Assembly (NCBI GenBank): GCA_963721455.1
Contig: CAVRJG010000056.1
Span: 32,001-96,000 of the forward strand
DNA from: an uncultured Methanosarcinaceae archaeon
GTDB taxonomy: Archaea > Halobacteriota > Methanosarcinia > Methanosarcinales > Methanosarcinaceae
DNA: 64,000 nucleotides
Reading direction: 5' to 3'
Position 1 is the first letter of the stretch. Each line of letters opens with the position of its first letter. Below the pieces are notes generated by a model that was not told the DNA's origin, searched no databases, and saw only the letters and a program-made list of their open reading frames with translations. Below, piece by piece: positions 1 through 64,000 of the stretch. The translations under genes and the position numbers were made by a program.

Positions 1-1
1 A

Positions 2-901
2 AAAGCCAGAACAGGATACCAGCAGGTATTCATACATGGCGAAGTTCGGGATTATCCACTAGAAATTCGGCATAAGGATGGACACATAACTCCTGTTTTA
101 TATAATGCTTCAGTTTACAAAGACGAAGCTGGCAAAGTTATTGGTATTTTTGCTGCAGCACATGATATCACTGAGCGTAAAAAAGCAGAAGAATTTATGG
201 CAAACCTCGAGACTGCCCGCCTGAAAGAAATCCATCATCGAATTAAGAACAACCTGCAGGTTATCTCTTCCCTTTTGGATCTTCAGGCTGAAAAGTTCAA
301 CAACAGAGAATGTTTAGAGGATTCAGAAGTGCTTGAAGCCTTCAGGGAAAGCCAGGACAGAGTAGCATCCATTGCCCTGATCCACGAAGAACTATATGAA
401 GGTGAAGGAACCGATACTCTGAATTTTTCACTATACCTGCAGAAGCTTGTTGAAAACTTTTTCCAGACATACAGATTTGGAAATACATATAATACATATA
501 TCAGTTTAGACATGGATCTCGAGGAGAAAGTTCTCTTTGATATGGACACTGCAGTCCCATTAGGAATAATTGTTAATGAACTTGTCTCCAATTCCTTCAA
601 ATATGCATTTCCAGGGAGAGACAGAGGAGAAATCCAGATTAAACTCTCCAGGGAAGGAAATGGCCAATGTGAAAATAACGGTATAGGAAGCAAAATCGAA
701 GTGTGTAAAAGTACCAGTTATACTCTGACCGTTTCAGATAATGGAGTGGGTATACCTCAAAGCGTTAATATAAAAGATTCCGATACTCTTGGCATACAAT
801 TGGTAACTATTCTGGCAGACCAGTTAGATGGCGAACTTGAATTAAAAAGAGATTCTGGAACCGAATTCGTTATAAGATTCGCAGTACAAGAAAAACAGTA
901 A
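2..901 (+). CDS. PAS/PAC sensor histidine kinase (HisKA_2/HWE-type), 5'-truncated by window edge
   Basis: Frame open from base 2 (PAC end ...IFAAAHDITERKKAEE). H-box KEIHHRIKNNLQVISSLL, N-box NELVSNSFKYAF, G-boxes DNGVG and TLGIQLV. Confidence 0.93.
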   Translation, partial: KARTGYQQVFIHGEVRDYPLEIRHKDGHITPVLYNASVYKDEAGKVIGIFAAAHDITERKKAEEFMANLETARLKEIHHRIKNNLQVISSLLDLQAEKFNNRECLEDSEVLEAFRESQDRVASIALIHEELYEGEGTDTLNFSLYLQKLVENFFQTYRFGNTYNTYISLDMDLEEKVLFDMDTAVPLGIIVNELVSNSFKYAFPGRDRGEIQIKLSREGNGQCENNGIGSKIEVCKSTSYTLTVSDNGVGIPQSVNIKDSDTLGIQLVTILADQLDGELELKRDSGTEFVIRFAVQEKQ

Positions 902-1205
902 GAGATTTCTTTAAGGGAAGTTTTTTGGAAGTGTATTTGTCTCTTATTTAGCTCTTATTTATCTCTTATATTTTGAGACAGCTGACCCCAAAATACAATA
1001 TGAAATACAAAAGCCACGGAAAATGAGTAAACACGTAATTTTTCCATGTTTCTCTGATGGGAAATTAAAGTGTGGATATTTATATTCAAAATTGCGTGGG
1101 ATATTTATATTTGAAACTGTAAGTTCACTTATAAATTTCCAAAAATTACTTAATTTATAAGATTTACTTAAGTTCCCAGGAATTTAAACCTGCTTCTGAT
1201 AAATA

Positions 1206-1242
1206 ATGCTTTATTTTTGGAAAACGATGCTTTATTTTTGGA
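1206..1242 (+). repeat. Two direct copies of ATGCTTTATTTTTGGA (third copy at 1746-1761)
   Basis: Exact 16-mers at 1206, 1227 and 1746. Confidence 0.85.
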
Positions 1243-1473
1243 GAGGAGGTCTGGCGGGAAATCGGGGCGTTATTCAAAATCGGGGCAAAATTTTCCGTTT
1301 ACCCGAATCTGTGGAGTAAATGACCTGTATTTTCAGGCTTACTTTTAAAAAAGTGAAAATTATTGTACATATATCTTTCCGGCAGAATAGGAAAAATATA
1401 TGTATAAATTCAACACACAATAAAGAAATTTAGGTTACCCTCAAAGGAATTCCAGGATAAAAAGTCGCATCAC

Positions 1474-1488
1474 CATAAACTATTTATA
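1474..1488 (+). promoter_or_regulatory. Probable BRE/TATA promoter of the tRNA-Lys/rpo transcription unit
   Basis: cataaac-TATTTATA at 1481-1488, ~120 nt upstream of the tRNA. Confidence 0.55.
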
Positions 1489-1607
1489 GAATAGCTATAA
1501 TTAGAGGGTTGCACCGGTGTGAGAGGTGCTCCCTGATGCAGCGGGGCAGCAGGGTGAAATGCAAAAAATCTCCAGGGTGCGAAAAAACATAGATGGAGAA
1601 AACAACT

Positions 1608-1684
1608 GGGCCCGTAGCTCAGTCAGGCAGAGCGACTGGCTTTTAACCAGTCGGCCTAGGGTTCAAATCCCTACGGGCCCGCCA
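1608..1684 (+). tRNA. tRNA-Lys (anticodon UUU), CCA encoded
   Basis: Cloverleaf: GGGCCCG/CGGGCCC acceptor, GCTC/GAGC D-stem, ACTGG-CTTTTAA-CCAGT anticodon arm, GTTCAAATC T-loop, ends GCCA. Confidence 0.97.
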
Positions 1685-1770
1685 TGTTCTTAATTATACT
1701 CGGCGGAAAGGCCATTCGCGGGAAATGTCTGGCCAAGTTTTTTGAATGCTTTATTTTTGGAGGAAAGGAT

Positions 1771-2007
1771 TTGACAAAGTTCAGCCTGCTCGACCATGAG
1801 TCGGTCCCTAAACATGAAATCATGCCTGAGGGCGAGTTAAAGTCTGTTTTAAGCAAGTATTCCATTGAGAAGGAACAACTTCCGAAAATCAAAGTGCAGG
1901 ATCCTGTTAGTAAAGAAATCGGAGCTGTTATCGGAGATGTAGTGAAAATCACAAGGAAAAGTCAAACTGCCGGGGAGGCAGCGTATTACAGACTTGTGAT
2001 CGAGTAA
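1771..2007 (+). CDS. rpoH: DNA-directed RNA polymerase subunit H (Rpo5)
   Basis: HESVPKHEIM...LPKIKVQDPV...GDVVKITRKSQTAGEAAYYRLVI. TTG start at 1771 after GGAGG; the ORF-track start at 1684 overlaps the tRNA. Confidence 0.96.
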   Translation: MTKFSLLDHESVPKHEIMPEGELKSVLSKYSIEKEQLPKIKVQDPVSKEIGAVIGDVVKITRKSQTAGEAAYYRLVIE

Positions 2008-2164
2008 GCGAAGGGGAGTAAACCGCTTGCATGATCTGATATTCTTCACGGAACATCTTTTTGAATTCCATGCACCATCGTACGGAAATATTCAACGACT
2101 GGACACAGATCTGAAGATCATAGCTTATTGATTTTCATTTTAATAAAGCAAAGAGGGTGCTATC

Positions 2165-3814
2165 ATCGCGTTAGAAAGTAGTATACTGTCGCAGGCTTAT
2201 TTTACACGGGACAAGATAGTGCAGCACCATATAGACTCGTTTAACAAGTTTATAGATTACGGGCTGCAAAAAATCATAGACGAACAGAGGATAATAGAGA
2301 CTGACATTGAGGACACATACCTCAAACTCGGGAAGATCCGGGTAGAACATCCTGTAGTAAAGGAGGCAGACGGGGCAATCGAAAAGCTTTACCCCAACGA
2401 GGGAAGGCTTAGAAACCTCTCGTACTCAGGCCCTCTCTATCTTGAGATGAGCGTAGTAAAAGAGGGAATCGAGTCCGATGTAATTGAAGCAAAGATAGGG
2501 CAGCTTCCAATTATGATCAAGTCCAAAATCTGCAATCTTCTCGGACTCAGTGATACTGAAAAAGTTCGGTATGGGGAAGACCCTCTTGACCCAGGGGGAT
2601 ATTTCATTATCGGCGGCACCGAAAGGGTAGTCATGACCCTTGAAGACCTCGCCCCTAACAAGATTCTTGTAGAGTATGGCGAACGATATGGCGATTCCAT
2701 TGAAGTTGCAAAAGTTTTCTCCCAGAAGCGAGGGTACAGGGCACTCGTAATCGTAGAAAGAGGCAGAAAGTCCCTTCTCGAGGTTTCCTTCCCTTCGATC
2801 TCAGGAAGAGTATTTTTTATTACCCTTATGAGGGCTCTTGGAATTGTAACTGATGAGGATATCGTAAACGCAGTTTCAAGTGATCCTGAAATTATCAAGT
2901 TCATGCTGGAAAACCTGGAAGAAGCCGAGGTCGAGACCCAGGAAGAAGCAATCGAAAAGATCGGTGCAAGGGTCGCTGCAGGGCAGGCCAAGGAATACCA
3001 GATAAAAAGAGCAAACTACGTCATTGACAGATACCTTTTCCCGCATCTTGGAAACGATATGAGGGACAGGATCTCGAAGGCTCACTTCCTGGCAAGAATG
3101 GCTGAGTCCTGTTTCGAGCTTGCACTTGGCAAGCGCTCTGAAGACGACAAAGACCACTATGCAAACAAAAGGCTGAAGCTCGCAGGAGACCTGATGGAAG
3201 ATCTCTTCAGGGTATCTTTCAACAGGCTGGCAAGAGACATAAAATACCAGCTCGAGCGCGCAAACATGAGGAACAGGGAACTGAACGTCGCCACAATAGT
3301 AAGGGCAGACGTCCTGACTGACCGCCTTCAGCACCCTCTGGCAACCGGAAACTGGGTTGGGGGGAGAACAGGTGTGTCTCAACTCCTGGACAGAAACGAC
3401 TATATTTCTACTCTTTCCCACCTGCGCCGTGTAATTTCTCCCCTTTCCCGCGCCCAGCCCCATTTTGAAGCTAGAGACCTGCATGCAACCCAGTGGGGAA
3501 GGCTCTGTCCTTCGGAAACCCCTGAAGGTCCGAATTGTGGCCTGGTGAAAAACTTTGCCGAGATGGTTGAGCTTTCCACAGGCATAGAAGAGACCGAAAG
3601 CATGAAGAAAATACTCTACAACCTGAATGTCGAGCGTGTGGTTGTAAAGGTGCCAGAAATCCCGGCTCGAATAAAAGAAATTTTACTCGACGAGTTCGGA
3701 GAAGAAATCGTTGAGGAGTTTGAAGAAACTCCGGAAGCCGAAACCAAATACAAAGATGAGGAATTCTACGATTATTCAGATATGAACGATGCCGAATCAA
3801 CGTTCGGTGATTAA
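2165..3814 (+). CDS. rpoB2: RNA polymerase subunit B'' (Rpo2N); start uncertain (first canonical start is GTG 2219)
   Basis: [46 protein letters not shown]. Frame is open upstream to 2147. Confidence 0.97.
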
Positions 3815-3828
3815 GGGGTCGATGCCAG

Positions 3829-5643
3829 ATGACTAAAGCAAAAGTATTCATAAACGGGGAGCTTGTCGGAACCCATGATAACCCTACGGAACTCGCGAGC
3901 GAGCTCCGAAAAATGAGGCGGCAGGGGTTCATATCCAGACAGGTCAACATAGCTCTTAATGACAACACCAGGGAAATAATCATAAACTCCGACATGGGCA
4001 GAGCAAGAAGACCCCTCTTAGTAGTGGAAAACGGAGCGCTTCGTGTAACAGAAGAGCACATACGGAAACTGAAAAACAAAGAAATCAGCTATGAAGACAT
4101 CGTAAAAGAAGGCTGTGTGGAGTATCTGGACGCCGAAGAGGAAGAAAATGCTTACATTGCCCTCTACGAAGCTGATATTACCACCAGGCATACTCACATG
4201 GAGATTGATCCTGAACTTATGCTTGGAATTTGCACAGGTATGGTTCCTTACCCGGAACACAATGCATCTCCGCGTAATACCATGGGCGCAGCCATGATCA
4301 AGCAGTGTATCGGAGTTTCTACAGCAAACCAGAAGCTCAGACCCGATACCCGTGCCCATGTTCTTCACTACCCACAGAAGGCGCTCACCAGGACAAGAAC
4401 CTCTGAAGCAATAGGTTTTGATGAGAGGCCAGCAGGCCAGAACTTCGTGGTCGCAATCCTGTCCTATGAAGGGTATAACATTGAAGATGCCCTGATTTTC
4501 AACAATGGTTCAATCGAAAGAGGGCTTGGAAGAAGCCACTTCCTCAGAACCTTCGAGGGAGAAGAAAGAAGGTATCCGGGAGGGCAGGAAGACAAGTTCG
4601 AGATTCCCGACTCCGAGTTTCGTGGAGCCCGCAGTGCTGACGCATATGCGAACCTGGACATCGACGGGCTTGTAAACCCTGAAACCCCGGTTGGCCCTAA
4701 CGACGTGCTGATCGGAAAGACCAGTCCCCCGAGGTTCCTTGAAGAACCGACCGACTTCGGGATTGCAGTAGAGCAGAGAAGAGAAAGCTCAATCACTATG
4801 CGGTCCAATGAGACAGGGATTGTGGATACTGTAATTCTAACAGAATCAATTAATGGAACCCGTCTTGCCAAAGTAAAGGTAAGAGATGAAAGGATTCCTG
4901 ACATAGGGGACAAATTCGCTTCCAGGCACGGGCAAAAAGGAGTTATCGGGCTGAAAGTCCCGATTGCGGATATGCCTTTTACGGATTCCGGACTGACTCC
5001 GGACCTGATGATTAACCCGCACGCAATTCCTTCCCGTATGACTGTAGGGCACGTCCTGGAAATGATCGGCGGAAAAGTAGGTTCCATGGAAGGCAGAAGA
5101 GTAAACGCAACAGCCTTCTCCGGAGAAAAAGAAGACGACCTCAGGGAAGCCCTGAAAAAGCACGGCTTTGCCCATACCGGAAAAGAGATTTTCTATGATG
5201 GAGCAACAGGCAGGATGATCCCTGCAGATGTTTTCGTTGGTGTTATCCTTTACCAGAAACTGCACCACATGGTTACCTCCAAGATGCATGCCAGGTCTCG
5301 CGGGCCTGTACAGGTGCTTACCCGCCAGCCGACTGAAGGTCGAGCCAGAGAAGGTGGTCTCAGGTTCGGAGAAATGGAGCGTGATGTGCTGGTAGGGCAC
5401 GGAGCTGCCATGTCGTTAAAAGAGAGGTTGCTGGACGAGTCGGACAAGGTTGTAGAACTTGTCTGCTCTCACTGCGGAATGATTGCAACGTATGACAAGC
5501 AGCGGAAAGTATCTTTCTGCTCCGCCTGCGGTGCTGACACGGATATTTACCCCGTAGAGATGAGCTACGCATTCAAGCTGCTGCTGGACGAAATCAAATC
5601 CCTGGGAGTTGCTCCAAGGCTTAATCTTGAAGATGCGGTGTGA
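3829..5643 (+). CDS. rpoB1: RNA polymerase subunit B' (Rpo2C)
   Basis: [34 protein letters not shown]-terminal Zn ribbon. Confidence 0.98.
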
Positions 5644-5651
5644 GGTGGAAG

Positions 5652-8294
5652 ATGGCAAATGTACCCCCTATTCCGAAAAGAATTTCTTCAATTAAATTCG
5701 GTTTACTGTCCCCAAAAGAAATCCGTAAGATGAGTTCAACGCCCATTATCACGGCTGACACTTACGATGACGACGGATTTCCAATTGATATGGGACTTAT
5801 GGACACAAAACTCGGGGTTATTGACCCCGGGCTTCGCTGCAAGACCTGTTCCGGAAGGGCAGGTGAGTGCCCGGGACACTTCGGGCACATTGAACTTGTC
5901 GCCCCTGTAGTCCACGTTGGCTTTAACAAAGTAATCAGAAAACTCCTTCGGGCAACCTGTAGAAAGTGCAGCAAGATCCTGCTTGAACCTGCACAAAAAC
6001 AGAAGTTCCTGGGCCAGCTTGTAGGCATCGGGGAAATCGGACATATGCCCGATGACCTTATCAACGAGGCTTATAAGGAAGCCAGTAAAGTAAAGGTCTG
6101 TCCTTACTGTAACGAGGAACAGCTCGATATCAAATTCGAAAAACCCACTGAATATCTCGAAAACGGGGAGAAATTGACCCCGACCGAGATAAGGGACCGT
6201 TTTGAGAATATCCCTGACGAGGACATAACAGTCATCGGAATGGACCCGAAGAATGCGAGGCCTGAGTGGATGATCCTTACCGTCCTTCCCGTGCCTCCTG
6301 TAACGGTTCGTCCTTCCATTACTCTTGAATCCGGGCAGCGCAGTGAAGATGACCTGACCCACAAGCTGGTAGATATCATCAGGATCAACCAGCGCTTCCA
6401 GGAAAACAGGGAAGCTGGCGCCCCTCAGCTCATTATTGAGGACCTCTGGGAACTCCTTCAGTATCACGTTACTACATTCTTTGACAACTCAGTCTCAGGG
6501 ATACCTCCTGCAAGGCATAGGTCAGGCAGACCCTTAAAGACCCTTTCCCAGCGTTTAAAGGGTAAGGAAGGGCGTTTCAGAGGGAGCCTGTCTGGTAAAC
6601 GTGTTAATTTCTCTGCCCGTACAGTAATTTCTCCTGATCCCAACCTGAGCATTAATGAGGTAGGGGTTCCGATGCCCATCGCACGGATCCTGACAATGCC
6701 ATGCGTGGTAACGCCAAGGAATATAGAACAGCTTAAGGTTTATGTGCGCAATGGCGTGGATATCCATCCCGGAGCAAACTATGTACTGCGTTCTGACGAC
6801 AGGCGCATAAAAGTTACCAATGTAAACAAAGACGACCTTGCCGAAAAGCTGGAGTTCGGATGGCTGGTGGAGCGCCAGTTGAAGGATGGAGATATTGTAC
6901 TCTTTAACAGGCAGCCGTCCCTGCACAAGATGAGTATTATGGCTCATTCTGTTAAGGTGCTTCCAAACAAGACCTTCAGGCTGAACCCTGCAGTATGCCC
7001 TCCATACAACGCCGACTTTGACGGGGACGAAATGAACATGCACGCCCTTCAGACAGAAGAGTCCAGGGCTGAGGCAAAGATCCTCATGCGAGTTCAGGAA
7101 AATATTCTCTCCCCGCGTTTCGGAGGTCCCATTATAGGCGGGATCCATGACCACATTTCAGGGCTTTTCCTGCTGACCCGTCTCGAAAATCACATTTCCG
7201 GCCACGATGCTTACGACATCCTCCGGAAGAGCAGCGCCCGTACCCTGCCTACGCCTGCGGGTCACGATGAGGACGGAAAGCCCTACTGGACTGGAAAGCA
7301 GATCTTCAGCCAGATTCTGCCAAAAAACCTGAGTGTAGAGTTTACAGCCCAGGTCTGCTCGCACTGTGACACCTGCAAGAAAGAAGGGTGCCCGAACGAT
7401 GCCTATGTGGTGATCCGGAATGGTGAACTCATTATGGGCACTATAGACGAAGCTGCGATAGGAGCATTTAAAGGCAAAATCCAGGACCGTATTATCAAGG
7501 AGATCGGTCCCGAAGCCGGAGCTAACTTCATAGACGACATGACCAAGCTTGCAATCAGAGCAATCATGCGGACAGGCCTGAGTTTCGGAATAGCTGACGA
7601 AGATATCCCGAGAGAAGCCAGGATCCAGATTAATGAAGTCCTCGGTAAAGCTGAAGAAGCCGTGCAGAACCTTATCAAATCTTATCAGAATAAAGAGCTT
7701 GAATCCCTCCCTGGCAGGACCCTTGATGAAACAATTGAAATGAGCATCATGCAGAAGCTCGGGAAGGCCAGAGACGAGACCGGTGGCATTGCAGACAGCC
7801 ACATGGGGCTTGAGAATTCGGCAGTTATCATGGCCCGCTCCGGAGCCAGAGGTTCCATTCTGAACCTTACCCAGATGGCAGCCTGTGTTGGCCAGCAGGC
7901 AGTGCGTGGTGAACGTATCCGCAGAGGATATGCAGGCAGAACTCTGCCCCATTTCGAAGTGGGAGACCTCGGATCGGATGCCCATGGATTCGTGAAGGCA
8001 AGCTACAAGAGCGGATTGAATCCGACCGAATATTTCTTCCACGCAATCGGTGGCAGAGAAGGGCTTGTGGACACTGCGGTCAGGACATCCCAGTCAGGGT
8101 ACCTGCAGAGGAGGCTTGTCAATGCCCTCCAGGATCTGGAAGTCCAGTATGACCTTACTGTCAGGGATACCAGAGGCGTGCTCGTACAGTTCAAGTACGG
8201 AGAAGACGGGATCAATCCCACGAAAAGTGACTTTAGCAAGCCTGAGACGATCCACAGGATCGTCCGTTCGGTTGTGAACAAAGAGGTGGCCTGA
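5652..8294 (+). CDS. rpoA1: RNA polymerase subunit A' (Rpo1N)
   Basis: Catalytic YNADFDGDEMN, CPGHFGHIEL, GLVDTAVRTSQSGYLQRRL. ATG 5652 follows GAGGTG. Confidence 0.98.
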   Translation: MANVPPIPKRISSIKFGLLSPKEIRKMSSTPIITADTYDDDGFPIDMGLMDTKLGVIDPGLRCKTCSGRAGECPGHFGHIELVAPVVHVGFNKVIRKLLRATCRKCSKILLEPAQKQKFLGQLVGIGEIGHMPDDLINEAYKEASKVKVCPYCNEEQLDIKFEKPTEYLENGEKLTPTEIRDRFENIPDEDITVIGMDPKNARPEWMILTVLPVPPVTVRPSITLESGQRSEDDLTHKLVDIIRINQRFQENREAGAPQLIIEDLWELLQYHVTTFFDNSVSGIPPARHRSGRPLKTLSQRLKGKEGRFRGSLSGKRVNFSARTVISPDPNLSINEVGVPMPIARILTMPCVVTPRNIEQLKVYVRNGVDIHPGANYVLRSDDRRIKVTNVNKDDLAEKLEFGWLVERQLKDGDIVLFNRQPSLHKMSIMAHSVKVLPNKTFRLNPAVCPPYNADFDGDEMNMHALQTEESRAEAKILMRVQENILSPRFGGPIIGGIHDHISGLFLLTRLENHISGHDAYDILRKSSARTLPTPAGHDEDGKPYWTGKQIFSQILPKNLSVEFTAQVCSHCDTCKKEGCPNDAYVVIRNGELIMGTIDEAAIGAFKGKIQDRIIKEIGPEAGANFIDDMTKLAIRAIMRTGLSFGIADEDIPREARIQINEVLGKAEEAVQNLIKSYQNKELESLPGRTLDETIEMSIMQKLGKARDETGGIADSHMGLENSAVIMARSGARGSILNLTQMAACVGQQAVRGERIRRGYAGRTLPHFEVGDLGSDAHGFVKASYKSGLNPTEYFFHAIGGREGLVDTAVRTSQSGYLQRRLVNALQDLEVQYDLTVRDTRGVLVQFKYGEDGINPTKSDFSKPETIHRIVRSVVNKEVA

Positions 8295-9487
8295 TGAGTA
8301 TCAGCGAAGCTACAATCGATAGCATGATAAAAGACCTGCCTTTTCCTTCGAATACTCTTAACGCTCTCAAGGAAGATGTTATCAAAGCCGGAGTAAGCAA
8401 GAAGGAAATGGAAGAGATCATAGAAAAGGTAATGGAAGAGTATGAGGTGTCATGCATCGAACCCTGCGACGCTGCAGGTGTTATTGCAGCCCAGTCCATA
8501 GGGGAACCAGGCACCCAGATGACCATGCGTACCTTCCACTATGCCGGTGTGGCTGAGATTAACGTTACTCTCGGTCTGCCCCGCCTTATAGAAATCGTGG
8601 ATGCCCGGAAAATTCCGAGCACTCCGATGATGACAATTGCCCTCTCCAAAGAGAACCCTGATGATTATGCTTACAACAGGGAAAAGACAAGAGCTCTTGC
8701 CTGGGAAATTGAAGCGACCAAAATAGACCACATTGCTGACGTGACCACTGACCTTTCCCAGATGAAGCTGATCATCGACCTGCACGAAAAAGCAATGGAA
8801 GGCAGGAACATCACTATTGAACAGGTAAAGGAGAAGTTCAACGAAGAACTGAACGTGCTGGTCACTATTTCCCCTGATATAGATAACCAGATTATCATCG
8901 CCCCGGGAGAGCAATCTTACAGGGAACTCCTCCAGCTTGCGAAAAGTATCCACAATGTCACCATGAAAGGGATAGAAGGGATCAAGCGAGTGGTGGTCAG
9001 GAAAGAAGGTGAGGAGTACACCCTCTATACCGAAGGCTCGGCTCTGCGTGAAGTGCTTCAGTTCGAAGGAGTGGACAGGACAAGAACCAGCACAAACAAT
9101 GTCAATGAAATATACGAAGTTCTGGGAGTCGAGGCTGCAAGAAATGCACTTATCAAGGAAGCCACAGATACCCTGCGTGAACAGGGTCTTACCGTGGATA
9201 TTCGGCACATTATGCTTGTGTCAGATCTCATGACCTGCGACGGAGAAGTAAAACAAATAGGAAGACACGGAATCTCAGGTGAAAAGGCAAGTGTATTTGC
9301 ACGTGCGGCTTTCGAAGTGACTGTCAATCACCTGCTGGATGCAGGGATGCGCGGAGATGTGGACAAGCTGGAGGGCGTTACCGAGAATATCATTGTCGGT
9401 CAACCTATCCGCATGGGTACCGGCGACGTTCACCTTGTAAGTAGAAGGAAACAAGAAATCAAAGCAGAGGATGAGTCAGGGCTTTAA
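8294..9487 (+). CDS. rpoA2: RNA polymerase subunit A'' (Rpo1C)
   Basis: AAQSIGEPGTQMTMRTFH, VTLGLPRLIEI, ENIIVGQPIRMGTG. Confidence 0.98.
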   Translation: MSISEATIDSMIKDLPFPSNTLNALKEDVIKAGVSKKEMEEIIEKVMEEYEVSCIEPCDAAGVIAAQSIGEPGTQMTMRTFHYAGVAEINVTLGLPRLIEIVDARKIPSTPMMTIALSKENPDDYAYNREKTRALAWEIEATKIDHIADVTTDLSQMKLIIDLHEKAMEGRNITIEQVKEKFNEELNVLVTISPDIDNQIIIAPGEQSYRELLQLAKSIHNVTMKGIEGIKRVVVRKEGEEYTLYTEGSALREVLQFEGVDRTRTSTNNVNEIYEVLGVEAARNALIKEATDTLREQGLTVDIRHIMLVSDLMTCDGEVKQIGRHGISGEKASVFARAAFEVTVNHLLDAGMRGDVDKLEGVTENIIVGQPIRMGTGDVHLVSRRKQEIKAEDESGL

Positions 9488-9718
9488 GGCAAAATCCCTG
9501 AATTCAACCTATAATTATTTAAATGTATAGCCTGATAGAAGACCAGTTCAGATCAGGTATATATTACCTTTATGAAACTTATCAAATCCTGTTGCAGAAA
9601 CTTGAGTCCGCGGGGCTCATAACCAGAAAATAGATATAAGGCATCAGGTATTTAGAGTACCATATATTCACCGAGCTTGGAAATCTTTATTGAGAAAGAT
9701 ATAGAGTAGACGAGCTAA

Positions 9719-10030
<312 letters not shown>

Positions 10031-10050
10031 TAAAAGGAGTTGGCAACGTC

Positions 10051-10476
10051 TTGGGTGAAATAAGACTTACTGCAGAAAGCATCCAGTACATTGCATTATT
10101 TGAAAATATGACACGAGCCAAGATTCTCGACTGCATTCCGGAAGAGGAAAGGCTCGTATATGTCGTAAAGCAGGGTGATATGGGGCTTGCAATAGGCAAA
10201 AATGGGGAGAATATAAACCGTGTTAAAAAAGCCCTGGACAAACCTATAGAGCTTGTGGAATATTCAGAAGACCCTGTCACCTTTCTAAAGAACGCCTTCG
10301 GACCTGTGTCCGTGAGTTCGGCGAACATTATAAACAAAAATGGCAAGCGATTGGCTTATGTAGAGGTACCAAATAAAGAGAAGGGGCTTGCCATCGGTCG
10401 CAGCGGCAAGAACATCGAAAAAGTAAAGATGCTTGCCCGTCGCCATCACAATATAGAAGATGTAATCCTGCAGTAA
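10051..10476 (+). CDS. nusA: Archaeal NusA (two KH domains)
   Basis: GLAIGKNGENI and GLAIGRSGKNI KH motifs; TTG at 10051 after AGGAG. Confidence 0.95.
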   Translation: MGEIRLTAESIQYIALFENMTRAKILDCIPEEERLVYVVKQGDMGLAIGKNGENINRVKKALDKPIELVEYSEDPVTFLKNAFGPVSVSSANIINKNGKRLAYVEVPNKEKGLAIGRSGKNIEKVKMLARRHHNIEDVILQ

Positions 10477-10554
10477 TCTACCTTAATTTACGTTGATCCA
10501 TTAATCCGGCGTTGAAGGACAATCTGGCATCTAATGCCTTATAGGAAACTGTGA

Positions 10555-11576
<1,022 letters not shown>

Positions 11577-11648
11577 TCGCTTATACGGGCTTGCCCGATT
11601 TAAAAAGTCATTATATAACGAGATTACATTTGTTTAAAAGGTATTAGC

Positions 11649-13841
11649 ATGGGACGAAGGAAGAAAATGGTCGAGCGCGTAACGACGCTCATGAAGGAAC
11701 CCACAAAAATCCGAAATATCGGTATCGTTGCTCACATTGACCACGGAAAAACTACATTATCGGACAACCTGTTAGCAGGCGCCGGCATGATTTCAAAGGA
11801 ACTTGCAGGCAGACAGCTATTCATGGACTCCGATGAAGAGGAACAGGCAAGAGGTATTACGATCGATGCCTCTAACGTTTCCATGGTTCACACTTACAAT
11901 AATGAAGACTACCTGATCAATCTGATTGACACCCCCGGGCACGTTGACTTTGGTGGAGACGTTACCCGTGCCATGAGGGCGGTGGATGGCGCAGTCGTGG
12001 TCGTGGATGCAGTAGAAGGCACGATGCCCCAGACCGAAACCGTACTCAGGCAGGCCCTGAGAGAACACGTCAGGCCCGTGCTTTTTGTGAACAAGGTAGA
12101 CAGGTTGATCAATGAGTTGCAGGTTGATTCTCAGGAAATGCAGGTTCGCCTTGGCAAAGTAATTGACCACGTGAACAAGCTCATCAAGAACATGAACCCG
12201 GAGAAGTTCAAGGCAGGCTGGAAAGTCGATGCTTCAGCCGGAACTGTAGCTTTCGGATCAGCTCTTTACAACTGGGCTATCAGTGTGCCTATGATGAAGA
12301 AGACCGGGATCTCCTTTAAGGACGTATATGACTATTGTAAGGTAGAGGACATGAAGTCTCTGGCAGAAAAGTGTCCCCTGCACGCAACTGTCCTTGATAT
12401 GGTCATCACGTACCTGCCAAACCCTCTTGACGCCCAGAAGGGAAGGGTACCTGCTATCTGGCACGGAGATCCTAACTCTGAAATTGGCAAATCAATGGCC
12501 ACTGCAAATGCAGCCGGCGACCTTGCTTTCATGGTAACGGATATTTCCGTAGATCCTCATGCAGGAGAAGTCGCAACCGGAAGGCTGTTCAGCGGATCTC
12601 TTACCCGTGGAATGGAAGTTTACACATCAGGGACTGCAAAAAAGAGCAGAGTCCAGCAGGTAGGCATCTTCATGGGTCCCGAAAGGCTCGAAGTGGAGAT
12701 AATCCCTGCAGGAAACATTGCTGCAGTTACGGGCTTAAAAGATGCAATCGTAGGGTCCACAGTTACAACCCTTGAGGATATGATACCTTTCGAAAGCATC
12801 AGGCACGTAAGCGAACCTGTGGTGACTGTGGCTGTGGAAGCCAAGCACACCAAAGATCTGCCCAAACTAATCGAGGTTCTCAGACAGGTTGCAAAGGAAG
12901 ACCCAACTCTTCAGATTACTCTGGACGAGGAAACCGGGGAACACCTGATGGCAGGTATGGGAGAACTTCACCTGGAAGTTATCGCCCACAGGATCCAGAG
13001 AGATAAGAATGTGGAAATCACCACAAGTAAGCCAATTGTAGTTTACAGGGAAACCATCAAGAGAAAGATCGAGCCTGTAGAAGGAAAGTCCCCTAACAGG
13101 CACAACAGGTTCTATATTTATGTGGAACCCCTTGACACTGCAATTGTCGATCTGATCAAGTCCGGCGATATCAGCATGAACCTGCCTGAGCTTGAGCGCA
13201 GACAGAAACTCATGGAACTCGGCATGGGAAAAGAAGAAGCTAAAGGCATTGCTGGCATCCATAATTCCAACATCTTTATAGACATGACCAAGGGTATCCA
13301 GTACCTTAACGAGACAATGGAACTGGTACTTGATGGGTTTGAAGAAGTCATGAAGGCAGGCCCCCTTACAAGGGAACCTGTGGCAAACGTGAAGTGCGTG
13401 CTTGTAGATGCAAAACTTCACGAAGACGCAATTCACAGAGGTCCGGCCCAGGTTATCCCCGCAGCAAGGCAGGCCATCCAGGCAGGGATGCTTATGGCAG
13501 AAGACAGCCTTCTCGAACCTTATCAGAAGGTCTTTGTCCAGGTGCCCCAGCTCACAATGGGCGGTGCAACAAAGGAACTGCAGGGACGCCGCGGAGTTAT
13601 CCTTAACATGACTACTGAAGGAGACCTGGCAATTATCGAGGCCAGGGTGCCTGTGGCTGAGCTGTTTGGATTTGCAGGAGAGATCAGGTCCGCAACCGAA
13701 GGACGTGCTATGTGGAGTACTGAATTCGGAGGCTTTGATATTGTGCCATCCAGTATCCAGACTGAAGTAGTAGGCCAGATCAGAGAGAGGAAAGGCCTCA
13801 AGAAAGACCTTCCCAAGGTTGCTGACTACCTTTCAATGTAA
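11649..13841 (+). CDS. fusA: Elongation factor 2 (aEF-2)
   Basis: [26 protein letters not shown], diphthamide loop [12 protein letters not shown]. Confidence 0.98.
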
Positions 13842-13866
13842 GCGGGATTTTTTTCCGCTTTTCCTT
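13840..13866 (+). terminator. Hairpin plus T-rich tract after EF-2
   Basis: AAGCGGGA-TTTT-TTCCGCTT followed by TTCCTT. Confidence 0.5.
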
Positions 13867-14198
13867 AATATTTTTAAGGTAATACCTGTTTCCTTTGGAA
13901 TGAAAAAAAGATCTCGACTGACCTGGAAGGGAAGAGAATCCCTATCGGTTCGAGGATACGTCCGATCGGAAAGCTTTAAGACAAGGTATGCCTATATTGG
14001 GGAAAAACAGTCCAGGTCGCTGGATATTAATACAGTACCGGTTCAAGAAAAAAGTCCGGAAAAGGGAAATTAACAATATTGATTTGATAAAAGAATATAG
14101 AAATGGATGAATCAATATTGAGATCTGCCCTAATCTTAATATAGTAAATATTTGATATACGAATTAAACTCATCCAGAATTACAGGAGAATTATAAAT

Positions 14199-15814
<1,616 letters not shown>

Positions 15815-15972
15815 ATGCAAAAAAAAGACAGGTTACAGAAACCCTCTGTACCTGGTCTTGCAAACTTATTTTTCATTTCTTTCGCCGGCGGCCGTCAATT
15901 CAGACGTTCTCACCGCCAGGCATCTCTGCAATTTTAATCTCCTCTTGAAGCTTTTTACGGTATTATCTACCT

Positions 15973-17463
15973 TTAAAAACGGCGTTCTACAGTGTAAGAA
16001 ACAATCTTCGTGCCTTTTGCAGGGACCATCACGCTGAATTCAATGGTAAAGGCATCAGTTTTTTCGTAGCTGTCCGAGCTTTTCAGAATTTCCGATTCTC
16101 CGGAAAGATGTTCCACGATAGTGACGTTCTGGGAATCAGGTTTACTGTTATTAAGCTTGATCTCATAGCTGGCCCTGTCTACATTATCACTTATGCGCTG
16201 GTAATCGGTATCGTTCCGCTTAACAGTCAGGTCAAAAGATGAGCCGACAGCCACTCTTAATTCTCCGGCTTCGGGAGTATGCTTTATCCGGTCTTCCCCG
16301 AGAAACTGAAGCCCTCCTGAAGAATCAGCTTTATAAATTCTCACGACTCCTTTTGGAAGAGGCATCCCAAGCCCGCTTTCGTTTGAGTTTTCAAGAGTAA
16401 GGTAAGCCAGGACTTTCTCGCCCAGATAACTGTCGTAGATGAGCTTCTTTTCCATAGGGACGGAATCTGCAGACAGAAGGGAGATCTGTTTTGCCTGATT
16501 ATTTTCCAGGGTTGCCGGTTTTTCAAGGGTATAAAGATGATACTCAAAAAGCGCTTCTTCGGCAAAGGGCGTTTGTGAGACAGCTTGATCAGCCACAGTT
16601 TTTTCTTCGGCCCTCCCGAGCATGGGTCGGGAAACACGGTTTATTTGCCCTGAAACCAGTTTCAGAACTGCGTTTTCATAGGTCATCCCTGCTTTGTTGT
16701 CGATGTTCACCCAGCCCCGAATATCTGCTTTCGTATCATCCGCATTGCTTATGAGGACATAAGCCGCTTCCCAACTGATACCGCTCGTCAGGTAGGAAAC
16801 TAGAAGCTGTCGTGTTCCGGAAACCGGAGAATAAATCTGCCAGATGAGAGCAGGTTTCGCCGAGAGCCCGGAGGAGTCTGCCAGTTCTATTTTTGAGAAA
16901 TCCTTAAGTACCACAACTTTTTTTGCTTCAGTCTCAAGGACAACACTGCTGCCTTCATGGCTCAGCAGCGTACCTGTGTAAGTTTCACCGTTTCGGTCAG
17001 TTACGTTGACTTCCCTGCCAAGGTATTTCCCAAGCAAACCGGCGCTGTTCAAAAGATCGTATTCATAATTCTGTTCAAGCAGGACGGTGTCCTTATTTTC
17101 AGGGTCCCCGATTATAACGGACGTCGGGTCAATTCCGGAAGCAATATCAGTATATTCGACCTGATTGACTCCACTCTTCAGCTCGAGTTCCCGCTTTTCT
17201 TTCACAAGGGAAATTCCCTGTTCATAAACAGTAATTTCAAGGTCCCCCACGGCCTTAACCGCTTCCGGGATCAAATTCTCTGAGGCGTCTGCAGGTTTTA
17301 TTCCCGCATCAATACTCGGGCTTGAATTAATCCCGCTCGTATTATTTCCGGGTTCGTATTTCTGAGCCATAGCCCCCGTGTTTTGGGGGATGCAGGCTGA
17401 AAAAAACAGTATAACCCCGATGAATCCCAATATAAGCCAGAAGAAATGCTTCTTTACTCCCAT
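15973..17463 (-). CDS. DUF4139/DUF4140-family secreted or lipid-anchored protein
   Basis: Signal peptide with lipobox-like FSAC; LEITVYEQGISLVKE, SYLTSGISW, GLGMPLPKGVVRIY, FLGEDRIKHTP. Confidence 0.8.
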   Translation of the reverse strand: MGVKKHFFWLILGFIGVILFFSACIPQNTGAMAQKYEPGNNTSGINSSPSIDAGIKPADASENLIPEAVKAVGDLEITVYEQGISLVKEKRELELKSGVNQVEYTDIASGIDPTSVIIGDPENKDTVLLEQNYEYDLLNSAGLLGKYLGREVNVTDRNGETYTGTLLSHEGSSVVLETEAKKVVVLKDFSKIELADSSGLSAKPALIWQIYSPVSGTRQLLVSYLTSGISWEAAYVLISNADDTKADIRGWVNIDNKAGMTYENAVLKLVSGQINRVSRPMLGRAEEKTVADQAVSQTPFAEEALFEYHLYTLEKPATLENNQAKQISLLSADSVPMEKKLIYDSYLGEKVLAYLTLENSNESGLGMPLPKGVVRIYKADSSGGLQFLGEDRIKHTPEAGELRVAVGSSFDLTVKRNDTDYQRISDNVDRASYEIKLNNSKPDSQNVTIVEHLSGESEILKSSDSYEKTDAFTIEFSVMVPAKGTKIVSYTVERRF

Positions 17464-17712
17464 ACTATTTTACTCCCATACTATTAATGTAGTTCAAATT
17501 TATATATATAATTTTATTGAGAATTCAGGAAAAGTTGTATCTGAAAAAGGGCTCGAATCTCAGGAAGAAGGTATGAAACAGGTCCACTTTATAAAAAACA
17601 AAAAAATTAAAATAGAGAATCTTACAGGTGTGATAATACCGCATATACCTTAATTGGAGGTATCCTCTTTTGCAGGCACCCGAAAAATCAGTATAAGGTA
17701 AAGGACCTGTTT

Positions 17713-18075
17713 TTACTTTAGCAGTTTCAATGCGTCCCTGCAGGCTGCTACAGCAGGTGCACCCGAAGTTATGAATATGACATCCATTACTTCCATTATT
17801 TCTTCTTTGGTAGCACCGTTTTTGAGTGCACTTTGCATCTGCACGACAGTACACCTTTCGCACTGTTTGGATGCAACAACTGCAAGAGCTATCAGGATCT
17901 TCACCTTTGCAGGCAGGGCTCCATCTGACAGTAATTTGTTATTGCACCTGTTATATCTTTTAAGGGATTCACTGTCAAGCTCCCCGATAATTTCAAGAAT
18001 ATGCGGAGTAAAGCCCAGTTTATCACTCATGCTTTCAAGCAATTCTTTAGGTTCCAGATGTTTATGTTCTTCCAT
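17713..18075 (-). CDS. Carboxymuconolactone decarboxylase/AhpD-family protein
   Basis: [15 protein letters not shown]...QCERC (CxxC)...[14 protein letters not shown]. Confidence 0.88.
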
Positions 18076-18230
18076 ATTTAATAACCCCCGATTGTAGTTA
18101 TATTAGTATTAATATCATTATGCATAATATTTATCTATTCCTGATAATCCGAAAACCACTCTGAGAAAAGAGTAAGCCGAAAATAACAAAAAGAATGAAA
18201 CCAATTTTAAATAAGTAATTGGGGGATCAG

Positions 18231-18785
18231 ATGAAACCGACGGATGACTTGAGAGAAGAGCACAGGGCTGTCAAGCTGATGCTGAGAATCCTCGGCGGCG
18301 TATGTACAAATATAGAGACTGGGAGAAGTGTAAAACAGGAACACCTTGAGGAACTCGTAGAATTTATGAGAGTATTTGTTGATAGATGCCATCACACAAA
18401 AGAAGAGGCTTACCTTTTCCCTGAAATGGAGAAATCAGAAATTTCAGGTTCGAGAGAGATGCTAATTTCCCTTAAAAATGAGCATGAAGAGGGAAGGCAT
18501 TATGTCAGCAGAATTGAAAAGGTAGTCTCCGAAAAAGAAGAACACAGGGAATTACCGACTATGGTTGAGAACTCAAGAGCCTATATTCAACTTCTGACCC
18601 TGCATATTGACAAAGAGGAAAATAACCTTTTCCCGATGGCTGATGCCTATCTCTCACAGGCTGTCCAGAAAGATTTGCTTGAGTCTTTTGAAGCTGTGGA
18701 AACTGAAATAATAGGCATGGGGAAGCATGAGAAGTTCCACAAGCAGCTGCACACCATGGGAGAAATCTACGCAAAACCCGAGTAA
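18231..18785 (+). CDS. Hemerythrin (HHE) domain protein
   Basis: LREEH, HHTKEEAYLFP, EHEEGR, HIDKEENNLFP iron-ligand pattern. Confidence 0.9.
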   Translation: MKPTDDLREEHRAVKLMLRILGGVCTNIETGRSVKQEHLEELVEFMRVFVDRCHHTKEEAYLFPEMEKSEISGSREMLISLKNEHEEGRHYVSRIEKVVSEKEEHRELPTMVENSRAYIQLLTLHIDKEENNLFPMADAYLSQAVQKDLLESFEAVETEIIGMGKHEKFHKQLHTMGEIYAKPE

Positions 18786-18827
18786 ACGTGCAAAGGTAGA
18801 GAGTGCGGACCTACATTATGTTTTTCA

Positions 18828-18920
18828 TCCCGAGTTCCGCTTCCCGAATTGCGCCTCGCCCGAATTGCGCCTCGGGAGTACGCGGTCCGTTTCGCTCGCT
18901 TCGCTTGCTCAAGCGGACTA
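18828..18920. repeat. GC-rich palindromic intergenic element with an internal 16-bp tandem duplication
   Basis: CCCGAATTGCGCCTCG x2 (18843, 18859); TCCCGAG/CTCGGGA stem; GTCCGTTT...AAGCGGAC hairpin around (TCGC)n. Confidence 0.65.
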
Positions 18921-18968
18921 TTTTTTGGGGAAGAAGTTTAAAACTATTTTTTAAAGATATTCGAGGGA

Positions 18969-19337
18969 TTAACCATGAATCAGCGTGGGGAGGCAGCGGG
19001 TACAGACCCAGAGACTCTCCATTTTGTGCCGGATGGGAAGGAGGTAGTGGGTATTTTCTCCGGCTCCGCAGGTGAAGCAGCGAATGGAGAGGTCTTTTTG
19101 TTTGGGCTGGGCTTCTGCTTTTTCTCGATTGAATTCGATGGTGTATCTTTCCTCAATTGAGATTGCGCCTTCGGGACAGATGCCGAGGCAAAAGCCCATA
19201 CCGTCACAGAGTTCTTCGGATACGACCTTCGCTTTTCCGTTAATGATTTGAATAGCACCTTCGGCGCAGGGTGCGACGCATTTTCCGCAGCCTGTGCATT
19301 TTTCTTCGTCAATTTTCACTATCATTCGTTTTACCAT
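18969..19337 (-). CDS. 2[4Fe-4S] ferredoxin with C-terminal CxxC...CxxC zinc-ribbon-like extension
   Basis: CTGCGKCVAPC and CDGMGFCLGIC; C-terminal CFTC...CTRC. Confidence 0.9.
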   Translation of the reverse strand: MVKRMIVKIDEEKCTGCGKCVAPCAEGAIQIINGKAKVVSEELCDGMGFCLGICPEGAISIEERYTIEFNREKAEAQPKQKDLSIRCFTCGAGENTHYLLPIRHKMESLWVCTRCLPTLIHG

Positions 19338-19410
19338 GAAACCGACCCCCCTTCAAGATCGAATGCCGTTAAAAATTATTTTATTTATATGTGCAGCGAA
19401 CTGCCAGAAA

Positions 19411-19866
19411 TCAGATGTCGCTCAGCAATAGCTTCATTCGGAGGTCCGGCAAATAACCCTCTCTATGCAGCATTCTTTTATAATCGTTGATTACTTTGCA
19501 CATTTTGCAAGTATACTTTACAAAGTCAGTCCCTGTTTCTCCTTTGAATAACAATTTTTCAGCTTTTTCCAGAAGATCCGGATAAATAAGGACAAGTTCT
19601 TCTTTAGTGTGCAGAAACAGGGCTGAAAAATCCCTGTGAATGCTCATGCTTCTCTGTAGCAGTTCCAGATCTAAGGTATTTTCAGAGATATAGTCCTTGA
19701 ATTTCGTATAAGTATAAAAGTTTGCAATATTAAGATTTAAGGAATTTAAAATTGAATAGAGTATATTGCCTGTTTTCGGAAGGGGAATATTCCGAAGTTC
19801 AGGGTCTGCACCTTCGTAATTCTTATTTTCTTCTATATTCCGGTCCTGGATTATATCATCGTTCAT
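19411..19866 (-). CDS. Hypothetical protein (AT-rich orphan)
   Basis: ~151-aa ORF in line with neighbours; no motif recognised. Confidence 0.55.
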   Translation of the reverse strand: MNDDIIQDRNIEENKNYEGADPELRNIPLPKTGNILYSILNSLNLNIANFYTYTKFKDYISENTLDLELLQRSMSIHRDFSALFLHTKEELVLIYPDLLEKAEKLLFKGETGTDFVKYTCKMCKVINDYKRMLHREGYLPDLRMKLLLSDI

Positions 19867-20055
19867 TTTATCGACCTGGCATATTAGCAAGTTATATCTG
19901 CAAGTTGTATTTTCACTACGAACTAAAATTTCGGCCGTTCCCCGTTAGCTGATTGATATTTCTTTATGAATATTCCTTTCATTTAAATATGCTTTCTAAA
20001 CGCTCCGAATGAGAGGCAGGATGCAATTATGTGAACGACCTGAAAAAATCTCAAC

Positions 20056-20472
20056 TTATGGTGCAGGAAAAATCCCTAGCTGCTGCATCAGACCAAGAAG
20101 GTTAGCTTCACCCCACAGCTCAATAATCTTACCGTCCTTAATGCGGAAGATCTCTATACCAGTCATGGTTATTGGCTTCCCTGTAGCCGGTAGACCCATA
20201 AAATCGCCTTTATGTATACCATGAGCTGTGAAACGAGCAGCCACATTATTACCCTCGGCAATCATATCCTCAATTGTAACATTAAGGTGCTCAAAGGCTG
20301 CCCTGCACGTGATAATTACTTCATGTATCCCCTCGATTCCTGGAGACACAGGAAGAGGAACATGAAGGGTGAAGTCAGGTGACAGCAGCTCATCAGCAAT
20401 ACTCAGATTACCTTTAGAGGGCCCTTCCTCAAAGAATCGTCGAACTATTGCTTTGTTCTCTTCTGTAGACAT
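20056..20472 (-). CDS. SnoaL-like ester cyclase family protein
   Basis: EENKAIVRRF, IEDMIAEGNNVAARFT, GIHKGDFMGLPATGKPI. Confidence 0.92.
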   Translation of the reverse strand: MSTEENKAIVRRFFEEGPSKGNLSIADELLSPDFTLHVPLPVSPGIEGIHEVIITCRAAFEHLNVTIEDMIAEGNNVAARFTAHGIHKGDFMGLPATGKPITMTGIEIFRIKDGKIIELWGEANLLGLMQQLGIFPAP

Positions 20473-20553
20473 GTTTTCCTCATTTGTGCTTCTATCGGCC
20501 CTATTTTTGACCTCTTCGTTGACGATATGTGTCTTTGAAGTGAATCTGTAGTC

Positions 20554-20898
20554 TCAGTGGTGAGTGCCTTCCACAATTTCTATTCCCGCATCCTGGATTG
20601 TCTTTTTGATGCTATCCAGATTGGGGCACTTAGGATAAGTGTTCTCCATAAGCATGCAGGAACTGAGGTGTACGGCATCCAGACCATGCTTTTTCAGGGC
20701 ATTTACCAGACGGTATACTCTCCTGCCAGAGCAGCCTCCGCATGTGAAAAAGGCTATTATCTGGGTGTCTGTACCGTATGCCTCAAAGCAGGACTTTCTT
20801 TCGTTGAAAGCTTTAAAGCAGCCCACTCCAGGGCAAGTCTCCGAGACCAGGTCACAGCGGACGACAGCTATTTTGTGGGATTTTGTTTTTTCAGTCAT
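20554..20898 (-). CDS. CGGC domain protein (Cys-rich, predicted metal/Fe-S binding)
   Basis: CPGVGC, FFTCGGC, VHLSSC, CP, VEGTH; ATG 20898. Confidence 0.9.
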   Translation of the reverse strand: MTEKTKSHKIAVVRCDLVSETCPGVGCFKAFNERKSCFEAYGTDTQIIAFFTCGGCSGRRVYRLVNALKKHGLDAVHLSSCMLMENTYPKCPNLDSIKKTIQDAGIEIVEGTHH

Positions 20899-20929
20899 GC
20901 TTGCACAATCCAGTTTACCTGATCCGGTT

Positions 20930-21268
20930 TTACAGCAGGCGTGTGGATTCGGTTTGCCTTGGAACTTTAATAACAAGCACCCTGAAGACCCCATCTCCGG
21001 GATTCAGAAGGCGGTGAGGGACCTTTGCAGGACTCTCGATCAGCATATCCCTGCTGACTTCCTGAGTTTCGTCTCCGACCTCAACAACGCCTTTGCCTTC
21101 AAGAATGTAGAAAAAGACATCCGTGGGGGTGACATGCTTTTTTAAGGCTTCCCCTGGTTTGAGTTCTATGTGCACTGCCTGGGCATGTTCGGTGTCATAG
21201 AGCATCCGGACGCTCACATTATGAGGGTTCGGCTTTTCAGGTGAAGATTTCATCTCGGTAACTTTCAT
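20930..21268 (-). CDS. Cupin domain protein
   Basis: LKPGEALKKH...FYILEGKG...PAKVPH. Confidence 0.9.
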   Translation of the reverse strand: MKVTEMKSSPEKPNPHNVSVRMLYDTEHAQAVHIELKPGEALKKHVTPTDVFFYILEGKGVVEVGDETQEVSRDMLIESPAKVPHRLLNPGDGVFRVLVIKVPRQTESTRLL

Positions 21269-21585
21269 ATTATTCTCCCCTTTTGACCACAAATTTCGTA
21301 TTTGTCAGCATTATGCCGGTATAATTTATAAGTATTTTTAGATTAATTTTTACCTGCTTTTTTTATACTGTATATTCCATTCTGTACATTCCATTCTGAT
21401 ATCCATCCCATATATGCCCGATCAGTACAAATTTTTCCATTACCTCTGAGAGCCATTATTAACTTTAACCCCTGAAAACCCGGATTTTATTGGGGTTGAG
21501 GGTTTACAGGAGGAAACGTATTAAACGGGAGCATATCAGGAGCATATGGGACTGAATCAGGAGAATGGGGCTGAAAGTGTATGTT

Positions 21586-22245
21586 TTACAGCCCTACCTG
21601 GGTTTTGAAATTATCAAGGCCCGTATCTTCAATGAACTTTCCCAGCCTCTTTTTCGTACCTGAGCTTTTGTAGAAATTAAGGATCCTATCGACCGTTTCA
21701 AGAACTTCCTCTTCGGATAATTCCTTTGCGACAACCTCGGCAAGTCTTGGCGTCGCGGCCGCCGAGCCTCCGACCATCAGGGTGTATCCTCTGGCAGTGC
21801 CCATTACCCCTATGTCCTTGATAGCAGGTTCAGCGCAGGAATTCGGGCAGCCGGAAACAGCCATCTTTAGCTTTGAAGGCATTGGCATTCCGTGATATTT
21901 CTCATCCAGTTTCAAGCCAAGACTTACAGCATCCTGCTTTCCCTGCTTGCAGAAAGTTGTCCCCGGGCAGAATTTCACGCTTCTTACGCAAAGCCCTATA
22001 GCTGCTCCTGGTTTTATATCAAGCTCAGCCCACACATTATCAAGGTCTTCTTCTTTCAGGCCCACTATTGCAATCCTCTGGGCAGAAGTCATCTTGAGGG
22101 CCGCAGCTCCGTACTTTTCCGCAACATCAGCAATTCTTCTGAGGGTTGTCGGGTCCACAATTCCTCCGGGAAGGTGGGGGGCTATTGCGTAGGTCTCACG
22201 GTCTCTCTGAACGATTGCGCCTTTTTCCGGTAAGTTGTCTTTCAT
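21586..22245 (-). CDS. Small nitrite/sulfite reductase-like protein (single ferredoxin-like half plus 4Fe-4S/siroheme domain)
   Basis: KMTSAQRI, VKFCPGTTFC, KMAVSGCPNSCAEP, DIGVMG. Confidence 0.88.
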   Translation of the reverse strand: MKDNLPEKGAIVQRDRETYAIAPHLPGGIVDPTTLRRIADVAEKYGAAALKMTSAQRIAIVGLKEEDLDNVWAELDIKPGAAIGLCVRSVKFCPGTTFCKQGKQDAVSLGLKLDEKYHGMPMPSKLKMAVSGCPNSCAEPAIKDIGVMGTARGYTLMVGGSAAATPRLAEVVAKELSEEEVLETVDRILNFYKSSGTKKRLGKFIEDTGLDNFKTQVGL

Positions 22246-22423
22246 GGTTGATCCCTTGCTCCAAATTTTCTGGATTTCACTGTATGAGATTACATGGCAG
22301 TCCTGACAGAACTCAGACAGAGTTTCTCAGTCATAAACTGCTTTTGACTCTTTTTTGCCCGATACAGGGAAATTTTCAGAGTATATTTTTGTAATTAAGT
22401 TTTATAAATTACATATTATAATA

Positions 22424-22456
22424 GTATCCTTTTGATACCAGTATATTAGAGATACT
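22424..22456. promoter_or_regulatory. Tandem palindromic operator GTATC-N5-GATAC / GTATA-N5-GATAC
   Basis: 22424-22438 and 22441-22455, between divergent genes and next to TTTATATA. Confidence 0.6.
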
Positions 22457-22490
22457 AATTTATATATCAGCCAGTTTCTATGTTTATACT

Positions 22491-22847
22491 ATGAAAGACT
22501 GCACAGTCTACAAAACTATGAATATCATCGGAAAAAGATGGACAATCCATATCCTCCTGGAGTTGCACAAAGGGGAAAAGAAAGAAAAACGCTTTAACGA
22601 GCTGAAAAGGAAACTCGGATACATAACCCCGAAAATACTCTCTGAGAGGCTGACGGAACTGGAAACTGAGGGTCTGATTGAAAAAAAGGTTGATGACTCG
22701 ACAAATCCCCCAAAATCCGAGTATTACCTTACCGAAAGTGGAGTGGATTTCGTGAAGATAATACAGGCTATTAAACGCTGGGGGTTGAAGTGGAAGTTTC
22801 AGAATGAAGAGTGCGAAAAGGCCATTTGCATGTACTGTGACCACTGA
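22491..22847 (+). CDS. HxlR/DUF24-family winged-helix regulator
   Basis: C4...IIGKRWTIHIL, RFNELKR, ITPKILSERLTELE, PPKSEYYLT; Cys-rich C-terminus. Confidence 0.93.
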   Translation: MKDCTVYKTMNIIGKRWTIHILLELHKGEKKEKRFNELKRKLGYITPKILSERLTELETEGLIEKKVDDSTNPPKSEYYLTESGVDFVKIIQAIKRWGLKWKFQNEECEKAICMYCDH

Positions 22848-23170
22848 GTTTCAGTGGTCATAGAAAATGAGATGAGTTCGAACCACTTAAAACACAATAA
22901 AGGAAACAGGGACATCGTTTTTTTTCAGTGCTCTCCGTGTTTTCTATGGTTGTGGAGTTTGTCCTGAGTTTTCCTTAACTTTTGGTGTTTTCCGTGTCTT
23001 CTTTCTTTTCTGAAGTTATCTTGACATTGTCAAATTAACTCTTATTTGGAGCTGTTACTACTATTTCTTCCAAATGATTTACGGAATAGCCTGCATGTTT
23101 GGAGTATTCCTGTACGGACACAAGGGTTTAGGGGCTGCCCCCTTCTGTCCCTGTCTCCTCTGTTTCTCAG

Positions 23171-23509
23171 TCATTTTTTACCAATCCTTATGCAATTCCC
23201 ATTCTCATAATATCCCAAATAATTATTACAGTCATCATATAAAGGGAAACAGTTTTCAGAAATAAATCTCCATTCCGGCCTAGAGGGTTCGTTTTTCTCT
23301 CCTAAAATAGGTATCAAATCATTATCCCATTCCCCATTTCGCACATCGAACACTTTAATATATTTATTAATCACCGGAGATTCGTTTCCTTTTCTAGCAT
23401 TGATAATTTGATCGTATTCTTCCTTAGTTTCTGGAAGCCTGTTAATATTTACGATTCCATCGTTTCCAATTGTAACGCCAAACATTTTCTTTTCACCTTC
23501 ACCTATCAT
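23171..23509 (-). CDS. Hypothetical protein (orphan)
   Basis: 104-112 aa ORF; GGTGAAGG precedes a second ATG; no family recognised. Confidence 0.55.
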   Translation of the reverse strand: MIGEGEKKMFGVTIGNDGIVNINRLPETKEEYDQIINARKGNESPVINKYIKVFDVRNGEWDNDLIPILGEKNEPSRPEWRFISENCFPLYDDCNNYLGYYENGNCIRIGKK

Positions 23510-23763
23510 TCAGGAGCACAAACAAAAGACTTTCGGAGAAAGGGTATTTTTGCCCAACCCCTCCAAAAGGTATATTAAGAGTATTTTCGCCCATCCAACG
23601 AGAAGGAGATTTAAGAAAATGAGTTGATGATGTTTTATCCCTGTAATGTGACATAGTCAAGTTATAGAACCGAAGTTTATTAAGTGTAAATATTTAAGCT
23701 CGGAACTATAATCTGCATATGATCTATCTGCATAGGATCTACAGATAATCCGGGAGGCTATCG

Positions 23764-25131
23764 ATGACCACTGAAGAGCATATTGATTTTTTCTTCAAGC
23801 CTGAGAGCATAGCCCTGATAGGAGCCTCGCCAAATCCCGAAAAGCTTTCCTGCACAATTCTGGAAAGCCTCCTGAAGATGAGGTTTCAGGGAAGGATATA
23901 TCCCGTAAATCCGGGCTACCGGGAGATTAAAGGGCTTAGATGTTACTCGGCTCCCGGAGAGATTAAGGACACAATTGATATTGCGATTTTTGCAGTCCCG
24001 GCATCTTCGGTTCTTGAAATCCTTAAAGGCCCTGTGGAAAATATAAAAGGAGCGGTAATTGTCAGTTCCGGTTTTCGGGAAATGGGGCCTGAAGGAAAGG
24101 AAATGGAAGTTCGCCTGAAAGAAATCTTAAAGGAGAAAGGTATCCGGGCTATGGGGCCTAATTGCCTGGGGATCTATGACACGATCTCAAAAGTGGACAC
24201 CTTTTTTATAGGCCAGGATAAGGTAGAAAGGCCTGGAAGAGGCGGAGTTTCCGTGCTTACCCAGAGCGGGTCCTTTGCGGCTATGATTATGGACGAGATG
24301 GCAAACGAGGGAGCAGGGGTTGCAAGGGTTATAAGCTATGGAAATAAAGTGGATGTGGACGAAAGCGATTGCCTCGAGTTCCTGACAGGAGATGAAGCCA
24401 CAAAAGCAGTTGCGATCTACATCGAATCTGTGGAAAATGGGCGCAGGTTCCTTGAAGCTGCTTCCGGCTGTGTGAAAAAGAAACCTGTGGTAGCTCTCAA
24501 AGTTGGAAAGCGGGAGCCGGGAGCAAGAGCAGCAAGTTCCCATACAGGCGCTGTTAGCGGGAGATATGAGGCTTATGAAGCCGCTTTCCGAAAAGCAGGC
24601 GTAATAGAAGTTACAAATTATGAAGAATTGAAAGATGCCTGCAAAGTCCTGAACAGGTATCCGCTGGTTAAAGGAAAAAGAGTCCTCATTATAACTGACG
24701 GAGGAGGCATAGGGATTTCAGTTGCCGATGCCTGTGAAGAGGCCGGACTAAAGGTATCCGAAATTTCCAGCGAGGCTGTGAGGAGGCTGAAAGAGAAACT
24801 TCCGGCTTTTGCTTCCGTAAGAAATCCTGTAGACCTGACAGGCAGTGTAAGGGACGAGCACTATGTTGCTGCCCTGCAGGAGGCTTTTGGGGAGGAATAC
24901 GATCTTGCAATAGTGAGCCTGCTCTGGGGTCCGCCTCTTCTTACCAGAGCAGTTGCGGAGAAAATCAGAGACTTTGCTGACAGTTGCGGAAAGCCGATCC
25001 TCATATGTTCTCCAGGCGGAAAATTCACAAGGGAAATGGCTGCATCATTCACGGCAGTAGGGATTCCGGTCTTTTTTACTCCGGACAGCGCAGTCAGGGC
25101 TGCAGCGGTGCTGTGCGGAGGAAAGAGATAA
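23764..25131 (+). CDS. CoA-binding protein, ADP-forming acyl-CoA synthetase alpha-subunit-like
   Basis: IALIGAS, GPNCLG, QSGS, GNKVDV, phospho-His motif SSHTGA, NPVDLTG. Confidence 0.9.
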   Translation: MTTEEHIDFFFKPESIALIGASPNPEKLSCTILESLLKMRFQGRIYPVNPGYREIKGLRCYSAPGEIKDTIDIAIFAVPASSVLEILKGPVENIKGAVIVSSGFREMGPEGKEMEVRLKEILKEKGIRAMGPNCLGIYDTISKVDTFFIGQDKVERPGRGGVSVLTQSGSFAAMIMDEMANEGAGVARVISYGNKVDVDESDCLEFLTGDEATKAVAIYIESVENGRRFLEAASGCVKKKPVVALKVGKREPGARAASSHTGAVSGRYEAYEAAFRKAGVIEVTNYEELKDACKVLNRYPLVKGKRVLIITDGGGIGISVADACEEAGLKVSEISSEAVRRLKEKLPAFASVRNPVDLTGSVRDEHYVAALQEAFGEEYDLAIVSLLWGPPLLTRAVAEKIRDFADSCGKPILICSPGGKFTREMAASFTAVGIPVFFTPDSAVRAAAVLCGGKR

Positions 25132-25484
25132 TTTGAGAAATCTGTGTGAACTACAAAAGAACTTCAAATAAGCAGACTTAAAAATAAATTTAAAATCAAA
25201 TTCGGATTGAGACCTGTAGAAATTATGTAAGTACATGGAAACCTTTTTTTATAAAATTTGGGATATTTATCGTAAGAATCTGTAATCAGTAGATGAATTT
25301 CTGAAGGCAGGTCAGGACTTATTTTAAGAACAAATATTTCAATAAGTAGATAAAATCAGGTGATATTTGTAATACCAAACATATTTTTCTATATAAGCTT
25401 CAAAGAGATGTAATCATTATTCACTTGCGCCTTGATTGCTGATTTCTTCCGGGAAATGGAGGGAAAAGGGAAGGGGGATTCGGT

Positions 25485-26267
25485 ATGGAAACAGCATTTA
25501 ATAAATCAAAGTTTTCCTGGGCAAAATATTTTTCGAACAAAAAAACGGGAGGACACAGGCATTCTACAGAAGAATTCCTTTTTAAAGAGGCTAGGGAAAA
25601 ACTGTATCATTTAAGTGGGGGCAAATCCCTTCTCGATTTTGGATGCGGTGCCGGAGAACTTCTAATATACTACGTGCCAAATTATGAGAGGGTAGTGGGG
25701 GCTGATTTTTCAAGTTCCATGCTTTTTGAAGCGGAAAAGAAAATGTGGCAGCAGAACTACAAAAATGTAAATTTAATCCTTGCCGATGACGAAACAATCT
25801 GGGATAAGTTGAATTTATCATTTGACCGGATTACTGCAACAGAAGTGGTCCAGTACCTGACGCCTGAGCAGGTAGATGCTTTTATCCGGCATGCATCCGA
25901 CCATCTCAATGAGGACGGAAAAATAGTCTTTTTTGATATAATTGACCCAAGGCTGTATTCTTTATGGAAAATCGGATGGTTTTCACAGAATTTTAGATTA
26001 TGGAAGACTTTGCCGAAGGTTGGTCTGGGATGCTTTAAGCAAGTATCGGCCATTTTGAAAAATCTTCCAAGGGATATAATTGGAGATGCTCACAGTCCCT
26101 ACCTGATTGAAAAAATTGCCAATAAGCATGGCTTCAAAATGGAATATGTAAAGTCTATGTACTATGAGTACAGGTATCATGCAATATTATCGAAGGATAT
26201 TATGAAACCTTTCAGGGCATGTGAGGCTTTAGGAGAGGATCCAATGCCCTCATACCTTACAACCTGA
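25485..26267 (+). CDS. Class I SAM-dependent methyltransferase
   Basis: LLDFGCGAG, GADFSSSML, FDRI...VVQY. Confidence 0.88.
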   Translation: METAFNKSKFSWAKYFSNKKTGGHRHSTEEFLFKEAREKLYHLSGGKSLLDFGCGAGELLIYYVPNYERVVGADFSSSMLFEAEKKMWQQNYKNVNLILADDETIWDKLNLSFDRITATEVVQYLTPEQVDAFIRHASDHLNEDGKIVFFDIIDPRLYSLWKIGWFSQNFRLWKTLPKVGLGCFKQVSAILKNLPRDIIGDAHSPYLIEKIANKHGFKMEYVKSMYYEYRYHAILSKDIMKPFRACEALGEDPMPSYLTT

Positions 26268-26694
26268 CTGTGAAACTTACTATAAATGTAATTATAAATT
26301 CCTTCCTGTACTTCCCCGCAGCTTTTGTTTTTGTGTATCCGGTCCAACCCATTACTCATGCACTTCTCCTGAACATATGGGGTTGAGTATCCTCATTGAC
26401 TGAAGCTTATCTGCACTTCACCCATTAATTTTTTAGATATATACAAAAATTATAAATAGAATCCAACATATTTCGTTAGAAATCGAACAATTTGTAATCA
26501 AACAAATAACTGGTTAAAACACTCACAATAAACATTTTGCGCTGACCTTCACATCTTATTTACAGAAATTTCCAGAAGTACAATATCCGTAAATTTGCAG
26601 GTTTTCGAGTCCCTGAGTATTTGAAAACCGGAAAAGAAGATTGGAATGAATTCATAGAGATCAGACAGCCTGCGGGAACTTTAGAGGTAATGAA

Positions 26695-27615
26695 ATGCAA
26701 TCAAATACGGCAGAGGCACTAATAAAATCATTAAATTCCACTGATCAGGAAGGTTCTTTTGACGCTATTGGGCCTGCTGAGACTTCCAGTGCCCCCGGAG
26801 ACAATTCCGGCATAAATAGTGATATGGACACAGGAGACTGCACAGAGGCTTTTGAAGCTAATAATCATACTGATACTCGTAACGTTGCTGCCAGGTCAGG
26901 GCGCAGTCCTCTCATCAAATTGACAAATCTCTGGAAAATCTACCTGATGGGAGAAATTGAGTTTGCAGCTCTCAAGAGAGTCGACCTCGAAATCTATGAA
27001 GGGGAATTTGTAGTGGTTCTCGGCCCAAGCGGAAGTGGAAAAAGTACGCTTATGAACCTGTTAGGCTGCCTTGACCTTCCCTCGGAGGGAACAGTCTTTC
27101 TGAACTCAAGGGATATTTCCAAACTTGAAGAATCCGAACTGGCCCGTATCCGGGGACAGATGATAGGATTTATTTTCCAGAGTTTTAACCTCATTCCCAC
27201 TCTGAACACACTGGAAAACGTTCTGTTGCCCCTGGAATTTCAGGAAGAAGATCCGGTAAGAGCAAGAAAAAGAGGAGAATACCTGCTAGAAGTTGTAGGG
27301 CTTTCGGATAAGAAACGCAACCTGCCGTCTCAGCTTTCAGGGGGACAGAGGCAGAGAGTTGCAATTGCTCGTTCTCTTGCCGTTAACCCACCTATTATCC
27401 TTGCAGACGAACCCACAGGGAACCTGGATACCAAAACTGGAGATTATATCCTGGGATTTCTGGCTAAGTTACATGAAAAGGAAGGAAAGACAATCATTAT
27501 TGTAACCCATGACCTTGACATTGTAAAGTATGCAACAAGGGTCGTGTACATCAGAGATGGTGAAATCGAAAAAATTGAAAAACATAAGAAAAACGAACCG
27601 GTGGAACAGAAATGA
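26695..27615 (+). CDS. ABC exporter ATP-binding protein (LolD/MacB type) with acidic N-terminal extension
   Basis: [31 protein letters not shown]. Confidence 0.95.
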
Positions 27616-28997
27616 AAACGTTTTCTTTGCTAACGCTCTTACTGCTGCTTACAGCATTCATATCCCTCGGAGCCGGAACAGCACTTGGCTCAAACGGAAT
27701 GATAGACTCCTCATCCATGCAGGTAAATCTAACGAACCAGAATCCCGATGCTGCTCGTCCTGGAGAACCTGTTGAACTCACTGTCAGTGTGCAAAATGTA
27801 GGAAGCAATAACCTGAAAGATATTGCTGTCACAGTTAATCCGGAATATCCTTTCAGTAAGGTTTCCGGAGAAACTCTTGAAAAGGAGGTCTCCTATCTGA
27901 ATGCACGGCAGGATGATAACGATGCAGCTGTCCTTAAGTTCAAGCTCATGACAGACTCCAACGCTTCCGAAGGCACTTATGATATCGACATCACCACCAT
28001 TGCCAAAAAAGATGGATCCTCATCAAACACGATTACTACTACAAAAACCATCCAGCTAGAGGTAAGGGGTAAAGAGTACGCTCAGATCGTGACCATAAAC
28101 AAGGCGAATATTGACATAGCAAGGGAAGAGCCTCTCGAGTTCATTATAACGAATACAGGAAACTCCCCTCTGAAAAATATGGTCGTCTCCTGGAAAGATC
28201 CCAAAGGTGTTATCCTCCCGGTCTACTCGGACAATACAAAGTACATTAAGTACCTGGAAACAGGTCAATCCGTGACAGTTGCTTACTTGGTCATGGCAGA
28301 TGTAAACGCCAATCCCGGGCTCTACACTCTGGATATAAACCTTAGCTTTGAAGACTATGAATCCAATACAAAAAATATCCAGACCACAGCAGGACTTTTC
28401 GTAGGCGGGGAAACCGACTTTGATGTTTCCTTTTCGGAAAACGATGCGGGAGAGATTTCCCTTTCAGTTGCAAACGTGGGCAATAACATGGCATATTCGG
28501 TGAAAGTATCGGTTCCGGATCAGGACGGTTACAGGGTATCAGGAAGTTCCTCCTCTATCGTGGGAAACCTTGAGAAAGGAGACTACACAATCGCTTCATT
28601 TAATGTTGCGAGCACACAGGCTGCAGGAGGAAGTGAAGGAGGGAGTCCCGGAGCACCACCGGATAGTGCAAAAGCCAGTGATACAGGAGACAATGAAACG
28701 TCTGCTTCAACGGATTCCAATCCACTAAAAGTCCAGATTGAGTATACGGATGCAAAGGGAGAAAGAATAACAGTCAACAAGGAAGTAAAACTCGAAATGA
28801 CTTCCGGAAATATGACTGCGCAGGGAGCAGGAGAGCCAGGCAGTCGCAGCGGATTCGGTTCATACGTGCTCTATATTGCGATAATAGCACTTGCAGGAGC
28901 AGGAGTATTTGTATACCGCAAGAAAAAACAGGGAGAGAAAAAAGCCGGATACAAAGCATCTGAAAATGATGCAAGTTCAGGAGTACTCAAGCACTGA
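27612..28997 (+). CDS. COG1361 S-layer-domain/Ig-like membrane-anchored accessory protein
   Basis: Signal peptide, NQNPDAARPGEPVEL..VQNVG, C-terminal TM plus RKKK; position between ABC ATPase and permease. Confidence 0.8.
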   Translation: MKTFSLLTLLLLLTAFISLGAGTALGSNGMIDSSSMQVNLTNQNPDAARPGEPVELTVSVQNVGSNNLKDIAVTVNPEYPFSKVSGETLEKEVSYLNARQDDNDAAVLKFKLMTDSNASEGTYDIDITTIAKKDGSSSNTITTTKTIQLEVRGKEYAQIVTINKANIDIAREEPLEFIITNTGNSPLKNMVVSWKDPKGVILPVYSDNTKYIKYLETGQSVTVAYLVMADVNANPGLYTLDINLSFEDYESNTKNIQTTAGLFVGGETDFDVSFSENDAGEISLSVANVGNNMAYSVKVSVPDQDGYRVSGSSSSIVGNLEKGDYTIASFNVASTQAAGGSEGGSPGAPPDSAKASDTGDNETSASTDSNPLKVQIEYTDAKGERITVNKEVKLEMTSGNMTAQGAGEPGSRSGFGSYVLYIAIIALAGAGVFVYRKKKQGEKKAGYKASENDASSGVLKH

Positions 28998-29025
28998 AAA
29001 AAAGCAAAAACTGGAGGGATGCTCA

Positions 29026-30276
29026 ATTAGAAACGCAACTTACCTGAAAATGGCCCTGAACATGCTCCTGCACAGCAAACTCCGGAGCTGGCTAACTATT
29101 ATCGGGATAGTTATAGGGGTTGGAGCAGTTGTAGGGATTATTTCTCTGGGGGATGCTATGGAGGCAAGCGTACAGAGCAGCCTTGCCAACATGGACCTGA
29201 CAAGCATCACCATAACGCCGGGATATTCAAAAGCTCAGTCGCATATGCCCGGTCACGGGGATAACGGATGGGGAGGAGGAGGTACTGCGACTGACGCCCA
29301 ACTGACAGATCACGATATCGATGCTCTTCAGGGTATAAAAGGCATAACGTACGTTACAGGTGAGATTTCCGGCAGAGAGGAAATTAGCTACACCGGAGAA
29401 AACGCAACCCTTTCTATCACTGGAGTGGACCCCCAGGTCTGGCAATACATGAACTCTCTTGAGGTAGAATCCGGAAGGCTTCTGGAACCGGCAGACAAGT
29501 ATGTTGCGGTTATCGGAAGCGGTGTTGCCAGGGGAATTTATAAAAAAGACATTGGAGTTAACCAGCTTATAACGATCAACGGTAAGTCTGTGAGAGTTGT
29601 CGGAATCCTGAAAGAAGAAGGTGGAAGTGGGGACAATCAGATATACATGCCGATAGAAGCTGCAGTGAACCTGATTACAGATGCGAAAAAAGACGTCTTT
29701 GATTCCATCAACGTAAAAGCTCAGAGTGTAGATATAGTAGACACGGTGGTTACGACGATTGAAAAAAAGCTCATGATTTCCAGACACATCTCCAATGAGG
29801 ATGACAGAGACTTTTCCGTAACCGCCTTAAAGTCCATGGCTCAGTCAGTTACCAGTATGATTTCCTCGATGACTCTCTTTTTGGGAGCCATTGCTGCTGT
29901 ATCGCTTGTTGTAGGAGCTGTGGGAATTGCAAATACGATGTTTACTTCTGTCCTTGAAAAGACAAGGGAAATCGGAACTATGAAAGCCATAGGGGCGAAA
30001 AATCGAGATATCCTTATGATTTTCATCTTTAACTCCGCAATGGTAGGTCTTGTTGGAGGTATCCTTGGAGTTACACTGGGAGCGCTTGTTTCAGCTATCT
30101 TCCCGATGATTGGCGTGACCATGACAAGACCAGAAAGCGGGGTAAGCCTGCCTCTTTCCCCTGGTCTGATGATTTTTGGACTGATTCTCGCTGTCCTTAT
30201 CGGTGTAATCTCAGGAGCAGTGCCCGCATACAGGGCTTCAAAAATGAAACCTGTAGACGCACTGCGATACGAATAA
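29026..30276 (+). CDS. ABC exporter permease (MacB/FtsX)
   Basis: KLRSWLTIIGIVIG, GIANTMFTSVLEKTREIGTMKAIGA, PAYRASKMKPVDALRYE. Start is ATT 29026 or ATG 29050. Confidence 0.95.
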   Translation: MRNATYLKMALNMLLHSKLRSWLTIIGIVIGVGAVVGIISLGDAMEASVQSSLANMDLTSITITPGYSKAQSHMPGHGDNGWGGGGTATDAQLTDHDIDALQGIKGITYVTGEISGREEISYTGENATLSITGVDPQVWQYMNSLEVESGRLLEPADKYVAVIGSGVARGIYKKDIGVNQLITINGKSVRVVGILKEEGGSGDNQIYMPIEAAVNLITDAKKDVFDSINVKAQSVDIVDTVVTTIEKKLMISRHISNEDDRDFSVTALKSMAQSVTSMISSMTLFLGAIAAVSLVVGAVGIANTMFTSVLEKTREIGTMKAIGAKNRDILMIFIFNSAMVGLVGGILGVTLGALVSAIFPMIGVTMTRPESGVSLPLSPGLMIFGLILAVLIGVISGAVPAYRASKMKPVDALRYE

Positions 30277-30420
30277 CTGGAAACCCGGACTGCTTAGAGG
30301 TATGAAGAATCGTGGATGATGCTTAAAGAAGAGTTCGGGCTTAGAAAAGGGAAGTTGAAAAAACTGAAAGTTGAAAAGGGAAGCTTTTAGAAAAACGAAT
30401 AATTAAGGAAGATGCAATAA

Positions 30421-31857
30421 ATGAAAAGTAATCAAGGTAAAAGTGAAATTTCTGCCGGGCATGCAGGGGAAATGGAGACAATTGGTGTAAAAACACTGTT
30501 GGGGGACCCAAAAAAAGCTATAGTGAAACTTTCAATTCCTATGGTTATTGCGATGTCAGTACAGACACTCTACAGTCTGGTTGATACTTACTGGGTTTCC
30601 GGGCTTGGAGCAGATGCCCTTGCAGCAATGGGTTTTGTATTCCCATTTTTCTTCATCAGCATGGCTTTATCCAATGGATTGGGTATAGGCGGGGGAGCTG
30701 CAATCTCCCGAATGATAGGAGCCAGGAATAAAGCAGGTGCAGATAATGTAGCAGTACATACGATAATTATAATGACTCTGCTCTCGATTCTATTTACAAT
30801 TCCTTTTTATATCTTTGCACCTCAAATCTTTACCCTTGTAGGAGCCGGAAAAACTACAGGTCTTGCAGTTGCATATGCCAGAGTTATTTTCCTTGGAAGC
30901 ATTGCAATATTTTTTTCCAACATAGCTAATGCAATTCTTCGAAGCGAGGGAGATTCAAAGCGAGCTATGAAAGCTATGATTATAGGCGGAGTCCTGAACA
31001 TTGTCCTTGATCCTATCTTCATCTACACTCTGAATATGGGAATCGCAGGTGCAGCCTGGGCGACGGTGCTTTCCATCGCAATATCTTCTCTTATGATGGC
31101 TAACTGGCTTTTCTTCAGAAAAGATACTTATGTGAACTTCAATTTTAAGGATTTCCATTTTGAAAGGAAGATTGTAAAAGACATCTTTGATGTTGCAGTT
31201 CCAGCTTCGGCCCAGCAACTTTCCATGTCTCTGTCAATGGTATTCTTGAACTTCATTATTGTGCTTGTAAGTAACACTGATGGAGTTGCAGTATATTCTA
31301 CAGGATGGAGAATAGCGACAATTGCAATGGCTCCTTTAATAGGAATATCAACTGCTGTAATTTCAGTAACCGGAGCTGCGATGGGGGCGCGTGAGTATAT
31401 AAAAGCAAAAGTTGTTCTTTCCTACTCAACAAGACTTGGATTTCTTATAGAGTGTGCAGCCGGAGCTTTTATATTTATCTTTGCCACGCCAATAGCTTCC
31501 ATATTTACACAATCTGAAGGGGGAGCCCATATAACAGCTGACCTTTCCCACTTCCTGAGAGTTATGTGCCTGTTCTACCCAACCGCTGCACTTGGTTTTT
31601 TCTCCTCTTCTTTTTTCCAGGGAGCGGGCAGGGGAATGAGTGCTTTGATTGCAACCCTCCTGAGAACTATTGTTTTTACTCCCATCTTTGCAGCACTTTT
31701 AGCTTTCACCTTTAATATGGGGCAGGAAGGAGCCTGGTGGGGAATGGTTATAGGCAACGGAATAGGCTCTCTGTTAATGTATGTCTGGGCATTGTATTTC
31801 CTGAGAACACTTTTAAGAACAAAACATGTTGCGAGGGTTGAGGGAGCTTCAGCCTGA
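30421..31857 (+). CDS. MATE family efflux transporter
   Basis: Multi-TM; LVDTYWVSGLG, LRSEGDSK, NIVLDPIFI. Confidence 0.94.
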   Translation: MKSNQGKSEISAGHAGEMETIGVKTLLGDPKKAIVKLSIPMVIAMSVQTLYSLVDTYWVSGLGADALAAMGFVFPFFFISMALSNGLGIGGGAAISRMIGARNKAGADNVAVHTIIIMTLLSILFTIPFYIFAPQIFTLVGAGKTTGLAVAYARVIFLGSIAIFFSNIANAILRSEGDSKRAMKAMIIGGVLNIVLDPIFIYTLNMGIAGAAWATVLSIAISSLMMANWLFFRKDTYVNFNFKDFHFERKIVKDIFDVAVPASAQQLSMSLSMVFLNFIIVLVSNTDGVAVYSTGWRIATIAMAPLIGISTAVISVTGAAMGAREYIKAKVVLSYSTRLGFLIECAAGAFIFIFATPIASIFTQSEGGAHITADLSHFLRVMCLFYPTAALGFFSSSFFQGAGRGMSALIATLLRTIVFTPIFAALLAFTFNMGQEGAWWGMVIGNGIGSLLMYVWALYFLRTLLRTKHVARVEGASA

Positions 31858-31982
31858 AAAGGGCTGGCTCTTTCTCTACTTTCACTTACAACTATGTATC
31901 TTATTTTAAATTTATTAGGAGCCAGTAAGATATTGAATATATTTTTCAGAGTCTTTTCTCTTCCAGGCTCTTATTTATCATA

Positions 31983-33242
31983 TTAATTATTTTTTATCCA
32001 GTTGTTTATAAGTGCCCATAAATCGGGAGAATTATGATCAAGGGCTATGCTACCATGACCCTGATTATTCCAGTTTATGGAAGTAACCTTATCATTTAGT
32101 TTTCCGACCCCGTTTTTGTACCACCATGAACCATAGTCACTAAAACCTCCTCCGAGTCCGATATAAAGGACAGGAGAATCTATTCTTGAATAATCAATCT
32201 CATAACCGTCCACGTTCCCCATCAGACCGGCCATATACAGATCCAGATGCTTCGGTGCATAAGGGACAGCACCCCCGGTTAAAGTCAAATTGAGAAGCCT
32301 ATCTTCGTCAACATAATAAAGACCACCTAGATCTCCACTCCAATAGTGATAATTCGGAGTATAGGGATATGCATTAAATGTATGAGTCTGGGTAGCCATA
32401 AGCCGGAAAAATTGCCTGTTTGTAAGGCCGGGCTGAAAAGAAGATTCCCCGTCAGGATCTGTTAAAGCCAGATTTGCTATCTGCATCATGACGGCCATAT
32501 TACTACCATTATATGTCCTATTTTCCATACATTTGGAAATAATGTTAAATTCCTGGGCCTGGGCCTGTATTAACTCTGAATATTTAGGATCATACTTAAC
32601 AATTATATCAATAGATACTATCCTGTCGACAGTACCTAGAGACAAATCGTCGTATTCACTTGCCTCATAAGCAGTAAGGATCAACGCCCCATGGCTGTGG
32701 CCAATTGCAGTAACCTCTATATTATCTACAGGCTTACTGCTTAAGAGAGCTGTATGAATTCTTGATACAGCGATACCGTCGTATGTATCGCTCAGATATT
32801 TGTCAATGGTCCAGTTTTCCATATAACTGAAATCAGTCTCATTTGCTGGGATGTTTGTTTCCCTTCTATCCAGAATATATGTACTGTATCCTTGCTGAGC
32901 ATAGTATATCGCCATATCGGAATAGAAACTTCCAGTCAACGCCTGACCGGGTAAAATTATTAAATTTTTATTTTCTTCCGTGTTCCAGGCGCTTTTTTCC
33001 TTCACATAGTTGGTAAGTATGATGTAATCATATTCCCCGGGCCCAACACTTACCTTAAGTTTATATTCCGCCACATCGCCGCGGACAAGGCCTATTCTAT
33101 TGCTTTCTGTTAAGAGGCACAGCTTTGATATTCTAAATGAAGTCGGTTTACATGAAAAAATACCCGCTTTGTCTATTTTTTTATGAAGAGTTTCCATTTG
33201 TTTCTCAGGATTGGCAGCTATTAATGCTATTTGCATCTTCAT
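31983..33242 (-). CDS. Alpha/beta-hydrolase fold protein
   Basis: ILPG oxyanion region, nucleophile elbow GHSHG, C-terminal QGHG His. Confidence 0.7.
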   Translation of the reverse strand: MKMQIALIAANPEKQMETLHKKIDKAGIFSCKPTSFRISKLCLLTESNRIGLVRGDVAEYKLKVSVGPGEYDYIILTNYVKEKSAWNTEENKNLIILPGQALTGSFYSDMAIYYAQQGYSTYILDRRETNIPANETDFSYMENWTIDKYLSDTYDGIAVSRIHTALLSSKPVDNIEVTAIGHSHGALILTAYEASEYDDLSLGTVDRIVSIDIIVKYDPKYSELIQAQAQEFNIISKCMENRTYNGSNMAVMMQIANLALTDPDGESSFQPGLTNRQFFRLMATQTHTFNAYPYTPNYHYWSGDLGGLYYVDEDRLLNLTLTGGAVPYAPKHLDLYMAGLMGNVDGYEIDYSRIDSPVLYIGLGGGFSDYGSWWYKNGVGKLNDKVTSINWNNQGHGSIALDHNSPDLWALINNWIKNN

Positions 33243-33700
33243 TTTCTCACCTTTGTGAGGCTCTCAAATTAGGTTTTAGACTTGGAGATCCGTAATTTTT
33301 TGAAGCAAGACTGGCTAATTTCCCGTTTTGACATCAAATGGTGGTAGCGTAAGATAGCAAAAAATAAGCCATAAGGCTAAAAGCCGAAGCCTGGACAGGT
33401 GATTACATAAAGGTCGTTTATCCCTGGGAATCTCTTTATAAAGATCGGATAAAAATTATTCAGCTTCTCTATCTGCACTTCTCTGTCTTGAAAACATTAC
33501 CTGTTATTAGCATATAATTTTATACAGATAAAAATTGTGATTTGAAATTTCACCTATATTTTATTAAAATGATAGTAGCTCTGGCATGGAGTACCATCCA
33601 TATAAGTACGGGAGAAAGAAAAGGAAAAGTCAGGAGTCTCAGGGTCTGATGATTATTTAATATTATCTTCGGAAAAATTCCAATTAAAAATTAGCGCCCG

Positions 33701-33830
33701 GAATTACTCCTTTTGGAATTGATTTTATTAAATAAGTCTCACAAGCAAAGGTACAAAAAAGTACTTATTTGCACAGGAAATCACACTTTTCATTTAAAAT
33801 TATTGTGATATGTAAGTAGAATCCACAGAA
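33701..33830 (+). repeat. Degenerate non-coding direct repeat, copy 1
   Basis: ATTTTATTAAATAAGTCTCACAAGCAAAGGTACAAAAAAGT aligns with 35953-35996. Confidence 0.65.
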
Positions 33831-34002
33831 TTTTACCAAAAACGGCCGAAAGTGAATTAAACCAAAATGTTCAATACCAGTTGGAAAGTATTGATCTAAA
33901 GCAAATCGTACCTGGAAAAAATAAATATTAAAGTTTTGAAAAAATATTTTTCAAAAAACTATTGTACAGGTAATTAAATACCCCTAGAAGGAGGTATATA
34001 AG

Positions 34003-34816
34003 TTGAAAAAATGTTTACCCATAGTATTGATGTCAATCTTTATTTTTGGGACTGTTTTCTCAAGTGCTGTTGTAGGTGCAGTAGAAAACCCATTAGTAAA
34101 TGAAACGGCATCAAAGATTTTAAAGACAAATGAATCTGCTAATCAATCTGTCAATAAATCCGTCAATCAATCAGTTAATCAATCAGTTAATCAATCAGTT
34201 AATCAATCCGTCAATAAACCCGCCAATAAACCCGCCAATGTAACCAAAGCTGCAGAAGGAATACCTGTCGCTGAACAAAAGTTCAGGGTAGGTCCGACCG
34301 TAGTCCTGCGGCCGGCTAATGATGTAATAACCGAAAAACGAAAACGGCCTTGTTGAACTTTATATCGATAATCCATCGCTCAATGAGGTAACCCTGAACG
34401 TGGATGCAAGGATCAGCGTTCCCGCTGGAATTTCCGTATCCGGACAGGGCTTTGCCCAGGCAGGTGCAGCAGGTACGGTATACGGTACATTCTCCGTACC
34501 GCCCGGAAGCGTCCGAACGATCTACATTGATATTAAGGGAGATAAAGTAGGTAGTCATACGGTGCACTTCAGCGGCCTGTACTGGCCTGGAGATAACAAG
34601 GATAATTACAACCCGATTTCACTTACCCACCCCTTTGTAGTCGAAGAGCCTTCCAAAAAAGTCGAACAGCCTTCCAAAAATTCTGACGAAGCCCCCAATT
34701 CTGATGAGGATGGAGGAGTAAAAGCCGAGGGGCAGGGCTCATTCAGCGCTCCCGGATTTGGTGTATTAATCGCAGCTATAGGATTATTAGGAGTTTATGC
34801 TGCTAAGAGAAAGTAA
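34003..34816 (+). pseudogene. PGF-CTERM cell-surface glycoprotein interrupted by a +1 frameshift (A5 at 34334-34338)
   Basis: Removing one A joins DVITE-NENGLVELYIDNPSLNEVTLNVDARISV; signal peptide at start; ends APGF-TM-KRK. Confidence 0.8.
34129..34240 (+). repeat. Coding 12-bp tandem repeat (AATCAATCAGTT-like) encoding NxSV/NKPA units
   Basis: NESA NQSV NKSV NQSV NQSV NQSV NQSV NKPA NKPA NVT. Confidence 0.9.
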
Positions 34817-34982
34817 ATCAGGTTAAAAAGGAGTTTAAAAACGAGTTCAGGAAAAATAAATAAATTTTTCCTATTTTTTATTATTTTGAGAAATTATCGA
34901 AGGCATCCATAATTTGGAAAAGCCTTTAGCTTAAAGCTGAGACTGGATGTTATTACAGATGACAGCCCAAAAAGGTGGTAGA

Positions 34983-35795
34983 ATGTCTGAGAGGGCTATT
35001 TTAAAAACTCTAATGGTTTATCTTTTAATTGGTTGCTTCTTAGTAAGCAATGTTCCGTGTACATATGCTTCGTCTGGCACTTCAATAAATTCTTCTTACG
35101 AGAACAAAACCGAACCTTCAGAGTACACAGAAACGGAAGTTCCGGAGTATACACAAACTGAGAGTTCTGAAAATACATCGACAGAACCTTCAAATTACAC
35201 AGAAGCCGAATCTTCGGAACACACAAAAACAGAAAGCTCAGAATACCAGATAAAGCGTTCAAAGTACGATCAGGTAGAAAATTCAAAAAACATACAAACA
35301 GAACCTTCAAAAAACACAGGATCACCTGAAAACTCCAAACCGGCGCCGCCCTCTGCAAGTGTCAGCCTCCATGGCGAAAAAACACAGGTCGTTTCCGGAG
35401 AGGATATTCTGCTCAGGCTTTCGGCAGTGAATCTTATCACAAAACCTGTTATGCATGTCCAGGTCATTATAATTCCACCTTCAGGAATGAGTGTCTCTTC
35501 CTCGGAGTTTGTCCAGTCGGGCGCAGGACAGTATACGACAACGTATGAGCTGGACCCCGGACAGGGCAGGGATATTGGAGTAAGGATCGAATCCAATCAG
35601 CCTGGAGACTTTAATGTCGAAGGCAGGGTGATTTATTATTTCGGTGATGATACAAAAAATGCAGAAGATTATACGCTTAATCTCCCTATACAGGTAGAAG
35701 CAAAATCATATCCTGTAGAACAAGCCTTACCCGGATTTACACTGGCAAGCCTGGTATTCGTATTAATGGCTGTATTTATCTTAAAAAGGCACTAA
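34983..35795 (+). CDS. PGF-CTERM cell-surface protein with Ser/Thr/Glu-rich ~8-aa repeats
   Basis: Signal peptide, TEPSEY-like repeats, Ig-like domain, C-terminal LPGF-TM-KRH. Confidence 0.82.
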   Translation: MSERAILKTLMVYLLIGCFLVSNVPCTYASSGTSINSSYENKTEPSEYTETEVPEYTQTESSENTSTEPSNYTEAESSEHTKTESSEYQIKRSKYDQVENSKNIQTEPSKNTGSPENSKPAPPSASVSLHGEKTQVVSGEDILLRLSAVNLITKPVMHVQVIIIPPSGMSVSSSEFVQSGAGQYTTTYELDPGQGRDIGVRIESNQPGDFNVEGRVIYYFGDDTKNAEDYTLNLPIQVEAKSYPVEQALPGFTLASLVFVLMAVFILKRH

Positions 35796-35920
35796 GCGCA
35801 ATATAAAATTACACATACTATTTTGCCTCCGGGATATGAAGAGACTGCGCCTGAAAAAGCGCATCGGTCTCAGATTCCGGAAAAATTTCGGGAAAAATGT
35901 ATTATCCTAATCACTGTCCA

Positions 35921-36060
35921 GGATTACTTCCTGCAATCTTTTTTTTAAACTTATTTTATCAAATAAGTCCCCACAAGCAAGGGTGCAAGAAAAGTGGTTA
36001 TGAGCATAGGAGCCCATATCCTTTAAAAAGATTATAATCTGCAAGCAGAGCTTCTCAGGG
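35921..36060 (+). repeat. Degenerate non-coding direct repeat, copy 2
   Basis: ATTTTATCAAATAAGTCCCCACAAGCAAGGGTGCAAGAAAAGT aligns with copy 1. Confidence 0.65.
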
Positions 36061-36332
36061 ATGACCCATTACATAATTGCCAATTTTGTTTTTCAGGCAT
36101 CAGGACATTCAACGGTCGCTTGCCGACCGGCCTTTTCAAAACATGAATTCAAAAGAGCACACCCAAAAAGAAAAAGCACAGGTAAACCGGAAGCGAAAAA
36201 AGTTAAATTTTGGAACTGTGTAAAACATAAATTCATTCCGGATTAAAACGGTCAGGTTATGGGTCAGGTTGATTTTGAAGTAAGCTCAAGTATTTCAGCT
36301 GACAATAACAAAAAAGAGTCGGGGCGTAAAAT

Positions 36333-36803
36333 ATGAGGACACTGGAAGATCCCATAAAAATAAACCGGCCACCTGAAGCCATTTTTGAATGGTTCGCTCA
36401 TTTTACGGAAAACTACAGGTCCTGGCACAAAGACCACGTAACTGCCAGATGGATCAAAGAAAAAAATTTTGAAAAAGGCGCTGTGCTTTATGCCGAGGAG
36501 TACCTCGGGGGTAAACTGGAAAAATTAAGTTTTGAGATTACCCTATGCGTGCGGAATGAATTGATAGAGTATAAGGTATTATTCCCGGAGTCAATTATCT
36601 GTTCAGGCGGCTCGTTTTCCATAAAGCCTTCAAATGGCGGGAGTGTCTTTAAAGCTGAGCTTTCTTTTCGGTTTGGCGGGTTACTTTCAAAGGTTGCCAG
36701 AAAGAAAGTTGAAGCTATAAAGCTGCATATGAAAGAAGAAGGGGAAAATCTGAAGGTGTTGTTGGAAAAGTCGGATGATATCGAAACATCAGAAATTAAA
36801 TAA
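36333..36803 (+). CDS. SRPBCC/START superfamily protein
   Basis: IKINRPPEAIFEWF...YRSWH, terminal helix HMKEEGENLKVLLE. Confidence 0.8.
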   Translation: MRTLEDPIKINRPPEAIFEWFAHFTENYRSWHKDHVTARWIKEKNFEKGAVLYAEEYLGGKLEKLSFEITLCVRNELIEYKVLFPESIICSGGSFSIKPSNGGSVFKAELSFRFGGLLSKVARKKVEAIKLHMKEEGENLKVLLEKSDDIETSEIK

Positions 36804-36936
36804 TCTGACTACGAAGGTTTTGTTTTTTACTTTTAAAATATCTGGAACTTCGAAAGCTGGAGAACAGGCTGTGTTATTTTGAAAGTATGAAAAATCTAAA
36901 GTTGCCTGTTTTGCAGGCAACCACGTAAGTCCTGAA

Positions 36937-37615
36937 TCAGATGAGATCTTTAAGATGGACTGATGATTCATGGATCAAATAAGCTGCTTCATTAGAACCT
37001 AACCTGCCTTCAGTTGCCATTTCACAAACGAAAGTCATTAAAGTTGCCTATTTTTTCGATGGCTTTGAGATCATCTCCCTTTTCGAGATGACAGAGTACG
37101 TTGTTGAGTTTTGCATTGAGAGCAGTTTTGGTAGAATCGTCTGCACAATCAAGCTCATCCACAAAGGTGATTACAACCGGATATCCTGCGTCTATCCAGA
37201 CTTTGATACCGCCCTGCATGTTATGGACATTTGTGTAACCGGCACTTACCAGAATTTTGCTTGCGTTAGTACTTCTGCTTCCGGTTTTGCAATAAACAAG
37301 TATCTTTGCATCACAATCAGCTGGTAGCTCGTCCGTTCGGTTTGCTAATAGATCTTCAGGGGGCAGAATAGGTTCTCCCGGTGGAGTCTTAAGACTTGAT
37401 AGCGGTATCAACGTTGCCCCTTCTATATTCGCTGCATTGAATTCGTCCGGGGTACGGACATCAAGAATGAAGACATCGCCCTTTTCGACCATTTTCTTAG
37501 CATCACTGACGCCCACATTTGTGTATGTGCTATCCTCTGCCGCTGCAATGCCCGGTGCGATTACGAGAAAAGCAAAAAGGACTGCAGCAAAATAGGGCAA
37601 ATATTGTTTATCCAT
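36937..37615 (-). CDS. Exported rhodanese-domain protein with C-terminal helical domain cut off by a +1 frameshift near 37032
   Basis: Signal peptide, ILDVRTPDEF, active-site loop YCKTGSRS, MQGGIKVW. Removing one base extends to ...FVCEMATEGRLGSNEAAYLIHESSVHLKDLI*. Confidence 0.82.
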
Positions 37616-38257
37616 CAGATTCCTCCATTTTTATCCAATTTATCCCTGTTTTAAAATCATTGAGATTTTCGGATTAATTCATTCAAACATAGTATTTATT
37701 ATTAAAATCCGTATTCAAAGGCAGTACCCAGAAGTAGTAATTATTTGCTCTATTTGCAAAGACATTACATATCCATGCACATCAACCTATCATAATTGTA
37801 CAATAAATTGGTACAAATAGGCAAAGCCCAAATTTGAATTTCAATAAATGTGTAATGTATTAATTTAAAATATATATAGTGTTAGAAATATTCGTTTCCT
37901 ATAAAAAAGTTTATTTATTTATTATCTGACTTGCTTTTTGTTTTAATATCCAGCCTATACAAAGTTAAAATGTATATGCTTTTTACCTCAGGTTCACAAT
38001 TTGCTTTTAAGTTTTATAATTTGTCGAAATACTCTTTAATTTTATTTGCATGTATTTATTTTTTAACTTTAAAAGGAAGAGGAACAAAGCCGGTCAGCAG
38101 CAGAGAATATAGAGATTCAGAAAAGAAAAAAGAAGAGAAAAAAGGAGAAGAAGAGAAAAGAGAAAAGAAGAGAAAAGATCGGAATTCTTCCTTTTCCTTG
38201 ACCCGGTTTTCATCTCTAATTTTAATTCGAAGGCAGGAGGGGATACTGCCTTCTTTT

Positions 38258-40069
38258 TTACATTTCGAACCTTGTCATAACCCCATGTAACTCCTCAGGA
38301 GGGAGTTTGTAAAACTGGACAAAAGAAGGAGAGAGTTTTTTAATAATGGAGAAAACTTTCCATATTATGTTATTGGTAATTATATCCTCTATTCCGTAAA
38401 AAATCGTCTTTTCATATATTCCTTCCTTTTTTAAGATTTGTTCGACATCGACGACTTCCATGTATCCCATTTTTATTTCAAAAACTCTCAATCCCCTTGC
38501 AAGTTCTTTTGTGAAAGAGCTTTCCACTCCAAAGGGGTCATCATGCTTAACAATTGAAATAAAGATATTATTTTCATAAATAATATTGTTCTTAAACATT
38601 ATATGAGAAATGTATTGGGGAATCCTGGTTATGTCTCGCGAAAAGAAAAGGGCAGTTCCACTGATTTTATTTTCAGTGGCATATACCTGATTATATTTTT
38701 CAAGGAAATAATCAAATTTCGTGGGCTTCATTAGCTCATAAAGCCTCTTTTGTCCGGAAGTGTATATAACAATAAGAGCAAAGATAATAGCTGCTATAAT
38801 AACTGACCAGTAACCCCCATGCGGTATTTTATAGGTATTTGAGAGGAGGAACACCAGGTCAATAAATGTAATAAATAGAGAGATTATAGCCTTTGACATC
38901 TGTTTTTTGTGATAAAATATTGAAGTCATCAACATGCCCGTGATGGACATAGTTCCTGTAACTGCCAATCCATATGCAGCCGCAAGTTTGCTTGATTCTT
39001 TAAATATAAATATCATATATAATACGGAGATAAGGAGCATCCAATTTATCGCACTTATATAAATCTGTGACTTTAATTCTCCGGATGTATAATCAATTTT
39101 TAACATTGGCATTATTCGGGTCGTAATTCCCTGATAAACTATTGAAAACACGCCGCTAATCATAGCCTGAGAGGCAATAATAGTAGCTATTATACTCAGG
39201 ATAAGGAATGGAACAAATATGATCTGTGCCTGATGATTTACCATCTCAAATAAAATATTTTTCGAAGCCGGGTTTCTAATAAGGAATGCTCCCTGCCCAA
39301 GATAATTAAAGACTAATGCAAAAAATATCAATCTCCAGGCTTTTAATATAGGCTCTCTCCCCAGATGGCCCATATCGGCATACAATGCCTCTCCGCCGGT
39401 GCAACAAAGGGTAACTTCAGATAATACAAAGAAGCCTACAAGTCCGTTACTTGAAAGAAACTCAATAGCATAATATGGATTTATAGCTTTTAATACGTCT
39501 GGTGTATAAAATATTGAAGCAATACCTGAAACTGCAAGAGCCAAAAACCAGACAACCATTATTGGTCCAAATGCCCATGCAATTTTGTCAGATCCTTTTT
39601 TCTGGAATGAAAAAAGGCCTATTGCAATCAGGCTGGCAATTAACATTAGAGTGCCCTGCCCTGTATTTTCAAGTCCGGAAATAATGCGTATTCCCTCAAC
39701 AGCACTCAGTATGCTTATTGCAGGCGTAATTACCCCGTCTCCAATAAGAAACGAAGTTCCAATATAGGCTAATATCGTAATTAAAGAAACATTTCTCCCT
39801 GATTTCAGCAGGGGAAGGAGAATCTCTTTTAAGACTATAGTGCCTCCTTCTCCTTTTTTTCCCAGACTCATAGCAAGCCAGGCATATTCCATACTCACAA
39901 GTATGATAAGTGTCCAGATAATTAGAGATAAAACTCCTATTACATGAGCCTCTGTAGGTCTTGTAAGAAGAAATATAACTGTAAGGGTATAGATGGGACT
40001 TGTCCCGATATCTCCAAAGACAAGACCCATAGAATTTACTATTCCTCTAATATTATAATTGTTAAACAT
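38258..40069 (-). CDS. kup: KUP/HAK/KT potassium transporter
   Basis: GLVFGDIGTSPIY, GDGVITPAIS, TGGEALYADMGH, AAAYGLAV. Confidence 0.96.
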   Translation of the reverse strand: MFNNYNIRGIVNSMGLVFGDIGTSPIYTLTVIFLLTRPTEAHVIGVLSLIIWTLIILVSMEYAWLAMSLGKKGEGGTIVLKEILLPLLKSGRNVSLITILAYIGTSFLIGDGVITPAISILSAVEGIRIISGLENTGQGTLMLIASLIAIGLFSFQKKGSDKIAWAFGPIMVVWFLALAVSGIASIFYTPDVLKAINPYYAIEFLSSNGLVGFFVLSEVTLCCTGGEALYADMGHLGREPILKAWRLIFFALVFNYLGQGAFLIRNPASKNILFEMVNHQAQIIFVPFLILSIIATIIASQAMISGVFSIVYQGITTRIMPMLKIDYTSGELKSQIYISAINWMLLISVLYMIFIFKESSKLAAAYGLAVTGTMSITGMLMTSIFYHKKQMSKAIISLFITFIDLVFLLSNTYKIPHGGYWSVIIAAIIFALIVIYTSGQKRLYELMKPTKFDYFLEKYNQVYATENKISGTALFFSRDITRIPQYISHIMFKNNIIYENNIFISIVKHDDPFGVESSFTKELARGLRVFEIKMGYMEVVDVEQILKKEGIYEKTIFYGIEDIITNNIIWKVFSIIKKLSPSFVQFYKLPPEELHGVMTRFEM

Positions 40070-40541
40070 ATTAGTCTCTCTGGATTATTAGAATTATTTG
40101 GATAAATGTTTTCAGATAAAAAAACTCTAAATTTATAAATATGATCTATAAGTTACAATTTCCTGCGTCTAAAAAGAGTGAAAACCGATATAATTGTATG
40201 ACTCTTGATCGTTATCGAATTTATTACTTCCATTCAAAGTTCATCTATTTATTCAAGTCTTTGCGATCTTAATTACTTAATTCGACAGAATATAGATTAG
40301 TAATTTACTATATAGATTGCATAATTGAAGAAGTTATTATTTAATGTAAAAATCAACCTCTTATAACCTGATTTTGCATTTTTACTTGCTTCCACTCATA
40401 AATATACCTTTCCCCAAGAATATTCAGTTATCTGATCTTTAATTCGGAAAAAAACCTGCCGCAGGTAAGGAAATATAAAAGGCAAAAGAAGCTGAAAAAG
40501 AAAGGATGAAAGACATTGGGATTTAAAAACGGCGGGAGAAA

Positions 40542-41978
40542 ATGAAGAAGGAAATACTAGCTGGAAGTGGAGACATAGTAGGAGAAAAAACCGAAAATTT
40601 TCAAAACACTACAGAAGGAGTAGGTATTCTCCTTGGAGACCCGAAAAAGGCCATAGTCAAACTCTCAATCCCTATCATAGTTGCCATGTCCGTTCAGACT
40701 ATATACAGCCTGACTGACACTTTCTGGGTTTCAGGCCTTGGAGCCGATGCCCTGGCTGCTGTGGGATTTGCTTTTCCCTTTTTTGTGATCCAGATGGCGC
40801 TTACTGGCGGGCTGGGAGTTGGAGGGGGAGCTGCAATTTCTCGGCGGATAGGAGCCAGGGATAAAACAGGCGCGGATAATGTTGCAGTTCACGCCTTCGT
40901 GATAATGCTTGTCCTTACCATTGCCCTTACCGTTCTTGGACTTGCGCTTATAAAGGATCTTTTTATGTACAGCGGGGCAGGGAAAACAACAGGGCTCGGA
41001 GTTGAGTATACCAGGGTCATTTTTGCAGGCAGTTTTGTTTTCTTCTTTACAAATGTTGCAAATTCGATCCTGAGAAGTGAAGGGGATTCAAAAAGAGCTA
41101 TGAAAGCTATGATCCTCGGTTCAGTCCTGAATGTAGTGCTTGACCCGATTTTTATATATCCTCTGGGGCTTGGGGTCGCAGGGGCTGCCCTGGCGACAGT
41201 AGTCTCTTATGCCAGTTCGGGGCTGCTCATGTTCTACTGGTTCTTTATCAAAAAAGATACCTATGTATCTTTCAGGTTCGGTTCCTTCAAATTCGACAAA
41301 GAGATTGTAACGGATATCTTTAGAGTAGGAATACCTTCCTCGATTGAACAGCTTGCCCTGGCGCTAACAGCACTTACAATGAACTTTATCATCGCGACCA
41401 TTGGCAATACGGACGGAGTTGCAGTTTACGCCACAGCCTGGAGAGTAACAAGTATTGCAGTTGCTCCCCTTATAGGAATTTCAATAGCTGTAGTCTCGGT
41501 AAGTGGGGCTGCCTTTGGGGAAAAGAATTTTAAGAAAGCACAGAGTACCCTTATTTATGCGATTAAAGTCGGCTTTCTCGTAGAAGCCGTGATTGCTGCC
41601 GTTGTATACTTTTTTGCTCCTGAGATTGCTGCCGTCTTTACACAGACCGAAAATGCAGCCCGTATCGCCCCTGAACTAACAAGGCTCCTGAAAATTATGA
41701 CGATTTTCTATCCCGTAGTCGCCTTCGGAATGCTCTCAGGCTCTCTCTTCCAGGGGGCAGGAAAAGGCACAAGCGCCCTTATTGCCACCCTTCTGCGGAG
41801 CCTGGTTATGACTCTCTTCTTTTCCTTACTTTTTGCTTTCGGATTCGACTGGGGGTTGCTCGGAGTCTGGTGGGGACTTGTTGTGGGTACAGTCATAGGA
41901 TCGATAATTACCTTTGTATGGGCCCAGATGTACCTGAGACGTATGATGAATACGAATAAAGGTGGGAAAGACTGCTAA
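40542..41978 (+). CDS. MATE family efflux transporter (paralog of 30421-31857)
   Basis: LLGDPKKAIVKLSIP, DTFWVSGLG, LRSEGDSKRAMKAMI. Confidence 0.94.
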   Translation: MKKEILAGSGDIVGEKTENFQNTTEGVGILLGDPKKAIVKLSIPIIVAMSVQTIYSLTDTFWVSGLGADALAAVGFAFPFFVIQMALTGGLGVGGGAAISRRIGARDKTGADNVAVHAFVIMLVLTIALTVLGLALIKDLFMYSGAGKTTGLGVEYTRVIFAGSFVFFFTNVANSILRSEGDSKRAMKAMILGSVLNVVLDPIFIYPLGLGVAGAALATVVSYASSGLLMFYWFFIKKDTYVSFRFGSFKFDKEIVTDIFRVGIPSSIEQLALALTALTMNFIIATIGNTDGVAVYATAWRVTSIAVAPLIGISIAVVSVSGAAFGEKNFKKAQSTLIYAIKVGFLVEAVIAAVVYFFAPEIAAVFTQTENAARIAPELTRLLKIMTIFYPVVAFGMLSGSLFQGAGKGTSALIATLLRSLVMTLFFSLLFAFGFDWGLLGVWWGLVVGTVIGSIITFVWAQMYLRRMMNTNKGGKDC

Positions 41979-42217
41979 TTTTATTGAAAGTGCTGAATCC
42001 GGGATCATAAAATATAAATAGAATTTGGGCAGTAATAGTAAGAAATCAAACAATTAGATAAATAGATAGTAAGATAATAAACAATATAGGTTCGGAAGAT
42101 AAGAATAGAATCAATAAGATCCAGAACTCCGCATTTTAAATTTGGACTTCAAAATCTATGAGAAAGACCGCTCAGTTTATCTTTCGAATTCGGAAAAAGC
42201 CCTGACTGTGATAACCA

Positions 42218-42676
42218 ATGAAAGAAGAAAGAATAAAAGAGACAGTAAAACTCCAGTTCGAAATGATTCATCTATTTCACAAGAACTTTGCCAGGATTTT
42301 TCACCAAACCAGGAATAGCCAATATAACCTGAATAAAAACCAGAATAAAGCCATTATGATTATCGGGGCAATAGATAATATCATGCCTACAACCCTGGGA
42401 AAATGTCTCGATCTTCAGAAGGGAAGCCTCACAACCATGATCGATGCCCTTGAAAGAGAGGAGCTTGTCTGCAGGAAGGGAGACCCGGAGGACCGGAGAA
42501 AAACCCTGATATCCCTTACCGAAAAAGGGAAAGATTACAGGGAATGGTTCATGGGGGAAATCGAGAAAAATGCTTCCGAAATCCTCAAAAAGCTGGATGA
42601 AGAGGATATTCTTGTGTATCAGGAGAGCCTGAAAACAATGCTTGCAACGCTGAAGAAGCTTGATGAGACCGCCTGA
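42218..42676 (+). CDS. MarR family regulator
   Basis: KGSLTTMIDALE...DPEDRRKTLISLTEKG. Confidence 0.92.
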   Translation: MKEERIKETVKLQFEMIHLFHKNFARIFHQTRNSQYNLNKNQNKAIMIIGAIDNIMPTTLGKCLDLQKGSLTTMIDALEREELVCRKGDPEDRRKTLISLTEKGKDYREWFMGEIEKNASEILKKLDEEDILVYQESLKTMLATLKKLDETA

Positions 42677-42708
42677 ATGAAATAACAAAATAGTGCCGGA
42701 GGCCTGCA

Positions 42709-43053
42709 ATGGACACCGAACTAATAGGTAAACTCAAGAAGCTGGGGTTCACGGAAAACGAGGCAAAAATCTATGTTGGACTCCTCAGTTTGAATGAAGC
42801 CACGGCAAGGGAAATACATGAATTTACCCATGTTCCGAGACCGAAGATTTATTCTGTTCTGGAGAGGATGGCAAAAAAAGGATATGTGGAAATAAGAGGA
42901 GGAACTCCTGCTTATTTCAGAAGTATTGACCCGGAGCGACTGACCGAAAGGCTCAGAGATGAATTCCTCTTTTCCCTGGATGAAACCTTAAAAGTACTTA
43001 ATTCCACAGGAAACCGAAAAACAGACGCTGTTAACCCGAGACCTGCGCTTTAA
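42709..43053 (+). CDS. TrmB family regulator (DNA-binding domain only)
   Basis: LKKLGFTENEAKIY...VPRPKIYSVLERMAKKGYV. Confidence 0.88.
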   Translation: MDTELIGKLKKLGFTENEAKIYVGLLSLNEATAREIHEFTHVPRPKIYSVLERMAKKGYVEIRGGTPAYFRSIDPERLTERLRDEFLFSLDETLKVLNSTGNRKTDAVNPRPAL

Positions 43054-43671
43054 AAAACTCTCAAAAATCCGTGATTCTGACGGGGCAAGGAAGAGTTAAG
43101 TTTAAATATAATAATGAGGAAGTAAGCTACCGTAAGCCGACTGAAGAGAAATCAGTAGATCAGAATCAAAAGGTAGCGAGAATGAAGGAAATAGTACCAC
43201 AAAAACCCCTGGAGCCAGTTTTACACGGGTTCCTGTTAAAAGACCGCAAGTTCGTCCTGCCCTCAAAAATAAAAATCCTGAACTTTCTACAGTGCTTTCC
43301 ATACAGGAAGCACGAGTCTGAAAAATAGAAACTGCAGGTTTTATTCAGAAACGAAAAACATTAAAAAATAAAACTTTATCCGGAACAGGCTAGAAAAATA
43401 GAGATCGGACTCGGGAGAGAGCTGGACAATACCAATCCGGTTCTTTACCTGCAACCCGGATATTTTATGCACTCACTGTTATTTTTGCTTTACAGGTTTT
43501 CTATGTTAATCCTTTTTTAGATTGGAAAATTGCAAATTTCTTATTCCTTCTTCTAAATAACTATTTATTACGTACAGGGTAAAAGAACCTGTATAATACG
43601 GATAAAACATACAATAAAACAATAGATAAATACCGGATAATATAACCCGAGAAGATTCAGAGGAAGAGACT

Positions 43672-44070
43672 TTGAAACTCAAAATTGAGACCTCCAAACG
43701 TATTGAACTGATAGATATCACTTCAGAGGTTCAGGAAGAAATAATGAAAAGCGAAGTATCTGAAGGAATATGCATAATCAGTACAAGGCATACTACCGCA
43801 GGTATCATAATAAACGAAAACGAAAGTGGGCTAAAAGAAGACATTCTGGCTCTTTTAAAGAAACTTGTGCCGACAGACGCAGGGTACATGCATGACCGAA
43901 TAGACAATAATGCTGATTCTCATCTCAGGGCAATGCTGCTCGGAGCAAGCGAGACCCTGCCTGTTTCGGAAGGGAAGCTTGAGCTTGGGACCTGGCAGAG
44001 AATCTTTTTTGCCGAAATGGACGGGCCGAGAAGCAGGACAGTAAATATTACTCTTTTAAGGGCTCAATGA
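43672..44070 (+). CDS. YjbQ/UPF0047 family protein
   Basis: HTTAGIIINE, HDRIDNNADSHLR, LGTWQRIFFAEMDGPR. Confidence 0.93.
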   Translation: MKLKIETSKRIELIDITSEVQEEIMKSEVSEGICIISTRHTTAGIIINENESGLKEDILALLKKLVPTDAGYMHDRIDNNADSHLRAMLLGASETLPVSEGKLELGTWQRIFFAEMDGPRSRTVNITLLRAQ

Positions 44071-44146
44071 GATAAGGAAAAAACCATAAAAGAACCAAAA
44101 AGAAAAGTGAAGAAAGTCCCTTGCGGATTGCCTGAAAAAAGCACAT

Positions 44147-45577
44147 TCAGGAACTTTCCGGATTATTAAAGTCATCCAGGTGGGTCTGTTTCTTTCTGCA
44201 GTTTTCTCCTGGGATTTCCACAGGATACTCACCTGTGAGGCAGCCAATGCACATGTCGTTTTTATCGCACTCCATGGCCCGCATGAGTCCTTCAATACTC
44301 AGGTATCCGAGGGAATCGGCGTTAATGAGGCTTTCCACCTCTTTTATGGTCTTGTAAGAAGCGATAAGTTCCTGCCGGGTAGCCATATCGATACCCAGGT
44401 AGCAGGGAGCAATAATTGCAGGACTTCCCACCCTTGCATGAATTTCTGACGCGCCTGCCCTGCGGACCATATCTATAATCCGCCTGGAGGTTGTACCCCG
44501 CACAATACTGTCATCAACCAGGACTACACGTTTGCCTTTGACATTATCCTTGATGGCATTCATCTTGAGCCGGACTGCGGTTTCACGCAGTTCCTGGCCA
44601 GGCAGAATAAACGTGCGCCCTATGTAGCGGTTCTTCATCAGCCCTTCCAGATATTTGGTGCCTGATTCCCGGGCATAACCGATTGCTGAGGTAATCCCTG
44701 AGTCAGGGACAGGAGAAACAATATCGGCTTCGATCGGGTACTCCCTGGCGAGTTCCCTTCCGATACTTTCTCTCACCTTATAGACCAATTTTCCGTCAAT
44801 GACAGAATCGGGCCTTGCAAAGTAAATGAACTCAAAGACACAATGTGCAGGATGAGGCTCGTTTCCAATCTGGTAACTCTCGAAGCCACTGCCACTGAAG
44901 ACCATTACCTCTCCTGGCCGCACGTCCCTGAGGAGAGTGCCGTTCAGGGTATCCAGGGCTACACTTTCCGAAACAACTGCATACCCACCATCGACTTCTC
45001 CGAAGCAGAGCGGCTTAAAGCCAAAAGGATCCCTGACAGCGTAAAGAGTGCCGTCGATATGGATAACCAGGGAATAGGAGCCGACAAGCTTGCGCATCAC
45101 ATTCCTGATTGATTCTATAGGCTCGTGTTTTATCAGCTCTTTTACGAGAAGGTGACCAATAACCTCGGTATCGGAATCGCTGATAAAAATACGCCCTTCA
45201 CACTCCAGACTATCCTTGAGTGCTTTGGCATTAACCAGGTTCCCGTTATGGGCAATTGCAACTGTCCCTCCCTTGAAGTTCAGGACAAAGGGCTGGCAGT
45301 TTTCTAACTTCGATCCTCCAGTTGTCGAGTAGCGGACATGCCCGACTCCTACATCCCCGATCAGGCGTCCCAGAGAATCCTTATTGTACACGTCAGGCAC
45401 AAGCCCCATGCCTTTGATAGAATGAGCGGACGTACCGTCATATACCATTATGCCAGTGGACTCCTGTCCTCTGTGCTGGAGGGCATACAGGGCGTAATAC
45501 AGCTTGAATGCGACAGTATTGGAGTGGGGCCTGTCGTCGGGAAGAATTATGCCTGCAACGCCGCATTCTTCTTTCAA
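44147..45577 (-). CDS. purF: Amidophosphoribosyltransferase
   Basis: EECG, LQHRGQES, GHVRYST, HNGN, VDDSIVRGTT. Confidence 0.97.
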   Translation of the reverse strand: MKEECGVAGIILPDDRPHSNTVAFKLYYALYALQHRGQESTGIMVYDGTSAHSIKGMGLVPDVYNKDSLGRLIGDVGVGHVRYSTTGGSKLENCQPFVLNFKGGTVAIAHNGNLVNAKALKDSLECEGRIFISDSDTEVIGHLLVKELIKHEPIESIRNVMRKLVGSYSLVIHIDGTLYAVRDPFGFKPLCFGEVDGGYAVVSESVALDTLNGTLLRDVRPGEVMVFSGSGFESYQIGNEPHPAHCVFEFIYFARPDSVIDGKLVYKVRESIGRELAREYPIEADIVSPVPDSGITSAIGYARESGTKYLEGLMKNRYIGRTFILPGQELRETAVRLKMNAIKDNVKGKRVVLVDDSIVRGTTSRRIIDMVRRAGASEIHARVGSPAIIAPCYLGIDMATRQELIASYKTIKEVESLINADSLGYLSIEGLMRAMECDKNDMCIGCLTGEYPVEIPGENCRKKQTHLDDFNNPESS

Positions 45578-45626
45578 TTTTGACCTCCGGTGCAGGTAAA
45601 AAATAGAAAAAGTGGAACAGAAAAGT

Positions 45627-45818
<192 letters not shown>

Positions 45819-45949
45819 TCAATTTATTAGAGCAATATTCAATAATCTGAAGCAGTTTTGTTTTTTTGAATTTAATCTCTGCGGCCAGTCACAATAAGTC
45901 CTGTTGCTCACCGAGGTTTAACGATAATAGATGAAGTGCTTGATATAGA

Positions 45950-46189
<240 letters not shown>

Positions 46190-46626
46190 TTATAAATCAA
46201 GTCATTATCTATATCAATATAAATAGTTAATCCAGATTTAAACTGATCGCCGCGCTTAATTGTTTGATTAATTGCATCAAAGTCGTAAATACAATATATA
46301 AATGTATCGAAGCAATATATCATTTTTTTAAGTTTTCATATAAAAACACCCCGAGTATTAATAAAGGATTCTCTCAAAGAACAACCCTCCAGAAAAAATA
46401 CGATGAAAAAAATACGATAGTACTCACACACTTTCACCTCAGGAATACTCATAAAATATTTCTACGAATAGATTTCTTGAGAGCTGCTGAAGAGATTTTT
46501 TACAAATAATTTCATTAAAACATTAAAAAAACTTCTTAGAAGTTACAATATTAAATTAATTCGTCTGATAGGCAGAAGAAAAAGTTCCAGAAAATCGGAA
46601 AATGAACGAATAAAAGAGAGGAATAC

Positions 46627-47973
46627 ATGACAGAAAAGCCCTTCACAGTAAAAAACCCGATTGTTATGACTATTGCAGGTTCTGATTCAGGGGGAGGAGC
46701 CGGAATTGCTGCTGATTTGAAGACATTTGCTGCCCTGGGAGTGCATGGGACCTGCGCCATTACATCGGTTACTGCCCAGAATACTACTGGAGTCCTGGAG
46801 GCTTTTGACCTCGCTCCTGCAGCTGTCGCCAGCCAGATAGAAGCTGTCTGTGCCGATATGGATGTCAAATGGGCAAAAACCGGCATGCTTGCCTCATCGG
46901 AAATCGTAAGGGAAGTTGCAAAAGAGGTAAGGAAACATGGGCTTTCCCTTGTAATAGACCCTGTGATGGCTGCTGAAGCAGGAGGGGACCTGCTACGAAA
47001 AGAAGCTCTTTCTGTCCTTATCGAAGAACTGCTGCCCTTCTGCAAGGTCACTACTCCCAACGCGTCAGAAGCAGGCGCACTTGCCGGCATGGCGGTGAAA
47101 AACCCTGAGGATGCAAGAATTGCAGCCAGGAAAATAGCGGATCTGGGTGTAGAAGCTGTAATTGTTACAGGAGGACACCTGGATGCCACGGACCTGCTTT
47201 ATGAAGCTGGTTCTGATACCTTTACCCGTATCCAGGGAACTTTTGTCAAAGGAGGAACTCATGGTTCGGGCTGCACTTATTCTGCGGCAATGACTGCCTT
47301 TCTCGCCTGCGGGAAAAGCCTGGAAGTAGCCGCAAGAGAGTCAAAGAAATTTGTAGTACAGGCAATCCTGAAAAGCCGGCCTGCAGGCAGGGGAGTAAAT
47401 CCTGTAAACCCACTGGGGGCGACTCTGGAAGAAAAAGAGCGCTACCTGGTCTTAAGGAATTTAAAAGACGCGGTTTTACTGATTGAGGAAAGCCCTGATT
47501 TTTCAAAACTTATCCCGGAAGTGGGCTGTAACATAGGAATGGCAATTCCCGGTGCAGAGAGCTATGAGGACGTTGCGGCAGTGGAAAGTAGAATAGTGAG
47601 ATATAGAAATCGGGCAGTTTCTGTAGGCTGTGTGGAGTTTGGAGCCAGCAAGCATGTAGCAAGTATCATTCTCTCGGCCCTTCACTATAATCCTGAGATA
47701 AGGGCAGCGATTAATGTAAAATATTCCGAAAAGGCCCTTGCAGCCTGCAGGGAAATGGAGCTTGGAATTTCCTCTTTTGACAGGGCTGAAGAACCGGAAA
47801 ATACCAGTACTATGGACTGGGGCACAGCCGAAGCAATCAAAAAATACGGACGCGTGCCGGAAGTCATCTATGATGAAGGAGGCACAGGAAAAGAACCCAT
47901 GATACGCCTGCCTGGCACAAATGCCATTGAAGTGGCAAAGCTTGCTGTGGAACTCGCAGAAAAGTTACAGTAA
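46627..47973 (+). CDS. thiD: Bifunctional HMP(-P) kinase / ThiN thiamine-phosphate synthase
   Basis: [25 protein letters not shown]; C-terminal Thi[24 protein letters not shown]. Confidence 0.94.
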
Positions 47974-48230
47974 AAATATAAAAAACGATAGAATTTCCTG
48001 TAAGGTATCTCCGTGATTATTTTCAGAATTGAGTTTTCGGTTCTGATCATATTCTTTTTCCCAATAACTTTCTTTATCCCAATATCCTCTTTTCCAGTTG
48101 TTTTCCTCCCGACAAGCGTTCTCTTCCGAAAGCACATAAATGAGACGTAAGAGCCGGAACTGCAAAGAAAGTAACACTTAAATACGTCGAGGTACGATTT
48201 TGTGCATACACGACATTCTGGAGAAAAGCT

Positions 48231-49529
48231 ATGGAACAGACCAAGATCATCCTTGATGAAAATGAAATGCCTAAACAGTGGTATAACGTCCTTTCAGACT
48301 TATCTTCTCCTATTGACCCGCCTCTTGACCCCCGGACCTGGGAACCTATAAGTCCGGAAGCCCTTGAGCCGATTTTCCCAAAAGCCCTTATCAAGCAGGA
48401 GATGAGCGATGAGAGGTTTATCGACATCCCTGAAGAGGTACTAGATATATACAGGCTCTGGAGGCCCAGCCCCCTTTACAGGGCTCACAGGCTGGAAAAG
48501 CTTCTCAAAACTCCAGCAAAGATATACTACAAACACGAAGGTATAAGCCCGGCAGGCAGCCATAAGACAAATACCTCCATTGCCCAGGCTTACTATAACA
48601 TGAAAGAGGGAACCGAGAGGATCACAACCGAAACCGGCGCAGGGCAGTGGGGAAGTGCATTGTCTCTTGCCTGCAACTACTTCGATATCCAGTGTAAAGT
48701 CTATATGGTACGTTCCAGCTATTACCAGAAACCCTACCGGAAGTCTCTAATGACACTCTGGGGAGGGAATGTAGTGCCTTCTCCCAGCCCGGATACGGAA
48801 TTCGGGAGAAAAATCCTTAAGGAGCAACCGGAAACCCCGGGAACGCTGGGAATAGCAATCAGTGAAGCTGTAGAGGATGCAGTAGCGCATGACAACACGA
48901 AATATTCCCTCGGAAGCGTGCTCAACCATGTTATGCTCCACCAGACAATAATCGGGGCTGAAAGCAAAAAGCAACTTGAACAGGTTGAAGCCTACCCTGA
49001 CATAGTCATAGGCTGCTGCGGAGGAGGAAGCAACCTTGCGGGAATATCCCTTGAGTTTATTAAAGACAGGATTGAGGGAAAGAACAATGCAAGAGTGATC
49101 GCAGTCGAGCCTTCGGCCTGCCCTACCCTGACAGAAGGGGAATACAGGTACGATTTCGGAGACGCTGCTGAAATGACTCCGCTTCTAAAAATGTATACCC
49201 TGGGCCACAAGCATGTGCCTCCTGCCATCCATGCAGGCGGGCTTCGCTACCATGGGGACTCTCCAATCATCAGTAAACTCTGCGCTGACGGGCTTATTGA
49301 AGCTGTTTCATATGACCAGTACCCGGTATTTGATGCAGCTGTCCAGTTTGCCCGGACTGAAGGCATAGTCCCTGCTCCTGAATCTTCCCATGCTATCCGT
49401 TGCACAATCGACGAAGCCCTCAAGTGCAAGCAGACAGGAGAAGAAAAAACAATCCTCTTTAACCTGAGCGGGCACGGGCATTTTGACATGAGTTCCTATG
49501 ATAAATATTTCAACAAGGAACTTGTCTGA
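48231..49529 (+). CDS. trpB2: TrpB2 (stand-alone tryptophan synthase beta-like PLP enzyme)
   Basis: [36 protein letters not shown]. Confidence 0.95.
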
Positions 49530-49575
49530 AACAACCGGAAAAAGTTGAATAAAAAATGAAAAATAGAATTAAAAC

Positions 49576-49596
49576 AGGATGCCTTAAAGGCATCCT
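49576..49596. terminator. Perfect hairpin between convergent trpB2 and DUF1699 genes
   Basis: AGGATGCCT-TAA-AGGCATCCT. Confidence 0.55.
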
Positions 49597-49657
49597 CACA
49601 TTTAAGGCTTTTACAAATCCCTGGTACTGCTACATAGAAGAAGGTTTTTATTAAAAC

Positions 49658-50071
49658 TTAATCTGACTCAAACTGTTTTCTATTAAGAATGTACGAGACC
49701 ATTTTCGGGTTAAACTTGTGCTCCCTTGCCACTGTTTCCGCAATCTGTTCACCGGGAATTCCTTCAGCTTTCAGGCTTCTTATTTTCATCATTAAGGACT
49801 GAGGGAAAATATAGTACTCGTTGATATCTTTCCTGTGTCCCCAGACATCCCCTTCGAGCAGCTGCACTTTTTGCATTTCCAGAAACATTTCTATAGCTCT
49901 TGAAACAGTCTTTTTGTATGATTTGGGTAACTGAATTATTTCCAGTTTCGGACAGGTCTCAACAAGCAGGAAAATATCTTTATTTGAAGGCCGAAACGCC
50001 AGGTGAACAACCCTTTCATTCGGATTCAGTGAGAGAATTTCATTTCTTGAACTGACAACTCTTATCTTCAT
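49658..50071 (-). CDS. DUF1699 family protein (copy 1)
   Basis: MKIRVVSS..LNPNE..VHLAFRPSN...EGDVWGHRKDINEYY. Confidence 0.88.
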   Translation of the reverse strand: MKIRVVSSRNEILSLNPNERVVHLAFRPSNKDIFLLVETCPKLEIIQLPKSYKKTVSRAIEMFLEMQKVQLLEGDVWGHRKDINEYYIFPQSLMMKIRSLKAEGIPGEQIAETVAREHKFNPKMVSYILNRKQFESD

Positions 50072-50634
50072 ACAAATCCCCAGACCCTAGAATAAATTAA
50101 AGAATCAATAAAATAAATTATACGACTTTATTTAAATATTTTTCTGCGTATAATCATTTACTTTTCCCTATTTAACAGAGAATATTTGAAAAAAGCCATA
50201 CAGAAAGATAAAGGCAAATATTATGATGAGAACATAAGAAATTTCAGGACCTTATAGTTTGAAAATTAATTTCAAATGTTGTGATGATTATAAAAATTCT
50301 CCTCAAAAGAGAATATGAATTTCAATGAAACAGGATACAGGCACCGAATTCCAGCTATATGAGAAAGTAACAGAATTCTCTGCTTCATCATAAAACCAGA
50401 GTTCTTGCTTTGAAAACTAACAACAGCTGGAATTAACAAAGCTCAGAGAAATAGAGGAAAAATCATATATTGGATGGAAGTTCCAACCCGGAATTCCATC
50501 CTGAAGAGAAGGATCCAGAATATGAAAAGATTTTTAGACCCTCCTTTAAAGAAATATATATAATTCTGCCACTTTTCACAGGGTACAGCCTGAAAGCAGG
50601 ACTTTCCGGGAAAAATGACAAAATTAGCAACCGA

Positions 50635-51042
50635 TCAGTCCACGATTTTCTTGCTCAGGATGTAGAGGATCATATCTGAATTCAACTTGCTTTCTCTCGA
50701 AAGCTTATCAGCAATTACCTCATTGGTAAAACGATCGGCTTTTAATTCCTGAATCTTTTCCAGCACATTCTGGGAAACATTATAATATTCGTTTATATCC
50801 TTCCTGTGGCCCCAGACATCCCCTTCCAGAAGATTTATCTTCTGCATCTCCAGGAATATTTCAATTGACTTGGAAACAGTCCTTCTGTAAGATTTAGGAA
50901 GCTGTATTGCTTCAATCTTCGGGCATGTTTCCGCAAGCATGAATACATCCCTATTAGACGGCCTGAAAGCAAGGTGGATAACCTTCTCGTTCGGATTCAG
51001 GGTAGGAATTTCCTCCCGTGAACTAACTACTCTGATTTTCAT
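50635..51042 (-). CDS. DUF1699 family protein (copy 2)
   Basis: Same motifs; ATG 51042. Confidence 0.88.
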   Translation of the reverse strand: MKIRVVSSREEIPTLNPNEKVIHLAFRPSNRDVFMLAETCPKIEAIQLPKSYRRTVSKSIEIFLEMQKINLLEGDVWGHRKDINEYYNVSQNVLEKIQELKADRFTNEVIADKLSRESKLNSDMILYILSKKIVD

Positions 51043-51144
51043 ACTTTTCCCCCACTCATTATTTAGAATCAAATTTTTATTTATTTAAATATCGAATTTT
51101 GTTTACGCATTTACATTTTAAATACATATCGATTAGCCTGGATA

Positions 51145-52446
51145 TTATTTAGAGGGTTTATACCCGAAACGAGTTCTAATAGCATCGGCATGTGCCTGTA
51201 GACCCTCTTCCTCGGCTAATGCGATAATAGTTTCTTTCAGACTTTCAAGCCCGGTCTTGCTGATTTTCTGAATACTTGAGTATTTAATAAAGTGGTTTAT
51301 ATTCAGACCTGAATAAACTTTCGCATATCCGGCAGTGGGAAGTACGTGGTTGGTCCCTGAAGCGTAATCTCCAACAGGCACAGGAGCATAGTTTCCGATA
51401 AAAATCGACCCTGCATTTTTTATTCTGTCAAGTACGAAATCTGAGTTTGATACCATAATCTCGAGGTGTTCGGGAGCAAATTTATTGCTGAAGCCAATAC
51501 ACTGTTCCAGGGAATCTGCAGTAAGAATTGCCGCATTTTCAAGAGATGCCTTTACAATGCTGTTTCTTGCAGCCTGTTCAGCCTGAACAAGCACTTCTCT
51601 TTTTACAGCTTCTGCCAACGTATCTGAGGTTGTGACAAGTATTGAAACTGCACTTGGGTCATGCTCTGCCTGAGCTATAATATCCGAAGCAGTCATAACA
51701 GCATCCGCCGACTCGTCTGCGATAATAAGTACCTCACTTGGGCCTGCCGGAAAGTCGATCTCCGCAACATTCCTGATTTGCATTTTGGCAGATGTGACAA
51801 AAACATTTCCCGGACCTACAATTTTGTCCACCTTCTGGACAGTTTCAGTTCCATAAGCCATTGCCCCTATTGCCTGCACGCCACCGAGCTTGAAAACTTT
51901 ATCCGCTCCTGCAACCTTTGCGGCAATAAGCGTCAGCGGGTGCACAGAACCATCAGCCCTCGGAGGTGTGCACACTATAACCTTTTCTACTCCTGCAACC
52001 CTGGCAGGGATTACAGTCATCAGCACTGTTGACGGGTAGGAAGCCCGACCGCCTGGGGCATAGGCGCCCACACTTTCGAGAGGCGTCGCCTTCTGGCCCA
52101 GCACAATCCCCGGTTTAAGTTCCATGAACCAGAGAGCCTCAGGAAGTTGAGCTTCATGGAAAGCCCGGATGTTTGAAGCTGCGGATTTAAGGTGGTCCAG
52201 AAGTTCAGGGTCGATGCAGGAAAAAGCCTTCTCAAACTCTTCCTCACTTACTTCAAAATCTGCAAGTTCAACTTTATCAAATTTAGCTGTATATTCCCTG
52301 ACGGCTGCATCTCCTTTCATACGTACATCCGAAAGTACGGCTGATACGGTTTTCGCTACATCTTCAAGTCCGGACCCCCGGGAGAGCATTTTTTGCATTT
52401 CAGCTTCCGAAACATCAGACAACTTTTTGAATAACATGATGACCAC
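51145..52446 (-). CDS. hisD: Histidinol dehydrogenase
   Basis: [36 protein letters not shown]. Confidence 0.97.
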
Positions 52447-52522
52447 CTCTGAAAGAACCTGACAAAACTTGATACGAATTGAAATCTCAAATTGAAATCC
52501 GGGAATCTTATGTAAACTAATA

Positions 52523-52562
52523 CCAGATAACCAGATAACCGGATAACCGGTTAACCAGATAA
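52523..52562. repeat. 8-bp tandem repeat (CCRGWTAA)x5
   Basis: ccagataa ccagataa ccggataa ccggttaa ccagataa upstream of hisD. Confidence 0.85.
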
Positions 52563-52685
52563 TCCAATCCCATTAAATCCCTGCCCTCATTTAATATTTT
52601 ATCCCTTATCAAGCCCGTTAATAAAAAACTAAAAACGTAAGAAAGGAATTAAAATATTAAGAAATAAAAGATAAGGCAGGTAGAA

Positions 52686-54875
52686 TCAATAATCATTGAT
52701 TGTCCTTTGCCCTGAAGAAGAGCCTTTCCCAGGAGGTTCAGGCTCCGTAATTTCAGGGAATGCATCTCTTTTCCCTATCTGCTTAAAGATCCTTTCCGCA
52801 ACCTTCGGCCCCAGAAGAGCAGCCACTTTTTCCGGATCAGCACCTGCAAGGTCTGCTGTTGATCTGAAGCCTGCTTCGTAAAGTCTCCTTGCCCTCACGC
52901 GCCCAATGCTTCTGATATCGAGCAGATCCATCAAATCCGGGCCTGCTCCGTAATGTATCCGCTTTTCGAGTTCTGCAGCTTCTTTTGCCCCTTTGAGGCC
53001 AAGGATCCTGGCAAGCTGGGTGGCCACATGCATGATCCATTCAGCAATATCCGCAATTGCACGAATGTCGCCTTCCCCTATGCCAAACTTCAGGCAAATT
53101 TCGTTTTCAGATTTTTCACGGACCCAGTCAACAAGGAGAAGAGAAGTCTTGACCTCCCCCAGGAACCATTCATATTCAGTAATGTTGAAGGGACTCGGGA
53201 CCTTTACGAACTCGCTGGCGTGAGCCATTACGTAATCGTTGATCTCCTGATAGTCCTGGTTCCGCATGTACAGCAGGCGCATATCAGGCGTACTGCAGAC
53301 CAGATGCAGCAGGGTAAGCTCCGTCAGGGTTTCTGCTTCTCTCAGGCCCTTTGCAATGCGGGCGGCAGAAAGAGGGTCTATATAGAGCCTTGAGACAAGT
53401 TTTCCGAAATTTGTAGGAATAAGGGCATCTGTGCTCTCAAGCATCCCTTCCTGCCGCAAAAAGATAAGGCATTCTTCCACAACCGTCGAAAGCCCGAAGT
53501 TCGAATACTGGAAAGCGAAAAATGTTGCCTCCAGAAAATCCATGAGTTCTTCCTTTGTCCGCGCAAAGCCGTTGGAAATTGTAGAGAGCACATGAGTCCT
53601 GAGGGCATTTTCGGTTCCGAGCTTGGACCAGATATCTTCGGCTTCTGCCTCGATATAGTTCTCAAAAAGGAAAACAAATTCCTCATACGATTTTGCAAGA
53701 AGCACAGCTTCTCCGTACGGGTCGAGCCCTGGCCTTCCTGCCCTTCCTGCCATCTGCTTGTACTCGAGCACAGGGATAGGCTGCATCCCGCCTTCAGAGG
53801 AATAGCGTCGGTAACTTCTGATAATTACGCGCCTGGCAGGCAGGTTGAGCCCGGCTGCAAGGGTAGGAGTGCTTGAAATCAGCCTGATTTTTCCTTCCCT
53901 GAAGCCATCCTCCACAAGTTCCCTTAAAGACGTCGTGAGCCCTGCATGGTGAAAAGCCGTCCCTGAACGGATGCAGCCTGCAAGGATCGTTGAAGTATCG
54001 GTTTCACTATTTTCGAGAACCTCGTCTGCAATCCCGGCCAGGGCTTCCCTGTCTTCTGCGGGGAGGGTCTTTTTAACTGTTGAAGCCGCCTTCTTTGCAA
54101 AAGCCGTGCAGTTTTTCCTGCTGCTTTCGAAAACCAGGCACTGCCCGCCTTCCCTGAGGGTATCCAGCGCGAGGTTTATGGCTTCATCTTTTGTGGACTG
54201 TTCAACAGGCTTTTCCCGGCCTTTACAATAGAAAATACTGTTAAACAGTACCCCTTCCAGAAGTTCGGTAGGCCTCCACTCGCTTACTACAAGTTCGGCT
54301 TCCAGCCAGGCTGCAAGCTCATCGGCATTCCCTACTGTTGCAGACAGCGCCAGGATCTGGCAGGATGGGTTCATTTTCCGAAGCTTTGCAAGAGTGACCT
54401 CAAGCGTGGGGCCCCTGTCCGCAGAATCGATAAGGTGTACCTCGTCTGCCACAACAACCGAGATTTCCTGCATCCAGGCAGTCTCGTTCCTGAGCAGAGA
54501 ATCAGTCTTTTCCGATGTGGCAACGATAATGTCGTTTACCCCGAGCCCTTCGTCCCGCAGGTCATAATCCCCTGTGGAAATCCCGACCCTGACTCCAAGT
54601 TCCGAAAACTCCCGAAACCGCCTGAACTTCTCTGAAGCAAGCGCCCTGAGAGGAACGATATAGAGCGCCTTTCCTCCTGCCTGAATGGACTTCAACATCG
54701 CAAGCTCGGCAAGGAGAGTCTTCCCTGAGGCGGTCGGGATTGCAGCAAGCAGGTTTTTCCCTTCAAGCAATCCTTTTTCCACTGCTTCCGCCTGAGGGGG
54801 ATAAAGTTCCAGAATCCCGGAATCCAGATAAAAACGTTTTACTTCGTCGGGCAGATCGAGACTTTCTATCTTCAT
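52686..54875 (-). CDS. hel308: Hel308 (Ski2-like) DNA helicase
   Basis: [31 protein letters not shown]-terminal Hh[10 protein letters not shown]. Confidence 0.95.
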
Positions 54876-55009
54876 TGAAAACCAGAAACTCACACATTAG
54901 ATAAAAATCTATTTTGAAATCTCACGCCAGTGCCGGAAATTACTATACTGCAAAAGCCTGAGTTCCCTGTGTAAGGGAACCCCGGGGTTTGAGATTTTTA
55001 GAAAAACAC

Positions 55010-56776
55010 TCAACTGCTTGCCGAATAATAGTAATTTCCACTTTCCTTCTGTTCCCGGTCAAGCCTTGAGCCGAGGTTATTGACCCGCGGACGCCTTGTT
55101 TCCTCGTCCCTGCGGAAGGTTATGCCCAGGTTTTTCAGGAATTTGTTCATACCGGTTTCCATGCTGAACGGGCCGTGTGCTTCACCGTATACCGAGGGCT
55201 TGCCTTCAAAAACCATAAGTCGCTGGCTCAACATATCGATCATGTAGATATCGTGGTCAACGACCAGGGCTGTCTTCTGGTTATTCTCGGCAAACCGGTT
55301 CAGGACCCTTGTGACCATGGAACGCTGTTCTACGTCAAGGTGGGCGCTAGGCTCGTCCAGAATATAGAGGTCGGCTTCCTTGGACAGGCAGGCTGCAATC
55401 GCAACTCTCTGCAGTTCTCCGCCGCTCAGGTCAGCAAGCAGGCTGTCATAAATTTTTTCAAGCTGGAGGGGATTTGAAATCTCAACCTCATAATAGCTGG
55501 TCCCGAACCGCTTTGAGATGCCGCGCAGGAAATCCTGCACGCTCAAAGGTATATCGGCTTTAATGTACTGAGGCTTGTAAGAGATTTTGACGTTTATCCC
55601 GGGATCTCCTTCATCAGGTTTTATTTCTCCGGCAAGGATTTTTACGAAGGTTGATTTTCCTATTCCGTTAGGGCCCACTATCCCGAGCACTTCACCTTCC
55701 CGAAGGCTGCCGCCTGTGGCTTTCAGGGAGAAACCATCCCCAAATTTCTTTGAAAAGCCGTTGAAGGTAACCATGGACTTAATCTGTGAAGCTTCTCTTG
55801 GAGGATGGGTCTCAAACTTAATGGCTTCAAGCCGGATCCTTATATTTTCTTCAGGGAGGTAGCCTTTAAGGTACTGGTTAATTCCCACACGTACGCTCTT
55901 CGGGAGAGTAATCACACCGAAACCTGCAGGTTCTCCGTAGGCGATATGAATTACGTCCGTAAGCATATCCAGGATTGCAAGGTCATGCTCGACCACGAGC
56001 ACAGCCCTGTCCTTTGAGATCTTCTGGATCAGGCGGGCAACATTGATCCTCTGGTAGATATCAAGGTAGGGGCTGATTTCGTCAAAGAAGTAGAACTGGG
56101 CATCCCTTGACGCACATGCAGCAATTGCCACACGCTGCAGCTCTCCACCGCTCAATTCCGAGATTTTCCTGTCAACTACGCCTCTCAAATCAAGGTAGTC
56201 GACAAGCTCATCCAGAATTCCTCTCTCATCGGTCTTTTCGAGCAGTTCGGAAGTCTTGCCTTTGAAAGCTTTAGGGATCAAATCCACATACTGGGGCTTC
56301 TGGGAAACCCGGACCTTTCCATCCACGACAGCCTTGAAATAGTCGTGAAGCGCAGTGCCAGCATAGTGTTCAAGCACATTATCCCAATCACCTTTTCCCT
56401 GGCCGAAGTTCGGGATCAAAGATCCTGAAAGTATCTGGACCGACGTGCTTTTCCCTATCCCGTTAGGGCCAAGGATTCCCGTCACTTTTCCCACCCTCGG
56501 CACAGGCAGCCCGAAGAGGGCAAAACCATTTGTCCCGTACCTGTGCGTGGGTTCTGTCAGAGCTTCAGGAAGCCCTATGATCATGATGGCTTTAAAAGGG
56601 CATTTGTTAACGCAAATCCCGCAGCCCACGCAGAGTTCTTCTGAGACGACGGGCTTCCCGTCCTCCTCAAAAACAATTGTCTCATCTCCTGTCCGGACCC
56701 TGGGGCAGTACTTTTCGCACTCCTTGCTGCACCTTCTGGGCTGACATCTATCTTTATTGAGTATAGCTATTCTCAT
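55010..56776 (-). CDS. ABCE1/RLI ribosome recycling ATPase
   Basis: N-terminal Fe-S domain (CQPRRC...CP; CVGCGICVNKCP), two GPNGIGKS Walker A, two LSGGELQR. Confidence 0.97.
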   Translation of the reverse strand: MRIAILNKDRCQPRRCSKECEKYCPRVRTGDETIVFEEDGKPVVSEELCVGCGICVNKCPFKAIMIIGLPEALTEPTHRYGTNGFALFGLPVPRVGKVTGILGPNGIGKSTSVQILSGSLIPNFGQGKGDWDNVLEHYAGTALHDYFKAVVDGKVRVSQKPQYVDLIPKAFKGKTSELLEKTDERGILDELVDYLDLRGVVDRKISELSGGELQRVAIAACASRDAQFYFFDEISPYLDIYQRINVARLIQKISKDRAVLVVEHDLAILDMLTDVIHIAYGEPAGFGVITLPKSVRVGINQYLKGYLPEENIRIRLEAIKFETHPPREASQIKSMVTFNGFSKKFGDGFSLKATGGSLREGEVLGIVGPNGIGKSTFVKILAGEIKPDEGDPGINVKISYKPQYIKADIPLSVQDFLRGISKRFGTSYYEVEISNPLQLEKIYDSLLADLSGGELQRVAIAACLSKEADLYILDEPSAHLDVEQRSMVTRVLNRFAENNQKTALVVDHDIYMIDMLSQRLMVFEGKPSVYGEAHGPFSMETGMNKFLKNLGITFRRDEETRRPRVNNLGSRLDREQKESGNYYYSASS

Positions 56777-57181
56777 ATTAGTCCCCGTAAATCACGTTTT
56801 TCTTTGATTTGTTAACAGATATAGATTAAATGAAGTGTCTGCTGTGATTTCAAGCTTAACCCGGCGCTTAACAATGTAAATGTTTGCTATAGTAGAGAAC
56901 GGTTATCACAGCAGTGCAATATGATAATGTAACGGCTACCATAGGAGGATATTGCAAATATACAGAAGTTATCGGTTATGAAATGCCTGCTCTGGTATAT
57001 GAACCGTTGGACTATTGCAGGCATGAAACATCAGTCACACGGGAGTTTAATTAAATAAACGGGCTAATCGGTACTACAGGAGTTTAGTGAATCGAACAGG
57101 TAAAAGCCGATAATTAAAAAAGAATGTGTAAAAAAGCCTTCAATTTTAAGAAAGCCTTTTTGCAGTTCAGGAAAGAAGACT

Positions 57182-57595
57182 TTAATTCAAGAGCAGAGTC
57201 CAGGTAACAAGGAAGAAATCAATGACCATAAACTCTACGTAAAACCAATCCTTTGCCTTAAATTCCTTGGGATCGATCTTGAATTGAGGATAGATAAGCT
57301 TCTGTATATAATACGTTAGTGCGATAGTGATCATCAGCACAGCATACCAGATCCTATCTTCCCCTATCCCGTACAGCTTGAAGGTTAAAACTCCTGCCAA
57401 TATTCCGAGTACTGAAGCTACTATTGTCTTTATAATTCCATCTCTATGTTCCTTTTGCTTTTCCTCAGGCGTCCTTTCCTTAATCAGATTCTTCTTCTCT
57501 GGAGTCTCAACGCTCGCTACGGAACTTTCTGCAGCAGCCCCTGTGATTTTTGCGGGTTCCTTTATGGACTTTGACTTCGGATTTTGCTTACTCAA
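57182..57595 (-). CDS. Small 3-TM membrane protein (EMC6-like, typically upstream of archaeal ABCE1)
   Basis: Three hydrophobic segments ending KDWFYVEFMVIDFFLVTWTLLLN; gene context. Confidence 0.7.
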   Translation of the reverse strand: MSKQNPKSKSIKEPAKITGAAAESSVASVETPEKKNLIKERTPEEKQKEHRDGIIKTIVASVLGILAGVLTFKLYGIGEDRIWYAVLMITIALTYYIQKLIYPQFKIDPKEFKAKDWFYVEFMVIDFFLVTWTLLLN

Positions 57596-57729
57596 CCTGT
57601 ATACTCTCCTGAACGGCAGTTAACATGCCTGGGATCTAATAGTTAGGATCTAATCTCAGTTAAAAAATTAGACCTGAATTAGAAAATTTGAATTCGCAGA
57701 TTTAAGTTATCAGATTTAGATCATTCTAT

Positions 57730-57935
57730 TTAAATTATTAGAATTAAATTATTGAAATAAGATTATCGAAATTAAATTACTGGAATAAGATTAGTTGAAA
57801 TAAATACTGGAATGAGATTAGTTGAAATAAATACTGGAATGAGATTAAAGGAATTAAATTACCGGAACGAGATTAAAGGAATTAAATTACCGGAACGAGA
57901 TTAACGGAATTAAATTATTGGAATTAAATATTAGG
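57730..57935. repeat. AT-rich tandem repeat, 27-28-bp units made of 13-14-bp subunits
   Basis: GATTA recurs at 57789, 57816, 57843, 57871, 57899; e.g. GAGATTAAAGGAATTAAATTACCGGAAC x2. Confidence 0.88.
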
Positions 57936-57951
57936 ACTGAATTTCACAGCT

Positions 57952-58971
57952 TTAAATAAATTCATTGCTTAAAACATTACCTATCTGATCTATAGATATC
58001 GAATCGATTCCTATTGAATTTAAATGTTTTGAAAATTTAGAAGGCCTGTCCCCTCCGGGGTGATAGACAAGAGTGACTTCAGGGTTAAGTTTTCGAACCA
58101 TATCTTCAAGCCCGCAGGCGTCAAGGTGGTCGCTTATCCTGATTGTTGGGTAAGTATAATCCATTCGGCAGCTGAGCACGTACTTTTTCATGTTCCAGGG
58201 AAGTTTGTTAAGGTCCCAGGGAGCTACTACGAAAACCCCATCATCTCCTTCGGAATCAAAACCTGTAAGTTCCCCGGCATCTTCAAGCATACTCCGGGTA
58301 AGGGCTCTGGTCCTTGCTTCCATACGGATAGCGCCGTCATACCCAAAACCCCTTATGAGTTCAACCGCTCGCTGGGCTTTTCCAAACTCATATGCCCCAA
58401 AAGCAACCGCCCCGTGTTCAAAAAGGGCACATTTCATGCCTTCGAGGTCATCTGTAAAATGACAGGTGGGATCTGCCGGGTCCCCATAGTTAGCTTCAGT
58501 GATAAGGACATCGCAGGGAGGAAGCTTGCTCGCATCTTTGACGTCGCCTGTAACCAGAATCCTTGTCCCTACATCGTTTTCCCAGTAAAAAGCAGTAGCG
58601 CCTGCAGTATGCTCTGTAGGAAAGGTCTTTACCTTTACCCCTTCAACCTCGATTTCCTCCCCGACCCCGCATATGCTGCCCATATATTTTTTGTCGTGCC
58701 TGATTTCAAGAGCCGTTGCTGTTTTATCCGAACACACAGCATTGGGAGAGAGCATAGCCGATTTTCCGTGATGGTCGGAATGGGCATGGGTGATCAGATA
58801 GGCATCGGGCTGCGGATGCTTTCCTGGAGTGCGGGTGGTGTCAACGGAAAACGTGCGTAAATCCCCGGCATCATCCCTGAACCGGAGAGAAATATGCGGT
58901 TTAAAAGTCCCGCGAGAATTACGCTGCCTGAGCGCCAGCACACCAAGATCAATTAGTTTTTTAGAAATCAC
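57952..58971 (-). CDS. Metallo-beta-lactamase fold hydrolase, beta-CASP-like putative nuclease
   Basis: THAHSDHH, HTAG, TGD, EANYG, SDH; GTG start 58971. Confidence 0.82.
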   Translation of the reverse strand: MISKKLIDLGVLALRQRNSRGTFKPHISLRFRDDAGDLRTFSVDTTRTPGKHPQPDAYLITHAHSDHHGKSAMLSPNAVCSDKTATALEIRHDKKYMGSICGVGEEIEVEGVKVKTFPTEHTAGATAFYWENDVGTRILVTGDVKDASKLPPCDVLITEANYGDPADPTCHFTDDLEGMKCALFEHGAVAFGAYEFGKAQRAVELIRGFGYDGAIRMEARTRALTRSMLEDAGELTGFDSEGDDGVFVVAPWDLNKLPWNMKKYVLSCRMDYTYPTIRISDHLDACGLEDMVRKLNPEVTLVYHPGGDRPSKFSKHLNSIGIDSISIDQIGNVLSNEFI

Positions 58972-59334
58972 GCAAATCCTTGAGGAGATTAAACTTAAGC
59001 TATTTAAGGTTAGGGAAATCCCATAGACTCGTGATATACTATATAGTATAAAAATAGAAGACAGCATATAAAATTTGAGCTTTTTTCAGATTTTGCCTTA
59101 AAGCGTCGGACAATGATGTAAAGCGGGAGTTTTCCGCAGTTGCTCTTTTTATGGATATTGCCTGGGAATCTCAAAAACGAAAAAGAAACTGTTTTAAGTG
59201 TTAAGTTTTATCGGAACTTATGGTGTTGGGCAGTTGATCGACCAAGAGGAAATTCACAATCAATGTCTTAGCGAAGATCCAGAAGAACGTATAAATGCGT
59301 TAGAGACAATTAAAATCTAATTTTTCACTCCATA

Positions 59335-59865
59335 CCAGATAAACAACAAGCATGGAATGACTTACATAGACTGACCAATGATGAAGACAGTTATGTGAGG
59401 TCTAGTGCTGCCTCTGCTCTTGGTTCTGCATTTTCTCACGTGCCAGATAAACAACAGGCATGGAATGACTTACATAAACTGACCAATGATGAAGACAGTT
59501 CTGTGAGGTATGAGGCTAGCCTCTAGCTCTTGGTTCTGCTTTTTTCACGTGCCAGATAAACAACAGGCATGGAATGATTTAGCATAGACTGAGCAACTGA
59601 TGAAGACAGTTGATGTGAGAGTATAGTGCTGCCGATGCTCTTGGTTCTGCATTTTCTCACGTGCCAGATAAACAACAGGCATGGAATGACTTACATAGAC
59701 TGACCACTGATGAAGACAGTTGATGTGAGGTATGATGCAGCCAATGCTCTTGGTTCTGTTTCTTCTCAATGTCCAGATAAACAACAGGCATGGAATGACT
59801 TACATAGACTGACCAATGATGAAGACAGGTATGTGAGAACGTCTATGCAAATCACTCTCTTGGAA
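59335..59865 (+). repeat. Five near-identical 108-bp coding HEAT repeats
   Basis: CCAGATAAACAACARGCATGGAATGA at 59335, 59443, 59552, 59664, 59773. Confidence 0.95.
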
Positions 59866-60576
59866 AAGTTTCTATATTCAAGGCTTCCCAAGCAGAAAAA
59901 GAAGAAGATTACAAAAAAGAATTAGAAAAAGCAATTGAATTTTTTGAAAAAGCAGCACAATGAATCAGATGAATGGATATAATCCATCTCAATTTTGCCT
60001 TCCTTTTTACCGTTCTTTCTATACAATAATTTTCAAAAAACAGGAAGCAAAGGAAGAAGTGGACAAATATCTGGCAGAAGCAAAATATGCAATTAAAGGC
60101 TCAAAGAGCAAGGAACTGCTTTTTGAAGCTGTTAAAAATCTTGCAAATGCATTAAAAGAAGTCCAGAATCTGGAAAATCTGGATTTAGAGGCAAAAAAAG
60201 GCGAGCTTAATTTTTATAGAAAATACTGTGATCGTGCAGCAGAACTAATGAGAGAAACTGAAGAAACAGCACCTTTTGCAACAGTAGCTATGAGAAAAGG
60301 GCTGCCTATTCTGGACAGAAATCTAAAAGGGCTTATCGAAGAAATTCAAAAGAAAGCAAAGACTGCATGCAAGGAATCGAAAGGAACTGATACAGAAGAA
60401 ATTGCATGTGCTGTAAGTAGGGAAGTTCAAAAATGGGAAATTGGTAGTCAAGAAGAAATTACATCTTATGTGAGAGTTTTATCTTTACTTTAGAATCAAA
60501 AATCCCAAGGCTTCCAGAGAACGAGCATATTTTTAAAATTATTAACGAGAGCAAAGATCAAAAAGACATTAACAAA

Positions 60577-61530
60577 TTGTTAGAGAATGCTTCAGAGTTG
60601 ATAGAAATAATACCGGAAATAACCATTGATCCTGAGAGAATGAAACCTACAATCGGAATCATTACCGCTTTACCAAAAGAGTATGCAGCGGTTAACATTT
60701 TGCTGGAAAATAAAAATGATAAATATAAGATCCCAGGCTCTGGAGCAGGCCGAAGATATTGCTTAGGAGAAATACTTTCCGAGGACGGAGATAAGCACAA
60801 CTTGGTTTTGGCAACCGCAGGTATGGGCAATAACATTGCTGCAACAAGGGCATCTCTTCTTCTTGAGCACTTCCCGAATGTAAAATCGATTATCATGGTT
60901 GGTATAGCTGGAGGTGTCCCAAATCCATGTAAAGATAAAGTAGATGATCACGTTCGCTTGGGAGATATAGTTGTATCGAATGAGAATGGGGTTATCCAGT
61001 ATGACTTGATAAAACAGGAGATTCAAGAAATTACATATCGAAATCCTCCGAGACCGCCGAGTGCCAGTCTTCTGGAAGCAGTAAGATACCTCGAAGCAGA
61101 AGAAATTCTTGGAAATCGCCCCTGGGAAAAATATATCGTTCAATCTCTTTCTCAGCTTAAAACTGAGCGCCCTTCTGACGATAAAGACATTTTGTACAAT
61201 TCTAGCAATCAACATGAAACGATTCCTCATCCCGAAGACCCAAAGAGAATAAAAGGTCAACCCCGCGTCTTTACCGGACCTATTGCTTCCGCAAATATAC
61301 TTCAGAAAAATCCAAATGCAAGAGATAAATTACGTGAAAAATTCAAAGTAAAAGCAATTGAAATGGAAGCTTCAGGTATTGCTGATGCGACCTGGAATCA
61401 TGAAGCAGGTTATCTGGTGGTAAGGGGCATCTGTGATTATTGTGATTCTCATAAAAATGACGACTGGCAGCAGTATGCGGCTGTTGTTGCTGCGGCTTAT
61501 ACAAGGGCTCTAATTGAATCAATGCCTTAA
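60577..61530 (+). CDS. PNP_UDP_1 (MTA/SAH-nucleosidase-like) domain, intact C-terminal part of the fusion
   Basis: IGIITALPKE, GMGN, IMVGIAGG, VRLGDIVVS, GPIASAN, AIEMEASG, RGICDYCDSHKNDDWQQYAA. Confidence 0.9.
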   Translation: MLENASELIEIIPEITIDPERMKPTIGIITALPKEYAAVNILLENKNDKYKIPGSGAGRRYCLGEILSEDGDKHNLVLATAGMGNNIAATRASLLLEHFPNVKSIIMVGIAGGVPNPCKDKVDDHVRLGDIVVSNENGVIQYDLIKQEIQEITYRNPPRPPSASLLEAVRYLEAEEILGNRPWEKYIVQSLSQLKTERPSDDKDILYNSSNQHETIPHPEDPKRIKGQPRVFTGPIASANILQKNPNARDKLREKFKVKAIEMEASGIADATWNHEAGYLVVRGICDYCDSHKNDDWQQYAAVVAAAYTRALIESMP

Positions 61531-61707
61531 AAATTCGGACTTTCATCTTAAGAATGGTAGTTTAGAAAGAGTAAACAGTTTGATGGGTGGATGCTGCCTA
61601 AAAAACTAAAGTTAATTTGATCCTGAAGAAAGAAAAGGATCTTCTTGAAAAGCGGATCTCAATTATACTTTCAAGTTTTCTCACTTCCCCTAAATATAGG
61701 ATTTAAG

Positions 61708-61761
61708 CTGGAGATTAGATCACGAAAGATGTAACACCTTTCTGTATAGTCCAATCTCCAG
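61708..61761. terminator. Stem-loop between convergent genes
   Basis: CTGGAGATT...AATCTCCAG inverted repeat. Confidence 0.45.
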
Positions 61762-61797
61762 TAAAACTCCTGGAAGCATGTCTCACCCTGCGCAAAT

Positions 61798-62205
61798 TCA
61801 GGCAGGAGATTCTTTGGTCATGATATAAGCGACCATTCCGGGGTTAAGCTTGCTTTCCCTTGAAACTTTTGCTTCGATATCCTCAGTGGATTTACCTTCG
61901 ATTTTCATTTCTTTTATTTTTTCAGTCACTGAAGATGGAATGGTGTAATATTCGTTTATATCCTTCCTGTGGCCCCAGACATCTCCTTCGATGAGCTGAA
62001 TTCTCTGCATCCTGAGGAACATTTCTATGGACTTTGAAACCGTGGCCATGTAAGATTTGGGTAACTGAATTACCTCAATCTTCGGGCAGGTCTCAACCAG
62101 TCCAAATATATCCTTGTTCGACGGCCTGAAGGCCAGGTGAACAACACGCTCATTAGGGTTAAGTGTAAAGATTTCTTCTCTGGAACTAACTACTCGGATT
62201 TTCAT
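61798..62205 (-). CDS. DUF1699 family protein (copy 3)
   Basis: Same MKIRVVSS...GDVWGHRKDINEYY motifs. Confidence 0.88.
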   Translation of the reverse strand: MKIRVVSSREEIFTLNPNERVVHLAFRPSNKDIFGLVETCPKIEVIQLPKSYMATVSKSIEMFLRMQRIQLIEGDVWGHRKDINEYYTIPSSVTEKIKEMKIEGKSTEDIEAKVSRESKLNPGMVAYIMTKESPA

Positions 62206-62784
62206 GTTTTTCTCTTCCCACTGTAAAGTTTTTTTACGTTTTTACATTAATATAGTAAGTTATACTGACTATAAATATTTATCCTATTCAACTAACATTA
62301 TTTAGATAGTATTCTGGATTTTTTATCCACGAAATATCTCATTAATCAACCGGGAGAAGCCAAGAAAGAAAATGAAATCCAATTCTTACAAATTGCCCTT
62401 CTATTTTGATTCGATTTTTGCCAATTATACTACTATAATTTTTTTCTAGAAACTGATTTAATTATTATGATCTAATCATTATTGCCTTTAATTCCTTGAG
62501 ATCTCACACTTTTTCAGCAGGTGATCCCGGTGAGACTTTCCCATCCTGAGTAAAGGAAATTTGGTCGCAGGTAAATTACTGAAAAAAAATCGTGAGCAAT
62601 GGGCAGAAAAAGGGCTATCGAAACACTTCCATATAAGTGAAGCAAAAATTCCGTGGAAGCAGAGAAAGGTCTAAGAATGCAAGATTTCCAGCTGTAAGGA
62701 CTATGGAAAAAGCTCAAAAGCGAATATGGAAAAAGATTAGCCCCGGGTTTCTTGAACCCCGGGCGGTCCTGTCAGAAAACAAAG

Positions 62785-63051
62785 TTAGAGAAGTTTATCG
62801 AGTTCCGACGCCAGCACACTGCCCTGGGTTACTCCCATGAAACGCTTTACTTCGGCCCCATCTTTCTGAATGATCAGTGTTGGGACAGCGTGTATGCCGT
62901 ATTTGGAGGCAAGTTCCTGGTTTTCATCCACATCGACAACTTTGAACTCAACTTTATCCCCGTACTTCTTTTCGAGCTCTTCAATAATCGGTTTTTGCAT
63001 CCTGCAAGGTCCACACCATGTTGCGGAAAAGTCCAATAACATCGGTTTCAT
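62785..63051 (-). CDS. Thioredoxin
   Basis: DFSATWCGPC, AVPT cis-Pro motif. Confidence 0.95.
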   Translation of the reverse strand: MKPMLLDFSATWCGPCRMQKPIIEELEKKYGDKVEFKVVDVDENQELASKYGIHAVPTLIIQKDGAEVKRFMGVTQGSVLASELDKLL

Positions 63052-63331
63052 AAAATCACCTATATCACTTTGAAACGTCTGAGACTTTCTCTATTCTTAT
63101 TTCCATTCCGGAAAGCATAGAGAAAAATCGTACATATACAGCCTATAAACGCCTGTACGACAAAGCTGCCGGAAACCCAATCCTGAATGATAGGCGGCCT
63201 CAATGATGGAATTACCAAATACAGGGTCGGGACTCACTTTATTGTATATATTATCTTCGAGAATATATAACGCTTATCTCAGTCTCATGCGCCTTATCAT
63301 AAACGCATTTGAAAAAAAACCCCAGCAAGCT

Positions 63332-64000
63332 TTAACCCGTTAAGGAATCACGTATTTTTCCCGGTCCTTTATCCTCTTTCCGGCCTTTAATTATGTTGCC
63401 AAAGTACATGCAGCCTTCCATTGAGATTGTTGGCATTTCCGGAGACTCGTTTACCATACTCACCGGAGCGCCCCGGATTAACACGCAGGGCACTCTTTCC
63501 CCTGCCTCCCCCATAAGGAGTTCAGCAGCCGAAACGAGGTTGTCTGCTACAGCCTTATATGTAATAAGGAGGGGTTTTCCGTAGATATCGAAAGTTCCCC
63601 TTGCATCCTCCACAGGTACGAATCCTGAAACTCCAAGCGCAATCCCTGAGCAGCCAAGCCTGAGAGGCTGAGTCCTGCTGTCTCCGACAATTACCCCCAG
63701 CCTGCACGAATAACGCTGCTCAAGCCGGCTCCGGATATTTTCCGAACTTTTTCGCGGGTCTTCCGGAAGCAGGACTACATGGCCTTCAGGAACATTTGAT
63801 GCATCGATCCCTGCGTTGGGAGCCAGAACACCTTTCGTGATGGTAAGGGCAGCTCCGGGCACACCCCCGAAAACCTCATCGCATTCCTGAAGCACGAGTT
63901 CCATTTCTCTGGGATCAATCCCGTATTTTTCCCCAAGAAGCTGGGCCCTTTCTCCGGGAGTGATGCTTGCAAGCTCGACAATTCTTTTTTCCGCCGTGCT
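63332..64000 (-). CDS. cofE: Coenzyme F420-0:L-glutamate ligase family, 5'-truncated by window edge
   Basis: NAGIDASN, LLPEDP, VIVGDSRTQPLRLG, AVADNLVSAAELLMGEAGE; frame open to 64000. Confidence 0.88.
   Translation of the reverse strand, partial: STAEKRIVELASITPGERAQLLGEKYGIDPREMELVLQECDEVFGGVPGAALTITKGVLAPNAGIDASNVPEGHVVLLPEDPRKSSENIRSRLEQRYSCRLGVIVGDSRTQPLRLGCSGIALGVSGFVPVEDARGTFDIYGKPLLITYKAVADNLVSAAELLMGEAGERVPCVLIRGAPVSMVNESPEMPTISMEGCMYFGNIIKGRKEDKGPGKIRDSLTG

What the first reader, a model, noticed from the sequence alone, without database searches (positions are those of the whole stretch)
59234..61530. Candidate archaeal innate-immune receptor: HEAT-repeat sensor fused to an ATP-nucleosidase-type PNP effector
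Seen: the ORF track shows fragments, but threading across single-base indels gives one ~760-aa protein: N-cap, five 36-aa HEAT repeats, a long helical linker (..ELEKAIEFFEKAA..FCLPFYRSF..) and an intact PNP domain ending RGICDYCDSHKNDDWQQYAA. It is AT-rich and stands alone between conserved genes. Known: that C-terminal signature resembles PNP_UDP_1 effector domains of fungal NLR-like proteins, and PNP-fold effectors in CBASS (Cap17) and Detocs cleave ATP/dATP during infection; housekeeping MTA/SAH nucleosidases are ~230 aa and unfused. Inference: a one-component, NTPase-less sensor-effector in which repeats bind a viral protein and trigger nucleotide depletion, perhaps one of a paralog family with swappable effectors.
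Basis: partly seen in the sequence, partly recalled or inferred. Interest (0 to 1): 0.78.

Follow-up and report, generated by a model that had tools for sequence, protein, structure and literature searches.

The report
Broken HEAT-repeat nucleosidase gene in Methanosarcina
This is a frame-broken copy of an archaeal gene that joins a variable HEAT-repeat array to an immune-type nucleosidase domain, a likely one-protein virus sensor and ATP-destroying effector that has not been tested in methanogens.

Summary
Window 59234-61530 (+) threads into one protein of about 760 aa: N-cap, 4.6 HEAT units of 36 aa, a helical TPR-like linker, a short adaptor and an intact PNP_UDP_1 domain. Threading needs 11 frameshifts, and 10 of them lie in the first third of the gene.

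Intact homologues of 798-1226 aa exist in other Methanosarcina.

The PNP domain is 56-68% identical to PNP domains fused to NACHT, NB-ARC, TIR, SIR2, kinase and receiver domains. In a tree it falls on the side of a CBASS-linked Cap17-like protein, apart from MtnN (support 88/87). It keeps the catalytic residues.

The HEAT+linker chassis is a multi-copy family that carries at least five kinds of C-terminal module. Each repeat has five hypervariable positions.

The best reading is a single-chain, NTPase-less sensor-effector that works like DSR2 but has an ATP-nucleosidase-type effector. Function is inferred, not shown.

The breaks may well be assembly errors. This assembly also has a frameshift in its only argG and indel-dense fold-back contigs. 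A real pseudogene is not excluded.

I rate it a new variant of a known kind, of moderate interest.

The parts
59234..59334 (+). N-terminal cap (start TTG; LIDQEEIHNQCLSEDPEER...), broken by two frameshifts near 59304 and 59332
   Evidence: Threading against P0001. The same cap (MIDQE[EK]IH.QC.S.DP.ER) opens most chassis homologues.
59335..59837 (+). Tandem HEAT array: 4.6 units of nominally 108 nt (36 aa); actual unit lengths are 108, 109, 112 and 109 nt; six frameshifts
   Evidence: TRF period 109, 87% matches; unit alignment; Pfam HEAT_2 and HEAT; frameshift map.
59838..60466 (+). Capping repeat plus helical TPR-like linker (..YANHSLGKVSIFKASQAEKEEDYKKELEKAIEFFEKAAQ.., NPSQFCLPFYRSF..); frameshifts near 59838, 59962 and 59981
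   Evidence: Threading. The paralogue's linker folds as 11 helices at pLDDT 86.6. TPR-like matches of Z 9-11 cover residues 1-140 only. 511 homologues at E<=0.001.
60466..60633 (+). Adaptor segment (..SFIFTLESKIPRLPENEHIFKIINESKDQKD..IIPEITIDPER) that sits between the linker and every kind of C-terminal module; one frameshift near 60466
   Evidence: The segment also travels with the PNP on non-HEAT chassis (P0006, P0016, P0031).
60634..61530 (+). Intact PNP_UDP_1 domain with its stop codon; catalytic Glu, Met-Glu, Arg and Asp present
   Evidence: Pfam; AF2 pLDDT 91.4; MTAN-like fold; active-site columns; tree.
57952..59067 (-). Flanking conserved metallo-beta-lactamase-fold gene, divergent from the HEAT gene
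   Evidence: Pfam Lactamase_B_2; single copy in 24 of 30 other genus genomes.
61798..62205 (-). Flanking DUF1699 gene (one copy of a multi-copy family)
   Evidence: Pfam DUF1699. It lies 177-650 bp from the MBL gene in 14 of 24 other genus genomes, so the HEAT-PNP gene is an insert at a variable site.

Best explanation
The locus encodes, or once encoded, a single-chain protein of about 760 aa. In order it has an N-cap, a HEAT-repeat array, a TPR-like helical linker, a conserved adaptor and a PNP-fold N-glycosidase of the immune ('Cap17-type') kind.

It belongs to a multi-copy, patchily distributed Methanosarcinaceae family. In this family the same HEAT+linker chassis carries interchangeable C-terminal modules.

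The most likely mechanism is inferred, not shown. The hypervariable face of the HEAT array binds a foreign, probably viral, protein. Binding changes the conformation or assembly state of the protein and releases the PNP domain. The PNP domain then cuts adenine off ATP/dATP. This starves the virus and arrests or kills the infected cell. The logic is that of DSR2, with an ATP nucleosidase in place of the SIR2 NADase.

In this assembly the frame is broken 11 times. I judge this more likely an assembly or polishing error in a repeat (about 0.6) than a true pseudogene (about 0.4).
For: SHOWN
- Architecture: threading, Pfam and TRF. Intact fused homologues of 798-1226 aa include M. acetivorans, M. 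siciliae and M. barkeri records.
- PNP kinship: 56-68% identity (E 1e-103 to 1e-137) to PNP domains fused to NACHT, NB-ARC, TIR, SIR2, kinase, LRR-Roc-COR, TPR, FGE-sulfatase, EAD and receiver (DtcC-like) domains. This compares with E 1e-8 to solved MTANs. The MtnN NCBIfam models score below their cut-offs, 89.3 against 169 and 44.8 against 73.8.
- Tree: in an IQ-TREE of 50 rows, the three housekeeping rows separate from all fusions plus a CBASS-adjacent Cap17-like protein with support 88/87. The window sits in a clade of 13 Methanosarcina rows (97/90).
- Active site: the equivalents of E. coli MtnN E12, M173, E174, R193 and D197 are kept in the window and in 42 of 42 family rows. Rousset et al. 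report that the matching Asp mutant, DtcC D353A, abolishes defence.
- Modules: among 137 chassis proteins the tails fall into a small beta-rich module (52), this PNP (42, over-sampled), coiled-coil modules with or without a C-terminal hydrophobic helix (27), another module (7), two-TM tails (4) and 5 short tails. Two further PNP types occur on the chassis, in P0260 and P0279.
- Repeats: across 459 units, positions 19, 20, 23, 24 and 27 exceed 3 bits of entropy on an otherwise conserved scaffold.
- Distribution: the linker is in 33 of 121 family genomes, with 1-7 copies that are often in tandem. This PNP type is in 5 of 121.
- Locus: the MBL and DUF1699 genes are adjacent in 14 of 24 other genus genomes. 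In G149 the same site holds a Pfam-verified type I R-M system. G014 and G013 show the same ORF pattern.
- Artefact reading: the only argG of G000 has a frameshift. G000 has fold-back contigs with 563 and 232 gap openings and an IS copy with 26 gaps in 855 bp. The paralogue contig C17 ends in a GC-rich chimeric stretch and has an internal duplication. 10 of the 11 shifts lie in 33% of the gene (binomial p 1e-4). All shifts are extra bases outside homopolymers, while the consensus residues are intact.

FROM PAPERS
- PNP domains of Cap17, DtcC, a fungal NLR and a sponge death-domain protein cleave ATP/dATP and are toxic when expressed alone (Rousset et al. 2023 preprint; passages and section 6).
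- DSR2 senses a phage tail tube protein with HEAT-like repeats and has no NTPase (PMC11850899; abstract and passages).
Against: - No activity, ligand or phenotype is known for any member of this family.
- The split from MtnN has only moderate support (88/87). The Cap17-like, P0260, P0279 and Agrobacterium rows sit on very long branches, and the tree tool flags such placements as unsure.
- E. coli Cap17 and V. alginolyticus DtcC themselves were not in the tree.
- The family profile scores the Cap17-like protein (44+30 bits) only a little above E. coli MtnN (29+26 bits). The best NCBIfam hit is an MtnN model, though under its cut-off. The closest solved folds are all MTANs.
- The window's neighbours are housekeeping genes, not a defence island.
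- No relative was found in viral contigs.
- Truncated PNP-only ORFs in other assemblies (P0121, P0122, P0124, P0126) and a decayed fragment in G020 with 4 stops show that real decay of this gene does occur. A true pseudogene here is therefore plausible.
- Public runs gave no contig spanning the array.
Confidence: 0.55

Rival explanations
1. The copy in this window is a true pseudogene. It would be a dead paralogue of the HEAT-PNP family that decays first in its slippage-prone repeat array. It would have no function in this organism, whatever the family does.
For: 11 frameshifts. The genome has a second PNP-bearing copy at the conserved carAB-argG site and a cap-only remnant at C3:37335, so copies are gained and lost. 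Other assemblies call PNP-only ORFs that start inside the linker. G020 holds a fragment with 4 stops.
Against: No stop codon or loss of a consensus residue accompanies the 11 indels. The 1044-nt PNP part is untouched and 93-95% identical to intact homologues. All shifts are insertions. The assembly shows indel errors elsewhere, including in its only argG.
Confidence: 0.4
2. The PNP domain is a signal generator or acts on a nucleotide other than ATP. It might release a base to make a second messenger, or cleave AMP, NAD-derived or SAM-derived nucleosides. The protein would then regulate a downstream partner and would not deplete ATP.
For: Kaur et al. 2020 (passages) propose that PNPase domains in conflict systems may generate a second messenger by base release. 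Several active-site-neighbouring residues differ from MtnN: S76 to I, S196 to C, F207 to W. This subfamily has an insert of about 70 residues that solved MTANs lack, so its substrate is not fixed by homology.
Against: All four immune-type PNP domains assayed by Rousset et al. cleaved ATP/dATP. The gene is monocistronic between genes on the other strand, and no partner gene is evident.
Confidence: 0.15
3. The family serves self/non-self recognition between Methanosarcina cells, or another non-viral conflict, as fungal NLR het loci do. It would not be antiviral defence.
For: The family has hypervariable repeat positions, a variable repeat number and many paralogues per genome. Kaur et al. link such systems with multicellular prokaryotes, including Methanosarcina mazei.
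Against: No secretion or surface signal was seen. The effectors look intracellular. No polymorphism data from populations were examined.
Confidence: 0.1
4. It is a housekeeping or regulatory enzyme: a scaffolded MTA/SAH-type nucleosidase for methionine or SAM salvage.
For: The best NCBIfam model and all of the top 50 Foldseek matches listed (solved structures) are MTA/SAH nucleosidases or the closely related futalosine hydrolases. Some database records name relatives 'MTA/SAH nucleosidase'.
Against: Scores are below the curated cut-offs. This PNP type is in only 5 of 121 family genomes. G000 has a separate housekeeping PNP at 158.6 bits. The tree separates the family from MtnN. The fusion partners of the family are immune-type domains.
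Confidence: 0.07

Closest known systems
Immune ATP nucleosidase PNP domains (Cap17 of type III CBASS, DtcC of Detocs, N-terminal PNP of Avs/NLR-like proteins; Rousset et al. 2023)
   Same: Both have a PNP_UDP_1 fold and keep the catalytic Asp, Glu and Met-Glu. The window's subfamily is 56-68% identical to receiver-PNP, NACHT-PNP, TPR-PNP and FGE-sulfatase-PNP fusions, which are the kinds of architecture the paper lists. It falls on the Cap17-like side of the MtnN split. It hits the PADLOC model 'Effector PN-superfamily' at E 2e-21.
   Different: Here the domain is C-terminal to a HEAT array. No cyclic-nucleotide-binding, receiver or NTPase domain is present. The word HEAT does not occur in the paper's main text; its supplementary tables could not be read. 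This subfamily has an insert of about 70 residues, giving a domain of about 295 aa against 248 aa in DtcC. Activity is untested.
DSR2 (defence-associated sirtuin 2)
   Same: DSR2 is a single polypeptide without an NTPase. It joins alpha-solenoid HEAT-like repeats, through a helical middle region, to an enzyme that destroys an essential nucleotide. The repeats bind a phage structural protein and switch the enzyme on.
   Different: The domain order is reversed, with the effector N-terminal in DSR2. The effector is a SIR2 NADase, not a PNP. DSR2 repeats lack sequence similarity to canonical HEAT, whereas these are canonical 36-aa units with high internal identity. The two are not homologous as wholes. 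The comparison is 'works like', not membership.
MtnN (5'-methylthioadenosine/S-adenosylhomocysteine nucleosidase)
   Same: MtnN is the closest solved fold (TM 0.72-0.82 on the target, 15-22% identity), and the catalytic residues are shared.
   Different: MtnN is about 230 aa and unfused. The window domain scores below the MtnN cut-offs, separates from MtnN in the tree, carries an extra insert and differs at S76, S196 and F207.
Fungal and bacterial NLR/STAND proteins with highly conserved, hypervariable repeats and swappable effector domains
   Same: These also combine a repeat sensor, interchangeable effectors, many paralogues and a variable repeat number.
   Different: The window protein and most chassis members have no central NTPase. 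A few members add MinD/ParA-like or KAP ATPases at the N-terminus (P0287, P0027, P0028, P0020).

Membership tests
Pfam PNP_UDP_1 (PF01048) | Profile match above the gathering score | tested here: met
   74.3 bits against 25.1, covering profile positions 1-228 of 233. The whole-genome family search gives 71.8 bits.
Immune Cap17-clade ATP nucleosidase (Rousset et al. 2023) | PNP domain falls outside the housekeeping clades (MtnN, DeoD, Udp, XapA) | tested here: met
   The three housekeeping rows split from the 47 other rows with UFBoot 88 / SH-aLRT 87. Only MtnN-type rows and one DeoD/MTAP-like row were available as housekeeping references.
Immune Cap17-clade ATP nucleosidase (Rousset et al. 2023) | Clusters with E. 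coli Cap17 and V. alginolyticus DtcC themselves | tested here: inconclusive
   Those sequences were not at hand. A stand-in was used: an Acinetobacter plasmid 'phosphorylase' next to a CBASS cyclase. It falls on the same side as the window's family, but on a branch of length 4.8.
Immune Cap17-clade ATP nucleosidase (Rousset et al. 2023) | Catalytic Asp (DtcC D353 / MtnN D197 position) and the ribose-binding Met-Glu are present | tested here: met
   The D in RGICDYCD, the ME in EMEASG and the E in ALPKEY are all conserved, in 42 of 42 family rows.
Immune Cap17-clade ATP nucleosidase (Rousset et al. 2023) | Embedded in or next to defence systems | tested here: inconclusive
   Family members are fused to NACHT, TIR, SIR2 and similar domains. 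The window's own neighbours are housekeeping genes. The same intergenic site holds a type I R-M system in G149, and G014 and G013 show the same ORF pattern.
Immune Cap17-clade ATP nucleosidase (Rousset et al. 2023) | Cleaves ATP/dATP to adenine; the isolated domain is toxic | not testable with these tools
   This needs a bench assay.
MtnN (NCBIfam NF004079, TIGR01704) | Score above the curated equivalog cut-off | tested here: not met
   89.3 against 169 bits, and 44.8 against 73.8 bits.
HEAT repeat (PF02985, PF13646) | Profile match above the gathering score; tandem helical hairpins | tested here: met
   HEAT_2 scores 29.7 against 27.7 and HEAT 26.3 against 23.5 on one unbroken piece. TRF finds 4.6 tandem units.
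NLR/STAND (Avs-like) receptors | Central NACHT, NB-ARC or other STAND NTPase | tested here: not met
   No NTPase family appears in any piece. The linker model is all-helical and TPR-like.
DSR2 | N-terminal SIR2 NADase domain | tested here: not met
   No SIR2 hit. DSR2 is an analogy of mechanism only.

The most novel reading that the evidence does not exclude
The HEAT+linker chassis proteins of Methanosarcinaceae would form a diversifying repertoire of single-chain innate immune receptors. Near-identical 36-aa repeats would shuffle, expand and contract, and five hypervariable positions per repeat would create new binding surfaces. A shared adaptor would let each receptor plug into one of several cell-arresting effectors: three kinds of PNP nucleosidase, membrane-inserting tails and unknown small domains. 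This would be an NTPase-free archaeal counterpart of the NLR repertoires of fungi and plants.
Probability: 0.35. Interest if true: 0.8.

Novelty: new variant of a known kind. Interest (0 to 1): 0.58.

Why it matters
Beyond CRISPR and restriction systems, little is known about how methanogens resist viruses.

The effector domain here is of a kind already shown, in bacteria, a fungus and a sponge, to destroy ATP. The sensor chassis, however, appears undescribed. It is a canonical, hypervariable HEAT array with interchangeable effectors, present in many copies per genome. My full-text searches found no paper on it. Supplementary tables of Rousset et al. could not be read and may list members.

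Intact homologues exist in genetically tractable species such as M. acetivorans (P0004). The idea can therefore be tested directly.

The case also shows that frameshifts in repeat arrays of draft assemblies should not be read as pseudogenes without read-level support.

Tried and rejected
- Public runs: the best holder had 0.25 of the sampled words. Contigs from four metagenome or metatranscriptome runs were short, were of relatives and broke inside the repeat array. They say nothing on whether the indels are real, or on expression.
- Complex prediction with two copies of the PNP domain: no verdict (0.24 against a mark of 0.42). This is evidence neither way.
- Foldseek of the linker model against the PDB: no match at E<=0.001. 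VIA-align wide: only generic TPR-like rows at Z 9-11 over residues 1-140. That is below the level the tool advises trusting for helical repeats, so no specific fold is assigned.
- The protein-atlas search on the commonest alternative C-terminal module (P0297, residues 385-494): no usable hit.
- Viral-contig scan with P0001: no relative. The method finds close relatives only.
- Plasmid tblastn: only distant PNPs at 25-34% identity. These served as tree references.
- DUF1699 as a synteny anchor: it proved to be a multi-copy family, so I used the single-copy MBL gene instead.
- I considered and dropped a dN/dS test of the PNP part. It would mostly reflect history before any recent inactivation.
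- Programmed frameshifting was considered and rejected. There are 11 shifts at unrelated sequences, and homologues are in one frame.
Full report
WHAT IS THERE

On the + strand between 59198 and 61530 the ORF list gives only pieces. I aligned the intact 798-aa homologue P0001 to the DNA while allowing frameshifts. This threads one protein from TTG 59234 to the stop at 61530. It needs 11 frameshifts and no in-frame stop.

The order of parts is:
- an N-cap;
- a tandem array of 36-aa HEAT units (TRF: period 109, 4.6 copies, 87% matches, 59335-59837);
- a capping repeat and a helical linker;
- a short adaptor;
- a PNP_UDP_1 domain that is fully open (60487-61527; Pfam E 1.2e-20).

The gene has 38.7% GC against 42.5% for the genome. 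It lies between genes on the other strand: a metallo-beta-lactamase-fold gene and a DUF1699 gene. Further out are EMC6-arch, ABCE1, a Hel308-type helicase, hisD, a thioredoxin gene and cofE.

IS THE GENE REALLY BROKEN?

Ten of the 11 shifts lie in the first 33% of the gene (binomial p about 1e-4). All are read as extra bases. None sits in a homopolymer, and the repeat units measure 108, 109, 112 and 109 nt. Apart from the shifts the repeats keep every consensus residue. The 1044-nt PNP part is untouched and 93-95% identical to intact homologues. Ordinary decay would not look like that.

The assembly (G000, 73 contigs) has clear indel problems.
- It has an 18.8-kb and a 7.8-kb fold-back self-match, with 563 and 232 gap openings. 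One IS copy differs from its twins by 26 gaps in 855 bp.
- The paralogue contig C17 carries an internal duplication and runs into GC-rich foreign-looking sequence.
- The genome's only argG is split by one frameshift, with both halves about 90% identical to an intact orthologue.

Real decay of this gene family also occurs, however.
- Other assemblies call PNP-only ORFs that start inside the linker.
- One genome holds a fragment with four stops.
- G000 has a cap-only remnant at C3:37335.

Public runs could not decide the matter. I put assembly error at about 0.6 and a true pseudogene at about 0.4.

THE PNP DOMAIN

With an alignment of 64 sequences, AlphaFold gives a confident model (pLDDT 91.4). 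Its nearest solved folds are all MTA/SAH nucleosidases or futalosine hydrolases, at 15-22% identity. By sequence to solved chains the best E-value is only 2.8e-8. The MtnN NCBIfam models score below their cut-offs.

In contrast, the domain is 56-68% identical to PNP domains fused to NACHT, NB-ARC, TIR, SIR2, protein kinase, LRR-Roc-COR, TPR, FGE-sulfatase, effector-associated domains and response-regulator receiver domains. These occur in bacteria and other archaea. The PADLOC model 'Effector PN-superfamily' matches at E 2e-21.

For a tree I used the following outside rows:
- E. coli Mtn;
- a plasmid MTAN;
- G000's own housekeeping PNP;
- a Cap17-like 'phosphorylase' that sits beside a CBASS oligonucleotide cyclase on an Acinetobacter plasmid;
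- two other distant plasmid PNPs.

In the finished IQ-TREE search (50 rows, 293 columns) the three housekeeping rows split from everything else with support 88/87. The window lies in a clade of 13 Methanosarcina sequences (97/90), next to P0001. The distant rows have very long branches, so their exact place is unsure. E. coli Cap17 and V. alginolyticus DtcC themselves were not available.

The residues matching E. coli MtnN E12, M173, E174, R193 and D197 are kept in all 42 family rows. S76, S196 and F207 are replaced by I, C and W. That E12 and D197 matter in MtnN I take from memory and from the titles of the mutant crystal entries listed.

Rousset et al. (2023 preprint; I read section 6 and passages found by term) report four things.
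- A distinct Cap17 clade of PNP domains occurs in CBASS, Avs/NLR-like, pAgo, DRT8, TPR and Detocs systems.
- Such domains from Cap17, DtcC, a fungal NLR and a sponge protein cleave ATP/dATP.
- These domains are toxic when expressed alone.
- DtcC D353A abolishes defence.

The word HEAT does not occur in the main text of that paper.

THE CHASSIS

A search with the cap-to-adaptor part of P0001 found 511 proteins. Most are Methanosarcina 'HEAT repeat domain-containing proteins' of 450-800 aa without PF01048.

Among the 338 proteins fetched, 137 contain the linker core. Beyond a shared adaptor of about 55 residues, their tails fall into these groups:
- a small beta-rich module: 52;
- this PNP: 42 (over-sampled, because many came from the PNP search);
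- coiled-coil modules, some ending in a hydrophobic helix: 27;
- another module: 7;
- two-TM tails: 4;
- short tails: 5.

Two further, unrelated PNP types sit on the same chassis, in P0260 and P0279. Conversely, this PNP with its adaptor also sits on other Methanosarcina N-terminal regions: an AAA ATPase, a P-loop kinase-like domain, a STAND-like protein, an HD domain and a KAP NTPase. All 13 Methanosarcina PNPs form one clade whatever the chassis.

The linker of the G000 paralogue folds as 11 helices (pLDDT 86.6). Foldseek finds nothing at E<=0.001. The wide structural scan finds only generic TPR-like arrangements (Z 9-11 over residues 1-140).

Across 459 repeat units from 152 proteins, positions 19, 20, 23, 24 and 27 exceed 3 bits of entropy, while the rest of the unit is strongly conserved. 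This spacing (i, i+1, i+4, i+5, i+8) fits one face of a helix. From memory, the same pattern was exploited in the designed alphaRep binders; I did not check that paper.

The number of exact 36-aa units counted per protein ranges from 0 to 10, and homologue lengths point to longer arrays. P0003 equals the M. acetivorans protein P0004 minus exactly nine repeats. That difference is either real polymorphism or repeat collapse in assembly.

DISTRIBUTION AND LOCUS

- The linker is found in 33 of 121 genomes of the family (17 of 19 in the window's genus). Copy number is 1-7, often in tandem, and all but one of the listed matches are free of internal stops.
- The linker is found in 22 of 301 genomes sampled from the phylum.
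- This PNP type is found in only 5 of 121 family genomes.
- In three of those genomes the HEAT-PNP gene lies just downstream of carA-carB-argG. This is also the position of the second G000 copy, on C17. The window's copy is therefore an extra paralogue at another site.
- At that other site, the MBL and DUF1699 genes are 177-650 bp apart in 14 of 24 other genus genomes. Seven genomes have inserts of 1.8-11 kb, and three could not be judged.
- In G149 the insert is a type I restriction-modification system verified by Pfam. G014 and G013 show the same three ORFs.
- The site is thus a variable spot that sometimes holds defence genes, though the window's wider neighbourhood is housekeeping.

HOW IT MOST LIKELY WORKS

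Shown:
- the fused architecture;
- an intact catalytic site;
- kinship with effector-type PNP domains;
- modular effectors;
- hypervariable repeats;
- patchy, multi-copy distribution.

Inferred:
- the HEAT array binds a viral protein;
- binding changes the conformation or assembly state;
- the PNP then removes adenine from ATP/dATP and arrests the infected cell.

The closest working analogue is DSR2. It is an NTPase-less protein in which HEAT-like repeats bind a phage tail tube protein and switch on a SIR2 NADase through a linker and a helical bundle (PMC11850899, abstract and passages; other DSR2 papers seen only in the listing).

Kaur et al. 2020 (passages) instead suggest that PNPase domains in conflict systems may make a signal by base release. 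I keep that as a rival.

COMPARISON AND NOVELTY

The effector kind is known, and so is the single-chain repeat-sensor logic. The new element is a canonical, hypervariable HEAT chassis with a common adaptor and interchangeable effectors in methanogenic archaea. My full-text searches found no description of it. Database records simply call members 'phosphorylase' or 'HEAT repeat protein'.

I rate it a new variant of a known kind, with interest 0.58. The family is worth testing in a tractable Methanosarcina. This particular locus is a poor exemplar until its reading frame is confirmed.

Noticed in passing
window 61798-62205 (-) and G000 genome-wide: DUF1699 is a high-copy family. G000 has 13 matches at E<=1e-20, and each of 41 genomes of the genus has 4-22 matches, at 83-96% protein identity. 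The reason for so many near-identical copies is unknown.
   Followed up: partly
G000:C17:52672-53857: The genome's only argG (argininosuccinate synthase) is split by one frameshift near 53465. Both halves are about 90% identical to the intact orthologue of G149. This is most simply an assembly indel.
   Followed up: yes
G000:C19:129054-147355 and C18:6667-14270: Both are fold-back (inverted self-matching) stretches, of 18.8 kb and 7.8 kb, with 563 and 232 gap openings between the arms. This is typical of chimeric long reads left unpolished.
   Followed up: no
G000:C17:54120-58586: This is a second HEAT-linker-PNP copy, at the carAB-argG site. It has one frameshift near 55480 and an exact internal duplication of about 45 residues in the PNP domain. 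Its 3' end runs into GC-rich sequence unlike the rest of the genome, so the contig is probably chimeric.
   Followed up: partly
G000:C3:37335-37560 and C3:73918-76674: The first is a remnant of a chassis gene, with the N-cap and one repeat before it breaks off. The second is a divergent, intact 918-aa HEAT protein with a linker-like C-terminus (29% identity) and no effector.
   Followed up: partly
L112 (G149:C1:2757400-2765000), L116, L117: A complete type I restriction-modification system (HsdM, HsdS, HsdR) sits between the MBL-fold gene and a DUF1699 copy. This is the same intergenic site that holds the HEAT-PNP gene in the window.
   Followed up: yes
proteins P0260 and P0279: Two chassis members carry other, only distantly related PNP-type domains. 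The P0279 type pairs (support 100/100) with a 965-aa protein on a Leptolyngbya plasmid that is followed by TPR genes.
   Followed up: partly
proteins P0287, P0027, P0028, P0243, P0299: Some chassis members have long N-terminal additions before the HEAT array. These are a MinD/ParA-like ATPase region or a TPR region.
   Followed up: no
proteins P0003 and P0004: P0003 (832 aa, seen on 33 contigs) is identical to the M. acetivorans protein P0004 (1156 aa) except for a gap of exactly nine 36-aa repeats. This is either repeat-number polymorphism or repeat collapse in short-read assemblies.
   Followed up: partly
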